The position numbers and the translations under genes were made by a program. The notes beneath the pieces were generated by a model. It did no database searches. It was not told where the DNA came from and was given only the letters and a program-made list of their open reading frames with translations. From IMG/VR virus record IMGVR_UViG_3300043773_001180, positions 1 through 53,067 of that record: DNA of 53,067 bases. One strand, 5' to 3'. This DNA is from a virus. Taxonomy: Duplodnaviria > Caudoviricetes. This document shows, piece after piece, positions 1-53,067 of the stretch (positions within the stretch are counted from its first letter, which is position 1; every line of letters starts with the position of its first letter).

Positions 1-213
1 GACCCTGAAGTTCCTGATGACCCTGAAGTTCCTGATGACCCTGAAGTTCCTGATGACCCTGAAGTTCCTGATGACCCTGAAGTTCCTGATGACCCTGAAG
101 TTCCTGATGACCCTGAAGTTCCTGATGACCCCGAAGTTCCTGATGACCCTGAAGTTCCCGATGACCCTGAAGTTCCCGATGACCCTGAAGTTCCTGATGA
201 CCCTGAAGTTCCT
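1..213 (-). repeat. Near-perfect 18-bp tandem repeat (gaccctgaagttcctgat), about 12 copies, encoding GTSGSS
   Basis: Directly visible; continues past the window edge. Confidence 0.95.
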
Positions 214-3200
214 GACGAACCTGCCCCAGATGCGGATAATGTTAGTATATTTCCACCAGAATCGAACGCCAAATACCCAGCAGGCGTACCTGGAAAAGAA
301 CTCGTTGATGTGTACTTAGTAAAACTAACTTGTCCGTTATTATGGTTTACCGAGAAATCTTCTGCTGTACTTGTGGTATCATTACCACGCATTATTCTAA
401 ATCGGTTTTGGTAATTATCTATATGTGAGGCAGAGACATAAGTATTCCCTGCTTGTAAAACTAATTGACCACCCTCTCCTGTTCCCCTTGCACCCAAATA
501 TAAATTTGCCTCATTGGATGTACTCGTTGTTCCAATAGCAAGTGTAACAGACGATTGTACAGACGATTGTGATATGGTTAAATACGTCGAAGCGGTTGCT
601 GCATTTGTAGTACCATCTGAAAATAATACACGTAAATTACCTGGGTTGTTTATAGTATTAAACCCAATACCAGAAGTTCCCGATGTTCCAGACGAACCAT
701 TTGCACCTGATGTTCCCGATGAACCATTTGCACCTGATGTTCCCGATGAACCACGTGTTCCCGATGTACCCGATGATCCAGTTTGACCAGATGTTCCTGA
801 AGAACCTGATGTTCCTGACGTGCCTGACGTGCCCGATGATCCAGTTTGACCTGATGTACCCGATGAACCATTCGCCCCTGAAGTTCCTGATGTACCCGAT
901 GAACCATTCGCCCCTGAAGTTCCTGATGTACCAGATGAACCATTTGCACCTGATGTTCCAGACGAACCATTTGCACCTGATGTTCCCGATGTACCTGATG
1001 TTCCTGACGTGCCTGATGACCCATTCTGACCTGATGTTCCTGATGACCCATTCTGACCTGATGTTCCTGATGACCCATTTACCCCTGATGTGCCTGATGA
1101 CCCATTCTGACCTGATGTTCCAGATGTACCCGATGATCCAGTTTGACCAGAGGTTCCAGATGTACCCGATGATCCAGTTTGACCAGAGGTTCCAGATGTA
1201 CCCGATGAACCATTCGCCCCCGATGTTCCCGATGAACCTGATGTTCCTGACGTGCCTGATGACCCATTTGCCCCTGATGTTCCTGATGAACCATTCGCCC
1301 CTGATGTTCCCGATGAACCATTCGCCCCTGAAGTTCCTGATGTACCATTTGCACCAGATGTTCCTGACGATCCACGTGTTCCCGATGTTCCCGATGAACC
1401 ATTTGCACCGGATGTTCCTGAGGAACCGGATGTTCCTGATGTACCAGACGAACCAGTTTGACCCGATGTGCCCGATGAACCACCTATCCCTGAAGTACCC
1501 GATGAACCAGTCTGACCTGATGTTCCCGATGATCCAGAACTACCGGACGTCCCTGACGATCCACTCTGACCAGATGTACCAGAACTTCCTGATGTGCCCG
1601 ATGTACCAAATGTTTGACCTGATGTTCCCGATGACCCAGATGCCCCAGATGACCCCGTTTGTCCTGATGTACCGGAAGTTCCACCACTTCCACTTCCACC
1701 ACCGCCACCAGATGTCCCTGCATAATAAACATTCCCATTTTCATCTACGGCACCTTTTATTATTATATGTTTACCATCCCATTTAACATACGATTGTCCA
1801 TTTAAATCAAAATCACAACCACAGTCTCCAGATAGTCCACCGCCCAAATCACCACCACCAACACCACCTCCCGGAGCCGATGGATCTATGGGTGCACCAG
1901 ATGAGCCACTACAACCAAGTAACATACTTGAATTATTACCAACGAGTGATAAATCAAATGAAGGAGGTGTAGTTCTAAAATCAATAAGAGAACCACACTC
2001 ATTTATCATTTGTATTGTTGTTTGTGAGTAATCGCCTGTATCATACGGATCACCGGTTGTAATACCGAATCCATAATTAGATGCAGTATCTGGGTATAAT
2101 AAGGTATGTTCAATGCCTTTGTATTTATGACTATGAATAGATGAACCTGATGTTACTCCATTTATGTTGGAATACAATACCATATTACTCTGTGTATATG
2201 GTGATAGGTAAACCGAACCTGTTATCATATTATCATCGCCATAAACAAATGCATTTCCACCACGAAAATAAATGTCATTTTTTATAACATTAAGATTTGT
2301 TTCAGTCATATTTGAGTTGAAAAACTGAACCTTGAATGTTAGATATTCATTTCTATGGTCTATCTTTAATGGAACATATAATCGTGTTCTGTTTGGACTA
2401 AACCCATTATCCAAATCTTCGATTATACGAACATTTCCTATTGCACATCCCGGCCTAATTATAAACTTCAATATACCCGTTCCATTTAAATCAACGGGTA
2501 TTTTCATTTCGTAATCTACAACCGTAGTGGAATCCTTACTCGACGTTGGTATTGATCCTATTAATTTTCCTATTGTGTTTGTATTTCCGAAAGAACTACC
2601 GGTAATGTATGCAGTTATACCCGGTCCACGATTATCTGCCGTTCTATCGTATATGGTATAATCGAATTTTAATCTGTAATCGGTATCGGTATAAAATGGA
2701 ATACTAAGGCTACTCGTCTGAACAAGTAATAATTCATCTGATCCAGACATAGCAGTTATTGGTGAAAGTGTTAGTCCCCCAAATATATCATCGTTAACAG
2801 TTACGATACTACCGGTTGGACCAGTTGGGTTTAATTTTTCAAGATTCCAATAATCTTGAAATCCCAAATTTGATAGTAATAATTCACTTGGATTGGAATG
2901 ACGATACGATAAATCACCATCGAATTTACCGATAGGATATTCTATAAAATTTGACGTAGTATCTGTTAAAATATTGTTAGGATTAACTTCTTCATCATAT
3001 ATTAACTCATAATCTGAATTTGTTTTGAATCTACTTTTACAGAAAACTTTAATGCGACTTACCTGACCGGAGTCTGGTGATAATCCATCTATATCAATTT
3101 TTGCGTATGACTTTATATTCTGTGTTATTAAGTGAGATACAGGTGCCCTTGAAAAAGTTACTTCATACGGTTGTGATTGTACGTATGTTAGTGGTAAATC

Positions 3201-3995
3201 ATATATGTAATATAGGTTATTTGGATTATATTCACTATATGTGTAAACTACCAACGGATCATTTAATTGAAGTTCAAACGGCGTGGGGACATTAACAACG
3301 GTACTTTTATAACTAAAATTGACCGCTTCCGAAAAAACAGGCTGTGTAATTTCACCTACATTTGGGAATTTAATTATGGCATTTTTATATTCTCTTTGAA
3401 AATTATTGTTGCCAGTATTAAGATACGGAATACCGTCTCTTAGGTAATAAGAGCCGGTTCCGGTTGCAGTTTCTGTTATAGTGTTTGTGGGAAATTTTTG
3501 TTCTATTATAGAAAAAATACGCTCTTCAACAGATACTGTGGGTTCTTCCAGATATATTACTTCCGAATTATTTTTCTTCTTCGGATTTACATATATTACG
3601 TGCTCATACTTAAAATTATTATCGGTTACTTCAGATTGTGGTAGTCTGATTAAATTCTCATCATAGAGTGATGATCCAATAAAAGTTATAGTACAATCAC
3701 CGGCGGGAGTTGTTTCGTAAATATAAACGACGGCAACAAGTGAACCATCATCTTCTTTTAAAGAAATTATTTCATGGTAAATCGGATTTCCGTTAACATC
3801 TAATATTTCTATATCAATCGGTTTTAATGGATTTAATCTAACCGAATTTGGTCTAAATTTAAATATATTTTTACCCGACGTGAATTGTTCGGGCATGAAA
3901 CTTATACGAAAAAACGATGGTGAGTTTAACGTATAATCTACAAACCGTGTGTTTATTGAAGTAAGATTTCTTTTATTTTTTTGTTTTATTAACAT
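1..3995 (-). CDS. Large tail fibre/virion protein with Pro-free Gly-X-X (GTS/GSS/GAN/GQT) repeats; runs off the left edge (>=1331 aa)
   Basis: ATG at 3995 with GAGG upstream, MLIKQKNKRNLTSINTRFVDY...; the same frame reads GTSGSS through the repeats at the window edge; missing from the ORF track, consistent with no in-window stop. Confidence 0.85.
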   Translation of the reverse strand, partial: MLIKQKNKRNLTSINTRFVDYTLNSPSFFRISFMPEQFTSGKNIFKFRPNSVRLNPLKPIDIEILDVNGNPIYHEIISLKEDDGSLVAVVYIYETTPAGDCTITFIGSSLYDENLIRLPQSEVTDNNFKYEHVIYVNPKKKNNSEVIYLEEPTVSVEERIFSIIEQKFPTNTITETATGTGSYYLRDGIPYLNTGNNNFQREYKNAIIKFPNVGEITQPVFSEAVNFSYKSTVVNVPTPFELQLNDPLVVYTYSEYNPNNLYYIYDLPLTYVQSQPYEVTFSRAPVSHLITQNIKSYAKIDIDGLSPDSGQVSRIKVFCKSRFKTNSDYELIYDEEVNPNNILTDTTSNFIEYPIGKFDGDLSYRHSNPSELLLSNLGFQDYWNLEKLNPTGPTGSIVTVNDDIFGGLTLSPITAMSGSDELLLVQTSSLSIPFYTDTDYRLKFDYTIYDRTADNRGPGITAYITGSSFGNTNTIGKLIGSIPTSSKDSTTVVDYEMKIPVDLNGTGILKFIIRPGCAIGNVRIIEDLDNGFSPNRTRLYVPLKIDHRNEYLTFKVQFFNSNMTETNLNVIKNDIYFRGGNAFVYGDDNMITGSVYLSPYTQSNMVLYSNINGVTSGSSIHSHKYKGIEHTLLYPDTASNYGFGITTGDPYDTGDYSQTTIQMINECGSLIDFRTTPPSFDLSLVGNNSSMLLGCSGSSGAPIDPSAPGGGVGGGDLGGGLSGDCGCDFDLNGQSYVKWDGKHIIIKGAVDENGNVYYAGTSGGGGGSGSGGTSGTSGQTGSSGASGSSGTSGQTFGTSGTSGSSGTSGQSGSSGTSGSSGSSGTSGQTGSSGTSGIGGSSGTSGQTGSSGTSGTSGSSGTSGANGSSGTSGTRGSSGTSGANGTSGTSGANGSSGTSGANGSSGTSGANGSSGTSGTSGSSGTSGANGSSGTSGTSGQTGSSGTSGTSGQTGSSGTSGTSGQNGSSGTSGVNGSSGTSGQNGSSGTSGQNGSSGTSGTSGTSGTSGANGSSGTSGANGSSGTSGTSGANGSSGTSGTSGANGSSGTSGQTGSSGTSGTSGTSGSSGTSGQTGSSGTSGTRGSSGTSGANGSSGTSGANGSSGTSGTSGIGFNTINNPGNLRVLFSDGTTNAATASTYLTISQSSVQSSVTLAIGTTSTSNEANLYLGARGTGEGGQLVLQAGNTYVSASHIDNYQNRFRIMRGNDTTSTAEDFSVNHNNGQVSFTKYTSTSSFPGTPAGYLAFDSGGNILTLSASGAGSSGTSGSSGTSGSSGTSGSSGTSGSSGTSGSSGTSGSSGTSGSSGTSGSSGTSGSSGTSGSSGTSGSSGTSG
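670..1720 (-). repeat. Degenerate 9-bp-periodic repeat encoding about 350 aa of Gly-X-X triplets
   Basis: cctgatgtt/cccgatgaa/ccatttgca units translate to GTS, GSS, GAN, GQT, GQN on the - strand. Confidence 0.92.
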
Positions 3996-4022
3996 AAACC
4001 TCTACATGAATAGTCCAATACC

Positions 4023-4032
4023 TATAAATATA
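4023..4032 (-). promoter_or_regulatory. Putative late promoter TATATTTATA
   Basis: One of six intergenic copies; about 28 bp upstream of the fibre ATG. Confidence 0.6.
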
Positions 4033-4050
4033 GAGTCCATGAAAACTACA

Positions 4051-7000
4051 TTAAAATCTAACCACCGAGAATCCATTTTCTTTATGAATATCTATAACAC
4101 TATCAACAATATCTCGTAAAGCATCAATATGTGATATTGTAAGAAGAAAATCAAATTGTGTCTTCATATACTCGAAGAACATACTAATAGAATTTAAATT
4201 ATCCGAATCCAATGTACCCCACCCTTCATCTATACCTATGAAATTTGGTCTTGGTAAGGAAGATATATTGATAAGGGCGGTACGAATTGCAAGTGAAGAA
4301 ATAAACTTCTCCATACCGGATGTCATTTCTAAAGGCCAATAATTTTCTGAATCATAGAGAATAAAGGTGTTTATAGATTTACCATCTGTATCGAATAAAA
4401 TTTCAAAGTCAACTATTTGAGATAAAATAGAATTTACTTCAGATTGTATTTTTGGTATTGCATCGGAAATAAGTTGATATGGAACTCCATTTCTATTTAC
4501 CGATTTTAAATAGTAATCGTAAGCAACATACTTCGATTCTAACTCCTGTAATTTCTTTATAGAATCTGTGGAGTCTTTTATAATCCTCTCCTGAATTTTT
4601 AGCTCACCATTAACATAGATAATTTCAGAATCTATTTTGTTAAATTCTTTGTTGTAATTATCTCGATTGTGTTCAAGAGTTTCAATTTTTACTTGTATTT
4701 TTTCATTATATCGTATATCGCTTTTATTTATAATAAATTTATGTATAAGTTCCTCTGTCTCGGACATCTTATTTAAAAATTTATCACAATTAGATTTATA
4801 CTTTGTAATAGAATTTTCTATTTCAGATACTTTTCGTTGGTCTGTTAAAATTTTCTTTTCTAATTCATTGAATGACTTTATAGATTCCGACGGATTTTGA
4901 ATAGAACCTATTTCAATTTCCACGTTATTGATTTCTGATCTGACTTCAAATAATTGTTTCTTCAAATCTAAAAGTATTTTTTCCGCGTTCTTTGCATCTT
5001 GAACAAACACATTATTAACACAATACTGACAATCTGGATCGTATTCATGTGTTGATAGATTATCCAATTTAGATTGATTGTGTGATATGTTTAATATTAT
5101 GTTTTCGGATGTATTTCGTAGATTGGTAAGTTTATTCTGTAATCCATCTAATTTTTTCTTATCTTCCAAAAGAATCGAATAATCTATGCCTTGTAATTTC
5201 TCCTGTTCCTTACTTAAATTATCGACTAATATATTGAGTTCGTCTTGTAATTTATTTACATTCTGTTCACACAATATATTTTGTTCGCCCAATTCTTTTT
5301 TAAGTTCAATTAAATCTTCAAGAGTTTGGCCAAGCAAACTTGTGTCTATTGGCTTTAAAGATTTTGTTAAAGATATTATCTTCTTATTGGTTGATTCAAT
5401 ACTCTTTTTAAGTTTATTTTTTTCAACACTTAAATTTGAAAGTTGTTCGGAAAATTCATTGTATTTTGTGTTTGCATCTGTTATCTTTGTGGAATAATCT
5501 TGGCGAGAATACTCTTTAATTAGAGTTTGTACCGATTTTATTTCATCAATCGCTATTGCATTTAATTCTTCAAACAAATTCAAATCAAGAAATTGTGCCA
5601 AAAGGTCTTTACGTTCACTTTGTGTCTTATCTATAAAGTTGGTATTGTTTCCTTGTAGAGAAAGTGCAGTTATAATAAAATCATCATACGTTCCAAGATA
5701 ATTTCGTATTGAAGAATTTGTACCATCTCTATCATCCCCATTCAGAGACTTTATTTCACCATTTTCTTCACACCAAAAATTAAGAGTTACTTTAACATTA
5801 CCTTGTTTATTCTTTTTACCAAAACGTTCTATGAAATAATCAACTCCGTTTATTTGAAATTGAAATTTACATCTAAAGTCATCTTTCTTATTATTTATAA
5901 TTTGTGATGCCTTATATGTTCTTGAACATTTATCAAATATACAAAACATAAGGGCATCCAATATAGAAGATTTACCACTTGCGTTGGATGCAAATATACC
6001 ATACGTTCCATTCATTTGGGAAAAATCAATCCAATTATTCGCCCCGTAGGAAAACATATTATCAAATTCAAATCTAATCGGAGTCCAAATAACATTTCTC
6101 AAAACAACATTTTGGTCTATCTGACGATTTATTTCTCTATTTATTTTACGAACCTCATCTACAACATCATCTTGAACAGAAAAATTCTTTTCCAAATATT
6201 CCGTTATTAATTTATTCTGATATTCAACATCACGAACATCACCGATTGAAATTTTTGTATTTGAATTTTCATCGGTTAAATTAGATGTCATTTTTTGAAT
6301 ACGAATATCATCTATTTTAATTAAGGATTTTAGTTTAGTTATCTGTTTAAATAATTGTGAATTTGATGTGTTGAAGGAACGAACTCGTATTCTATTATTT
6401 ATAGAAAAAGTAGTTGGTAAGTTTACAAATTTACCACCATCAACATCTATGGTATAGTATGCCCAATCGTTATTTATACGAACAAACTTAGAAGTACCAT
6501 CTAATAGATTCCAATTAATTATACCATGTTCCGTACCTTCCCCGAAGTTTTGTTGAATCAATGAACCTGCATACGCAAACTTAGAATTTGTATCTAAATA
6601 CTGGAATGAATGGATGTCACCGAACATACCATAATCAAATCCATCAAAACATTGTATATTTAATCTACTATTATTTATAGTATTTCCCGAACTAAGGTAT
6701 GCCCTATCCAAGGCACCATGATACAATACAATTTTTATATTATCACTTTTAACGTCATTTGCATAAATAAAATTATCGGGGTTCTCATGCACCGCGTTCA
6801 ATATAAAATCAACGCCACCGAGAGTATAGACCCCTGTATCTTTAAAATAAAAGAAGTCTGGTGTATCTATGGAATCTACGATTGGTGATAAAGCGTCCAA
6901 ACGATTACGGTTATTCAGATTCATATCGTGATTGCCGGCAATAAGAATCACAGGTGCAATATCGGCAAGGTTGACAAGAAAGTTTCTCGTCATTACGATA

Positions 7001-7221
7001 AGTTCTGGAGACATATCTGTTTTTGCATGAACAATATCTCCGGCAAGATAAATGATTGTGTTTTTATCTTGTTGGACTTGTTCTTTACAATAATCATATA
7101 CCCGATTGAATACTGACTCGTATTCATCGTGTCTCTTGAAATTACGAATGTGAACGTCAGCAATGTGAATGACGTTATCTACTTTGTTTACTCTGTTTGA
7201 ACTGAGTGTTTGATGTATCAT
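4051..7221 (-). CDS. Mre11/SbcD nuclease fused to Rad50/SbcC ATPase (gp47-gp46-like fusion)
   Basis: HIADVH, LAGD and GNHD phosphoesterase motifs; Walker A NASGKS; coiled coil with CQYC hook; signature TSGMEK; Walker B IGIDEG; ISH. Confidence 0.93.
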   Translation of the reverse strand: MIHQTLSSNRVNKVDNVIHIADVHIRNFKRHDEYESVFNRVYDYCKEQVQQDKNTIIYLAGDIVHAKTDMSPELIVMTRNFLVNLADIAPVILIAGNHDMNLNNRNRLDALSPIVDSIDTPDFFYFKDTGVYTLGGVDFILNAVHENPDNFIYANDVKSDNIKIVLYHGALDRAYLSSGNTINNSRLNIQCFDGFDYGMFGDIHSFQYLDTNSKFAYAGSLIQQNFGEGTEHGIINWNLLDGTSKFVRINNDWAYYTIDVDGGKFVNLPTTFSINNRIRVRSFNTSNSQLFKQITKLKSLIKIDDIRIQKMTSNLTDENSNTKISIGDVRDVEYQNKLITEYLEKNFSVQDDVVDEVRKINREINRQIDQNVVLRNVIWTPIRFEFDNMFSYGANNWIDFSQMNGTYGIFASNASGKSSILDALMFCIFDKCSRTYKASQIINNKKDDFRCKFQFQINGVDYFIERFGKKNKQGNVKVTLNFWCEENGEIKSLNGDDRDGTNSSIRNYLGTYDDFIITALSLQGNNTNFIDKTQSERKDLLAQFLDLNLFEELNAIAIDEIKSVQTLIKEYSRQDYSTKITDANTKYNEFSEQLSNLSVEKNKLKKSIESTNKKIISLTKSLKPIDTSLLGQTLEDLIELKKELGEQNILCEQNVNKLQDELNILVDNLSKEQEKLQGIDYSILLEDKKKLDGLQNKLTNLRNTSENIILNISHNQSKLDNLSTHEYDPDCQYCVNNVFVQDAKNAEKILLDLKKQLFEVRSEINNVEIEIGSIQNPSESIKSFNELEKKILTDQRKVSEIENSITKYKSNCDKFLNKMSETEELIHKFIINKSDIRYNEKIQVKIETLEHNRDNYNKEFNKIDSEIIYVNGELKIQERIIKDSTDSIKKLQELESKYVAYDYYLKSVNRNGVPYQLISDAIPKIQSEVNSILSQIVDFEILFDTDGKSINTFILYDSENYWPLEMTSGMEKFISSLAIRTALINISSLPRPNFIGIDEGWGTLDSDNLNSISMFFEYMKTQFDFLLTISHIDALRDIVDSVIDIHKENGFSVVRF

Positions 7222-7261
7222 ATAAAACTACTAGATTTACACTATGTTGTTATTTTTTTGA

Positions 7262-7465
7262 TTACCGTGGTTTAGCACGATGTTTTACCTTACGCCAGAC
7301 GGCAGTGGAATATTGAATCATTCTCTTTTCAAATGCACCATTACGTCTTTCTCTGGTACGTTTGAGTTTCTTTTCAAATCTATCAATTCTGTAATCATAA
7401 CATTTCATCAAAACATTATCATAGATTTGTTTGGCTTTACCTATAAATGATTCTATTTGTTTCAT
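7262..7465 (-). CDS. Small basic hypothetical protein
   Basis: Start overlaps the primase stop; fills the gap in the operon. Confidence 0.6.
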   Translation of the reverse strand: MKQIESFIGKAKQIYDNVLMKCYDYRIDRFEKKLKRTRERRNGAFEKRMIQYSTAVWRKVKHRAKPR

Positions 7466-8418
7466 ACTAATATCCTTTCTTTTATTAAATCGAATCCATC
7501 TACCGATTGGATGGTACTAATATACTGCGAAAATCTTTCAAAACCAAATTCATTTATATCTTTATCTGGAAGTTTTACCATACTCGTTTTAATTCCGTTT
7601 GAAGTCAACCACTCACAAATCTTTATGGAGTCCTTGATTGCATCATTATCAAGGGCAACAATAACTTTCGGTGGTTTACGAATGAGTATCTTTTCTTTTA
7701 GGAGAGGTTGTATTATTTTACCGAATAACGGAATAGTATTAAACCGAGCGGATATAGCATCAAAGACACCCTCAACGAGTGTAATAGGTTCATTCCAATT
7801 TATAAATGAATCAAATCCAATGATGTTTTTAGAAACCGGCGGATTTTTATATTTTGAATTTACGTCATCAAATATAGTTCTTGATACGAAGAAATTTAAG
7901 TTAAAGTTTTCATCATACGATGGAACGATGATTCTACCACCATAGGCACCAGTAGGACAATAACCGATATTATATCTGAAGATGTCTGTTGGTAATATAG
8001 AACGTGTCTTCAAGTAGGTTATTGCCTGTTTTAGTTGCATTGAAACTGATATGTCTGTTACAGATTTGAACTCGATGAGTTTAATAAATTCCGGCGGTAA
8101 TCTTAAATCTTCGTCTCGTTTACCACCCGGTGTATTAAAATTGTGTAGAGACTTTGTTTTTACTATCTTATTTAAAGATTCGTAGTGGTGTTTATCTACC
8201 TTTAATTTTTTAAACAAAGCATATATCGTTCCACCCTTTTCATTAGAGACCCAGCAATGCCAAAAGTTTTGGTTCTTAGAATTAGACTCTAAATTTATCT
8301 CTAACTTTGGTTTGTAGTGTGAAACAAATGGGGAAAAGAAGGAATAGTTGTTGCCGGAGGTCTTCTTTCCTTTACCTAAAACTTGTTCTAATAGATGTAA
8401 TAAGTCTGTGTTTACCAT
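7462..8418 (-). CDS. DNA primase (TOPRIM) with degenerate N-terminal Zn finger
   Basis: YLKTRSI, GRIIVP, KYKNP, LVEGVFD, DND, KDINE; likely start MVNTDLL at 8418 downstream of the promoter. Confidence 0.88.
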   Translation of the reverse strand: MVNTDLLHLLEQVLGKGKKTSGNNYSFFSPFVSHYKPKLEINLESNSKNQNFWHCWVSNEKGGTIYALFKKLKVDKHHYESLNKIVKTKSLHNFNTPGGKRDEDLRLPPEFIKLIEFKSVTDISVSMQLKQAITYLKTRSILPTDIFRYNIGYCPTGAYGGRIIVPSYDENFNLNFFVSRTIFDDVNSKYKNPPVSKNIIGFDSFINWNEPITLVEGVFDAISARFNTIPLFGKIIQPLLKEKILIRKPPKVIVALDNDAIKDSIKICEWLTSNGIKTSMVKLPDKDINEFGFERFSQYISTIQSVDGFDLIKERILV

Positions 8419-8425
8419 AGTGAAA

Positions 8426-8457
8426 CAAATATACAACTATTTGGGGGGATTTACAAA
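8426..8457 (-). promoter_or_regulatory. Bacteroidota sigmaA-type promoter TTTG-N20-TATATTTG
   Basis: Matches the -33 TTTG / -7 TAnnTTTG consensus directly upstream of the primase. Confidence 0.75.
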
Positions 8458-8460
8458 TGA

Positions 8461-8994
8461 TTATTTTTGATGTGCAAAATCCCAAAGGTTTTTTAGTTCA
8501 TCAGATGAATGTGGAACTATATTTTCCAACTCACGTTCTTTTCTCTTTACAGAAGTTATCGAATACGTCTTTATTACCTTTACCTTACCAACTTCATTTT
8601 GTGGTAGAAATATCTCATTTCCAAATCCACGAGAAACCTGTTTTAGAAATTTTGGATCTACTTGTGATAAATCTAACAAAGCAGCAAAACCTCTACCCGT
8701 CTTTTTATAGTTGTCCAACCAGTTTTCTACATCACTGGTAATCATCAATCCCTTTGTTCCACCCTCACCACTACCCATAGAACTCATGTCTCGTGGCGAA
8801 TAATCGGAAGAAGGTTTGAAATCAGATGAATCGGTTATATGCCAATAATACCCGTGACCTATATCTACACTGAAGAATTTTTCGAATGACTGATAGTCGT
8901 TGAATTTCTTGGCGTGTGCAACCAGTACATTCAGAGGAAATCTGTTGTAATTTTTTTGAGTTTCCTCGTTCAATATGTCTTTGAGTTTTATCAT
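8461..8994 (-). CDS. MIKLKDILNE-leader protein; possible ADP-ribosyltransferase fold
   Basis: Shared leader; WHIT...GLMITSD...GNEIF motif order. Confidence 0.6.
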   Translation of the reverse strand: MIKLKDILNEETQKNYNRFPLNVLVAHAKKFNDYQSFEKFFSVDIGHGYYWHITDSSDFKPSSDYSPRDMSSMGSGEGGTKGLMITSDVENWLDNYKKTGRGFAALLDLSQVDPKFLKQVSRGFGNEIFLPQNEVGKVKVIKTYSITSVKRKERELENIVPHSSDELKNLWDFAHQK

Positions 8995-9010
8995 GGTATA
9001 TTCACAATAC

Positions 9011-9616
9011 TTAGGTTGTTTGTATCTTTATTTTTCGTTCCCAACCACGTTCATATTTGGTTACACCAATGAGTTCCAGCTTAGAGTCGTCAACTACCGT
9101 GGTTTCCTGTTCATTCAAATTATTGAAGTAATCAAATGGTATCGCAACATTACGTGGCGGTGTCTTTACAACCACGACGTATGGTGTAGTTCCCATACCC
9201 TTTGTTGCACCAGGCGTATCTTCATCATACCAACTACTCGTTATATCCACTATATTTTCCAACTTTCCTTTGTCTGAGACCCAGTGTCTTCCCAACTCTT
9301 TTTTGTTCAAGTACCGTAAAGATTTCAACCACAGGACTCTGTATAGGATTCCCCCCTCTTCATAGTATTGGGCAACTTCATATAGATTTGATAATGCCTC
9401 AAATATGTAGTACGGCTCATATGAACCGTAGTAACTTCTTATACTACCGAGGTGTTTTTCTTCGATGTCCTTCTTTGTAATTTTCTCATTCCCGACTTGA
9501 ACTAACACGTCATCGGGTTTGTAGCTATTCCACTCTTTCGCGTATTCTTCTTCTGCCGAGTACTCGTGAAGTTTAGATGGATGCAATTCAGACAATATGT
9601 CTTTGAGTTTTATCAT
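9011..9616 (-). CDS. MIKLKDILSE-leader protein; possible ADP-ribosyltransferase fold
   Basis: Shared leader; ILYR...LGRHWVS...NEQE (ExE) motif order. Confidence 0.6.
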   Translation of the reverse strand: MIKLKDILSELHPSKLHEYSAEEEYAKEWNSYKPDDVLVQVGNEKITKKDIEEKHLGSIRSYYGSYEPYYIFEALSNLYEVAQYYEEGGILYRVLWLKSLRYLNKKELGRHWVSDKGKLENIVDITSSWYDEDTPGATKGMGTTPYVVVVKTPPRNVAIPFDYFNNLNEQETTVVDDSKLELIGVTKYERGWERKIKIQTT

Positions 9617-9635
9617 GGGAGATTTACAATAATAA

Positions 9636-10082
9636 TTAGTCGGCGTTTAATTTTGCCATCATCTGTTGTAAACGTAGTTTTCTTTCCGCCGCCGGATCTT
9701 CTTTTGTTTTATACTTGATATAACCAAACGAAACTAGAACATCAAACGTGTACTCCCAATCGTCCATGCCGGTGGACATCGTGTATGTTTTACCCTTGAA
9801 TGAAATTTTATTTACTCCAGATTTGTTCCAAGTACGAGATGGATCGTATGCCTTGGAAAGTTGCTTCCATGTCTTATCATCTACACGAAATTTATCAACA
9901 AACCACTTTTTAACATCACCATACCATTTTCGATAACCTTCTGTATTAGTGATGTTATAGCCTTTTTTGTGTGCATCTGGAAACAATGACTTATACATCT
10001 GTTTGTATTTCTCGTATGCTTCTGAATCTGTATTGGTCGAAATACTTACTGCCTCAGTTAGTATATCTTTCAACTTTATCAA
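9636..10082 (-). CDS. MIKLKDILTE-leader protein of unknown function
   Basis: TTG start at 10082, 6 nt after GGAG, gives the same leader as its two neighbours. Confidence 0.7.
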   Translation of the reverse strand: MIKLKDILTEAVSISTNTDSEAYEKYKQMYKSLFPDAHKKGYNITNTEGYRKWYGDVKKWFVDKFRVDDKTWKQLSKAYDPSRTWNKSGVNKISFKGKTYTMSTGMDDWEYTFDVLVSFGYIKYKTKEDPAAERKLRLQQMMAKLNAD

Positions 10083-10105
10083 TCGAATCTCCAAATATTA
10101 TATCA

Positions 10106-10115
10106 TATAAATATA
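10106..10115 (-). promoter_or_regulatory. Putative late promoter TATATTTATA
   Basis: Conserved intergenic motif upstream of the leader-gene trio. Confidence 0.6.
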
Positions 10116-10120
10116 CCCAA

Positions 10121-10540
10121 TCACAAACATTCATTCAACCATTCTTGTGGAATTTCTTTCTTTGACCATAACCAACCACGTTTCTCACAGAATTGGGCAT
10201 ACGTTGTTTTACTTCCCTTATAGAGTTTTGCATTTGGATTCTGAAAGACAAACCTGATGTCTATATTTGGATATTGATCAAATATCAGTTCCATCTTGTC
10301 TCTATCGGCTTTTACCCATCTACCTTTTGTTTCAATATACATCGTGTTACCACTTTTCTTTTGTAAAACAAAGTCAGGTGTGTAGGTGTGATTTGTGGCC
10401 GGTTTAATATACGAAAGTTTTTCTATTTCGTAACCGAATTTTTTTTTAGAGGTTTTAAGGGATTCATTTATGGTATCTTCAAGTCCCGATTTAAATCCAT
10501 GTTTTATGGCAACTGCATTTCTTTTCATCTTACGCGTCAA
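10121..10540 (-). CDS. Endonuclease I (T7 gp3-like Holliday junction resolvase)
   Basis: FKSGLE...YTPDF...IETKGRW...DR, PD-(D/E)xK pattern. Confidence 0.88.
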   Translation of the reverse strand: MTRKMKRNAVAIKHGFKSGLEDTINESLKTSKKKFGYEIEKLSYIKPATNHTYTPDFVLQKKSGNTMYIETKGRWVKADRDKMELIFDQYPNIDIRFVFQNPNAKLYKGSKTTYAQFCEKRGWLWSKKEIPQEWLNECL

Positions 10541-12272
10541 ATCTAATTATAACATTCATGTCCACATCATCTCTTTTTTCAAGTGGAGATGACAACTTAG
10601 CAACAGCAACAAGGTCTCTTTTATCATTGTATAATCCAATAGTTGTTATGTATGGATTAAAGAAAGAACTTGTTGTATAATCTTCAACTTGAATGGCGTA
10701 TGGATTTTTATCTTTATACACACTCAAATTTGTGGTAAAATTAAATTCGGACTTTCTAATTTTACAAGTAATTTCGTGTTCATAAAAAGTTGCGGTACTA
10801 CGAAAACTTCCTGTGAATCCATAATCAAGATTTGAATAATCATAATTACCAGTTCTTCCTAAAAAGGCATTTGCATATTTTGGTCTTGGGTCTGATATTA
10901 TAGCAATACCACTTTTATAGAATATGTTACCAATTCTATCAGTTTGATAAGCATATCCATTTTGGAAACTATTATTTCCTAAATATGAAATTTCCGTTGA
11001 AGACAATCCTTTATTATAAATACGAATTTCGTCTAATGACCCCGAAAACATTTTATTCGTTGTACCATTACCACCTATAAAAAAGTTATTTTCATTCGTA
11101 ACGTTTGAATAAATACTAGATGATACTGATGCATTTAACACACCATCTACCCAAATTTCAAATTTACTCGCAGTTTTTTGACAAACTATATGGTGCCATT
11201 GATTAGTTGTTAATTGTGATGATGTTACTTCCTGTGTCTGTATTCCCGAACTTTGTCCAAATTTTAATTTATAAGGAGTTGCAGACGTTCTATTATCGAG
11301 TCTTATATCAAACGGATATTGTGATGATGGAATTTCTTCGTAAGAATTACCAACCGGTCTTCCTGTTTTACGCACATATTTAGTATCACCGTCTATTGAA
11401 GTTCTTTTATCAAACAAAGAATTGTATGTATAAACTTCATTTGATTGTGTGGGTGGTACATTTATCCAAAAACTAAATGCAAAATCCTTTTTGTATGTGA
11501 AATTAAAGTTAGATTGATTTCTAACATCAAAATACCCACCGGCTAATGCAACCGATACACCACTTGATTGTGAGGTATCAGTCGTTGGTATTCCACTCAA
11601 ATATGTTATTTGTTTTGGATTAACTATACTAATGGTATTATCGTGATTTGAAGTATCGAGAACATAATGTAGTAATTTATTTCTGAAATTATACTCTCTG
11701 TATTTCTCGTTAAATCCAACATTTAATAGAAGGTATTGACTATCAACAAATTTCGTGGTATCAAATGTAGTATCTACAATATCACCGTTTGAATTATCCA
11801 TTATATCGTAATTCAAAGAAGATGTTGTTGTATTAAAATTATGGAATTTAAATGTTCCACGTCGGATTCCTTCACCAAAAACCCCCTGTGGCATAGAAAA
11901 CATAGAACTTGATTCGGCGAGATACAAGTTACGATTAAATTCGGTCAATAACGTCGGGTCTTTATCTTTTCTATTATCTGTATAAAAATTATGGTCTAAA
12001 TAATACCATAGCATTTTTGGATCAACACTCTGTGTGGTAAATTGACGTGAATATAATGAAGATGATATATTTACAACATTACCATAATACAAGTGATTTT
12101 CAGGATATAAAACACGATATACGTTTATATCAAAATTTCTATAATAGTTTGAGTGAGAAACTTCTGTTTTTAATTCCCATTTTTTGTAAACTTCAAAAGG
12201 TTTAACAGTATAATCACCCTTTCTTAGTTTCTTCCAAACTAAACTTACTTTATTTCCAAATTGAAATGACAT
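10530..12272 (-). CDS. Virion/baseplate protein with LamG-like domain and conserved C-terminal domain (paralogue 5)
   Basis: FSFW, WHHIV, IWVDG, SLDEIRIYNKGLS; ends YITTIGLYND..LVAVAKLSSP. Confidence 0.75.
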   Translation of the reverse strand: MSFQFGNKVSLVWKKLRKGDYTVKPFEVYKKWELKTEVSHSNYYRNFDINVYRVLYPENHLYYGNVVNISSSLYSRQFTTQSVDPKMLWYYLDHNFYTDNRKDKDPTLLTEFNRNLYLAESSSMFSMPQGVFGEGIRRGTFKFHNFNTTTSSLNYDIMDNSNGDIVDTTFDTTKFVDSQYLLLNVGFNEKYREYNFRNKLLHYVLDTSNHDNTISIVNPKQITYLSGIPTTDTSQSSGVSVALAGGYFDVRNQSNFNFTYKKDFAFSFWINVPPTQSNEVYTYNSLFDKRTSIDGDTKYVRKTGRPVGNSYEEIPSSQYPFDIRLDNRTSATPYKLKFGQSSGIQTQEVTSSQLTTNQWHHIVCQKTASKFEIWVDGVLNASVSSSIYSNVTNENNFFIGGNGTTNKMFSGSLDEIRIYNKGLSSTEISYLGNNSFQNGYAYQTDRIGNIFYKSGIAIISDPRPKYANAFLGRTGNYDYSNLDYGFTGSFRSTATFYEHEITCKIRKSEFNFTTNLSVYKDKNPYAIQVEDYTTSSFFNPYITTIGLYNDKRDLVAVAKLSSPLEKRDDVDMNVIIRFDA

Positions 12273-12273
12273 A

Positions 12274-14007
12274 TTAGTTTAATCTCAATCTTACTTGAAA
12301 AATATATTCAGTACCAGCATTCTTTAAAAGAGGTTGTGGTAATTTACCAACTGCAACTAACTCGTTATTTCTATTGTAAAGACCAATAGATGTTATGTAT
12401 GAATTTGGTTCACGTCTGAACATTAAATTGTTTACTTCACCCTTACTACCGGTGATATACGTATAATTATTGGAATAATTAAACTCATAGTAATTTGCTC
12501 TACAAAAGTATGTTTCAACTAATGATTCTTCGGTAGAACGTGCAAAGAAAGAGCCGGTTTGGGTTCTGGATAAAGTTTGAACGGAAGAACCACTTATTGA
12601 GATAAAAAGTTTTCTAATATTATCACCATCAATAGATGCAGTAACTGTATTAAATGAACAAGATTGGTCTAACACCACACCGTCTAATATAATCAATCCC
12701 ATTTTTGGAAATACAATACCCCATGCATCATCATCGGTATCACCATATACACCTTCTTGTAAAGATCCAGATGTTACATAATAGTAGTCATATATTCCTT
12801 CACTATCGGTAATAACTTCGGCAGTATCTTTGCTTTCATCGATAAGGGTGTAAATTACATCAGAGGTTTGATTCAAACTAAAATTACTGCCAGTATTGTA
12901 TAATTGATTTGCACTTGATGAAAGTGGGGAAAGATATAATTGAAAATTACCCGGATCAAGTCTATCTTTAAATAAATCCCTATCTATTTGTATTGCATAA
13001 AAATAATCGCCATTTTTCCCATTCTTGAATTTAAATTTTCCTTTGTTTGTACCAAAGCATTCCAACAAATACTTTCTGTACATTGTTTTTGAAGGAAGTA
13101 AATCTTCTCCGTTTTCAATATACTTTGATCCAGACCCACTTATATGTGCAAAACTTATATCGAATTGATGATATGAGTCTTCGGAATTTTGTGGGTTATT
13201 ATAAATAGGAATATAATACTTTTTGTTTTTATCAGTTAGAGAACCGGTGTAAAATGTTGATAGTTTCTCATCCATACATTTAAACAAACCACGAGTTTTA
13301 TAGTTCATCGTCGGTACTGCATAATCAGATACTCGTGATAATTTTTTAAAACAATAAACGTCATCCTCATCTTCAGTTAAATCTTCGATTATCTGGTCTA
13401 TAAATTCAGAAAATGTATCTAATTCATCCATAACATCTTTATCCGGCGTCATAATTATTGCAGTTTTACTATCACCTATTATGTTAGATGTCAATGAAAA
13501 AGTTATCATGTCATCGCTATTTGTAATAACGATTTCAGTTGATGACGGAAAGTTGTTATTTTTTTGAAATTCGATATAACTTTGAATTAAAAAAAGTAAT
13601 TTTTCATTTGAAATGAAATTAATTTTTTTAGAATTTATCGTATAGTCTTCGGTTGGGTTTCCCGTTGCATTCAAGGAAATTCCTGTTAAACTAAGGCCTG
13701 ATTTTCTTAATTTAAGTTCGGAGATAGACTCTTTTATTTTATATGAAAGTTTTTCATATTCTATTTCCGGAGTAGAACCACCTGTAATATTGGATAAGAC
13801 AAATGTTTCAGGATATTTCTCAACCAAATCGATAAAAAATTTAATAGATACTTCTTCACAAAATCTATCCAACATATCCTCATGTATATCATTTTGATTT
13901 AATATAGATGGGAATGGGGTATTTTTTAGTGTATCAATTAACGTATAGTTATCAACATTTGTTAAATCCAACGTATCAATATTTAAGATGTTTCTGGCAT
14001 TATCCAT
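12274..14007 (-). CDS. Virion/baseplate protein (paralogue 4)
   Basis: FKDRLDPGNFQL, GIVFPKMG, FNYSNN, YITSIGLYN..ELVAVGKL. Confidence 0.7.
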   Translation of the reverse strand: MDNARNILNIDTLDLTNVDNYTLIDTLKNTPFPSILNQNDIHEDMLDRFCEEVSIKFFIDLVEKYPETFVLSNITGGSTPEIEYEKLSYKIKESISELKLRKSGLSLTGISLNATGNPTEDYTINSKKINFISNEKLLFLIQSYIEFQKNNNFPSSTEIVITNSDDMITFSLTSNIIGDSKTAIIMTPDKDVMDELDTFSEFIDQIIEDLTEDEDDVYCFKKLSRVSDYAVPTMNYKTRGLFKCMDEKLSTFYTGSLTDKNKKYYIPIYNNPQNSEDSYHQFDISFAHISGSGSKYIENGEDLLPSKTMYRKYLLECFGTNKGKFKFKNGKNGDYFYAIQIDRDLFKDRLDPGNFQLYLSPLSSSANQLYNTGSNFSLNQTSDVIYTLIDESKDTAEVITDSEGIYDYYYVTSGSLQEGVYGDTDDDAWGIVFPKMGLIILDGVVLDQSCSFNTVTASIDGDNIRKLFISISGSSVQTLSRTQTGSFFARSTEESLVETYFCRANYYEFNYSNNYTYITGSKGEVNNLMFRREPNSYITSIGLYNRNNELVAVGKLPQPLLKNAGTEYIFQVRLRLN

Positions 14008-14008
14008 G

Positions 14009-16480
14009 TTACCAATTCAATCTTATTTTGATTAATAAATCATCATCCGATGTCTTCTTAATCGGTTTACTTAATTTTGCAACCGCCAAAAGTTCTCTCT
14101 TGTCATTATAAAGACCAACCGATGTAACGTATGTAGTAGGATCTTTTTGAAAACAAACATTTCTAAGTTTTCCTGAAGAAAATCCAGATAAATCAGATAT
14201 AAATGTTGGATTATTACTATAATTGGCATTTGGAGGTGAAACTCTCACAAAGTAATGATTTGTTGTTTTATATTTAACGTTTCTTGCCTTAATATGTGAA
14301 TTAAGAACACCCGAACCACTTATTGACGTAAATAATTTCATAGCATTATCACCAGCGATATTACTTCCCGTAACAGTATTAAAGTTCATCAATGAATCCA
14401 TCTTTGCCGGGTCAAATATCATAATACCGAGATTGGGATAAAATTTACCGTAAGTCGTTAACAATGAACCCGTACCACTCGAATGAATACCATCATTTAA
14501 ACTACCACTAACAATATCGTATGAAACGTATGGATCTTCACTACAACTTGTCAAATCAGACCTATCACCGGAATTATCAATAAAGGTGTATATTGTTGAA
14601 CCAGATGGTTGAACATTACTTCCGGTAAATACATTGTTGGCATAAGAATTACCATTTAACGGTCTAAGTGCAATTTCAAAATTACCAGGATCAATTCTAT
14701 CACTAAGTCCTGTACGATAAAAATTTATAGCATAAATATCTTCTGATTCAGATTCCACACCGGAAGAATAGAATTTAAATTTTCGTTCGGGTTCGTCTAA
14801 TGCAAGTAATCTATATTGTGAATATATTGCTCTTGTTGGCGTATCATTTGTTTCACCCGAAGATGCAATAGATCCAGAACCACTTACGTGTCCATAAGCA
14901 ACTGCAAAATATGGCGTAGAATCACAATCACAATCAGTTACTTCATAATAATATTCTTTTGAAGAAGTTGGTTGTGTAGAACTTGTTAAATAACAACTCA
15001 TAGATTGTGATAGATTAAATAAACCACGAGTATTTGCAGTTACTTTACCGTCAACAATATCCTTACCAAGCATTAATGGGTGATAAATTTTAATAGACTC
15101 ATCTTGACAGTCACCTCTAACGGAGAAAGGTACAAACGGGTCTAATCTACGACCGGGTGGTAAAACTAGTTTTGCAGGAAGTCCATCGGTATATGTTTCC
15201 GTTGAATATTTAAATTCAGTATCACCAGGACATTTTATTTTAACTCTAACTATGTTATATTGTTTACACCCACACGGGTCAGTTGGGTCATTCAATACAG
15301 AATCTTCTTCATAAATTTCTTCACATTGACATTCCTTTAGATTTCTCTTAGACTCATCAAACCTTTGTGAAATCCAAGTTGGGTCTGATTTTTGTGTTCT
15401 CAATACATTAATAATGTGCGTAAAAAAACACTCATTGTCTTGATACTGATATGTAAATGTTGATACAAATGTTGTTACTACGACTTGTCTGAATCCAACA
15501 AAACAAGTATTATTAGGTACTGAACTTAATTCAGAATCTGTATTAGTAGTTGATGATATTTCTCTAAAGCCCGTCTCGTCTATTCTAAAATACCCGGTGG
15601 GGATTTTTATATTTAAAAATTCCTCTTCTGTTACTTCTGGTTTTAAATTCCAAGTATCGTTACATGGGTCATCGCCACCACCTATTTTTCCACAATCTAT
15701 TTCACAATTTTTATTTGTGTTAACGGCATCATCAAATGGAATTATCGCCTGAGCAGAATTTGATATTGCATTTGCGTTTGTTGCCAACGATAGTGTTGTA
15801 TTTAAATCCCCACTCGTTGATACCTCATATAAAATTTTCCAAGTAAAGTTGTTTCTTCTACTTGAATTGTAGAAATTAGATAGAGATGTAAATCGTGTAT
15901 CGGTAAACACAGTTTTATTATCTAACACAGAAATCTTTGTTAAATTATTTGGGTCATAATCCCACACATTTGACCAAGATACCGCATCAAATTTTAATTG
16001 TTTTTTTCCACTTACACAATCACTATAATAAAGAAATTGAGATATATCAATAGTTGCAATTATTGATTTACTACCCGGTCCGATGGTTGTTATACCGGAA
16101 ATTCCACCAGATGTCTTATCACAGATTATATCGATATACAAGTTACATCCAGACCAATATGGATTTCCAAAGTAATAAACACAGGAATCTGTTGTGTTAT
16201 TGGTTGAAGATATTGGTGATATAGTATTTGTACCGCCGGTAGATGTAATTGTGGGTGAAAGAACGACTCCACGTTGAGATGGGGAATCGGCAATAGGACT
16301 TGGCATTATTGAATTTTGTTGAGCAAGTAAAACAGCAGATGCCGCTTCTTGTGCTGCCTTTTTTATAACATCAGTCTGTGATTGTTGTTGTAATAACAAC
16401 TGTGCATTCAAAATATTTTGAATTGCAAGATTTTGTGCCGAGTTCTGAACATCTAGATTATCTGTGATTTGGTTTGCCAT
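14009..16480 (-). CDS. Virion/baseplate protein with Cys-rich N-terminal region (paralogue 3)
   Basis: PTRAIYSQYR, DRIDPGNFE, FYPNLG, YVTSVGLYND..LLAVAKLSKP. Confidence 0.7.
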   Translation of the reverse strand: MANQITDNLDVQNSAQNLAIQNILNAQLLLQQQSQTDVIKKAAQEAASAVLLAQQNSIMPSPIADSPSQRGVVLSPTITSTGGTNTISPISSTNNTTDSCVYYFGNPYWSGCNLYIDIICDKTSGGISGITTIGPGSKSIIATIDISQFLYYSDCVSGKKQLKFDAVSWSNVWDYDPNNLTKISVLDNKTVFTDTRFTSLSNFYNSSRRNNFTWKILYEVSTSGDLNTTLSLATNANAISNSAQAIIPFDDAVNTNKNCEIDCGKIGGGDDPCNDTWNLKPEVTEEEFLNIKIPTGYFRIDETGFREISSTTNTDSELSSVPNNTCFVGFRQVVVTTFVSTFTYQYQDNECFFTHIINVLRTQKSDPTWISQRFDESKRNLKECQCEEIYEEDSVLNDPTDPCGCKQYNIVRVKIKCPGDTEFKYSTETYTDGLPAKLVLPPGRRLDPFVPFSVRGDCQDESIKIYHPLMLGKDIVDGKVTANTRGLFNLSQSMSCYLTSSTQPTSSKEYYYEVTDCDCDSTPYFAVAYGHVSGSGSIASSGETNDTPTRAIYSQYRLLALDEPERKFKFYSSGVESESEDIYAINFYRTGLSDRIDPGNFEIALRPLNGNSYANNVFTGSNVQPSGSTIYTFIDNSGDRSDLTSCSEDPYVSYDIVSGSLNDGIHSSGTGSLLTTYGKFYPNLGIMIFDPAKMDSLMNFNTVTGSNIAGDNAMKLFTSISGSGVLNSHIKARNVKYKTTNHYFVRVSPPNANYSNNPTFISDLSGFSSGKLRNVCFQKDPTTYVTSVGLYNDKRELLAVAKLSKPIKKTSDDDLLIKIRLNW

Positions 16481-16491
16481 AATTTTTTATA

Positions 16492-17526
16492 TTAAAAGTC
16501 TAATTTTACTTTAATTACAAGTTCCTTTTCAAAGGATTTTCTAACTGGTTTACTCAATTTTGCAACCGCCAAAAGTTGTTCATCATCATCATACAATCCA
16601 ATAGACGTTACATACGATTGTGGATCCAATTTCATAGAATCATATTTTAGTTTGGATGTACTACCTGAAAGAAAACTTGGGTTATTTGAATAATTAAATT
16701 CCCCGTTATACAATCTAACAAAGTAATATGTTGATGAAATTGCCTCACTTGTTCTTCCTTGAAAGGCATAATCTGTGTTATTGGCCATAGCACCACTAAT
16801 AGATGTAAATAACTTAAATGCGTTATCAAATCCACTAGCAGTTGCAGGAACTCGTTGTGTGCTAAAAGAAGCAGATGCATCAAGTGCCTTTCCATTTAAT
16901 ACAATTATTCCATTATCGGGATAAAATAAACCCCACGGAGTTGAATCTGATGTATAAATTCCATTTGTAATACTACCACTACGAATATTATAAACACGAC
17001 CACCTTGTTGTGCAAATTCCGTAGTAGATGTAGTTGCATCATCAATTAGAGTTATTTTATTGGCACCCGAACCGGATATTGAAAGTTGCCAGGTTTTCGT
17101 GTCCATTCTATCTTTAAAACGAGAACGATTTACATTTACAACGTAAACATACTCCGATGTTTCTCCGTTTTGGAATGTAAACATAGTTTGTCCTGCAGGC
17201 AACAATAATTGACGATATTGAGCATAAATTGCCTTTGTTGGATAATCGTATAGATTTTGACCCGATGATCCAGTTGATGACCCACTTCCCATTAAATCCC
17301 CGTATGCTATACTAAATTGTGCCTCTGCTCCTTGAATATTCGATTGACTATTGAATACCTCATAGTAATATCGTTTTTGATTAGCAGATTGTGCAGAACT
17401 CGTATAAATGGCATATAAAGATGCTTGGCTCTTAGACCAAAGAGGGGCTGTAACTATTTCTTTTTGATTTGGAGCAACGTCTGTTCCATCGATAAAAGGT
17501 TTAAATATTGGTGTAAATTCTGCCAT
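16492..17526 (-). CDS. Virion/baseplate protein (paralogue 2)
   Basis: PTKAIYAQYR, FYPDNG, FNYSNNP, YVTSIGLYDD..LLAVAKLSKP. Confidence 0.7.
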   Translation of the reverse strand: MAEFTPIFKPFIDGTDVAPNQKEIVTAPLWSKSQASLYAIYTSSAQSANQKRYYYEVFNSQSNIQGAEAQFSIAYGDLMGSGSSTGSSGQNLYDYPTKAIYAQYRQLLLPAGQTMFTFQNGETSEYVYVVNVNRSRFKDRMDTKTWQLSISGSGANKITLIDDATTSTTEFAQQGGRVYNIRSGSITNGIYTSDSTPWGLFYPDNGIIVLNGKALDASASFSTQRVPATASGFDNAFKLFTSISGAMANNTDYAFQGRTSEAISSTYYFVRLYNGEFNYSNNPSFLSGSTSKLKYDSMKLDPQSYVTSIGLYDDDEQLLAVAKLSKPVRKSFEKELVIKVKLDF

Positions 17527-17530
17527 AATA

Positions 17531-18637
17531 TTAATACTCTAATTTTACAGTAATTGATAATTCGCCACTAAATGATTTCTGTATGGGTTTACTCATTTTT
17601 GCAATAGCAAGAAGTTCATTCCTATCATTGAAAAGACCAACAGATGTAATGTATGTAACTGGCTCATATTGAAACTTCGTATTTGATAGTTTACCACTTT
17701 GTGCCAAATCAGTTGAAGTTGAAGTATATGTTGGATTATTTGAATAATTAAAATCTTGGTTATAAATTCTAACAAAATAATAATCTTGCTCTTTAATATC
17801 AACAGCACGTGCAGTGAATCCACTATTAAGTACACCCGACCCACTTATCGATTTAAATAACTTCATTGAATTGTCACCGGCGATATTACTACCGGTCACG
17901 GTATTAAAACTTGCAGATGCATTTAGTGAAGCGGCATCTATAATAATAGTACCCAAATCTGGATAAACCAATCCATAATAATGTGGACTAGATGGATTAT
18001 AAATTCCACCTTCGATTGTACCACTTACAAGTGCTCTAACATTAGAAGGAATACCACCATAACCCAATGTATCGGTTGCATCACTTGAATCATCTATTAA
18101 AGTTATAACTATATTTGAAGATGAAACGGCAACGTTACTTCCTGTGTAAACTGAATTTGCATAAGCACCACCATTAAGACGAGCTAAAGATAATTCAAAA
18201 TTACCTGGATCTAATTTATCACCAAGTTTTACTCTATCAAAATTTATAGCGTAAAAATGTTGAATTTCAGTTGGTGTTGTGGTTGAATCTTTATGTTTAA
18301 ATGTTGTTTCATTCGGGTCAAGACACAATAATCTATATTGAGAATATATTGCACGTGTTGGTGTATCACTTGATTCACCACCTGAATTTAAAGAACCAGA
18401 CCCACTTATATGACCATAAGCAACTGAAAAAACTGATTGGTCGTTACACGTAGCGGACGAGGATAACCAAACTTGATAGTAATATTGTTTAGATGATGTA
18501 TTTTGTGTTGAACTAGTATAAAACGTTAAAAGTTCTCCCGCACCATCTGACCAAAGACCTCGTGTAAATATTACCTTTTCCGTTAAATTTTGTGATCTCT
18601 CAATCGGCTTATAAACATTTGATTTATCAATAGCCAT
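17531..18637 (-). CDS. Virion/baseplate protein (paralogue 1)
   Basis: PTRAIYSQYR, DPGNFEL, VYPDLG, YITSVGLFND..LLAIAKMSKP. Confidence 0.7.
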   Translation of the reverse strand: MAIDKSNVYKPIERSQNLTEKVIFTRGLWSDGAGELLTFYTSSTQNTSSKQYYYQVWLSSSATCNDQSVFSVAYGHISGSGSLNSGGESSDTPTRAIYSQYRLLCLDPNETTFKHKDSTTTPTEIQHFYAINFDRVKLGDKLDPGNFELSLARLNGGAYANSVYTGSNVAVSSSNIVITLIDDSSDATDTLGYGGIPSNVRALVSGTIEGGIYNPSSPHYYGLVYPDLGTIIIDAASLNASASFNTVTGSNIAGDNSMKLFKSISGSGVLNSGFTARAVDIKEQDYYFVRIYNQDFNYSNNPTYTSTSTDLAQSGKLSNTKFQYEPVTYITSVGLFNDRNELLAIAKMSKPIQKSFSGELSITVKLEY

Positions 18638-18681
18638 ATTAATTCCTTTTTTAATTATTCAATGTATAACAAATTGTTAGA

Positions 18682-19320
18682 TTACGCCGCACTTATTGTT
18701 ACAGGTATAACCACTCTACCACCGGTATCATTTCCGGTAATAATAAGTTTTGTTGTTTTTTGTTCGCTAGTTGTGTTTGGTTTATATTGAAGTGTAAGAG
18801 TTCCAAGACCACCGGTTGCACTCACTTGCGCACTTACGGATGTTGCTATCTGATTGAATGAAGTGGTTGTTGGTGTTCCTTGAATCGTTACGAAGGTGGA
18901 ATCCAATATGGTAACTGTATATGATTTATTTAAATCACTTGGATTGGTTGTTTGACCATCACTTAAACTTGTAGAAATACTAATCACAGAAGTCTGTGAA
19001 GCGGCACTAAGTGTTACGGAACTAACATTGGTAGAAACAACCGGTAAATAAAGTTGACCTTTTGGAAGAGTAACTAGTTTGTATTTCATAACTTGTGTTT
19101 CGTCTGGAACTGCCTCTGTTACAGGCATACTTTCTATGGCAACACCATAATAGTTTTTACCAAGAGGGTGTGCAGGATTCCACAAATCATAATCTACCTC
19201 ATCATCTGCCAAGGCAAATTGTGTAATTTTAAAAGCATTTCTTCCTTGTGCGAGAAGCTCTCTACCCTTTTTAGTCAAAATAGCATCTACCGTGATTGAC
19301 GTGTTATCTAAATAACCCAT
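18682..19320 (-). CDS. Virion structural protein with tail-collar-like N-terminus
   Basis: AILTKKGRELLA...ITQFALAD; AGGAG ribosome-binding site; late motif upstream. Confidence 0.65.
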   Translation of the reverse strand: MGYLDNTSITVDAILTKKGRELLAQGRNAFKITQFALADDEVDYDLWNPAHPLGKNYYGVAIESMPVTEAVPDETQVMKYKLVTLPKGQLYLPVVSTNVSSVTLSAASQTSVISISTSLSDGQTTNPSDLNKSYTVTILDSTFVTIQGTPTTTSFNQIATSVSAQVSATGGLGTLTLQYKPNTTSEQKTTKLIITGNDTGGRVVIPVTISAA

Positions 19321-19352
19321 ATTATACTCCTAATGAAAATTGTTATTGTTAC

Positions 19353-19362
19353 TATAAATATA
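19353..19362 (-). promoter_or_regulatory. Putative late promoter TATATTTATA
   Basis: Conserved motif 33 bp upstream of a structural gene. Confidence 0.6.
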
Positions 19363-19378
19363 TGTTTCTAAAAAAATT

Positions 19379-22300
19379 CTAAATAAATGTAGTTGAAAAT
19401 CTTTGGTCAATGGTTATGATATTGGAATCAACGTCATACACTTCAACTACCGGCCTACCATCGGGAGTATCTGTACTATTCACCCCAATATCCGGACCTG
19501 TTATTTTTGAACCGGCAAATCTATGATTCCGAATTGATGTAGTTAAATTGGTTGGATTTAAATAACTCGATGTTACAAGAGTATAACTCGAATAATTACC
19601 GTTCACCAAATTCAAATCACTCGAATAAATAAACTCAAACGAACTATAATAATTATCCTGTGGATAGGATTCTATTTGTTCAAAGAATGCAGTTGAAATT
19701 GCAAAATCATTATCTATACCAATCCAACCCGGACCATATCCATAATCAGTTGAATCGGAACTTTTAGAAACATTTGTTCTTGCAAAATCTATTGAGAAAG
19801 AAGTTTCTAAATTTCCGTATTCCACTATTGTATTCGTTTCACTATACACATTTGAAGAATAAATATTGTTTATAATCGTTGATAACGGATTGTATTCTAA
19901 ATTTAAAGAACTTGTATTATCGTTCAGTACTATATTATATTTTTGATATTCTAACTTTGGCATCGGACTAATATCTATATCATCCGAATATTCCTCTATT
20001 CTAGTGGCATCAACTTCATTTTCAATATCATACTCACCTTCTATATTTTCAATAGAACTACCCTCATCGTCAAATCCAAACTTAACTACTGACACATACG
20101 AGTTTATGTTTACATGGGGAGTTATAGATGAAGAAACTTCATTTGTATCTTTAACCGTCTTATCAATCGAATCCGCACTAAAGTTTCTCAAAACTTTAAC
20201 TTTTGACCGTTCAAGTACATTTGGTTCAACTACCAATCCAAGTATTTCATTTACACGTGCCGGAAGTGTTTGTCTTATTTGGTCAAATACACTAAAATCA
20301 AATAAAGATATTAATCTTATGTATGCCCCAAAATCATTTTTGTTCGGATATTTTTGCCAGTATTCTCTCGCAAACCACTTTAATCTTGGATAGTCATCAC
20401 TATCTATGTTCGAGTATTCGCCAAAATAATCGTCTATTTCAGTATTACCTATTGCCTCGTATATGTCTTCATTTATTACACTCTGTGGTGAAAATGCAAC
20501 CATAAGTTTATTAGAATCTACTGAAAACTTATCAAAGGCAGAAACTTCAACTGTTCTCGTTGAATCTAATCCTGAAATTAGTGATCCAGAATCCACCCTA
20601 ACTTTTTCCGCAAACGGTGTGTTATTACCAACCGTTGCAACTTCCATATTATAGGTTTCAACTATGGATTCAAATGAACTCGATGTAAACCCATAAAAAT
20701 ATGCAGATTTTGAAGAACTATAAAAAGTTGAGTTTTTTTGATTTGGATGTGTACTGGATATACTACTAGTTACGGCTGCATCAAATTTTTGCCAAAACTT
20801 AAATTGTGCCTGTAAGTCATAAAATGATCCAGTATCTGTATTACTATTATATGCCCGGGCGGCAAGAACGTGATTATCGAATGCCTCTTCATTTAAACGT
20901 TCAGACCAGTATCTCAATTCATAAATAGATCCAGATAATATCTTATCGGTTTGTGAATTTGATCCTGAACCAATATAAAGTTGACCATTGGAAGCCCACG
21001 CTCTATTATAGACAGATTCGGTACTTCCTGTAATCGCTATACTTGCAGATTTTTCAATAACAATTTTTCCGTATTTTGCAGTCTTTAGAAAAATATCATA
21101 AACTTGATTTGAACCGGATGAATCATTTGATTCAGACCTACGAATCATAAGATTCAATGGAACATCATCATATAGAAACTCATCATAAAATGATGCAGAT
21201 TTATAGTTTGTACCATCCCCTATGTAAAATGTTAGTGTTCCTTTATCAACATCAGTTCCATTTTTATTCATGGTAACAAACCAATCAACACGAGAACCTG
21301 AATTTTTTTGTAGGAGTGTTTGATGTGGATCTAATGTGTAAGAATACAAATCATTCGGTTCCATTTTCCAACGAAACGTCAATGTTTCGGGGAAACTCCA
21401 ACTACCACTTGGATTATTTACTTGTTCCCACGGAACACGAACGTAATGTGCCTGTGTTGGTAGGGGATAACTGCCTCTAAAGTTTAAATAATACGTGTGT
21501 TTTTCCCACTCTGATTTTGGTATTATCCCCAAATCGGCATTATCAGGCCCACCGAACTCTCGTATAGTTAAAAGTGTTTGGGGAATACCATAGGCGGACA
21601 ATAATGCCTTTATAGAACGTGCAGTTCCTTTTGTTTTATAGATGTATGGAAGATTGTTGAGTATTCTTCTCCAAACTTCCTTTGTTCTTTCTTCTTCCGT
21701 TTTTGCAAAATACTTATTTACCGTTGTTTTACCCGTCCAAATTGGATCACCACTACCACTTACACCTAACGCATATTCCCAAAGGTCTTTTGCCTGTGTT
21801 CCGTGTGAAAGTGTCCAACCTAAATTCCGTGTTGCATCATATATTAAATCTTGTGAAAGTCCGTCTTTGGGGTGTTCTTGACGTGTATTCTTTTTAAATA
21901 TATGATTTGCATATAAATAAATAACGTCAAAATGTTGACCAACCATGTTTATAAACGTGGTGAATTGGTCATTCTGATCATCTTCAACTATATGTTCGGG
22001 TATAGATTTATTTAATGAATTATAATTTTTTAAATCGTAATTAGATGCAGAAACTATTAAATTAGAGTACCAATCATACGCTTCATTTGATCCGGTAGAG
22101 TATAATCTGTATTTTCCTTCTTTCGTTGAAATATGATAATTACTACCGGTTACTTCATATTTTGGAAAAGGAACTATCGATGCAGAATCCTGATTTGTAT
22201 AGTAGTTACTACCGGTTGTTTCGTAATATAACCATTTTTCAAATTCATCAAATCCAGATACCACCTTATCTCTAAGTCCTTTGACTTTTATTTTATTACT

Positions 22301-23305
22301 AGATAATGAGCCGGTATATGAATCCAATAAATCCAACTGATTATTGTAATATTCTACCAATCCAATTTTATAGTAAAAGTTATCAACTCTTTCTTCCGCA
22401 GACGAATAGAATATAAAGTTTGAAAAATCTCTGAAATCAATATTAAGTTTAACTTGTTCGTTACTTCCTGAAATGTATTTATTTAATATTTCCTGTGAAG
22501 TTTGCACATTTGCAGATAAAATATCATTCCAAGACTTGTAATCTGTTTCGGTGTTTATCCAATAATCATAATCTACTTCAAAATTTGGTCCACTAATATA
22601 GGGTAAATCTGTTTTTAATTGTTCGGGTATTATTGTTATAGTATCTATCCACGGCTTTACAACTTGTGATGAAATCCAACACGTAAATAATCGGTCAACG
22701 TCTGCTGGTAACTCTTCGTATAACTTAACATAAAGATATGTTGGATCACCATCGGATGTAACGTTTATAACGTCTATTATTTTATTTTCACCAAAATTAA
22801 TAACGATTGGTAATAAGTATTTAGACGGGTTTAAGTATGAAAGAATAAATTCACTTATTTGGGTTTTACCAATCGAATCACTTGATGTTTGTAATTTTAG
22901 TTTAAGTTCTTTTCGGTCACTCGATACACTTTCCACGAATAACCGTTGATTATTAAAATCACCAATTATATTTGTAAAAAAATTATAAACAATTTTATAT
23001 GTTCCCGGTGAAAGTGCAAGACCATTTTTACCTAAATCACGATGAACATCTAATGAAATTGTTTTATTATTAGAATTACTACTTTCTATTTTCCAAGAAC
23101 TTATATTATAGAGTGATCCAATATATGATGTATTTGGTAAAAACGTGTGTAACTCAATACTGTTAACAGACTTTTCATTTTCAGTAGTATATTCAAATTT
23201 AGGAACAATTATTTTCTTTTCTTGATTTAAATCAATACGTGCCCCACGAATAGAATTATTAGTAGATAAAATTTCTTCTATATTTTTATATTCAAAATTT
23301 GACAT
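19379..23305 (-). CDS. Large baseplate wedge protein (T4 gp7/P2 gpI-like motif, LamG-like insert)
   Basis: NLPYIYKTKGTARSIKALL; GSIYELRYWS; lies in the baseplate module. Confidence 0.65.
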   Translation of the reverse strand: MSNFEYKNIEEILSTNNSIRGARIDLNQEKKIIVPKFEYTTENEKSVNSIELHTFLPNTSYIGSLYNISSWKIESSNSNNKTISLDVHRDLGKNGLALSPGTYKIVYNFFTNIIGDFNNQRLFVESVSSDRKELKLKLQTSSDSIGKTQISEFILSYLNPSKYLLPIVINFGENKIIDVINVTSDGDPTYLYVKLYEELPADVDRLFTCWISSQVVKPWIDTITIIPEQLKTDLPYISGPNFEVDYDYWINTETDYKSWNDILSANVQTSQEILNKYISGSNEQVKLNIDFRDFSNFIFYSSAEERVDNFYYKIGLVEYYNNQLDLLDSYTGSLSSNKIKVKGLRDKVVSGFDEFEKWLYYETTGSNYYTNQDSASIVPFPKYEVTGSNYHISTKEGKYRLYSTGSNEAYDWYSNLIVSASNYDLKNYNSLNKSIPEHIVEDDQNDQFTTFINMVGQHFDVIYLYANHIFKKNTRQEHPKDGLSQDLIYDATRNLGWTLSHGTQAKDLWEYALGVSGSGDPIWTGKTTVNKYFAKTEEERTKEVWRRILNNLPYIYKTKGTARSIKALLSAYGIPQTLLTIREFGGPDNADLGIIPKSEWEKHTYYLNFRGSYPLPTQAHYVRVPWEQVNNPSGSWSFPETLTFRWKMEPNDLYSYTLDPHQTLLQKNSGSRVDWFVTMNKNGTDVDKGTLTFYIGDGTNYKSASFYDEFLYDDVPLNLMIRRSESNDSSGSNQVYDIFLKTAKYGKIVIEKSASIAITGSTESVYNRAWASNGQLYIGSGSNSQTDKILSGSIYELRYWSERLNEEAFDNHVLAARAYNSNTDTGSFYDLQAQFKFWQKFDAAVTSSISSTHPNQKNSTFYSSSKSAYFYGFTSSSFESIVETYNMEVATVGNNTPFAEKVRVDSGSLISGLDSTRTVEVSAFDKFSVDSNKLMVAFSPQSVINEDIYEAIGNTEIDDYFGEYSNIDSDDYPRLKWFAREYWQKYPNKNDFGAYIRLISLFDFSVFDQIRQTLPARVNEILGLVVEPNVLERSKVKVLRNFSADSIDKTVKDTNEVSSSITPHVNINSYVSVVKFGFDDEGSSIENIEGEYDIENEVDATRIEEYSDDIDISPMPKLEYQKYNIVLNDNTSSLNLEYNPLSTIINNIYSSNVYSETNTIVEYGNLETSFSIDFARTNVSKSSDSTDYGYGPGWIGIDNDFAISTAFFEQIESYPQDNYYSSFEFIYSSDLNLVNGNYSSYTLVTSSYLNPTNLTTSIRNHRFAGSKITGPDIGVNSTDTPDGRPVVEVYDVDSNIITIDQRFSTTFI

Positions 23306-23307
23306 CT

Positions 23308-24477
23308 TTACTTAATTTTTGATTTTATTTGAATTAATTCTGTTTTTATTTGATCTATTTCAGATAACTTCTTACGTAATTCTGTAATTTCCGCGTCTTG
23401 TTGATCATTGGTGGAATTTACATCATTAACTAGTGTAGTGGTTAAATCCTCAAGTGTTGATGAAATAGATGACATTTGTGATTGTATTGTTTTGTCTATC
23501 TCATTTAATTTTGTATCAATTTGTTCTTGAAGATTTTTATTACTTTCTTCTAATGTTTGAACAGTTTGATTTAAAATTGCACCTTCTTGTGATAATGCAG
23601 ACAATGATTCGTCCATTCTAACTTCGGCATCAATTTGACTCTGTATAATATCATTTTTAACTGATATAGTTTCCTCAAGTGATGCAATCTTCGCTCTTAA
23701 TGATGTCACCGAATTTCCATCTTGATTTATTAGATTGCTCAAATCACTTAAAAACTTATTAGTCTCATTATTATTACCGTTTATTTGGTCAATAGATGCC
23801 GCATCCGATGCCTTCTTCAATACACTATCCTCGGCAGTAACTGCATCTTGTAAAGATACAAATTTTGTTTCTATCATGTATCGAAAATCTGATAGCAAAA
23901 ATCTCTCGTCTAATAATGGTACTCGAAGTCTTCCTTTGTTTTTAAATATATTTTTAAACGATTGAATTATCCCATTGGTGTCCCTAACTATATCGGATTT
24001 CTCGTCATAATATTCTACTGAACTATCCGATATTAGTTTATCTAAAATGTCTCTTAACTCCTCTGATGGAAGTGTTCCGTTTTCAGATCCCGTTAATATT
24101 TTTCTGATTACAAAATTAAAAAATGGATCAATAGGGTCTGAATTTATATCACTTAAAGTGTTTGAAATATCTTCTATCGTACCGCCCGTATTTTTTATTT
24201 CTTTTAATTTAGATTTTAGTTTAATCTGTTCTTCTATGTATTTCTTTACATTTGAATAGTCATTAGAATTTTTAAAAGATTTGAATCTTTCAAGTAATAA
24301 AGTTTTCTCATTCTTTGTACTTATAATTTCTTTTCTTAAAGAAATACCTTCTCTACTAAAAAATTCTCTAAAATCATTTGGTGTATCGAATTTCAAATTC
24401 GGATATTGTTGGATTAAAGATCTAGATTGTGTTTCTGATATATTTTCAAGATATAAAAACTCTTCAATAGTAATCAT
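23308..24477 (-). CDS. Coiled-coil hypothetical protein
   Basis: Heptad-rich C-terminal half; coupled to neighbours. Confidence 0.7.
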   Translation of the reverse strand: MITIEEFLYLENISETQSRSLIQQYPNLKFDTPNDFREFFSREGISLRKEIISTKNEKTLLLERFKSFKNSNDYSNVKKYIEEQIKLKSKLKEIKNTGGTIEDISNTLSDINSDPIDPFFNFVIRKILTGSENGTLPSEELRDILDKLISDSSVEYYDEKSDIVRDTNGIIQSFKNIFKNKGRLRVPLLDERFLLSDFRYMIETKFVSLQDAVTAEDSVLKKASDAASIDQINGNNNETNKFLSDLSNLINQDGNSVTSLRAKIASLEETISVKNDIIQSQIDAEVRMDESLSALSQEGAILNQTVQTLEESNKNLQEQIDTKLNEIDKTIQSQMSSISSTLEDLTTTLVNDVNSTNDQQDAEITELRKKLSEIDQIKTELIQIKSKIK

Positions 24478-25562
24478 CGTGTAACCTTAAAGTAGTAGTT
24501 GTTATCAAATATTTCGACGTTATCATCAGTTTCCGTTTTAACAACAACACGATAAAATCTTTCCGGTTGCAAGGAGTTCATCCAAATATTAAAATAACTA
24601 CTTGTACCGTCACAACTTATTTTGGAACCAGTTGTGTTAAATGGTATTATTATCTCATCGGTATGTGCATCTCGTATTTCATAATAAGAAGATGATGGTA
24701 AATAATAGTTCTTAACATAATAAGATTGTGTTGTGTATTGTTTCTGTGGGTATCTTGAATTACCATAGATTCTTATTTTTGACTTCTCATCCTGTGAATA
24801 ATATTTTTTAAGTTTAACATTTAATAAAGTATCATCGGAGTTTACTTTCGTTAAACTACCGGTTACAAACGATGAATCGTCCCAAACTATATGTAATTTT
24901 GGAACATATATGGTATTACTATCTGTTGAGAAGAATTTTAACACTGCATTTGTTTCATAGGATGATTCCATATCATCACCAAACTTTAAAATCATACCAT
25001 CATTATTCAACCCACCAGAACCAGTCACCCATTTATTTACAATCTTGGTAACATCCATGAAAATATCGGAAGACTCATAAGAAAATGATTGACTACATTC
25101 AACACTTCCAGTATTCCACCATGTTCCACCACCAATAGTTGAATAATATGATGAAGTTGCAGGTAGGGATGGTATATTCCATTCAGTTCCATTTATTTTT
25201 GAAAATCTATATTTCCAGGACACCCCATCAGTTATATTCGGAGTATTATAGTATTTACCCGTCCCATTTGTCCATGAAGAACTAACGGGATATGCATAGA
25301 CAGAATATTCTTGTGGTATTTCACGTACTTCTGCCGTTCTTAATTGTAAATAATATTTTACACTACCCGATGGTATTTTACCAGAATTTATGTAATCCTG
25401 TACCTCGGTTAGGTCGAATTTCATTAGTATTCTACTATTATATCGGTCGGTTTGGCCCACGGTTTCATGGGTTATTTCGATAATAGAATCTGTTCCAGAA
25501 TTTAAAGATTCTGTTTTTTCATATATGGTTGTGTCATATTTTGGGTAAATAGAATATATCAT
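24474..25562 (-). CDS. Virion protein, DNRLRE-like domain
   Basis: DTTIYE..NSG, SRILMKFD, SWTNG, DVTKIVNKW, PKLHIVW. Confidence 0.55.
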   Translation of the reverse strand: MIYSIYPKYDTTIYEKTESLNSGTDSIIEITHETVGQTDRYNSRILMKFDLTEVQDYINSGKIPSGSVKYYLQLRTAEVREIPQEYSVYAYPVSSSWTNGTGKYYNTPNITDGVSWKYRFSKINGTEWNIPSLPATSSYYSTIGGGTWWNTGSVECSQSFSYESSDIFMDVTKIVNKWVTGSGGLNNDGMILKFGDDMESSYETNAVLKFFSTDSNTIYVPKLHIVWDDSSFVTGSLTKVNSDDTLLNVKLKKYYSQDEKSKIRIYGNSRYPQKQYTTQSYYVKNYYLPSSSYYEIRDAHTDEIIIPFNTTGSKISCDGTSSYFNIWMNSLQPERFYRVVVKTETDDNVEIFDNNYYFKVTR

Positions 25563-27472
25563 CCGAATGCCCTCACTCTACCTATAATATCATTATCTGG
25601 ATATTTTACCTCAAACACCGAAGGATCCAGTGAAGGAAATATAATACCATCTTTAGTTGCATTTGTAATATCGTAAACGTGTTTTGAATATCCCAACGTA
25701 GTATCGTATAAGTTTGTTATTCTAACATCAACAACCGTCTGAACTCCTGGTACTTTATCTATTTCCGTAAATAAATTACTTATCACGATTGGTTGATTGA
25801 TTTGCCATCTCTTAATATCAAAGTATTTTTTAAGTCTGTCTATACATCGAAGAACCACCTGATTTCCATTTTGGTCTGGTAACGTTATAATATCAAACTC
25901 AACACCTATGTTTATGATATATGCATCTTTTATATTAATAGCATCCGTTAAAATTCTATGATGATTTAAATACGTTTTAAGGTTTTCCTTAGTTGCATCA
26001 TTTATCTGAGTTAGTTTATTATTACCGTCATATCCTAATACATAAAAATTTAAAGCCAAATCATTTGAAACTCTATCACTATTATAGATAGACATATCTG
26101 TTAATTGAGTATCTTTAGTGATATATGCCTTTGCAATAGCACCATATTTTTGAGGCATACTATATGCACGTATAATATAATCTTCTTTCGTAACGGCACG
26201 ATTTTGTGAAGCAAAATATGCCAAGGCGTTTTGACGAATTTCATTATAATCTTCTTTTAATTTACCGCCTGTTGCAGGTTCAGGATTTGTTGTTGCAAGA
26301 CTTCCTACAACTTGTTCGTATAAAATTGGATCCAATCCTGTTTCATCTAATAAAATATTTCTGGATATAACACGTGTGAGTGTATCACTTGGAACATTAT
26401 CCTGTACACCACCACCAGTTGTATAATATATTGTTATAGTAGTGTTGTTTGGTGCCAATCCATAAGTTTTTGTGTATAGGAAATTAGAAGGGTCTATATC
26501 AATAGAAGGCGTACTATCTATACCCGTTAATGAATTTCCAACTAAATCTGGATTTGGGATAAGTAATTCATCATCAAGGTTAGATACACCGGCTCCAAAT
26601 TGAATTTCAAACGTCAATGCCGAATCACCTTCATGTTCGTGATTTTGTCTTGACGTGAATCTTCTTGATATTTTTCTAAGTTTCAGTAAGTATGGTGTTT
26701 CGTTTCTATGTGAACTCAACTCCGTATCATTTCTTGAAATGTTTGGGGTTGGTTCAAATATCGTATCTTGTGCTAAATACGGAACGTGATACCATTTATT
26801 ACCCTCTGTATCAATACCGTATAATATTTCAATTAAATTAGGTGCAGATAATGTAATTTTATCATAAGGTTTCGGTGAACCAAATGAAAACTCCTGACTT
26901 TCTATTACTCCGGATATTGCATTTACAGATTTTTTTAACAACCAAAATGTTACTTCATTGGTAATATCATCAATCTCATAAGGGGTTACTTCAGTTGGAT
27001 CAAAACTACTACTAAATTTAAAGTCCAAATAATCGGTTGTTCTAAATCTTGAACTTATATTATTTACATCGGATCCAACAACCATTCCGGGTTCTATTGC
27101 AAATGCGTAACTATAATCAGGAACAATTTCTCCATCTACTGTTTTAGAAGGAACTATCTGAAAAACATCCGTCTTTACACTCGCCGCTATGCTATTTTTA
27201 GGTTTATAGCCAAGTGATTGTGCTATATTTACAATATTGGAAGGTTCCGCTGCCTGTAAAATAAAAGATTCTTGTAATGCAACATCGGTATAGTACGATA
27301 AAACATCACCAACGTATGCAGCCATCTCCAAAAACATCATACCCGGCGAAGCTTCGTTAAAATCCTGGTATGTATTCGGAAAATAGTTTTTGGCAAAATC
27401 AATAAGATTTTGTTTTAAACTAACAAAATCCTTTGACATATACCTTATATCTTTTTTAATTAAATCAGCCAT
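25559..27472 (-). CDS. Baseplate wedge subunit (T4 gp6/baseplate J-like)
   Basis: DFVSLKQNL, AYVGDVLSYY, AQSLGYKP, IQFG, QNRAVTKEDY. Confidence 0.85.
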   Translation of the reverse strand: MADLIKKDIRYMSKDFVSLKQNLIDFAKNYFPNTYQDFNEASPGMMFLEMAAYVGDVLSYYTDVALQESFILQAAEPSNIVNIAQSLGYKPKNSIAASVKTDVFQIVPSKTVDGEIVPDYSYAFAIEPGMVVGSDVNNISSRFRTTDYLDFKFSSSFDPTEVTPYEIDDITNEVTFWLLKKSVNAISGVIESQEFSFGSPKPYDKITLSAPNLIEILYGIDTEGNKWYHVPYLAQDTIFEPTPNISRNDTELSSHRNETPYLLKLRKISRRFTSRQNHEHEGDSALTFEIQFGAGVSNLDDELLIPNPDLVGNSLTGIDSTPSIDIDPSNFLYTKTYGLAPNNTTITIYYTTGGGVQDNVPSDTLTRVISRNILLDETGLDPILYEQVVGSLATTNPEPATGGKLKEDYNEIRQNALAYFASQNRAVTKEDYIIRAYSMPQKYGAIAKAYITKDTQLTDMSIYNSDRVSNDLALNFYVLGYDGNNKLTQINDATKENLKTYLNHHRILTDAINIKDAYIINIGVEFDIITLPDQNGNQVVLRCIDRLKKYFDIKRWQINQPIVISNLFTEIDKVPGVQTVVDVRITNLYDTTLGYSKHVYDITNATKDGIIFPSLDPSVFEVKYPDNDIIGRVRAFG

Positions 27473-27965
27473 TATAAATTGCCTCTTCTATTGTTAAGTT
27501 GCCAGTATCTGATATAAATATCTGTATTGGTAAATATATGTTTGTTCCAGAAATAGATACCAGCAACTGAACAGATACGGCATGGTTATAATCATCCACC
27601 CTACCATCTTCTGACATATTTATATTAACATCGACTCGTTGAATCACAACATAAGGCATCCAAGTTGATATTGCAGATGATATTTCACTTTTTATTTTAT
27701 CAATAAATTCATCCTCACTATTTATATTCTCGAATAATATAAATTTCAAATCTGTTCCAAAATCCGGTTGCATATATCTCTCACCCTTTGATGTTAACAG
27801 TAGATTTTTTAAATTTGAAAATACTTGAGTTCTGTTTGTGTAACTACTATTGAATATACCACTCGGATTATTAAAAGGTAGTGTTACACCAATAGGAGTA
27901 GAACTTGTAAAATTAGATCCAGATATTTGTGATTCATTTGTTAATATTTTTCGTCTAAATCTCAA
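27465..27965 (-). CDS. Baseplate/sheath initiator (gp25/GPW family)
   Basis: NLKNLLLTSKGERYMQPDFG..L...LFE. Confidence 0.88.
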   Translation of the reverse strand: MRFRRKILTNESQISGSNFTSSTPIGVTLPFNNPSGIFNSSYTNRTQVFSNLKNLLLTSKGERYMQPDFGTDLKFILFENINSEDEFIDKIKSEISSAISTWMPYVVIQRVDVNINMSEDGRVDDYNHAVSVQLLVSISGTNIYLPIQIFISDTGNLTIEEAIYNG

Positions 27966-27968
27966 TTA

Positions 27969-28403
27969 TTATCTCCCCTTTTTTTCTTGAATTTTTGCCA
28001 TAAGTGCAGAATAATCACGAGTAAATGCCTTTGAAACTTCAGGTGACAACTCATCTACATCAACTCCACGTGGGGTTGCATCTACATAGTTTGTATTAAC
28101 AGAGTTTATCGAATCGGTTGTAAACGAAAGAGTGTTCTCATATCCCTCATCTATCCCCATACTTGCCTCCATAGAACGACGTGTTTCGTCTAATAACGCC
28201 TGAATACTTGACATACCTGTTTTAGACTTCTTCTGAACTGGTTTTTTCGTAGATTTACCGGCAGAATTTACAAGGTTTACACCGTGTGATATAACTTTAC
28301 GGTCATCCTTTCTGTTCGATTCATTTAACTTTTTATCAAGTGCATATTCTATTTCTTCACGAATAATAGAACGTATTTTTTTTAAAAAATTTTGACTATC
28401 CAT
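27969..28403 (-). CDS. Hypothetical late protein
   Basis: GGAG ribosome-binding site; IRSIIREE, TRDYSALM. Confidence 0.7.
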   Translation of the reverse strand: MDSQNFLKKIRSIIREEIEYALDKKLNESNRKDDRKVISHGVNLVNSAGKSTKKPVQKKSKTGMSSIQALLDETRRSMEASMGIDEGYENTLSFTTDSINSVNTNYVDATPRGVDVDELSPEVSKAFTRDYSALMAKIQEKKGR

Positions 28404-28413
28404 AATGACTCCA

Positions 28414-29844
28414 TTAATTTAGTGTTTTTATGATTTGTGACAAAGATTTATTTATATTCTTCTTGTTATTATTTACGGCAGAAAAATACTCATTCATTGT
28501 CTTTGTATTATTATGTTTTGCGTTTAATCTCTGTGCCGACCTATTTGGATTGCCGGTAATTTTTCCAAATACGATATAATCGTTTTCACCACAAAATGTT
28601 GATATTGTATTTTTTTTAACAGAAAACTGTGTTCCATTCCTGTCAACCCCACGTAATCCAGTATTACCACCTATTGTAATCATATTACCAGAATCGGATA
28701 GATAAACACACGTCTCTATGTGCGTTTTTGTTGGCCCTACTGAAACAGTTGCCATCGCCCAATCCAATCCAAGTAGATATTTTAATAAATTTTTCCCATT
28801 AGGTAGTAAATTACCATTTTTGTCAAAATGATACCCTTTTACAAATATTGCACATTTACCGTCACTATAATATTTCTCAGGTTTTTCTGGTAACCAGGAA
28901 TTTTGAAATTTTATTTTACCCTCATTGTCAATTATATTCGGTGGAGAATTTACCAATCCATTTGATACTAAAATTCTGTGATACCTGTCAACATCTGTTG
29001 TACCACTATATGTTTTTAATCCTGATCTACCTATTAAAAACTCAGTCCAAACACCACACCAATATGGTTCATCGGCCCAAGAAGGATTTTGTTGATACAA
29101 CCCGATTGCAGTATCTTTCCCACGATTGTAAACGTGTTTATCGTTTAATATCATCATGTGTTGTTCTGTATTTTCCTCGGCGATATAAGGAACTTTATCA
29201 TTGAATATACCTACCTGTGGTATATTCATTGCAATTAAAACATCCCACACCGAATCTATTGATATACCCTGTGTTAGTTTATTCCAATCTGCATCGAATT
29301 TATACTTAACATACCCTTTTATAGATTGTATGGACAAATTTTTCTCGTTTTCTTTTTTCCCGTAAGTGCCGGATGGACCTTCAACAGAACGATATGCCCA
29401 ATATGAACTATCATTTATTTTACCCTGCTCAATATAAGATGTAACACGTATATCTGTTGTAATTATTGGTGGATTTATTTTTGTATTTTTAACAACATCA
29501 CTCGTTTGTGCACCACTATTATCAACAGAAATTGGAGCAGATTCTGGCGACTTGGATGATTTATTTTTTACTTTTTTCTTTGAGATACCGGATGATTTAC
29601 TTGGAACAGATACGGATTCTTTAGGAACCGTGTTGGAAGATGTACCATCTTGTTTTCTTTTTTCTTCTTCTTCTTTTTGTTTTTTAATATTATCCAAAAT
29701 ATCCGAAAAATCGTCCATTCTTGAATCATCAATTAGTTTGGAAGAATCCACCTCATCCTCTATTACAACTGTTAAAAGTTTTAACTTTTCTTCTTTTGTA
29801 ACAACCGGATCTTCATTTTCTATTTGTGCAATTAAAAGTGGCAT
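28414..29844 (-). CDS. Baseplate-associated CHAP-like cell-wall peptidase
   Basis: YWCGVW...HIE...TIGGNT (Cys/His/GN pattern); adjacent to the gp5-like gene. Confidence 0.55.
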   Translation of the reverse strand: MPLLIAQIENEDPVVTKEEKLKLLTVVIEDEVDSSKLIDDSRMDDFSDILDNIKKQKEEEEKRKQDGTSSNTVPKESVSVPSKSSGISKKKVKNKSSKSPESAPISVDNSGAQTSDVVKNTKINPPIITTDIRVTSYIEQGKINDSSYWAYRSVEGPSGTYGKKENEKNLSIQSIKGYVKYKFDADWNKLTQGISIDSVWDVLIAMNIPQVGIFNDKVPYIAEENTEQHMMILNDKHVYNRGKDTAIGLYQQNPSWADEPYWCGVWTEFLIGRSGLKTYSGTTDVDRYHRILVSNGLVNSPPNIIDNEGKIKFQNSWLPEKPEKYYSDGKCAIFVKGYHFDKNGNLLPNGKNLLKYLLGLDWAMATVSVGPTKTHIETCVYLSDSGNMITIGGNTGLRGVDRNGTQFSVKKNTISTFCGENDYIVFGKITGNPNRSAQRLNAKHNNTKTMNEYFSAVNNNKKNINKSLSQIIKTLN

Positions 29845-29847
29845 AAA

Positions 29848-31212
29848 TTAACTCAAATTAGCCTCAGCGGTTTCTTGTTTATAAAAAGGGTCAACGGTTT
29901 GACGAGAATCACCCGATTGATTATTAGTTGGATTTGAATACTCAGTTGTATTTGATTCTTTACGAGCATTTGCAGCTGATTTATCCCTCGGAGATACTCC
30001 ACCGGGATTCTCGTTTAAAAACACGAGATTACTTGGTAACTCACGTAATCTTTGTCTTAATGCCTTAATATTTTTTTTAACTACGAAATAATCGGATGAA
30101 TTTATCGGCGGACCGGATGGACCAACTCCAGTTGGATGAGTTTCCATAGTAATATGTTCTATGAGTTTATCCACCGTATCACATAAATCACCCAACCATT
30201 CTAATGTTCTATCCCCCAATAAAACAGGAGAAACTGCATTTAAACCCAGACTTATCTTCTTACTTTCAATTTCTACAACTTGTCCTGCGTCAATAGAAAC
30301 AGCCTTTTCAGAAGATAAGCCAAGTCCTTCCTTTGCAAATGCAATTATTTCTTGTTTTTTTGCATTAAAAATCAATCTGTCAGACGATATTATAACCTGA
30401 TTTCCTGAAAAATTATTCTTGTTAAATAAATCAACACTTTTATCTTTTATAGAAGTTGTTATAGTGGATGCAGGTTTAAATCTAACTTCTTGTCCAGAAG
30501 TCATCCATATAGATGAATCATCTTCATCTATGTTTTCCAAAATAAATTCGTTAAAAGGTTTTCTATCCGGGTTTGTGCCATTTGATATAATTAAAATAGG
30601 ATTTCCCGTATCTCCCAATCCTTTTTTCCAAAAAGGTTTTATTGGATAAGTTTTTCGTTCGTCGATTGTTGACCCAAATCTTATAGATTGACCCCATCTC
30701 CCTTCTAACAGTATATCTCCTGAGTAAGGTTGTAACGGATAAACATCATTTCTTTCGGGAAATGCTGGATCTATCGTAGTCTCTACTGAAATCTTTTTAG
30801 ATTTTTTAACCGCTATTCCATCATTTGCGTCTTTTCTTGTTTGAGAATTGGATGGATTTGTTTTAGATAAAAATTCTGTTATACCCGGCAATCCATTATG
30901 GTGTACAGAACTTTGAATTGAGATAGGATTTGTATAATAGTATTCTTGACCTGTTCTTCCTGCACTATTATACGCAGTTGGGCCTTTTGTTAATAAAACA
31001 ACTTCACCCGATATTGGAATATTTTTTAGGTTGGCGTCTAACGCTCTTGCTTGTATTACGTCTCCACTTGCCTGTGAACCGAACGGACCAGTAATTTTAC
31101 ATATAATAGTGTAAAGTTTTTCTTTATTATTGCCAGTAAAATCTACATCTACAACTTCAGCTGTTATAAACTCATATTCCTGACCGTTTAATATCGTCTT
31201 TTGTGGATTCAT
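29848..31212 (-). CDS. Baseplate hub/spike (gp5/gpV-like)
   Basis: N-terminal OB-like PISGEVV; GDILLEGRWGQSIRFG; HPTGVGPSGPP. Confidence 0.7.
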   Translation of the reverse strand: MNPQKTILNGQEYEFITAEVVDVDFTGNNKEKLYTIICKITGPFGSQASGDVIQARALDANLKNIPISGEVVLLTKGPTAYNSAGRTGQEYYYTNPISIQSSVHHNGLPGITEFLSKTNPSNSQTRKDANDGIAVKKSKKISVETTIDPAFPERNDVYPLQPYSGDILLEGRWGQSIRFGSTIDERKTYPIKPFWKKGLGDTGNPILIISNGTNPDRKPFNEFILENIDEDDSSIWMTSGQEVRFKPASTITTSIKDKSVDLFNKNNFSGNQVIISSDRLIFNAKKQEIIAFAKEGLGLSSEKAVSIDAGQVVEIESKKISLGLNAVSPVLLGDRTLEWLGDLCDTVDKLIEHITMETHPTGVGPSGPPINSSDYFVVKKNIKALRQRLRELPSNLVFLNENPGGVSPRDKSAANARKESNTTEYSNPTNNQSGDSRQTVDPFYKQETAEANLS

Positions 31213-31561
31213 CTATTTTGATTTCCTCTTGACTATCGCTTATTGATTTTATTTCTTTTAGTAGAGCATCTTTTTCTTCATCTGTTAAAAATGAATTACC
31301 TTCTTCTACCTTGTTATTTACCGTTCGTTGGATTACCGCCGCCAATTTAACAAGATGTTCATCGTTCTTAACAGCGACTTCCATATAATCTTTGATAACC
31401 GGCACAAGAAGAGCAGCGTCACTTATATTTGTAATAAGTGGTTTTAAATCTGCTATAAGAAGATTAATTTGTCTATCTTTCTTCTTTTGGTTTTCGTAAA
31501 TATCTTTTAATAAATCCGAAAACTTTTTACTTCCAAATATTTCTACGTCTAAATTACTCAT
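31172..31561 (-). CDS. Helical hypothetical protein
   Basis: AGGA ribosome-binding site; coherent ORF in the operon. Confidence 0.7.
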   Translation of the reverse strand: MSNLDVEIFGSKKFSDLLKDIYENQKKKDRQINLLIADLKPLITNISDAALLVPVIKDYMEVAVKNDEHLVKLAAVIQRTVNNKVEEGNSFLTDEEKDALLKEIKSISDSQEEIKIDESTKDDIKRSGI

Positions 31562-31573
31562 AAATAAATATCC

Positions 31574-32302
31574 TCAATCGTTAATAATTTCTTGTAAATC
31601 AAACCATGATAAGGTGGTTATATCAACGCCGTCTGAATATTCTTTAAATAATCTGATATAAATTTCCTTTATCTTGGAAATAACGGCGGTAATGTATTGT
31701 GACTTCAATCCAGTTCGTTCACGAATTAAAATATAAATTGCCTTCTTATTATAGTTCTCTATATTATCTCTCGTTCTGAATAAATAAAGTACGGAATCTG
31801 CTATTTGAATATCTCTTTGTTTTTGAAAAACAGTTGCAAGATATTTGTCCATAATATCAACAAACATATCGATGAAATCTTTCTGTTCCTCTATTGATTC
31901 ACTACGGATAACTTCATTGATAATGTTACGTTCATCGTCAATCGCCTGTATATCATCTTTTGCTTTAAATTGATAATAGTTTTTATTGTTTTCAGCGATT
32001 AAATAATTTTTTGCAACAATAGAAAAATAAGAAAATGCCTTTCCACTATCGGCATTATATTTACAAAGTTTTTCATGTAGAAATGCAACAACTTCATGTT
32101 TAACATCCTCGTGTGATACATCGAAGTTATAGAATTTAAATCTATGTATCATTATTTCAGCGAGTTTATAAAATGCAGGATGTATTTTATCGGTGTATAT
32201 TATATTTCGGATAACCGGGTCATCACATTTATTATACTCTATTATCGCATTCTCGGTTTCTTGTGTGAAATAGACATTTTGTTTTTTCTTTGTTTTTACC
32301 AT
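31574..32302 (-). CDS. Phage late-transcription sigma factor (gp55-like)
   Basis: YFTQETENAIIEY...KYNADSGKAFSYFSIVAKNYLI, resembling sigma region 2. Confidence 0.65.
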   Translation of the reverse strand: MVKTKKKQNVYFTQETENAIIEYNKCDDPVIRNIIYTDKIHPAFYKLAEIMIHRFKFYNFDVSHEDVKHEVVAFLHEKLCKYNADSGKAFSYFSIVAKNYLIAENNKNYYQFKAKDDIQAIDDERNIINEVIRSESIEEQKDFIDMFVDIMDKYLATVFQKQRDIQIADSVLYLFRTRDNIENYNKKAIYILIRERTGLKSQYITAVISKIKEIYIRLFKEYSDGVDITTLSWFDLQEIIND

Positions 32303-32304
32303 GA

Positions 32305-32661
32305 TTACTCCCCCGGTGTAGAACGTAAAGATCCCAAGAATGTATTAGAATCATCTAGCACCTCATCGTCTTGTTCTTGTTTAACATCAACATAACTCGC
32401 TATGTTGTTTATGATTGTTTTCAATTCTTTAAAGAAATAACCAACCTCGTCATCAGATTCAAATGACCCATTCCTATCTAATTGACGTAAATATGATTGT
32501 TGACTTAAAACTTTATTACGTATAGATAAAATAAATTCTTGATTTTCAGTAGATATTTCATCCAATTCGTCATAATTTTTTTCCAAATCATTATACTTTC
32601 TGTATAAATTTATGTTTATAAAAACAGAACAAATCAATAAAAATAAAACAATAAAATCCAT
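32305..32661 (-). CDS. Membrane-anchored coiled-coil protein
   Basis: N-terminal hydrophobic helix followed by heptads. Confidence 0.65.
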   Translation of the reverse strand: MDFIVLFLLICSVFININLYRKYNDLEKNYDELDEISTENQEFILSIRNKVLSQQSYLRQLDRNGSFESDDEVGYFFKELKTIINNIASYVDVKQEQDDEVLDDSNTFLGSLRSTPGE

Positions 32662-32665
32662 ACTA

Positions 32666-33328
32666 TTATCCTCTTTTTGTTTTATTCTTTGGTTGTATTA
32701 TTGTATCTATAACGCCAAGTTGAATGGCATCTTCGGGTGTAATATAGTAATCTTTTACTGTATTATCTACCCAAAACTTTCTATCTTTATTGGAATTTGA
32801 ACTCATTATCCCAACAATTATATCTTCCAATTTTTCCATGTGTTGAACATTTGCCTTCATATCTGATGACTTACCATAGATACCGGAAGACATCTCGTGA
32901 AACATAATTGTACTATTTTTAGATGCCGCTCGTATTCCTGTACCTGAACAAAGTAGTAGTGCCGCGGCAGACATCGCTCTTCCTCTACAAATAGTATTCA
33001 CTTTAACATCAAGACTTTCAATAAAGTCTATAATACCAAGTGCCTCATATACGTCACCACCGTCGGAATTTATTATAAGGTTGATTGGATTTTCTTTTTC
33101 TTCTTCAGGTCGTATGCGAAGTATTGCCTTTATTCTCAACATAACCTCGTAAAGAGTTCCGTCTGTAATATCACCGAACAATAATACACTCGAAGTTTCG
33201 GTGTCAATTCCGTACTCAATTTGAGTCAATGCCTCTTTCCATTTCAATGGAAGTTCTTGATTTGACATATCGGAATTAGTAATATTTTTTAATTGTTCCG
33301 GTTCATCGTCATATAAATTTTTCATCAA
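32666..33328 (-). CDS. clpP: ClpP-family serine protease
   Basis: INSDGG, GRAMSAA (Ser), IMFHE (His), KDYY (Asp), A..LG.ID. Confidence 0.85.
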   Translation of the reverse strand: MMKNLYDDEPEQLKNITNSDMSNQELPLKWKEALTQIEYGIDTETSSVLLFGDITDGTLYEVMLRIKAILRIRPEEEKENPINLIINSDGGDVYEALGIIDFIESLDVKVNTICRGRAMSAAALLLCSGTGIRAASKNSTIMFHEMSSGIYGKSSDMKANVQHMEKLEDIIVGIMSSNSNKDRKFWVDNTVKDYYITPEDAIQLGVIDTIIQPKNKTKRG

Positions 33329-33702
33329 CGCCCTCCCTTTTTGTTTTTTTTAAATTTCTTTTTACCAACACGTTTAGATACTTCTTCCATTATTTTATCA
33401 TTCATGGATTTTTCTTTAACAGTTTTCTTTTCTTTTTTTACTATTTCCGTCGGTGGTAATGTTCCAAATAACTTCTCTTGACATACACCTTTGTGATATA
33501 CATTACCTTCTTTATCAACAAACACGTTCATAAATTTCCATCCACGAGGATAACCATGATTTATTTTTTTCTCAGGATTTGGCAACATTTCGGCCGTACA
33601 CCTCCAACATAAAACTTTAACTATATGGTCGTCAACAAACACTTCTTCATAACAGCGTTTTTTACTAAGTGGTGAATTATTTTGACATAACAAATATTTC
33701 AT
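33325..33702 (-). CDS. Basic protein with C4 Zn-finger-like N-terminus
   Basis: CQNN...C...CWRC; related to 46908..47225. Confidence 0.65.
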   Translation of the reverse strand: MKYLLCQNNSPLSKKRCYEEVFVDDHIVKVLCWRCTAEMLPNPEKKINHGYPRGWKFMNVFVDKEGNVYHKGVCQEKLFGTLPPTEIVKKEKKTVKEKSMNDKIMEEVSKRVGKKKFKKNKKGGR

Positions 33703-33717
33703 AAAAATAAATTAAAG

Positions 33718-34758
33718 TTATCTAACAAATGGCAATGCTCTTTTCCACGGATTATCAACACCATTATTATTGGTTTTGTCTTTTGTCTCTTCGTTATCCT
33801 CTATTTCATCATAAAATTTGTTTACATCTTCAGATTCTATGACATCATTAGATTCTTGTTCTTCAAATATACGAAAATCTTCATCATTATTCAAATTTAT
33901 TTTTTCTTCAATAGGTTCTTCTGATTTAGTTTCTTCCTCGATAGGACTGCCTACAATAACCGGTTGATTAGAATTTAAATGATTTGCAGCAACTACTAAA
34001 CTTATTGCAAGTGGGTCAAACACAATTACTAGAATTATAATAAACCAATTAACAACTATATCCATAGGTAATCCTGTAATACGACTAAGGTAAAGTAAAG
34101 GACCCAACTCTGATGAAAATGATTCGTTTGATATTGTCAATTTATTTTGTTCTATAATAGAAATAGAATCTGATAATGCAAATGATTTAGATGTCATCGT
34201 TGAAATCTCATTGTTCAAGAGTTCCGAAGACTTATCTATGGAAGATATATTTTTGGATAGATTACCGGTTCCTTTTTTTTGTGTAAGTTGTTGCGTGTAT
34301 GCATTCTGTTGAGATACTCGTATTTGGTCAAAAGATTTTAATCTATTTGTTTTTTCGTTTATGGCTACATCTAATTGTTTCTTTTGTTCCTCAAACAATT
34401 TTTTCTTTTGGTCAAGTAGTGTGGTTTCATTTTGTGCCTTGTAAATAACCTTTGCAGTTTCTTGGTAGGAGTTTGTTAGATACCCGTAAACACCGATAGA
34501 TGTTATAGACATTAACACAACTATAGCAGCAGACAAATAAAATTTTATACCTATCTTTATAGTCTTAAAATGATTATGTAGAAATGTGACAACCACAAGT
34601 TTAGATAGTTCTAACATTGCAGCCATACCAACAATAGACCATGAACCACCTGAAAATAATTTAGATATACCAAAGACAGAATAATATCCTGAAAATGTTG
34701 CTAATCCTATAGCACAAAACCAAATTAGATTTTTAAGATTAAAAACTCTGTTAAACAT
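33718..34758 (-). CDS. Multi-pass membrane protein with coiled coil
   Basis: Three N-terminal TM segments, coiled coil, VFDPLAI TM segment, acidic tail. Confidence 0.75.
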   Translation of the reverse strand: MFNRVFNLKNLIWFCAIGLATFSGYYSVFGISKLFSGGSWSIVGMAAMLELSKLVVVTFLHNHFKTIKIGIKFYLSAAIVVLMSITSIGVYGYLTNSYQETAKVIYKAQNETTLLDQKKKLFEEQKKQLDVAINEKTNRLKSFDQIRVSQQNAYTQQLTQKKGTGNLSKNISSIDKSSELLNNEISTMTSKSFALSDSISIIEQNKLTISNESFSSELGPLLYLSRITGLPMDIVVNWFIIILVIVFDPLAISLVVAANHLNSNQPVIVGSPIEEETKSEEPIEEKINLNNDEDFRIFEEQESNDVIESEDVNKFYDEIEDNEETKDKTNNNGVDNPWKRALPFVR

Positions 34759-35662
34759 TTACACTCTCATACGTTTCACGATACTTAATTAAAGCAAGTT
34801 CTTTTGCCTTACATTCCAACATAACATCAACTTGTTGTGAATAAGTATCTATCTTTTCCAAAATATATTCCGCGTGTGCCTGTGGTTTATCTTTTTTGTT
34901 ACCCGTCTCTTTTTGTTTAGACGATGAGTAGTGAACGATGGGAGTTATATCATTTTTCCAAGTAGATGTGGCCATCTTCATTGCATCTTCCTCGGTTAAA
35001 CCACCTGTGTTAAAAATATGATGATGGTAGTCGAATACAATAGGAATACCTGTGTTATCGTGGATATACATCAAATCAGAAACATTGTACATATTTTGTT
35101 TATCATCGTTTTCAACGGTAAGACGTGACTTAACAGAGTCGGATAGTTTGTCAAAATTATCACAAAATCGTTTCATACTTTCTTTCTTATTACCATACGT
35201 ACCATTACAATGTATGTTAATTTTATTATATGGAGTTTTGGACAACCCCATTAAGTCAAATAGTTTACCATGAAGTTCAAGGTCAACTATTGTATTTTTA
35301 ACAACCTTATCGTTTGGAGAACAAAGAACATTAAAGGGACCGGGATGTGATGTTAGTCTAACACCGTTTTTGTTTGCATATTCACCAATTCGTTTCAATA
35401 TAATAGAAATCTCTTGAATATTCGGTAAATTCTCGATACCATATTCGGATGCCCAAGGCATCATATCAGAAGATACTCTAAAGAATTTTATGTTGTTTTG
35501 AACATTCCAATGTATAACAGTTTCCAAATCTTTTACATTTTGTAAAGATAATTCTCCCGCGTAATTTATACCACGTTGGAGAAAGGTCTTCTTTATCATA
35601 GACCGATTTGTTGTTATTTTTTGTTTCTTTAGAGTTTCACAGATACAAGCGTAACCTAACAT
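34751..35662 (-). CDS. uvsE: UV damage endonuclease
   Basis: LGYAC, FRVSS, HPGPF, INIH, RLTVENDD, FDYHH, HYS, MLECKAKE. Confidence 0.93.
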   Translation of the reverse strand: MLGYACICETLKKQKITTNRSMIKKTFLQRGINYAGELSLQNVKDLETVIHWNVQNNIKFFRVSSDMMPWASEYGIENLPNIQEISIILKRIGEYANKNGVRLTSHPGPFNVLCSPNDKVVKNTIVDLELHGKLFDLMGLSKTPYNKINIHCNGTYGNKKESMKRFCDNFDKLSDSVKSRLTVENDDKQNMYNVSDLMYIHDNTGIPIVFDYHHHIFNTGGLTEEDAMKMATSTWKNDITPIVHYSSSKQKETGNKKDKPQAHAEYILEKIDTYSQQVDVMLECKAKELALIKYRETYESVNV

Positions 35663-35692
35663 AGTTTACCTATTATATTGAATATTGTAGTA

Positions 35693-35724
35693 CAAATATA
35701 AGAAAAATATTTGAGATACACAAA
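35693..35724 (-). promoter_or_regulatory. Bacteroidota-type promoter TTTG-N20-TATATTTG
   Basis: Consensus match upstream of uvsE. Confidence 0.8.
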
Positions 35725-35725
35725 T

Positions 35726-35752
35726 AAAAAACCCATCTAAATTGATGGGTTT
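35726..35752 (-). terminator. Intrinsic terminator
   Basis: aaacccatc-taaatt-gatgggttt hairpin with a T-run on the - strand. Confidence 0.75.
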
Positions 35753-35778
35753 AACACTAAATTCTTGTTAAATATTCA

Positions 35779-36441
35779 TTATAGTCCCGGAGGTGCAGTT
35801 GGATTATCGTAATCTTCACTTGGATTGTATTTGATACTTCCTGTCCATGAACCACTTGCAATAAGACGTATTGACAATCCCATAGTCATAGGGGTTGTTA
35901 CTGAAATCAAAGAACTATTCGACCAGTATGCTCTGTATCCAGGTGCAGTAGTTGCCGATGCAGAAGTTGCAGACCACCAATTAGAACTCCATTCCATATC
36001 AAAAAATTCACCAGTCTGTCTCATATAACCCGAAGGATTGCCATAGAAATAACTTGAATTGTCACCATTTCCATCGATGTCTTTATCTAAAGAACTCCAA
36101 TTTTCAGTATTCTTTAGTTTATACCCAGCTACTTTTTCCCCACCCAAATAAGTTACGAGTGCATTCCATTGTGTAGTTGTTGGTACTTTAAATTGTGCAT
36201 TTGGCACTATCTGTTTGGATGTTAATGATGCACTAACAACATACCAATTATAAAGTTTACCGTGTAAATCTCCATTGGAAGAATCGTCATTGTAATATCT
36301 CCATGCCGGAGTGCCGGCAGCACATAAACTTTCCCATTCTGCATCAGTCGTTGCGTGTTCGATTGGTGTTCCATCGGCAAAACAATCAACGTCTAAGTTG
36401 TGAGTGTCCCATTGTTGGGAACCTATTGTTACTATCGGCAT
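35779..36441 (-). CDS. Fibrobacter succinogenes major paralogous domain (FISUMP) protein
   Basis: TIGSQQW...NLDV, GKLYNWY, VPT..QW..L..YLGG, WWSAT, GLSIRLI. Confidence 0.85.
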   Translation of the reverse strand: MPIVTIGSQQWDTHNLDVDCFADGTPIEHATTDAEWESLCAAGTPAWRYYNDDSSNGDLHGKLYNWYVVSASLTSKQIVPNAQFKVPTTTQWNALVTYLGGEKVAGYKLKNTENWSSLDKDIDGNGDNSSYFYGNPSGYMRQTGEFFDMEWSSNWWSATSASATTAPGYRAYWSNSSLISVTTPMTMGLSIRLIASGSWTGSIKYNPSEDYDNPTAPPGL

Positions 36442-36475
36442 CTATATCTCCAAAATTATTAGGTAATTTGTTTAC

Positions 36476-36485
36476 AATAAATATA
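36476..36485 (-). promoter_or_regulatory. Putative late promoter TATATTTATT
   Basis: One-mismatch copy of the late motif. Confidence 0.5.
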
Positions 36486-36488
36486 AAC

Positions 36489-36519
36489 AAAAAAGGGAAA
36501 ACTCAATGTTTTCCCTTTT
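36489..36519 (-). terminator. Intrinsic terminator after hsp20
   Basis: aaaagggaaaac-tcaat-gttttccctttt. Confidence 0.8.
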
Positions 36520-36535
36520 ATTGGATTAAATATTT

Positions 36536-37042
36536 CTATTCAATATCAATGTGTTTAATCTTATTTTCTTTCTTTACAATTTCATTTTTGGGAATTGAAA
36601 GTGTAAGAACTCCGTTATTATGTTTTGCAGAAACCTTATCGAAATTATAATCGTTATGATTTCTGATAACAAATGACCGCTCAAAATAAGATTGTTTTAG
36701 TTCACGGAGAATATAATTAACATTCTCTTTCTTCTCTGTTTTTTGTTTACCGGATATGGTGAGTGTTTTGGTATTATCCTCGTTATCCTTAATTGAAATT
36801 TTTACCTCTTCTTTAGATAACCCGGCAATTTCCGCAACAAAAGTAATTTCAGATTCACTTTCCATAATGTTCACCTTTGGGTAGGATGCCTTTTGAATTG
36901 CATCAATTCCAAACGTCTTTGAAAATTCAGGAAATGTTTTTGAAATTACGGTATCAAATACCCTATCGAGTGGTAGAAACGGGTCGCTCCATAATGTTGG
37001 ATTATAAAGAGACATTTGTTCGTATGAAGATTTGTTACTCAT
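36536..37042 (-). CDS. hsp20: Small heat-shock protein (Hsp20)
   Basis: YPKVNI, AEIAG, LTISG, FERSF, A..NNGVLTLSIPK. Confidence 0.92.
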   Translation of the reverse strand: MSNKSSYEQMSLYNPTLWSDPFLPLDRVFDTVISKTFPEFSKTFGIDAIQKASYPKVNIMESESEITFVAEIAGLSKEEVKISIKDNEDNTKTLTISGKQKTEKKENVNYILRELKQSYFERSFVIRNHNDYNFDKVSAKHNNGVLTLSIPKNEIVKKENKIKHIDIE

Positions 37043-37086
37043 AGTAAACTCCTATAAAAAATTAAACAATCAGTTAGACTTGTTAT

Positions 37087-37109
37087 TACCGACCCATTTG
37101 GCGTCGGTA
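37087..37109 (-). promoter_or_regulatory. Bulged hairpin in the hsp20 leader
   Basis: TACCGAC-G-CC-AAAT-GG-GTCGGTA on the - strand. Confidence 0.55.
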
Positions 37110-37116
37110 TATTTGA

Positions 37117-37126
37117 TATAAATATA
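37117..37126 (-). promoter_or_regulatory. Putative late promoter TATATTTATA
   Basis: Conserved motif just upstream of the hairpin. Confidence 0.55.
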
Positions 37127-37160
37127 GTTTGATTTAAATTTTCAAATTATAAGTTAGATA

Positions 37161-37568
37161 TTAACCACGAGATTTAGTAGTACGTTTAGGTTTGATAGTT
37201 GCAGGTTGTTTCTTAGTAGTTCTTGGGTAGTTATCAATAGGATTTGCCGTATTGGCCCTCGGTGTTCTAACTTTAGGGGTTCTCGATTTAGTTTCAACGG
37301 GTTTAGATGTGGATATTTCCGCAGTCTCGTATGTAAATGCCCCACCACCACGCCAATTATCGTTTGGATTTTCTTCTCCAATATAATGTTGTTTAAGTGC
37401 AGTAATCACGGCGTCCTTATCGGAAATAGTTTCACTAAGAGTTTGTATCTGGCGTCTGTTGTAATCGGAAATAGTTTCACTAAGAGTTTGTATCTGGCGT
37501 CTGTTGTAATACCAAAATCCAAGTCCAACTAAGAAAACAACGGTGAATAGTATAAGTAAATTAATCAT
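37161..37568 (-). CDS. Membrane-anchored protein with basic tail
   Basis: N-terminal TM helix; AAGGAG ribosome-binding site. Confidence 0.7.
   Translation of the reverse strand: MINLLILFTVVFLVGLGFWYYNRRQIQTLSETISDYNRRQIQTLSETISDKDAVITALKQHYIGEENPNDNWRGGGAFTYETAEISTSKPVETKSRTPKVRTPRANTANPIDNYPRTTKKQPATIKPKRTTKSRG
37419..37510. repeat. Exact 45-bp tandem duplication (YNRRQIQTLSETISD x2)
   Basis: Directly visible. Confidence 0.95.
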
Positions 37569-37576
37569 AAAACTCC

Positions 37577-38173
37577 TTATTTTAAAATAGAAAAAATATA
37601 TTGGTTATTAGTACCATCACTAAATTTTTTAATAACTAGATTGTTGTAAATGACGGATAGTATCGAGAATAAGTATAGAATATTATATTCAAAGTCATCA
37701 CTTGTGTTTTGTTTCAGAGTAAATACAACTCGGCTACTAACTCGTTTAAAACACTCTTCAATGGTTCTTAGAATAAATTCGTATTGTCTATCTCCATATA
37801 GCATAGTATCGAATATACCTGTTATCAGGATAGACGAGGTATCTTCATTATTTTCAGAAAGAAAATCTTGCATCGATTTAAATGTAAAATCAAACTTTTT
37901 TCTTCTAATAAATGGATATAATTCACTATCCAGTAATTTAAATTTTTCTTCATCAACATCAACACCCTGATATGTATTGATGTAATTCGTAAATTCCGAT
38001 GAGTAATCATAGTTGTCTGACTTTTCTGCATTATGAATATTTTTTAAAAACATAAAGTCATCAAAACCTGCACCAAAATGTAGTATGTTATAGGGTGGAT
38101 AATCGTCATCATTCGACCATCCAAATAGTCCAAGTGAATCCGCAATACTATTAAATGTCAAAATGTTCGCCAT
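37577..38173 (-). CDS. Methyltransferase-like protein with degenerate SAM motif
   Basis: GWS, ILHFGAG, YQGVD, ITGIF. Confidence 0.5.
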   Translation of the reverse strand: MANILTFNSIADSLGLFGWSNDDDYPPYNILHFGAGFDDFMFLKNIHNAEKSDNYDYSSEFTNYINTYQGVDVDEEKFKLLDSELYPFIRRKKFDFTFKSMQDFLSENNEDTSSILITGIFDTMLYGDRQYEFILRTIEECFKRVSSRVVFTLKQNTSDDFEYNILYLFSILSVIYNNLVIKKFSDGTNNQYIFSILK

Positions 38174-38480
38174 CGAAGTAATCTCCTATGTTATTTTTTC
38201 TTCGTTTTTTAATTCTCGATTTCTTTTCAGTTGAATCGTAAAAATCTGCACGTAGTGGATGGGTTCTGTTTAAATTTTGAGTAAACTTTAAACTCAAGTC
38301 TGCCATTTCCCATGCAGTCTTAGGGTCTTTAGTGGGTGGTAAAAGATGTTCATCGGAAAGATTCACCCCGTTTGCTTCTATGTATAAGTTTTTCTGTGAA
38401 TCAAATCTCATCTTTGCGCCCGGGCATTTTCTTAGTACCTTTCGCATTACCTTTTCTAGTTCTGTCATTTTTGCCTTCAT
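38151..38480 (-). CDS. Basic hypothetical protein
   Basis: GAGG ribosome-binding site; in operon. Confidence 0.7.
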   Translation of the reverse strand: MKAKMTELEKVMRKVLRKCPGAKMRFDSQKNLYIEANGVNLSDEHLLPPTKDPKTAWEMADLSLKFTQNLNRTHPLRADFYDSTEKKSRIKKRRKNNIGDYFDGEHFDI

Positions 38481-38721
38481 GGTTTCCTCTATCTTTTATT
38501 TCTAAGTGATACAACTTTTTTATAGCATCAATATTTTTTTGAATAATGATGCATTTTTCATATTCTTGTTTTTCTAAAAAGTAAATAAGCATATCATACA
38601 ATTCGTCTAATTTCTGAAATGTAGATATTGAATTTAATTCAAAATAGTAATTTGGGTTTTGGTTTAGAAGTTCCCAACTGAATAACAGAGAACTTTCATA
38701 CATTTTTTGAATCTTATCCAT
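38401..38721 (-). CDS. Hypothetical protein with UVR-like motif
   Basis: QEYEKCIIIQ; 3' end overlaps the next gene by 80 bp. Confidence 0.55.
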   Translation of the reverse strand: MDKIQKMYESSLLFSWELLNQNPNYYFELNSISTFQKLDELYDMLIYFLEKQEYEKCIIIQKNIDAIKKLYHLEIKDRGNHEGKNDRTRKGNAKGTKKMPGRKDEI

Positions 38722-39370
38722 CTGTCTTTTTTTGTAGTGCCTCTGTTATATTTGGGAAATTTATTTTGAATATCTCGTTGATTTGATTTGCAATTTCACG
38801 GTGTTCCTTTTGGGTATCTTCGGATGTTCTCAATTCTAAGTAGTGCATCCACGAGCGAATATTGCCTTTCATATAGAGTGTAGTTTCTGTGGCGAGTGGA
38901 AGAATATCTCTAGCAACTTCCCGTGCTATACCGGCGTCAATCATTTCGTTGTAGAGTTTCAAGGATGCTTGGAAATGACCACTTACAATATCGGATAGTT
39001 TAACACCACCCACCCATTCAGGATTGTATAGTTCTGCAGATGATTGACGATTTTTTTGTGCTTGTTTACGGAGTTCAACATCTTGGATTGATGTGGCGGA
39101 AGAATACCGTTGTGAAAATTCTTGAAACGAAAATGATTTGTGACGAAGAATCTGTGCGGCAATAGAACGTCTTGTTACAATTTCAACGGTCATATCAACA
39201 AACTCAAACGGAGACCAATGTTTATGTGTAACTAAATAATTTATTAGTCTTGGTGCCGTTTCAAAATTCATTTGATTAGATGGGTTACTTACACGGGCAA
39301 CATACACGATAAATTCTTCTGGAGAAATGTCCATAGAAGGGTGTGTTATAGAAACTAATTTTACACTCAT
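38714..39370 (-). CDS. thyX: FAD-dependent thymidylate synthase
   Basis: ARVS, HWSPFE, RHKSFSFQEFSQRY (RHx8S-type), EVAR..LP, QKEHR. Confidence 0.95.
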   Translation of the reverse strand: MSVKLVSITHPSMDISPEEFIVYVARVSNPSNQMNFETAPRLINYLVTHKHWSPFEFVDMTVEIVTRRSIAAQILRHKSFSFQEFSQRYSSATSIQDVELRKQAQKNRQSSAELYNPEWVGGVKLSDIVSGHFQASLKLYNEMIDAGIAREVARDILPLATETTLYMKGNIRSWMHYLELRTSEDTQKEHREIANQINEIFKINFPNITEALQKKTDG

Positions 39371-39822
39371 TAAAAATTTTCCTTTACAGAGAGATACTTT
39401 AAAACTTCTTTCCAGTTTGGGAATTTCGGACTACCGAAATGTATAAACTCACCACTAAATTCAGTTGAACCGTTTGCCGTTCTATCATCAATAAGATAAT
39501 TCCCCAAATTCAAAGACTTATTGTTTGATAGAATAAGTTTCTTATAAGCAATACTACCAAACTTTTCATCTATCCACAATCTCTTATCTATAAATGAACT
39601 TGGATTTTCCCATTCAGCAGTTGATAAAAAATAAACATTGAATTTTGTATTCAAGAAATTTACCGCATCATAGGCATCTGGAATCAATTCAAGGTCTCGG
39701 TAAAATCCAGGAGGAGTCGGTGGTATATGATACGGGTCTATCTTTCTTCCATACATTCTTTCCCATTTACCTGCAAAATCTGCAACAACCCCATCCATAT
39801 CAACGTAAACTATTTTTTTCAC
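39370..39822 (-). CDS. 5'(3')-deoxyribonucleotidase (HAD/NT5C family)
   Basis: YVDMDGV, LST, K..W, LIDD; likely GTG start at 39822 after GAGG. Confidence 0.85.
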   Translation of the reverse strand: MKKIVYVDMDGVVADFAGKWERMYGRKIDPYHIPPTPPGFYRDLELIPDAYDAVNFLNTKFNVYFLSTAEWENPSSFIDKRLWIDEKFGSIAYKKLILSNNKSLNLGNYLIDDRTANGSTEFSGEFIHFGSPKFPNWKEVLKYLSVKENF

Positions 39823-40036
39823 TATCAACCTCGTTATCAGTTTGTCCATCGAATACATTATCATCAGAATCTAAACTACTATTGATTTCGTCTATATTGA
39901 TTTTGTTCAAGTTAATTTTGTTTTGCCTACGATTTTTGTTTCTATCATAAGAATCTAACTTCTTTGATTTTGAAACTTCGTAACCGTCTTCAAACTTGGT
40001 CGTATTTGAAATACGTAATTTGTAATCCCGTCCCAT
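39800..40036 (-). CDS. Small hypothetical protein
   Basis: Directly downstream of a promoter-like motif. Confidence 0.55.
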   Translation of the reverse strand: MGRDYKLRISNTTKFEDGYEVSKSKKLDSYDRNKNRRQNKINLNKINIDEINSSLDSDDNVFDGQTDNEVDSEKNSLR

Positions 40037-40064
40037 CTTCTTATATCTAATGTATAATAATGTT

Positions 40065-40096
40065 ACAACATACGAAAAAAATTTGTAATATCCAAA
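40065..40096 (-). promoter_or_regulatory. Variant Bacteroidota-type promoter TTTG-N20-TATGTTG
   Basis: Same spacing as other copies; imperfect -7 box. Confidence 0.55.
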
Positions 40097-40102
40097 TATT
40101 TT

Positions 40103-40402
40103 TTAAAATTTATTTTTGCTGTCACAACTAAATCGTTTCTTAACGTAATATGAAATAGTCTCATAATAATCTTTTTTGGACGGATTGTTTTTGATTGCAT
40201 TTTTCATATATTCATCCACCATATCATCATCTATATGATATGAAGAACTCGTGGTACTTTGATATTGCTTCAGTATGTTTTCAGTTGTTATGATTGCATC
40301 GTTTATATGAAACTCGTCATAATCTGAAATTTCTACTTTGTACTCTCGTAGTAAACCTTCCAAACGAAACATCCATTCAATATAATCATTTTTTACTTCC
40401 AC
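40103..40402 (-). CDS. Hypothetical protein
   Basis: ORF in operon. Confidence 0.6.
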   Translation of the reverse strand: MEVKNDYIEWMFRLEGLLREYKVEISDYDEFHINDAIITTENILKQYQSTTSSSYHIDDDMVDEYMKNAIKNNPSKKDYYETISYYVKKRFSCDSKNKF

Positions 40403-40865
40403 CCTTTTTTAGTTTAATAAGTTGAATACTGGTAACGCCACCATCATCTGTGATTATGACATTATATCTTGATTGTATCAAAACACCATATAACCAACCC
40501 AAAAACGTATTTATCTCTTTTAGATATTGGGCATCATCATTTTTGTTATTGTCTGGAACTTTTTTATTTGAGTTAGGTAATTTACCGTCATCCTCTGAAA
40601 ATAAGTCTTCACCAAATAGGTCAAAATCATCTTGATTAGAATCGAAATCTGTGTTATCTTCGTTATTTTGTTCAGGATTGTTTTTAATATTATCACTTAT
40701 TTTTTTGATAATATCACGAATAATCTCTGAATCATATAGTCTATTAAATCTATCTAAAAAAAGTTTCTTCTGTTCTGCCGTCATCTTCTCACTACGTTTA
40801 CCACCCATATCAATCTCATAGTAATTGAGCATTGACTTAATTTTTTCTTTTTGATTTTTCGTCAT
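40386..40865 (-). CDS. Hypothetical protein with acidic linker
   Basis: AGGA ribosome-binding site; overlapping operon. Confidence 0.65.
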   Translation of the reverse strand: MTKNQKEKIKSMLNYYEIDMGGKRSEKMTAEQKKLFLDRFNRLYDSEIIRDIIKKISDNIKNNPEQNNEDNTDFDSNQDDFDLFGEDLFSEDDGKLPNSNKKVPDNNKNDDAQYLKEINTFLGWLYGVLIQSRYNVIITDDGGVTSIQLIKLKKGGSKK

Positions 40866-41124
40866 ATCCGTTTCCTACATGGGTTAAAGATTTTAAAACA
40901 TCATCGTACTCGTAATGACCATTTTGGATTTTTATCAATGAGTATTCTTTTATCGTTCTTAATAACTTTTCATTGTGATTACCAGATTCAATCAATTTTA
41001 AGAAAGATTCTTTTTGTGGACATATTCTACTACTGATACTGATTTGATTAGACTTAGTTAAAACCATATTTGTTCCAATCATTGAGAGTATAAACAATAT
41101 GGTGTATAATATAAATGTTTCCAT
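40837..41124 (-). CDS. Hypothetical membrane-anchored protein
   Basis: N-terminal hydrophobic helix. Confidence 0.6.
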   Translation of the reverse strand: METFILYTILFILSMIGTNMVLTKSNQISISSRICPQKESFLKLIESGNHNEKLLRTIKEYSLIKIQNGHYEYDDVLKSLTHVGNGYDEKSKRKN

Positions 41125-41157
41125 GTAGTTTTGTATTTAGTTATGAAATCTTTTAGT

Positions 41158-41167
41158 TATAAATATA
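41158..41167 (-). promoter_or_regulatory. Putative late promoter TATATTTATA
   Basis: Conserved motif 34 bp upstream of an ATG. Confidence 0.55.
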
Positions 41168-41182
41168 CATGAGGTTGATAAT

Positions 41183-41255
41183 AAAAACAGGGCAGAAGAA
41201 CTTATTTGGTCGGTATATGTTTTTTGGTTATTACACCATATACGTTCTTCTGCCC
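41183..41255 (-). terminator. Large bulged hairpin followed by a T-run
   Basis: gggcagaagaac/gttcttctgccc 12-bp stem enclosing a gtatatg/catatac stem. Confidence 0.5.
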
Positions 41256-41263
41256 ATAACATA

Positions 41264-41761
41264 TTACAATTTTGAAATCGCCGTTATATTTCTATTTTCC
41301 AATTCTACATTAAACCTCTTAGATACCTTCACCCAATACTTGTTAGTTTGGCGTTTACGGTCTCCATTCGGTCCACCATTCCACTTTCTTGCCATTACCT
41401 TAATATCAGTAACCGAGAGTGAATCCCAATTCATCTTGGGATTGTAGAATTTCTGGTAAATCCAAAACATTTCTTCCGATTTGTTTGGATTGTGTCTATC
41501 GGAAAGAGTAAATTGCTTTTTCAAACCACGAATCTTACAGATTCTATTTACCTCTTTCACCATTACGGGTTTGATTTGGATTACTCCAACCGAACCATCT
41601 TTGGATTTTGCTTTGGGATTGCCTTTTGACTCAACCCATGCAATAGACGAATACAACACATCTTTTACTGCCTCGTTCTTTTCAAAAGGTTTCATTGCCA
41701 CAAGGACAATTCCTATCATTAAAAAACAGATGAGTGTAACGTTTTTGCGCTTGTTGTTCAT
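41264..41761 (-). CDS. Lytic transglycosylase/lysozyme-like protein with signal anchor
   Basis: VES catalytic Glu motif, GVIQI, WNGG; basic plus hydrophobic N-terminus from MNNKRK. Confidence 0.75.
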   Translation of the reverse strand: MNNKRKNVTLICFLMIGIVLVAMKPFEKNEAVKDVLYSSIAWVESKGNPKAKSKDGSVGVIQIKPVMVKEVNRICKIRGLKKQFTLSDRHNPNKSEEMFWIYQKFYNPKMNWDSLSVTDIKVMARKWNGGPNGDRKRQTNKYWVKVSKRFNVELENRNITAISKL

Positions 41762-41887
41762 AATAAATCTCGCATTTGTGGATAATTTGTTTTCATTCTT
41801 TGTGTTACAAATTGTAACACAGGTGTTATTACAACACATTATACCGACCATGTATAACTATGTTTTTTTCCGTAATATGTTTTGTTT

Positions 41888-42217
41888 TTAAATTAAGGTA
41901 TCTATTGTTTGTTGTTTATCAGTTGTGTTGTTCTTAGTATAAGCACCAAAGTCTTGGTCTGGTTTCTTCTTTACTTCCACCGTTTCTTCTTGAGATTCTT
42001 CCAGTAGGTTTACAAGTTCATTTGGGTCTATATCTCTGTATTGAGTCTCCAATACAGCGTGACAACAATACCAGTTTCCTTGATTGTCTTTTAACAATTT
42101 ATTTGTATTTAGTTCTTCGTGTATCAGATTCGCCTGTTCTTCTGTTGTGGTATTTCTTAATTTTCTAACTATGAAATAGATCTCATTATCTAGTTTAATA
42201 TAATTTCTTGTAAGCAT
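41888..42217 (-). CDS. Hypothetical protein
   Basis: 109-aa ORF downstream of a promoter. Confidence 0.6.
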   Translation of the reverse strand: MLTRNYIKLDNEIYFIVRKLRNTTTEEQANLIHEELNTNKLLKDNQGNWYCCHAVLETQYRDIDPNELVNLLEESQEETVEVKKKPDQDFGAYTKNNTTDKQQTIDTLI

Positions 42218-42350
42218 ATAGTATTAGTATTATAGTAATATAGTATTATAGTTTAGATCTATAATTTAGATCTATAGTTAATATAGATATACTTAATATA
42301 AAGATCTAATAGTTACAGTTTTTTAGGTGTACACTTTTTCCGTGTACACT
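42217..42350. other. AT-rich iterated region, candidate replication origin
   Basis: TATAGT x5, AGATCTA x3, GTGTACACT x2. Confidence 0.4.
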
Positions 42351-42351
42351 A

Positions 42352-42383
42352 CAAAGATACAAAATTTTTCAATACGAGTCAAG
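42352..42383 (-). promoter_or_regulatory. Bacteroidota-type promoter CTTG-N20-TATCTTTG
   Basis: -7 consensus with conserved spacing. Confidence 0.65.
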
Positions 42384-42389
42384 CAAAAT

Positions 42390-42698
42390 TTATCGGATGT
42401 TCAAAATATTTTTAAGACGATGTTCTTTCTTCCAGCCTGCCTGATATTTTGAATCAGTATAGTAAATTACCAGGTCTGAACTGTATTTAGATTGTACAAG
42501 TGATACAGAGAAATTTGAATTGTATCTATCGGTTGTACGAAACCAAATTTGCTCTTGTTTTTTTGCCTCATACCTACTTTCAGTTTCCCAAACCCACAAG
42601 TCTGCCTCGTACTTGTTTTTGGTTACGAATACCTTATAGTCACCATTTTTGGTCGGTGAAATGAACACCAGTGACAAAATGACCAATATACTACCCAT
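42390..42698 (-). CDS. DUF6150-like secreted protein
   Basis: Signal-like N-terminus; repeated KYEADL / KYSSDL / KYQAGW. Confidence 0.6.
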   Translation of the reverse strand: MGSILVILSLVFISPTKNGDYKVFVTKNKYEADLWVWETESRYEAKKQEQIWFRTTDRYNSNFSVSLVQSKYSSDLVIYYTDSKYQAGWKKEHRLKNILNIR

Positions 42699-42810
42699 AA
42701 AACCCCCATTTTACCCCTCTGGCGTCCTCGCCACGAGGTCAAAACCCCGATAGGTATAGTTACCTATGGGTGTGAAAAAAAACCCCTTAAATTTTCAAAA
42801 TTTGACGTAT

Positions 42811-42883
42811 TGTAAGTGTTTGGGGTGTAAAGACTTACAAAAAACCCCGTAAGTCATTGATTTATATGAACTTACGGGGGTTT
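42811..42883. repeat. Two GTAAGT-N15-ACTTAC palindromes; the second forms a terminator-like hairpin
   Basis: 42812-42838 and 42849-42875; aaaccccgtaag/cttacgggggttt. Confidence 0.75.
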
Positions 42884-42910
42884 ATCACATTTATACCAAC
42901 TACCAACTAC

Positions 42911-43318
42911 TTACATACCCATAAGGACATCTGGACGAACAATCATATCAATGTTTTCACCACCATCGTGAACCAATGCGTTCTGTTCATCCCAAGAAAT
43001 TATCCCATAACCATCCTGACATCCGTATCGTTGATAATATCCCTCATATTCCTCGAATGATTCGTGTGGATTAAATTGACTATCAAAAAACGGAACGTCA
43101 CCTGTTTCTCTCAATAGACTCTCTTCAAGAGAATTTATCTCTGACAAATAATTGGATTGTATTTCTTCCGGTTGATTGGAAATAATATCATACATTTCCA
43201 TACGAGTAGAAATTAAGTTAGTGTACTTGTCTTGTATTTGTTCTAACGAGTTACACATAACTACGTTTCTCCATTCATCCGAATAGGTTTCCTTTAATTT
43301 CTTAAAATTATTGTTCAT
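42911..43318 (-). CDS. Acidic hypothetical protein
   Basis: ORF in operon. Confidence 0.65.
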   Translation of the reverse strand: MNNNFKKLKETYSDEWRNVVMCNSLEQIQDKYTNLISTRMEMYDIISNQPEEIQSNYLSEINSLEESLLRETGDVPFFDSQFNPHESFEEYEGYYQRYGCQDGYGIISWDEQNALVHDGGENIDMIVRPDVLMGM

Positions 43319-43514
43319 TGATATAGTCCACGATTTTCGATTCTGAAACTGTTTTTACTTCAAACGGCTCGGTTGACTTTGCAAGATACTTGTGAATCTT
43401 GACTTCCGCGTCTGTTACCGATACCGCGTTTACCATGTATGTTCTTGTTTGATTTTTGATTTTTCCTTTTTCATTTTCAATTTCAAACTGAACTTTTGCT
43501 ATGTAGAAAGACAT
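43308..43514 (-). CDS. DUF4494-like protein
   Basis: FYIAKVQF..ENEKG..K...YMVNAVSVTDAE; AAGGAG ribosome-binding site. Confidence 0.65.
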   Translation of the reverse strand: MSFYIAKVQFEIENEKGKIKNQTRTYMVNAVSVTDAEVKIHKYLAKSTEPFEVKTVSESKIVDYINEQ

Positions 43515-43516
43515 AA

Positions 43517-43765
43517 TTACTCCTTGTTATTATTACGAATGTGTATGTTAGTTAATTGTTTACTATTGAGTTGTATTTTTCCTGTTAGTGATTTTATGTT
43601 GTAGTAACCTTTCTCGGTTCCTACTGAATCATTTTTCACACCGATAATTGTTTCTCCATTCTCTTGTAGAATGTATGTTGGTATAAAGTGTATGGGTATC
43701 TCGTTGTATTCGTCTGTGTATTTTGCAAATACTTTTTTACCTATTGGTATTTCTTTGATATTCAT
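43517..43765 (-). CDS. Hypothetical protein
   Basis: Tightly packed ORF. Confidence 0.6.
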   Translation of the reverse strand: MNIKEIPIGKKVFAKYTDEYNEIPIHFIPTYILQENGETIIGVKNDSVGTEKGYYNIKSLTGKIQLNSKQLTNIHIRNNNKE

Positions 43766-43766
43766 T

Positions 43767-44042
43767 TTATCTTACAAAGGGTTTTACAAAAACATTGTAG
43801 CCGAAAAACATAACAGGAAAGAGTAGTAAGGTGTATAGAAATAAATTACGGAAAACTAATTTATTACCTTCCAATTCTCGTATTCGGTTATACTTTGATA
43901 GTGAATTTATAAACTCATTACGAGATATATCTTTTCCAAATTTAGAATATACGCTTGGGTCTGATAAAAACACCATAGAAACCCCTTCACGTGAAGGGGT
44001 TTTCGACCAATTAAATGCCTGTGGTTTTGATTTCTTTTTCAT
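43767..44042 (-). CDS. Hypothetical protein with C-terminal TM helix
   Basis: Hydrophobic C-terminus. Confidence 0.6.
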   Translation of the reverse strand: MKKKSKPQAFNWSKTPSREGVSMVFLSDPSVYSKFGKDISRNEFINSLSKYNRIRELEGNKLVFRNLFLYTLLLFPVMFFGYNVFVKPFVR

Positions 44043-44064
44043 AGTAGTAATTCGTTGGTTAAAT

Positions 44065-46203
44065 TTATGCGGATAGCAATTTAGTATTGATAGATTTCGC
44101 GATACTTGTTATCTCGTTGGATGATGAAATACGAACGGCATTATCACCATAACATTCTTTCACCTCTGTCCAATCACGACCACCACTCCAACCACTTTGA
44201 ATAAAGTATGTTAGAAACTTTATACCATTACGTTGCATCTTTTTCATCTGTTGTTTAGAATGTTTCTGAGCAGCAGAACCGTTGTACAAAAACGTAGTAG
44301 AGTTTCTTGCAGAATACAACATATATGGCTGTCCATCACAAAGATTTATAAAATAAGCATCATTGTTACGTGATTGTGAAATTATCTCACTCATTATACC
44401 ATCAAAACACAATCCTTCTGGAGTTAGTCCGGTGCAATCTAATCTTGGGAATATATCTAAAATATCTCGAATACTATTTTTCTTTGAATCAAAGATATAC
44501 ATCAAATAAGGAATTTGTGTACTTGCCCCAAACCGATTACGTCGTGATGCATTTGAAGAATCAGAAAAGGTACTACGAACAGAAACTTGAATGTGTACAT
44601 TCGTTAACATTTTAGATACGGTTGCCATCATCGCTGCAAACTTCAATGATTCTTCCCACTTTGAACCTTGCATAGAACCCGATTGGTCAACCGATATGTG
44701 AATGTATGCGGGTTTATACGATGATATATTTATCTTTGAAAATACATCAAAGTTATCAAAACCAATTTCGTGTAACAATCGGTTATCCAATTTACCGCTG
44801 TCTAAACGTGTTGACTTTGTTACACGTTCCTCATTACGAACCTGAAGTTTCTTTGCGAGAATTTTTCCGTTTTTAACACCTTCCGATATAAGATTATATG
44901 CAAATGTATAACCCCAGCCGTTGGAATCTCTTGTTACACCATAAGGAAGTCCGGCACCACTATCCATAAAGATTTTGTTAACATTTCTTACAATGTAAAG
45001 TGGAACACCACTAGCATTATCGGAAGAAAACTCAGAGTTCTGTCCAACAATCTTTTTGTCCAAATCAATAGACGCAAATCCGGAGATTAACAAATTATCG
45101 TTTTTAGTTACAGACTTCTTTTTCAAAGTACCATTTGTAACTTCTAATTGTTTTTCATGTAATTTGTAAATGGTTTTTACCATAGAATCTGAAAGATTTT
45201 CCATCTGGTTAGTCTCGTTGGTATCTTCTGAATCCATGTCATTTTGAGATTCGTTGGTATCTTCTGAATCCATGTCATTTTGAGATTCGTTGGTATCTTC
45301 TGAATCCATGTCATTTTGAGACTTCTCATCGTTATCATTTGTTTCCGACGAATTATCTGTACCATTACTCGTATTGTTGGTAGTGGAAGGTTTTTCGTTT
45401 TCCAAATAGTGACGTATTGTACTAAAAATATCAAAGGATAGGTTTAGACGTTTATGGGTTTCATCCAAACGTGTGATATTTTGAAGGTCTATAAGTTTGA
45501 AGATTTCTTCTAACTTAGGTAGTGCCTTTAAGTTACGTTTTGGGTTACGGATATTTACAATGTGGTAAATGTAATTATCCCAATTAGGTACGGAGTATTG
45601 TAATGACCACATACCTTTAACGAGTTTATCACTACCAAAATATTTTTGGTACAACGCCGCATAATACCCACGATAACCAGGAGCTGCCTTGTACGTCATT
45701 GCATCAATATACAAATCTTCAATTACGTTAAAAATAGTTTTAACGAAGTATTGCTCTCTATAATCAAGAGCATCTATGAAATCACGTGAAGTCTTAAAAT
45801 CTGTATAAAGAATGTGTGATGATTCGTGTAAGGCAAGACCAACGGCGGTATCAAATTCTTTTTCCTGAATGTTCGCGGAAAGTGTTATAGTCTTACCGTC
45901 TGTGTAAGATTCACCCGTTGTGTGATACTTTACGGCTATATCATTTCGTCCTGTTAAGATACGAACAAAGTTTGAAATGGCACGTTGGTATTGAGCCAGT
46001 TGAAGATAGTCAAACTTCTTTTCCGTTTCTACGGATTTATAGTCATTGAAGAATGACTGTTTGCGGTCAAAGATACTATCCTTCAACCAATAGTTTGAAG
46101 ATTGGTATGAAGATTCACGTTTCGTCTGCCAGATACTTGAACGATTGTAACCAATCGTGCTTGACTTTTTATCTGAAAGAAACGAGTAGTTTGGCTTAGC
46201 CAT
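44065..46203 (-). CDS. HExxH metallopeptidase-like plus vWA (MIDAS) protein, CobT/MoxR-partner type
   Basis: YTDG..I, LHESSH, NVIED; acidic linker; VDQSGSM, TPEG, LCDGQP. Confidence 0.8.
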   Translation of the reverse strand: MAKPNYSFLSDKKSSTIGYNRSSIWQTKRESSYQSSNYWLKDSIFDRKQSFFNDYKSVETEKKFDYLQLAQYQRAISNFVRILTGRNDIAVKYHTTGESYTDGKTITLSANIQEKEFDTAVGLALHESSHILYTDFKTSRDFIDALDYREQYFVKTIFNVIEDLYIDAMTYKAAPGYRGYYAALYQKYFGSDKLVKGMWSLQYSVPNWDNYIYHIVNIRNPKRNLKALPKLEEIFKLIDLQNITRLDETHKRLNLSFDIFSTIRHYLENEKPSTTNNTSNGTDNSSETNDNDEKSQNDMDSEDTNESQNDMDSEDTNESQNDMDSEDTNETNQMENLSDSMVKTIYKLHEKQLEVTNGTLKKKSVTKNDNLLISGFASIDLDKKIVGQNSEFSSDNASGVPLYIVRNVNKIFMDSGAGLPYGVTRDSNGWGYTFAYNLISEGVKNGKILAKKLQVRNEERVTKSTRLDSGKLDNRLLHEIGFDNFDVFSKINISSYKPAYIHISVDQSGSMQGSKWEESLKFAAMMATVSKMLTNVHIQVSVRSTFSDSSNASRRNRFGASTQIPYLMYIFDSKKNSIRDILDIFPRLDCTGLTPEGLCFDGIMSEIISQSRNNDAYFINLCDGQPYMLYSARNSTTFLYNGSAAQKHSKQQMKKMQRNGIKFLTYFIQSGWSGGRDWTEVKECYGDNAVRISSSNEITSIAKSINTKLLSA
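45215..45321. repeat. 36-bp tandem repeat x3 (SQNDMDSEDTNE)
   Basis: Directly visible in the linker. Confidence 0.95.
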
Positions 46204-46237
46204 AGGTATAACCTTATATGATGATAAAATGTGAATA

Positions 46238-46269
46238 CAAAGATAAGTATTTTTTTGTTACCAACCAAA
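46238..46269 (-). promoter_or_regulatory. Bacteroidota-type promoter TTTG-N20-TATCTTTG
   Basis: Consensus match upstream of the vWA gene. Confidence 0.8.
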
Positions 46270-46294
46270 TAAATTTTTCAATGTGGAAAACTTT

Positions 46295-46400
46295 TTATGT
46301 GGTTGGGATATAAGGACTTACGTGTGTTTAGTGTGTAAGTCCTTATTTTATTAGACTTACGTTATAAATCGTTGTAAGTCTTTTGTTGCCAATAGGTTAT
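46295..46400. repeat. Three copies (one good, two degenerate) of the GTAAGT-N14/15-ACTTAC palindrome
   Basis: 46295-46321, 46335-46360, 46374-46400. Confidence 0.65.
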
Positions 46401-46408
46401 GATATATC

Positions 46409-46888
46409 CTATCCAAAGTAGATTTCTATTTTTGCCTCATTTTCATCGGTTACGATGGTATCGTACTCCCAGAGAATGTTATGGTGAAACTTGGAAATGT
46501 CCGCAATATGTTCTTTCATTTCTCCGTGGCTTCCATCGTCGTAATGTGTATCGAAGGATGAAAATATACTCTTGAAAAATTCCAATGTTTCATCCGCATT
46601 TTTCGATGCCGAATCATTCACTTCCATATATTCGTTCACCTTTTCTTTCAAGAGAGAATCATCCGTGAGAAAATACATACATAAGTTCATTGCATTTTCT
46701 ATCGTCTCTCGATTAAATTCCAAAGTAGAGCCGTTGCCGGAAACACCACCATCCGCAGCGGATGCACCCACCAACGTGTTGTAAAACAATGCTCTTCGTA
46801 GTTTGTTGAATGCACTGATTCGTAAATACGAAACTTCTTTAGGTTCTTCAGTTTTTGTTCTGATGTATGCAGATATATCGTGACCCAT
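46409..46888 (-). CDS. Hypothetical protein
   Basis: MGHDISAY...IEIYFG; AAGGA upstream. Confidence 0.7.
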   Translation of the reverse strand: MGHDISAYIRTKTEEPKEVSYLRISAFNKLRRALFYNTLVGASAADGGVSGNGSTLEFNRETIENAMNLCMYFLTDDSLLKEKVNEYMEVNDSASKNADETLEFFKSIFSSFDTHYDDGSHGEMKEHIADISKFHHNILWEYDTIVTDENEAKIEIYFG

Positions 46889-46907
46889 AGGTATATTATT
46901 CCTTATA

Positions 46908-47225
46908 TTATCGTTTTACAGATACAACTTTTTTAACTTTGTTTTTACTACCGGCAGGACGACCTCTACGTTTCTTCTCACCATCTACCGAAGAAACGGT
47001 GGACTTTTTTACAACAGGGGCAGGCATCATCGTTGCAACACAGGAAGGACAAACGTATCTAACTATTCCATTTTGGTGTGGTATATTCGATTCACACTTG
47101 TTTCCGCCCCAATATGGGGTTTTGTTTTTGGTATTGTTGATACAATATATTTTACCACGTTTTACCTTCGATTGTTCGATAGGTAGTTTTTTTGTGGTTT
47201 TTGTGGGTTTACGTCCACGTTTCAT
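46908..47225 (-). CDS. AT-hook plus C4 Zn-finger-like DNA-binding protein
   Basis: KRGRKP, RRGRPAGSKNK, CINN..C..CPSC. Confidence 0.65.
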   Translation of the reverse strand: MKRGRKPTKTTKKLPIEQSKVKRGKIYCINNTKNKTPYWGGNKCESNIPHQNGIVRYVCPSCVATMMPAPVVKKSTVSSVDGEKKRRGRPAGSKNKVKKVVSVKR

Positions 47226-47270
47226 AAGTTTTACCTTATATGTGAGAAATACACTACTTCATTTATTCTA

Positions 47271-47302
47271 CAAATTTAAGGGGTTATTACTAACATCACA
47301 AT
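47271..47302 (-). promoter_or_regulatory. Bacteroidota-type promoter ATTG-N20-TAAATTTG
   Basis: -7 consensus with conserved spacing. Confidence 0.6.
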
Positions 47303-47343
47303 GAATTTTTCATTAATTTTTGTTAATAATAACCCCTAAATTT
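47272..47343. repeat. Imperfect inverted repeat with 23-24-bp arms overlapping the promoter
   Basis: aaatttaaggggttattactaaca / tgttaataataacccctaaattt. Confidence 0.8.
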
Positions 47344-47362
47344 CTTCAAATTTGACCTATCT

Positions 47363-47671
47363 TCAATCTTGCATATCCTCACCAAAGTTATATTGGTCTA
47401 TTTTATAGTGGTTTGGAAAGAACGAATCATCGTTGAATGCCGATTCATCAAACAATCTCTTCTCCATAATCATTTCTGTTATTTGAAGAAACGTGTTAAT
47501 CAACTGGTCTTCGTCTAATTCCATCAATTCCTGTTCACTACATTCCTCTACTTCCATACCGGAACTAGAATCCAATTCGTTGCACATTTCTATAATCGTC
47601 TTAACTATTTTGTTTTGTAGGTTTTCCATCTGCATTTCCTTTTGAATGTTTAACTGATAAAATATCTTCAA
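47363..47671 (-). CDS. Acidic hypothetical protein (true start probably near 47629-47635)
   Basis: AAGGA precedes MQMENL. Confidence 0.6.
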   Translation of the reverse strand: MKIFYQLNIQKEMQMENLQNKIVKTIIEMCNELDSSSGMEVEECSEQELMELDEDQLINTFLQITEMIMEKRLFDESAFNDDSFFPNHYKIDQYNFGEDMQD

Positions 47672-47825
47672 TATCTTGTCTTACTAATTCTCTTTCCACT
47701 CCATCTTCTATTACAACCATACCAAGAAATTTTTGGTAACGTAATATGGTTTCTATACCCATCCCACTTTCCCACATATTTACGAGGGAATCTTCGTTTA
47801 ACCTATGTACGATTAGTTTATTCAT
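47601..47825 (-). CDS. Hypothetical protein
   Basis: Overlapping operon ORF. Confidence 0.55.
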   Translation of the reverse strand: MNKLIVHRLNEDSLVNMWESGMGIETILRYQKFLGMVVIEDGVERELVRQDIEDILSVKHSKGNADGKPTKQNS

Positions 47826-48621
47826 TGGTAGATTCTACATCGAATATATCATCCATTCCTTTTGCCGCCCATTCATCCAACGTTTTCTTGTAAGATGATT
47901 CCATCTTATCTTCAGTCATTTCCCATGCAACACGAAGAGAAGAATCAACATCTCTCATGCAATATTCGTTGATACTTTCGGTATCATGGTCATCCCAAAA
48001 ACGATAACAAACCTGACGACCATCCATTTCTCCCATCTTTGGATTCTCTACACCCATAAGGTCACAGATTGTACCAAACCCACTCATACCATTCACACCA
48101 ACGTTCCAATAGTCATATAGGTCAATGTGTGGTACTTCCCACGGCTTCTTACCAACGGGTATAAGAGTACGATGTGGGTAAATCTTGTTCACCAACATTC
48201 GTTTGTAAACAAAGGGGATGTCGAAGTATTTTACCCTATATCCACCCAACGGGGCATCAATATTACCAAACAAGTTTCCTAGCACTCTGTTAAACTTTAA
48301 GAGTATTTCCTTGTCTGCATACTTCTTATCCATTCCATCATATTCATCCCAATCTTTAAATCCAAAGGTTTCTCCTTCAAACTTGTTTTCAGAGTAAATC
48401 TTCCAAGCGATTGATACTACTTGTCCGTGTTCGGGGTACAACATACCATACTCTTGATATGCAAATTCAGGAGTAACGTTTGGGTATTTTAAACTTGCAC
48501 GGTAAATAAAATCCTTTGCATTAAAAGGTTCCTTCTCTAAATATTCCTCGAAGGTTTTATATCTGGTTGTTGTTTCAATATCGAAGAATAATGTGCTAAA
48601 CAATTTAGATTTCTGTATCAT
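47818..48621 (-). CDS. Stand-alone PolB-type 3'-5' exonuclease (DEDD)
   Basis: FFDIET, FDIPF, HIDLY, YCMRDV. Confidence 0.8.
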   Translation of the reverse strand: MIQKSKLFSTLFFDIETTTRYKTFEEYLEKEPFNAKDFIYRASLKYPNVTPEFAYQEYGMLYPEHGQVVSIAWKIYSENKFEGETFGFKDWDEYDGMDKKYADKEILLKFNRVLGNLFGNIDAPLGGYRVKYFDIPFVYKRMLVNKIYPHRTLIPVGKKPWEVPHIDLYDYWNVGVNGMSGFGTICDLMGVENPKMGEMDGRQVCYRFWDDHDTESINEYCMRDVDSSLRVAWEMTEDKMESSYKKTLDEWAAKGMDDIFDVESTNE

Positions 48622-48868
48622 GTTTTTTCTTTCTGTTTATGTGATAGATGATAAAGTACGTTCCAATAAGAATAATCATAAAACTAAGTGATAGTTTTAT
48701 ATCCGATAATAGTGTTAAAAAGAAAAGAATAGATAGTAACACAATCCATGTGGAGTTTGCAGTAACAAACCAACCAAGTCCTACCAAAAAAGAAATAATA
48801 CCTACAAAACTTATTAAACCTTTTTTATCTTCTTTTGATAACGACTTCCATTCATTTATGAGTTTCAT
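48605..48868 (-). CDS. Small membrane protein
   Basis: 2-3 hydrophobic segments; AAGGA upstream. Confidence 0.65.
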   Translation of the reverse strand: MKLINEWKSLSKEDKKGLISFVGIISFLVGLGWFVTANSTWIVLLSILFFLTLLSDIKLSLSFMIILIGTYFIIYHINRKKKHDTEI

Positions 48869-48871
48869 AGA

Positions 48872-49144
48872 TTATCCTTTATTACTATCTATAATTTTCT
48901 GTGAGTCTGTTTCTATCTTTAAAGTTACCCATGTTCCAATTACTGCACCAATAACTGAAAATAGAATATTCCAATGATTCTGAACAAAGTAAATTGTGTT
49001 AATAGCACCGAATGCCATAATAAGACCCGCGAGTAACGAAGAGGCAAGGGCATTCCCACTTGCTGTTCGTCTAACGTATAGTGCCCAAATCACGTCCAAT
49101 ATAAACGATGATGAAAAGCAAATGAGTGAAGAAAATAAATCCAT
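48872..49144 (-). CDS. Small membrane protein (3 TM)
   Basis: Hydrophobic; AAGGA upstream. Confidence 0.7.
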   Translation of the reverse strand: MDLFSSLICFSSSFILDVIWALYVRRTASGNALASSLLAGLIMAFGAINTIYFVQNHWNILFSVIGAVIGTWVTLKIETDSQKIIDSNKG

Positions 49145-49155
49145 GTTTTATCCTT

Positions 49156-49980
49156 TTAGTTTGTTTTTGTAATCATATCCATATAGTATTTGTAAGTTTG
49201 GTGTTGTTGGAATACTTGTTTAATTTCATTTAACGCTATCTCTGCCTCTCCTTCTGTTTGGAAACAATTACCAAGATTGTATCGGTCACGAAACATAGCA
49301 CAATTTTGAATAGTGGTTGACTGACGGATTCTACCGATTTCGTCGATAAACCAATAAGATTTACCTTCATTTGGTTTCCAACGGGGTGGTACATACGGGG
49401 TAGGAACGTTAATAACAATCGGTCTCCATACGTCTCCGTCTTTAAATGCATCAAACCAATTTATCAGATGAACTTCATTATCTTCTCCAACTACCCATAC
49501 ATCACCATCTTGAAATCGTTGAGAGTTATATCCATCGAATCCACACGGCAGTCTATCGGTTATCCAACCATCGTTATCATCCATAGGGATGAACGGTTTA
49601 ACCGACCCCGACCACGAGTCCTTTCTATTGTCGTTTGTGTTTTTCTGTCCTGTTTCCCGTCTATATGTCACACCATCATCAGATTCCGTAATTGCCCCTG
49701 CCATAAAAAATCCACCACAGATTCTAAGCCACGGTTCATCGTCCTCTACACCTTCTTCAATCCAAAAATGAAATCCACCAGAATGATAACTTCCCTTAAA
49801 TACCGTTTCTTGTAACGCTTCTTCCAACATAACCCTAAACTCGGATTCCGTAACCGAATCACCCGGTGTGTGCCACCATTTCCAACGAACCGCTTTCATT
49901 GCTGTTACACATCGTTCGACTTCAAAGTATTCTTTTATAGACTGGACTTGTTCTCTTAAAACTTCACTTCTACTTAACAT
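49156..49980 (-). CDS. Modular protein: unique N-domain plus WITDRLP and RWKP...GNCF modules
   Basis: GGAGGAG before the ATG at 49980; C-terminal half paralogous to 50170 and 50546 ORFs. Confidence 0.75.
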   Translation of the reverse strand: MLSRSEVLREQVQSIKEYFEVERCVTAMKAVRWKWWHTPGDSVTESEFRVMLEEALQETVFKGSYHSGGFHFWIEEGVEDDEPWLRICGGFFMAGAITESDDGVTYRRETGQKNTNDNRKDSWSGSVKPFIPMDDNDGWITDRLPCGFDGYNSQRFQDGDVWVVGEDNEVHLINWFDAFKDGDVWRPIVINVPTPYVPPRWKPNEGKSYWFIDEIGRIRQSTTIQNCAMFRDRYNLGNCFQTEGEAEIALNEIKQVFQQHQTYKYYMDMITKTN

Positions 49981-49984
49981 AGAT

Positions 49985-50095
49985 TTACTCTCCTCCAAAT
50001 AAATTTATAAATGCAACCAAGAATTTGTACGCAACCCATATTGTTCCTACTAAAACAGACAACATGAGAAGAATTGAAAATAGTAGTGAAATCAT
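49985..50095 (-). CDS. 36-aa hydrophobic peptide (not in ORF track)
   Basis: MISLLFSILLMLSVLVGTIWVAYKFLVAFINLFGGE; AAGGA upstream. Confidence 0.55.
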   Translation of the reverse strand: MISLLFSILLMLSVLVGTIWVAYKFLVAFINLFGGE

Positions 50096-50123
50096 TTTTG
50101 TTTTCCTTTTGTATTACTGATAC

Positions 50124-50177
50124 TTAATAATTAGACTCTTTAGGGTTCGGCAGCCTGTCGGTTATCCACTCACTCAT
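50124..50177 (-). pseudogene. Truncated fourth WITDRLP copy (MSEWITDRLPNPKESNY*)
   Basis: Start region identical to that of 50170..50553; stops after 17 codons. Confidence 0.65.
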
Positions 50178-50553
50178 TGTTCAGCTCCTTATGATAGTTT
50201 AGTAATGTCTCACGCACACGTCGCGCGGCTTCTTGGGCTTGGGCTTGGGTTTTGAAACAGTTGCCGAAGTCGTATCGTCTGAGGAAACGATATTCGTTAT
50301 CCGTAGCAATTAAACGATGCTCAAAGCCGGAGTCGGTTACATAATGGTATAGTTGCTCACTCTCAGGCTTCCACCGCTGCGGCTCTGTCTTGACGTAGGG
50401 TTTTGGCATTGCTATGTGCGTCCAAGGTTGTCCGTGCAAAACTGTACTATAATGTTGGTTTTTAAGTCCATCACATACATAGTAAACCCAAACCGTTTGA
50501 TTTACATCTCCGTCTTCTTTAGTCGGCAGTCTATCAGTTATCCACTCACTCAT
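50170..50553 (-). CDS. WITDRLP / RWKP..GNCF family protein
   Basis: Paralogue; ends LLNYHKELNNE. Confidence 0.8.
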   Translation of the reverse strand: MSEWITDRLPTKEDGDVNQTVWVYYVCDGLKNQHYSTVLHGQPWTHIAMPKPYVKTEPQRWKPESEQLYHYVTDSGFEHRLIATDNEYRFLRRYDFGNCFKTQAQAQEAARRVRETLLNYHKELNNE

Positions 50554-50923
50554 TGTTCAGCTCCTTATGATAGTTAAGTAAAAGTTCACGCACTCGGCTC
50601 GCAGCTTCCTGTGCCTGAGCCTCTGTTTGAAAGCAGTTGCCAATTGCATACCTATCATGATCACCACTAGTGCCTAGCCATGCATTGCTGAACACGCAAT
50701 GCGATACGACTGAGAAGTATATCTCGTTGACATTCGGCTTCCACCGCTGCGGCTCGGGCTTGACGTAGGACGCGGGGATTTTTATTGGCATCCAAGGCAT
50801 ACCAAGTTTAATTTCATTACGTCTTCTTAAATTTGGCAAGCCGACTATTTCCTGATACCACACAAGACCTAGAAACCCATCTTCGTATTTCGGCAGCCTG
50901 TCGGTTATCCATTCTGTATTCAT
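50546..50923 (-). CDS. WITDRLP / RWKP..GNCF family protein
   Basis: Start MNTEW at 50923 after AAGGA; ends LLNYHKELNNE. Confidence 0.8.
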   Translation of the reverse strand: MNTEWITDRLPKYEDGFLGLVWYQEIVGLPNLRRRNEIKLGMPWMPIKIPASYVKPEPQRWKPNVNEIYFSVVSHCVFSNAWLGTSGDHDRYAIGNCFQTEAQAQEAASRVRELLLNYHKELNNE

Positions 50924-50950
50924 GTTGTTAGTCCTTATTCTAAATTTAAC

Positions 50951-51051
50951 GGCACATAACAAGGGTTTTGCGTAATAGCCCTATCAAGTGTCGTGGTTAA
51001 TTTTAAGTTTCTACTAAGGGCTACTACGCAAAGCCCTGATACGTTATAGCC
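50951..51051. mobile_element. attC-like hairpin recombination site
   Basis: ...ATAAC-[19/21-bp stem]-34-nt loop-[stem]-GATAC-GTTATA... Confidence 0.65.
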
Positions 51052-51505
51052 AATAGCTACCATTCACGGTCAACACCGACTTGTATGAAGTTAACACTTT
51101 CCGAATAATAACCACTTGATTCTCCGTACCAACGAATATCTACATAGCCTTTTATCGTTGCTAATTTGTAAAATGTCCAAGTACAAGAACCCCAATCATT
51201 TGCTTCTTTGGTTTTTTTAATGTCTTCTTCGGAAGTAGGTTCGTAGTTTGAAACTTCTTCGGCTGTTAATATTGGTGTTCCGATTAAGTCATTCAAATCT
51301 CCGTTAATATCTTCAATTAAAACACTTTCACAGCAATCTTGTCCGTGATACATTTTATATTGTGTTCCATCGTCAACGATAAAAATTAATTCATCGCCAT
51401 TGTTTTTAATTTCGGTAAGTGTTTTACCCACTAAGTCTTTAAATTCTGCCATTGTATTTGTTTTTAAATTAAGTTTCTACTAATCAATCCGCTACTGGCT
51501 ATAAC
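51043..51505 (-). mobile_element. Integron-like gene cassette bounded by complementary core sites
   Basis: gttatagccaatagc (51043-57) and gctactggctataac (51491-505) are 14/15 inverted complements enclosing one ORF. Confidence 0.6.
51057..51452 (-). CDS. Conserved phage protein (DUF7448-like)
   Basis: [37 protein letters not shown]. Confidence 0.75.
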
Positions 51506-51538
51506 AGCAACCTTTCCATCACGAATTACTTTTTCCAT
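51464..51538 (-). pseudogene. 5' fragment (MEKVIRDGKVAV) of a gene interrupted by the cassette
   Basis: First ORF after the promoter; enters the cassette at GCT/GTT and stops at codon 25. Confidence 0.45.
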
Positions 51539-51568
51539 AGTTTTGTTGTGTTATTGATTAACGATGTA

Positions 51569-51600
51569 CAAATATAAGTAAAAAAATCCAAACCACCAAA
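51569..51600 (-). promoter_or_regulatory. Bacteroidota-type promoter TTTG-N20-TATATTTG
   Basis: Consensus match. Confidence 0.8.
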
Positions 51601-51802
51601 TTTATTTTTTAAACCCTTACACGGTAAGGAGTTAGATAAAGTTTTCCATAGCAAAAAAATTGACCTCGATAAAAAAACCGGTTTAACGCCCTATTATTAA
51701 CCCCCTCCCCCTAGGGGGTTTACGGGTAATTATACCCCCCGATCTACCCCCCCTAGACCCCCCTATTTTAGGGGTGCGCAGACCATATACCCTAGATCTA
51801 CC

Positions 51803-52324
51803 CTATTTAGACCCCATACCCCCCCTATTAAACCTACCCATTCTTCGGGGAAACATGGTTTCCAGTACCGCATGGGTACATTGTACGTCATATACGGATG
51901 CTATATGATTGGCTTCTACCTCATACGGATTGTTTTTATAGCCCATGCTATTGTTCCAACGGTAATACCAGTTACCTTTACGTGGTTGTAGGTAGTGCGT
52001 GTATTCATGTATGATAGAATTAGCAAGGTTGTATATTGTTTTGTGGCCTTGTATTCTTACCCGGATAATGTTTTCATCTGTTAGGTATTCCGCCCAAACT
52101 CCTTCACTTTGTAGTTCTGTGCAGTTCCAAGTCCATTCTATTTGAGGTAAGTTTCTTCTTGGCTTACCCAACGTTTCCTTACACCATTGTAAGGTTAGGG
52201 ATAAGAAGGTATCTATTTCGGCTTCGGTTAAGTTACCGCCCAAATGATACATAGGTATAGTCTTGCTACGCTTGGGTGTATGAGTTGGTAGTCTTAGTTT
52301 CTTTAGACGTTTGGTTTTAAGCAT
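51803..52324 (-). CDS. Zincin-like metallopeptidase
   Basis: IIHEYTHYLQ...NPYEVEA. Confidence 0.7.
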   Translation of the reverse strand: MLKTKRLKKLRLPTHTPKRSKTIPMYHLGGNLTEAEIDTFLSLTLQWCKETLGKPRRNLPQIEWTWNCTELQSEGVWAEYLTDENIIRVRIQGHKTIYNLANSIIHEYTHYLQPRKGNWYYRWNNSMGYKNNPYEVEANHIASVYDVQCTHAVLETMFPRRMGRFNRGGMGSK

Positions 52325-52517
52325 TACCGGCCCTTTCTTGTCTTATGGGTAATTGTAGTCCACCACCAACAGAGTTCCCCACGGAGTCCAACACGGAGTT
52401 CCACACGGAATACTCCACGGAGATCAACACGGAGTTCCACACGGAGTTCCGCACGGAGTTATACATGGGGATCTCCACAGATTCCAAAATCTTATGTCTA
52501 ACATTCTCTAAGTTCAT
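52317..52517 (-). CDS. Small protein with xSVx tetrapeptide (12-bp) repeats
   Basis: NSVRNSVWNSVLISVEYSVWNSVLDSVGNSVG; acggagttccac-like units at about 52370-52460. Confidence 0.65.
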   Translation of the reverse strand: MNLENVRHKILESVEIPMYNSVRNSVWNSVLISVEYSVWNSVLDSVGNSVGGGLQLPIRQERAGNA

Positions 52518-52847
52518 TTACCGGCCCTTTCTAAGGTTAGACTTCCATAGATATTGGAATACGTTAGCCCATCCTATTCCATTCGGAAAGTCATATTTCC
52601 AAAAGGTTTTTGTACCGAAATGTTTTGAGGTAACTGTTTCAGGTTTACCACCCAACATACCACGACCAACTGAATCAAACCACATAAGGAATCGTCTATA
52701 CTCTTGTAGTATATTGATTCCATAACAGAATGATTGAACATACTTCCTAGCCTCTGGATAGGTCTTTAGGAATTGAATGACATCTTGTTCAGATACCACG
52801 TGAACTATGTATTGTTCCGAGGCGGGCGGGAGTTTACGTCTTCTCAT
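52518..52847 (-). CDS. Hypothetical early protein
   Basis: First ORF after a promoter. Confidence 0.65.
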   Translation of the reverse strand: MRRRKLPPASEQYIVHVVSEQDVIQFLKTYPEARKYVQSFCYGINILQEYRRFLMWFDSVGRGMLGGKPETVTSKHFGTKTFWKYDFPNGIGWANVFQYLWKSNLRKGR

Positions 52848-52884
52848 GTGTGTGTAATAAGTGAATAGTCTTTTTTACCGAATA

Positions 52885-52916
52885 CAAATCTACGAAATGT
52901 TTGGGACATTACCAAT
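52885..52916 (-). promoter_or_regulatory. Bacteroidota-type promoter ATTG-N20-TAGATTTG
   Basis: -7 consensus with conserved spacing. Confidence 0.65.
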
Positions 52917-52955
52917 TAATTTTTGTTCATATACCAAATTTTTTTTCTTTTTGAG

Positions 52956-52982
52956 GTAAGTCATTGAGTTTATTGGACTTAG
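52956..52982. repeat. GTAAGT-N15-ACTTAG palindrome
   Basis: Same family as the 42811 and 46335 copies. Confidence 0.7.
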
Positions 52983-53067
52983 GAAAAATGAACAAAGATT
53001 AATCAAAAATTGTTTTGGTATTCATAATCTCTTCCGTATCTTTGTATTGTAAGTTTAACCACACACA

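Follow-up and report, generated by a model that had tools for sequence, protein, structure and literature searches.

Integrons are, to our knowledge, regarded as bacterial and mostly proteobacterial elements defined by IntI, and clusters of attC sites in phages are known to us only as rare finds. The layout of an attC site comprises an unpaired central spacer and single extrahelical bases that set strand choice, and off-site insertion has been described for IntI1. The dif sites of Acinetobacter plasmids are short double-stranded XerC/XerD sites, and early mRNA of phage T7 carries RNase III sites, an example of RNA signals between cistrons.

Clusters of attC sites have already been reported in phages by Qi et al. 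(2023; PMC9892861), whose available text gives 17 CALINs of at least two sites. Sites were predicted in Polaribacter phage P12002L, for which two are given; one was detected by HattCI with Infernal, and IntI1 recombines one. The promoter-stem-loop (PeSL) cassettes of T4-type phages are described as stem-loop intergenic modules that flank small variable ORFs and mark the boundaries of indels and replacements, their shuffling being ascribed to homology between the motifs (PMC2839356, PMC4122927). A preprint deals with cassette insertion outside att sites (10.1101/2022.09.11.507474), and Salinibacter ruber is the only complete integron named within Bacteroidetes proper in the available text of the IntegronFinder 2.0 paper (PMC9024848). 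No paper on the Bacteroidota hairpin-cassette system considered below was found in the open-access literature or on bioRxiv.

The stretch of DNA analysed here (the window, 53,067 nt) is a viral fragment estimated by CheckV to be 31% complete, and 2 kb from its end it carries a single hairpin of attC-like form. Comparative anatomy suggests that Bacteroidota and their phages have an integron-like system of gene cassettes, and that this hairpin is probably one of its recombination sites. The labels 'viral' and MAG used throughout are those of the source collections.

Hairpin and cassette in the window

The features of the locus, in the direction of transcription, are:

51569 to 51600, minus strand: putative promoter of Bacteroidota type, assigned by eye (TTTG at 51600-51597, 20 nt, then TATATTTG at 51576-51569)
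51503 to 51538, minus strand: first 12 codons, MEKVIRDGKVAV, of a truncated conserved phage gene of about 103 aa
51491 to 51505, minus strand: 5' arm of the cassette body, beginning GTTA, an inverted repeat 14/15 complementary to 51043-51057
51469 to 51483, minus strand: 15-nt leader motif of the cassette, repeated directly and exactly in the hairpin loop (51017-51003)
51057 to 51452, minus strand: cassette gene, 131 aa, DUF7448 (Pfam PF24240, E 3.2e-31)
51043 to 51057, minus strand: 3' arm of the cassette body, an inverted repeat with TAAC at its end
50956 to 51046, minus strand: attC-like hairpin element of 91 nt, consisting of TAACG, a 4-nt bulge, a 21-bp stem, a 34-nt loop and TGTTA(T)
50943 to 50960, minus strand: 18-nt 5' arm and leader, which travels with the hairpin and is common to loci L152 and L111
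50546 to 50923, minus strand: gene 3' of the hairpin, which heads a tandem set of three WITDRLP paralogues

The consensus of Bacteroidota promoters is TTTG / TAnnTTTG.

An inverted-repeat search recovered the stem and loop described in the initial annotation: two 21-nt arms (51037-51017 with 50982-50962, minus strand), 90% complementary (19/21), enclosing 34 nt. Folded as DNA, the hairpin gave -21.07 kcal/mol against -11.65 ± 2.72 kcal/mol for 200 shuffles (z -3.46, none as good), and folded as RNA -45.3 kcal/mol (z -4.32, again 0/200 shuffles as good). No T-run lies 3' of the hairpin, and a search of the whole window against Rfam at gathering thresholds yielded no matches. The termini of the element are CTATAAC ... 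GTTATGT, which depart from the classical 7-mers RYYYAAC and GTTRRRY.

A strict architecture scan of the whole window (TAAC, 3-7 nt, an 18-nt arm pairing, 0-3 nt, GTTA) scored the hairpin at 17/18; the sole other match (6091-6205) was a weak 15/18 within coding sequence. A looser scan (AAC/GTT, at least 15/18) returned 19 matches in the window, as compared with 4-8 in mononucleotide shuffles, and apart from the hairpin all of these lay in coding or repeat sequence. The hairpin is therefore alone in the 53 kb, with neither a same-strand array around it nor an adjoining recombinase. The statement that the window holds no integrase was borne out, since a tyrosine recombinase (PF00589) was found nowhere in it.

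The two ends of the cassette body (51505-51491 and 51057-51043, minus strand; 15 nt each, 433 nt apart) are 93% complementary, as had been noticed at the outset. The leader motif shared with the hairpin loop, which the initial annotation does not mention, constitutes weak evidence alone because 7 of 100 shuffles also gave two or more matches at up to two mismatches. Twenty-one viral loci carry relatives of the DUF7448 gene, with identities of 83-97% in five, and the 5' end of the cassette recurs in L073, L074 and L076. When the region was compared with cultured phages by blastn, only the DUF7448 gene was matched, in Bacillus phages (68-78% over 93-255 nt), and no empty-site allele was found among them. 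On the other side of the hairpin, the downstream gene belongs to no Pfam family and is followed by no convincing matching cassette end, the best candidate (9/12) lying inside coding sequence. The likeness of the leader to L152 and L111 is lost just before this ORF. Metagenome contigs break at 51042 and 51047, around the 3' arm of the cassette body, and at 50938-50946, near the leader 3' of the hairpin. One contig carries the hairpin that precedes this cassette in L073.

Hairpin family, cassette units and breakpoints

The pattern TAACGTTTTGC..GCTGTTA was found in at least 120 viral stretches of IMG/VR. Among the matches listed, 100 of 127, in 97 of 120 loci, had at least 14/18 positions paired when tested without gaps. 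The scans and the narrow pattern themselves account in part for the constancy of TAAC/GTTA and for much of the pairing. Members of the family have an invariant helix of TAACG/TGTTA at the base, a bulge of 3-4 nt on one (5') arm and a stem of 14-25 bp with compensatory changes, and fall into size classes of about 66-75, 85-90 and 122-125 nt. In an alignment of 23 diverse hairpins (A1), 12 of the 19 pairs had changed on both sides, and the window hairpin fits the columns of all 19. In this alignment 96.8% of cells were paired as against 73.9% in shuffles (0/500), and 36-50% when the partners were slid. Of the matches in genome contigs, 61 of 122 were without pairing, among them a class of 74 nt from archaea and further phyla, and these were set aside as chance or unrelated.

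In phage contigs of IMG/VR, more than 100 of which bear arrays, up to 13 hairpins stand within about 5 kb, nearly all on the same strand and separated by short, extremely diverse ORFs; the suggestion that the hairpin might be found beside unrelated ORFs elsewhere was thus confirmed. A few array loci have one or two hairpins on the other strand. The stems within one array differ in sequence, and the loops hold an AT-rich leader-like motif that is seen also ahead of ORFs. The window hairpin matches L152:863-967 at 96% identity over 104 nt, a copy which sits in the array of another phage. Blastn of a 13-hairpin array against cultured phages matched mainly cassette genes such as YopX, with no hairpins and no empty-site allele. 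On scanning, phage P12002L was found to carry family hairpins, for example flanking its DNA methylase gene on both sides.

Comparison with the CALINs of Qi et al., within the available text (PMC9892861), shows phage-borne attC-like sites without an integrase in both cases, and DNA methyltransferase cassettes, which occur here in G003. The correspondence in P12002L is at the level of the phage, not of site coordinates. The present arrays differ in their extent (up to 13 sites, more than 100 contigs), in having a cognate non-IntI recombinase in hosts and some phages, and in phage genes coded with the reverse polarity to those in host arrays.

The complementarity of cassette ends seen in the window extends to the family, as had been claimed for each cassette body. 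Among 183 units, the own ends showed 7.5 Watson-Crick and 1.3 G.T pairs over 12 positions. Neighbouring ends across the same hairpin showed 4.2 and 2.0 (n = 99), and random end pairs 3.8 and 2.0 (Mann-Whitney p = 2e-17). The ends of each unit pair mutually, and not with those of the adjacent unit.

The modules shared among phages consist of a hairpin with its downstream sequence, and break at TAAC. Hairpins that lie in different loci and are at least 85% identical form 341 pairs, of which 319 had neither flank in common, 15 shared the downstream flank alone and none the upstream flank alone. In L131/L209, L139/L224, L152/L219 and L157/L212 the next TAAC is the exact point at which the shared sequence stops, and for three of the four the stretch is unbroken from the hairpin onward; one of these pairs reads TAA|C versus TAA|A. 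The initial annotation had regarded the ORF and the hairpin that follows it as one complete cassette, a view at odds both with this linkage (15 versus 0 in favour of downstream) and with the DUF7448 body (89-97% aa identity), behind which each of five contexts has a hairpin of its own. Likeness among the five stops just past the 3' arm at 51043-51057.

The same body has at least three different upstream contexts, and L143 and L187 have a common body with neither hairpin in common. It follows that GTTA, besides TAAC, is a site of junctions, and a single crossover point does not predict both. A third class lies just 5' of the start codon, past a shared hairpin and leader (the window/L152/L111, L159/L205 and L163/L184), and looks like ordinary homologous exchange.

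In the available text on the Xer-dependent dif modules of Acinetobacter plasmids (PMC7399989), single-gene modules are likewise bounded by inverted Xer-type sites and one module recurs in different contexts; no long hairpin, recombinase-adjacent arrays or strand-specific wobble is described there.

Recombinase, folding strand and alternative explanations

In Flavobacteriales chromosomes, the hairpin arrays come after a gene for an XerA/IntI-like tyrosine recombinase together with an attI-like site of conserved sequence (YTATAAGGNA|GTTA in 12/14 bacterial loci), starting past the 3' end of the gene and running in its direction. The recombinase is present in 112 of 151 sampled genomes of the order of G009. 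The numbers on its association with hairpins are small: a hairpin lay within 1.5 kb in 8 of 30 unselected recombinase loci versus 0-1/30 in shuffles, and 10 of 12 loci with a longer flank had 2-8 hairpins downstream, all on the opposite strand. A control flank of 51 kb held none. Among 47 array-bearing phage records, eight encode a homologous recombinase at the end of the array (nine enzymes, 34-44% identical to the bacterial one), and each of the nine is preceded on its own strand by hairpins at a distance of about 150-900 nt. A tyrosine recombinase, which the initial annotation advised seeking in phage or host, is thus present in Flavobacteriales and in some phages. The candidate array-end motif TAAC TAYNGTATA, first set aside as one more class of hairpin, is similar to the bacterial attI-like motif in reverse complement, and similar also to the site that lies upstream of the recombinase genes in phages.

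With strand polarity set from the bulge side alone, the phage hairpins contain G.T and A.C pairs in a ratio of 505:119 (232 hairpins versus 11), and the ratio in recombinase-adjacent bacterial arrays is 60:5 (29 versus 0). Phage ORFs lie on the folding strand rather than the other by 136 to 12, so that the hairpin precedes its gene, whereas in the bacterial arrays ORFs lie opposite the fold by 15 to 2, and the folding strand is therefore untied from the transcript. The G.T wobbles thus single out one strand for folding irrespective of the coding strand, which argues for folded DNA rather than RNA. The placing of bacterial array genes on the non-folding strand is the classical geometry.

The leading alternative is that the hairpins are RNA elements between cistrons, acting in processing, stability or termination, and that genes are shuffled only via short homologies, which the conserved hairpin bases and leaders offer to phage recombinases, as proposed for PeSL. 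The well-folding strand in phages is indeed the mRNA strand, the window hairpin folds strongly as RNA, and the leader-like motif of the loops recurs before ORFs, where some junctions lie just 5' of the ATG. Nine of ten near-complete array-bearing phage records lack a tyrosine recombinase, and the available text on PeSL offers a precedent (PMC2839356, PMC4122927) with conserved stem-loop modules beside small variable ORFs in plastic phage regions. Such an explanation is nevertheless unlikely: the wobble-bearing strand of the bacterial arrays is antisense to the ORFs, the hairpins are tied to one recombinase family and its attI-like site, no T-run follows the window hairpin, and a processing site needs neither pairing of a unit's own ends nor exact breaks at TAAC. 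As far as the same text on PeSL extends, the present elements also differ in their dissimilar stems, in units with self-complementary ends, in the linked dedicated recombinase family and in a folding strand that does not track the coding strand in hosts. A PeSL comprises an early promoter fused to a stem-loop, with near-identical copies supplying the homology for exchange, and the differing stems within one array are a poor fit to such copies.

Slightly less probable is an ordinary attC site and cassette moved by the canonical IntI of the host and inserted at a secondary G/TT site in the phage. Several features of the system are shared with classical integrons. A recombinase of the Xer/IntI branch adjoins a conserved site ending in GTTA, and short ORFs form a one-directional array with imperfect hairpins whose AAC...GTT ends are conserved and whose stems vary and co-vary. 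The ends of each cassette pair mutually, one strand is preferred for folding and, in the bacterial arrays, this strand is antisense to the ORFs, as are attC bottom strands. The window hairpin and its family also fall within the size and structure of attC sites (imperfect hairpins of about 57-141 nt, conserved in structure and not in sequence). In favour of a canonical IntI are the AAC/GTT cores, the attC-like length of the imperfect hairpin, the mutual pairing of unit ends, the position of the junction in the window on the GT of a truncated gene, and the reports on recombination of a predicted P12002L attC by IntI1 (PMC9892861) and on insertion outside att sites (10.1101/2022.09.11.507474).

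None of five hairpin-bearing bacterial genomes exceeded the cut-off for integron integrases (TIGR02249); in the best matches HMM positions 180-236 were unmatched, and NCBIfam scores were about 200 bits, where the cut-off is 265. XerA-type proteins are the best relatives in the PDB, and IntI4 aligns in two stretches. The recombinase is XerA/IntI-like and lacks the IntI-specific insertion. Among 183 units GTTRRRY occurs in 18 and RYYYAAC in 20, only AAC/GTT (TAAC/GTTA), which the scan required, being constant. The bacterial arrays lie 3' of the recombinase gene in the same direction, unlike those of classical integrons, and a 3-4-nt bulge stands beside the TAACG/TGTTA helix, a difference from the attC layout. 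The bulge on the 5' arm and the conserved G.T pairs provide an asymmetry, again unlike that layout. An ORF followed by its own attC with an antisense fold is found in the bacterial arrays and not in the phages, including the window, where the strand that folds also carries the ORFs and the hairpin is linked to the gene downstream of it. Against a canonical IntI stand, further, the lack of the rest of the target gene from the window and the naming of Salinibacter ruber as the sole complete integron within Bacteroidetes proper in the available text (PMC9024848).

A chance palindrome or plain terminator without wider meaning, to which the single copy in the window and the lack of an Rfam family might point, has a negligible probability and is refuted by the at least 120 pattern matches, the hundreds of relatives with covariation, the L152 array copy and the lack of a T-run.

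Under the integron-like cassette system preferred here, the wobble-bearing strand would fold as single-stranded DNA, and the recombinase would cut at TAA|C, where the fold has its 5' base, in the way that IntI cuts the bottom strand of attC. Units comprising a hairpin and the sequence up to the next TAA would then be excised and inserted. The window would represent a remnant, in which a DUF7448 body without its own upstream hairpin is followed by the hairpin and leader of the next unit; the gene for the recombinase would lie in the host or in the 69% of the phage beyond the window. The initial annotation is partly supported. An attC-like hairpin belonging to a cassette system agrees with the family, the arrays and the link to a recombinase, while the strict label of integron does not fit an enzyme without the IntI insertion or 7-mers found in 18 and 20 of 183 units.

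A wider reading has roughly even chances. Flavobacteriales and their phages would share an unrecognised integron-like system built on an Xer-type recombinase that never acquired the IntI insertion and is present in about three quarters of the sampled host genomes, its folded single-stranded sites being read via the bulge and G.T pairs. Since phage and host cassettes code on opposite strands, one enzyme could move cassettes between them with expression gated by strand. The system would drive the turnover of early phage genes, be a living relative of the transition from Xer to IntI and account for much of the gene flow among aquatic phages. If true, a simpler, Xer-like hairpin-cassette system is common in a major aquatic phylum and its phages, the exact-boundary gain and loss of small early phage genes is accounted for, and the evolution of single-strand hairpin recombination from Xer has a natural test case. 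Cassette boundaries in viral metagenomes would be findable by sequence rules (TAACG ... TGTTA, the bulge and self-pairing ends). The family is large and barely described, and Bacteroidota and their viruses appear to swap single genes as cassettes.

The truncated early gene

The upstream ORF begins with an ATG at 51538, and its 12 codons, MEKVIRDGKVAV, lead into the GTT at 51505-51503, so that the break at GT(T) proposed from the first inspection is present. The truncated frame reads through cassette sequence to a stop, giving 24 aa in total. The initial annotation likened the peptide to the N-terminus of a longer phage protein, and this proved correct: it is encoded exactly in 22 IMG/VR stretches, in 21 of which it leads into proteins of 100-105 aa, the remaining one being cut by the end of the locus. 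Tblastn for the rest of the approximately 103-aa protein matched only residues 1-15 to 1-18 in the window, and the remaining 90 or so codons are absent throughout it. The junction therefore looks like a replacement or deletion, judged from what the window retains, and the simple insertion inside an early gene that was originally proposed is unsupported.

An allele with an intact upstream gene, which it had been recommended to look for, was met in one lake-metagenome contig, in which the upstream sequence of the window runs on into an intact MEKV gene; this allele rests on the loose end of a single contig (30 letters shown, 169 nt long). For the 173-aa protein encoded upstream, the best relative in IMG/VR had 46% identity across a segment of 37 residues and the others at most 39%, leaving no close phage for synteny.

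Metagenome contigs break at 51507/51509, at the left junction, where the left cassette end is fused within GCTGT to codon 11-12 of the conserved early gene. Action of the recombinase at a secondary GT site and deletion across the microhomology AAGGT(T)GCTGT may each explain this junction, the two being about even. The sequence AAGGTTGCT before the cassette was considered as a relic of a hairpin 3' arm, an interpretation that was dropped, its bases encoding residues 9-11 of the conserved MEKV protein. It still resembles the hairpin end in L073, a likeness that may reflect microhomology or a secondary site.

The cassette feature of the window and its junction

The feature near the high-coordinate end of the window is real and is part of an integron-like cassette system. 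The window is a 53 kb fragment, 31% complete according to CheckV, with nearly all genes on the minus strand.

Features of the cassette region, in minus-strand order
Before the ATG at 51538, minus strand: promoter-like stretch (sequence reading)
51538, minus strand: ATG opening MEKVIRDGKVAV (sequence reading)
51505-51491, minus strand: GTTATAGCCAGTAGC, cassette 5' end, then leader
51452-51057, minus strand: 131-aa ORF, DUF7448 protein (domain match)
51057-51043, minus strand: GCTATTGGCTATAAC, cassette 3' end
After 51043, minus strand: 21-bp stem (19/21), 34-nt loop, then T-GTTATGTGCC (sequence reading)

The arrangement of promoter, ORF and hairpin described in the initial annotation was confirmed: a repeat finder recovered both inverted repeats (hairpin arms and cassette ends) and the hairpin fold beat 200 of 200 shuffles, as DNA and as RNA alike. 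The feature had no Rfam match. A tyrosine recombinase was sought in the window and was absent, as had been noted.

Upstream of the promoter, an intergenic stretch that is G-rich on the minus strand (51700-51830) contains a 26-nt direct repeat family in three overlapping copies of 65-100% identity. Three tandem paralogous genes of 280, 127 and 125-138 aa (49156-50962, minus strand) have the motifs WITDRLP...RWKP...GNCF(Q/K)T...A(Q/E)A in common and belong to no Pfam family. A 173-aa protein with an HExxH-like HEYTH motif (51803-52324, minus strand), also without a Pfam match, has relatives at 70 IMG/VR loci that are merely 26-46% identical. The ORF at 52317-52517 (minus strand) is built of NSV(W/G/L)NSV-type repeats; there, lake-metagenome contigs yielded alternative letters and joints of the form 'goes back 97-102', suggesting tandem-repeat copy number variation.

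Relatives of the 131-aa ORF were found at 21 IMG/VR loci. The 3' end ...GCTATTGGCTATAAC is kept in four of them (viral loci L073-L076; 89-97% amino acid identity) and the 5' end GTTATAGCC... in three (L073, L074 and L076). Past TATAAC, each of the five contexts, window included, has a hairpin that is built alike but differs from the others, and the upstream contexts vary likewise. The gene body and its self-complementary ends therefore form one module and the hairpin another, and the description of the feature as a complete cassette fails. The DUF7448 gene (51057-51452) also aligned as DNA to hypothetical genes of Bacillus phages (68-78% over 93-255 nt), so this small gene has a very wide phage distribution.

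The window hairpin and the next 18 nt are 96% identical over 104 nt to positions 863-967 of the viral locus L152, where the copy belongs to an array and precedes a different gene. When contigs of four lake metagenomes were compared with the window, breaks fell at 51042/51047 (TAAC|G) and, at the leader end, at 50938-50946. Among these contigs the window hairpin occurred alone in other flanks, and in one the DUF7448 body was preceded by the L073/L074 hairpin. Another contig had the window's upstream sequence and, after 51507, the codons AVLVSGGYGAG, a putative intact copy of the conserved early gene designated MEKV. MEKVIRDGKVAV is the start of 100-105-aa proteins in 21 of 22 IMG/VR stretches, the remaining one being cut by the locus end, and the MEKV gene is itself a unit of the hairpin array at three loci (L416, L423 and L405). 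Only residues 1-15 to 1-18 of this protein are present in the window, and the simple insertion into an early gene proposed initially was not borne out. Read from these comparisons, the window is a recombinant: the early gene breaks off inside GCTGT, where a cassette body that has lost the hairpin once upstream of it is attached, and the hairpin and leader of the next unit come after that body. Both parental forms have AAGGT(T)GC(T/C)GT at the joint, and recombinase action on a look-alike secondary site and microhomology deletion would both fit.

The hairpin family and the exchange of units

IMG/VR was searched with one narrow pattern derived from the hairpins after DUF7448 bodies. At least 120 stretches matched; most of the matches listed fold as long hairpins, and 100 of 127 had at least 14/18 positions paired when tested strictly without gaps. 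Loci contained up to 13 hairpins within ~5 kb at a median spacing of ~370 nt, nearly all on the same strand, with one or two opposite in a few loci. Record G003, with four units in succession, is clearly a phage (terminase, primase/helicase-like genes, methyltransferases).

Alignment of 23 dissimilar hairpins, that of the window included, revealed an invariant TAACG/TGTTA helix containing a G.T pair, a bulge of 3-4 nt on the 5' arm and a stem of 14 pairs, 12 with changes on both sides. Paired cells amounted to 96.8% against 73.9% in shuffled alignments (0/500) and 36-50% with partners slid. Because the scans that supplied the sequences required TAAC/GTTA and arm pairing, the constant core and some of the pairing are built in. 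The compensatory changes in the stem are not built in.

Complementarity between a cassette's own ends, proposed as a signature of the window cassette, proved general. For 183 non-identical units between consecutive hairpins, the two ends of a unit matched at 7.5 Watson-Crick plus 1.3 G.T of 12 positions beyond GTTA/TAAC, compared with 4.2 + 2.0 for neighbouring units across the same hairpin (n = 99) and 3.8 + 2.0 for random pairs (Mann-Whitney p = 2e-17). Units are extremely diverse, with six similar pairs across loci, five of them from identical contigs. Among 341 pairs of hairpins from different loci with an identity of 85% or more, neither flank was shared in 319, both in 7, the downstream flank only in 15 and the upstream only in none. 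In L131/L209, L139/L224 and L152/L219, similarity begins just past the upstream TAAC, spans hairpin and body and ends precisely at the TAAC that follows; in L157/L212 it fades after ~90 nt, then resumes up to the following TAAC. The break in one of these pairs is TAA|C versus TAA|A. Upstream hairpins have changed for the body shared by L143 and L187 and for that of DUF7448, and several pairs with a common hairpin and leader part ways just before the ATG, which counts against a single crossover point.

Folding strand and mechanism

The working mechanism of the family is probably site-specific recombination of folded DNA by a linked XerA/IntI-like tyrosine recombinase, which is encoded in Flavobacteriales chromosomes and, as a homologue, in some phages. 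Hairpins were re-detected by a scan symmetric for strand and wobble, polarity being defined only by the side with the longer spacer.

Wobble pairs and coding polarity
Phage loci: 273 hairpins; G.T:A.C on the bulge-5' strand 505:119; G.T>A.C vs G.T<A.C 232 vs 11; ORFs on that strand vs opposite 136 vs 12
Bacterial arrays beside the recombinase: 32 hairpins; G.T:A.C 60:5; G.T>A.C vs G.T<A.C 29 vs 0; ORFs 2 vs 15

Since the G.T strand stays constant while the ORF strand flips between phages and hosts, the best-folding strand is a property of the hairpin and not of the transcript. This pattern points to selection acting on single-stranded DNA in its folded state and speaks against a role confined to RNA. 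RNA hairpins shuffled through homology are an unlikely explanation. From the parts of the reports consulted, the PeSL cassettes of T4 (PMC2839356, PMC4122927) are the nearest phage analogue with no need of a dedicated enzyme.

Recombinases of hosts and phages

The narrow pattern also matched bacterial assemblies; 61 of 122 matches pair, and nearly all of these 61 are in Bacteroidota by record title. In five hairpin-bearing genomes nothing exceeded the cut-off of the integron-integrase model TIGR02249; the best match in each was the recombinase, at about 200 bits (cut-off 265), covering model positions about 2-179 and 237-315. The positions between are unmatched and the IntI-specific stretch is therefore missing. 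In NCBIfam the enzyme scored 215-226 bits with NF040815 (XerA/'integron integrase'; cut-off 220), and its closest solved structures are XerA-type, IntI4 being matched in two stretches. A classical IntI system is less probable still than the RNA reading, and something else altogether is very improbable. Of the initial label 'integron attC', the integron-like system stands and the strict term does not. In the portion of Smyshlyaev et al. consulted, the IntI insertion is described as incompletely conserved within their subgroup of integron-like recombinases.

In three of the five genomes, hairpins of the family occur 0.6-2.1 kb past the 3' end of the recombinase gene, on the other strand. The gene was present at E <= 1e-40 in 112 of 151 sampled genomes of the order of bacterial record G009. 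With loci taken as returned, a hairpin (at least 16/18) lay within 1.5 kb in 8 of 30 (shuffles, 0-1 of 30), and 51 kb of control sequence from the upstream side contained none. With longer flanks, 10 of 12 loci had 2-8 downstream hairpins, every one on the opposite strand; at the other two the contig runs out within about 2 kb. Array ORFs and recombinase share direction, and a conserved attI-like site, ...YTATAAGGNA|GTTA, lies about 100-130 nt past the stop codon in 12 of 14 loci, where the first unit begins. In layout, such a locus is a complete integron-like platform.

At the other two loci (L399 and L400) the site is replaced or separated by a gene whose protein contains ...KIYFIRKEKVMLDKDLA...; this gene may have inserted into the platform. 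L356 and L357, from two different genomes (G009 and G010), have in common the conserved stretch GTTAGTGG..GTAGCCGCCAC..ATACGTCACG, which directly follows the hairpin closest to the recombinase gene and was absent from the other 29 recombinase loci searched. A contig end fell within 100-500 nt of the gene in at least 14 of the best 30 places, as would be the case if short-read assemblies broke at repeated hairpin arrays.

Among 47 phage records with at least three hairpins in their loci, eight had PFAM tyrosine recombinases (nine genes); of ten estimated at 90% complete or more, one did. None was found in G001 (100% complete) or G002 (94%). All nine are homologous to the recombinase of the bacteria, with 34-44% identity across about 260-280 residues, lack its ~110-residue N-terminal extension and have same-strand hairpins about 150-900 nt upstream. 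At least five have TATNATATAT directly after the TAAC of the last unit, about 45 nt upstream of the start codon. Some phages thus carry the whole device, and most array-bearing phages would depend on the recombinase of the host.

The sections consulted of Qi et al. 2023 (PMC9892861) report 17 CALINs in phages, the virulent Polaribacter phage P12002L among them, and recombination by IntI1 of one of the two attC sites predicted in it. As attC clusters of phages have already been published, the kind of system is counted as known. What appears new is its breadth, its cognate recombinase and the reversal of coding polarity between phages and hosts; no description of a hairpin-cassette/XerA-like recombinase system was found in the open-access literature and bioRxiv. 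Salinibacter ruber is the sole complete integron named within Bacteroidetes proper in the part consulted of the IntegronFinder 2.0 paper (PMC9024848).

A scan of the P12002L genome located family hairpins on the minus strand from 31 to 41 kb. Some flank a DNA methylase gene and the stems of others enclose small ORFs. In such members, a whole small ORF within the 'loop' begins after a leader-like motif and continues through the 3' arm, so that the stem encloses a gene.

Gene-enclosing hairpins
G001: 1939-1817
G003, hairpin 2: about 2479-2600
G005: 12889-12700
P12002L (L361): 40762-40948; 39519-39709; 32801-32924
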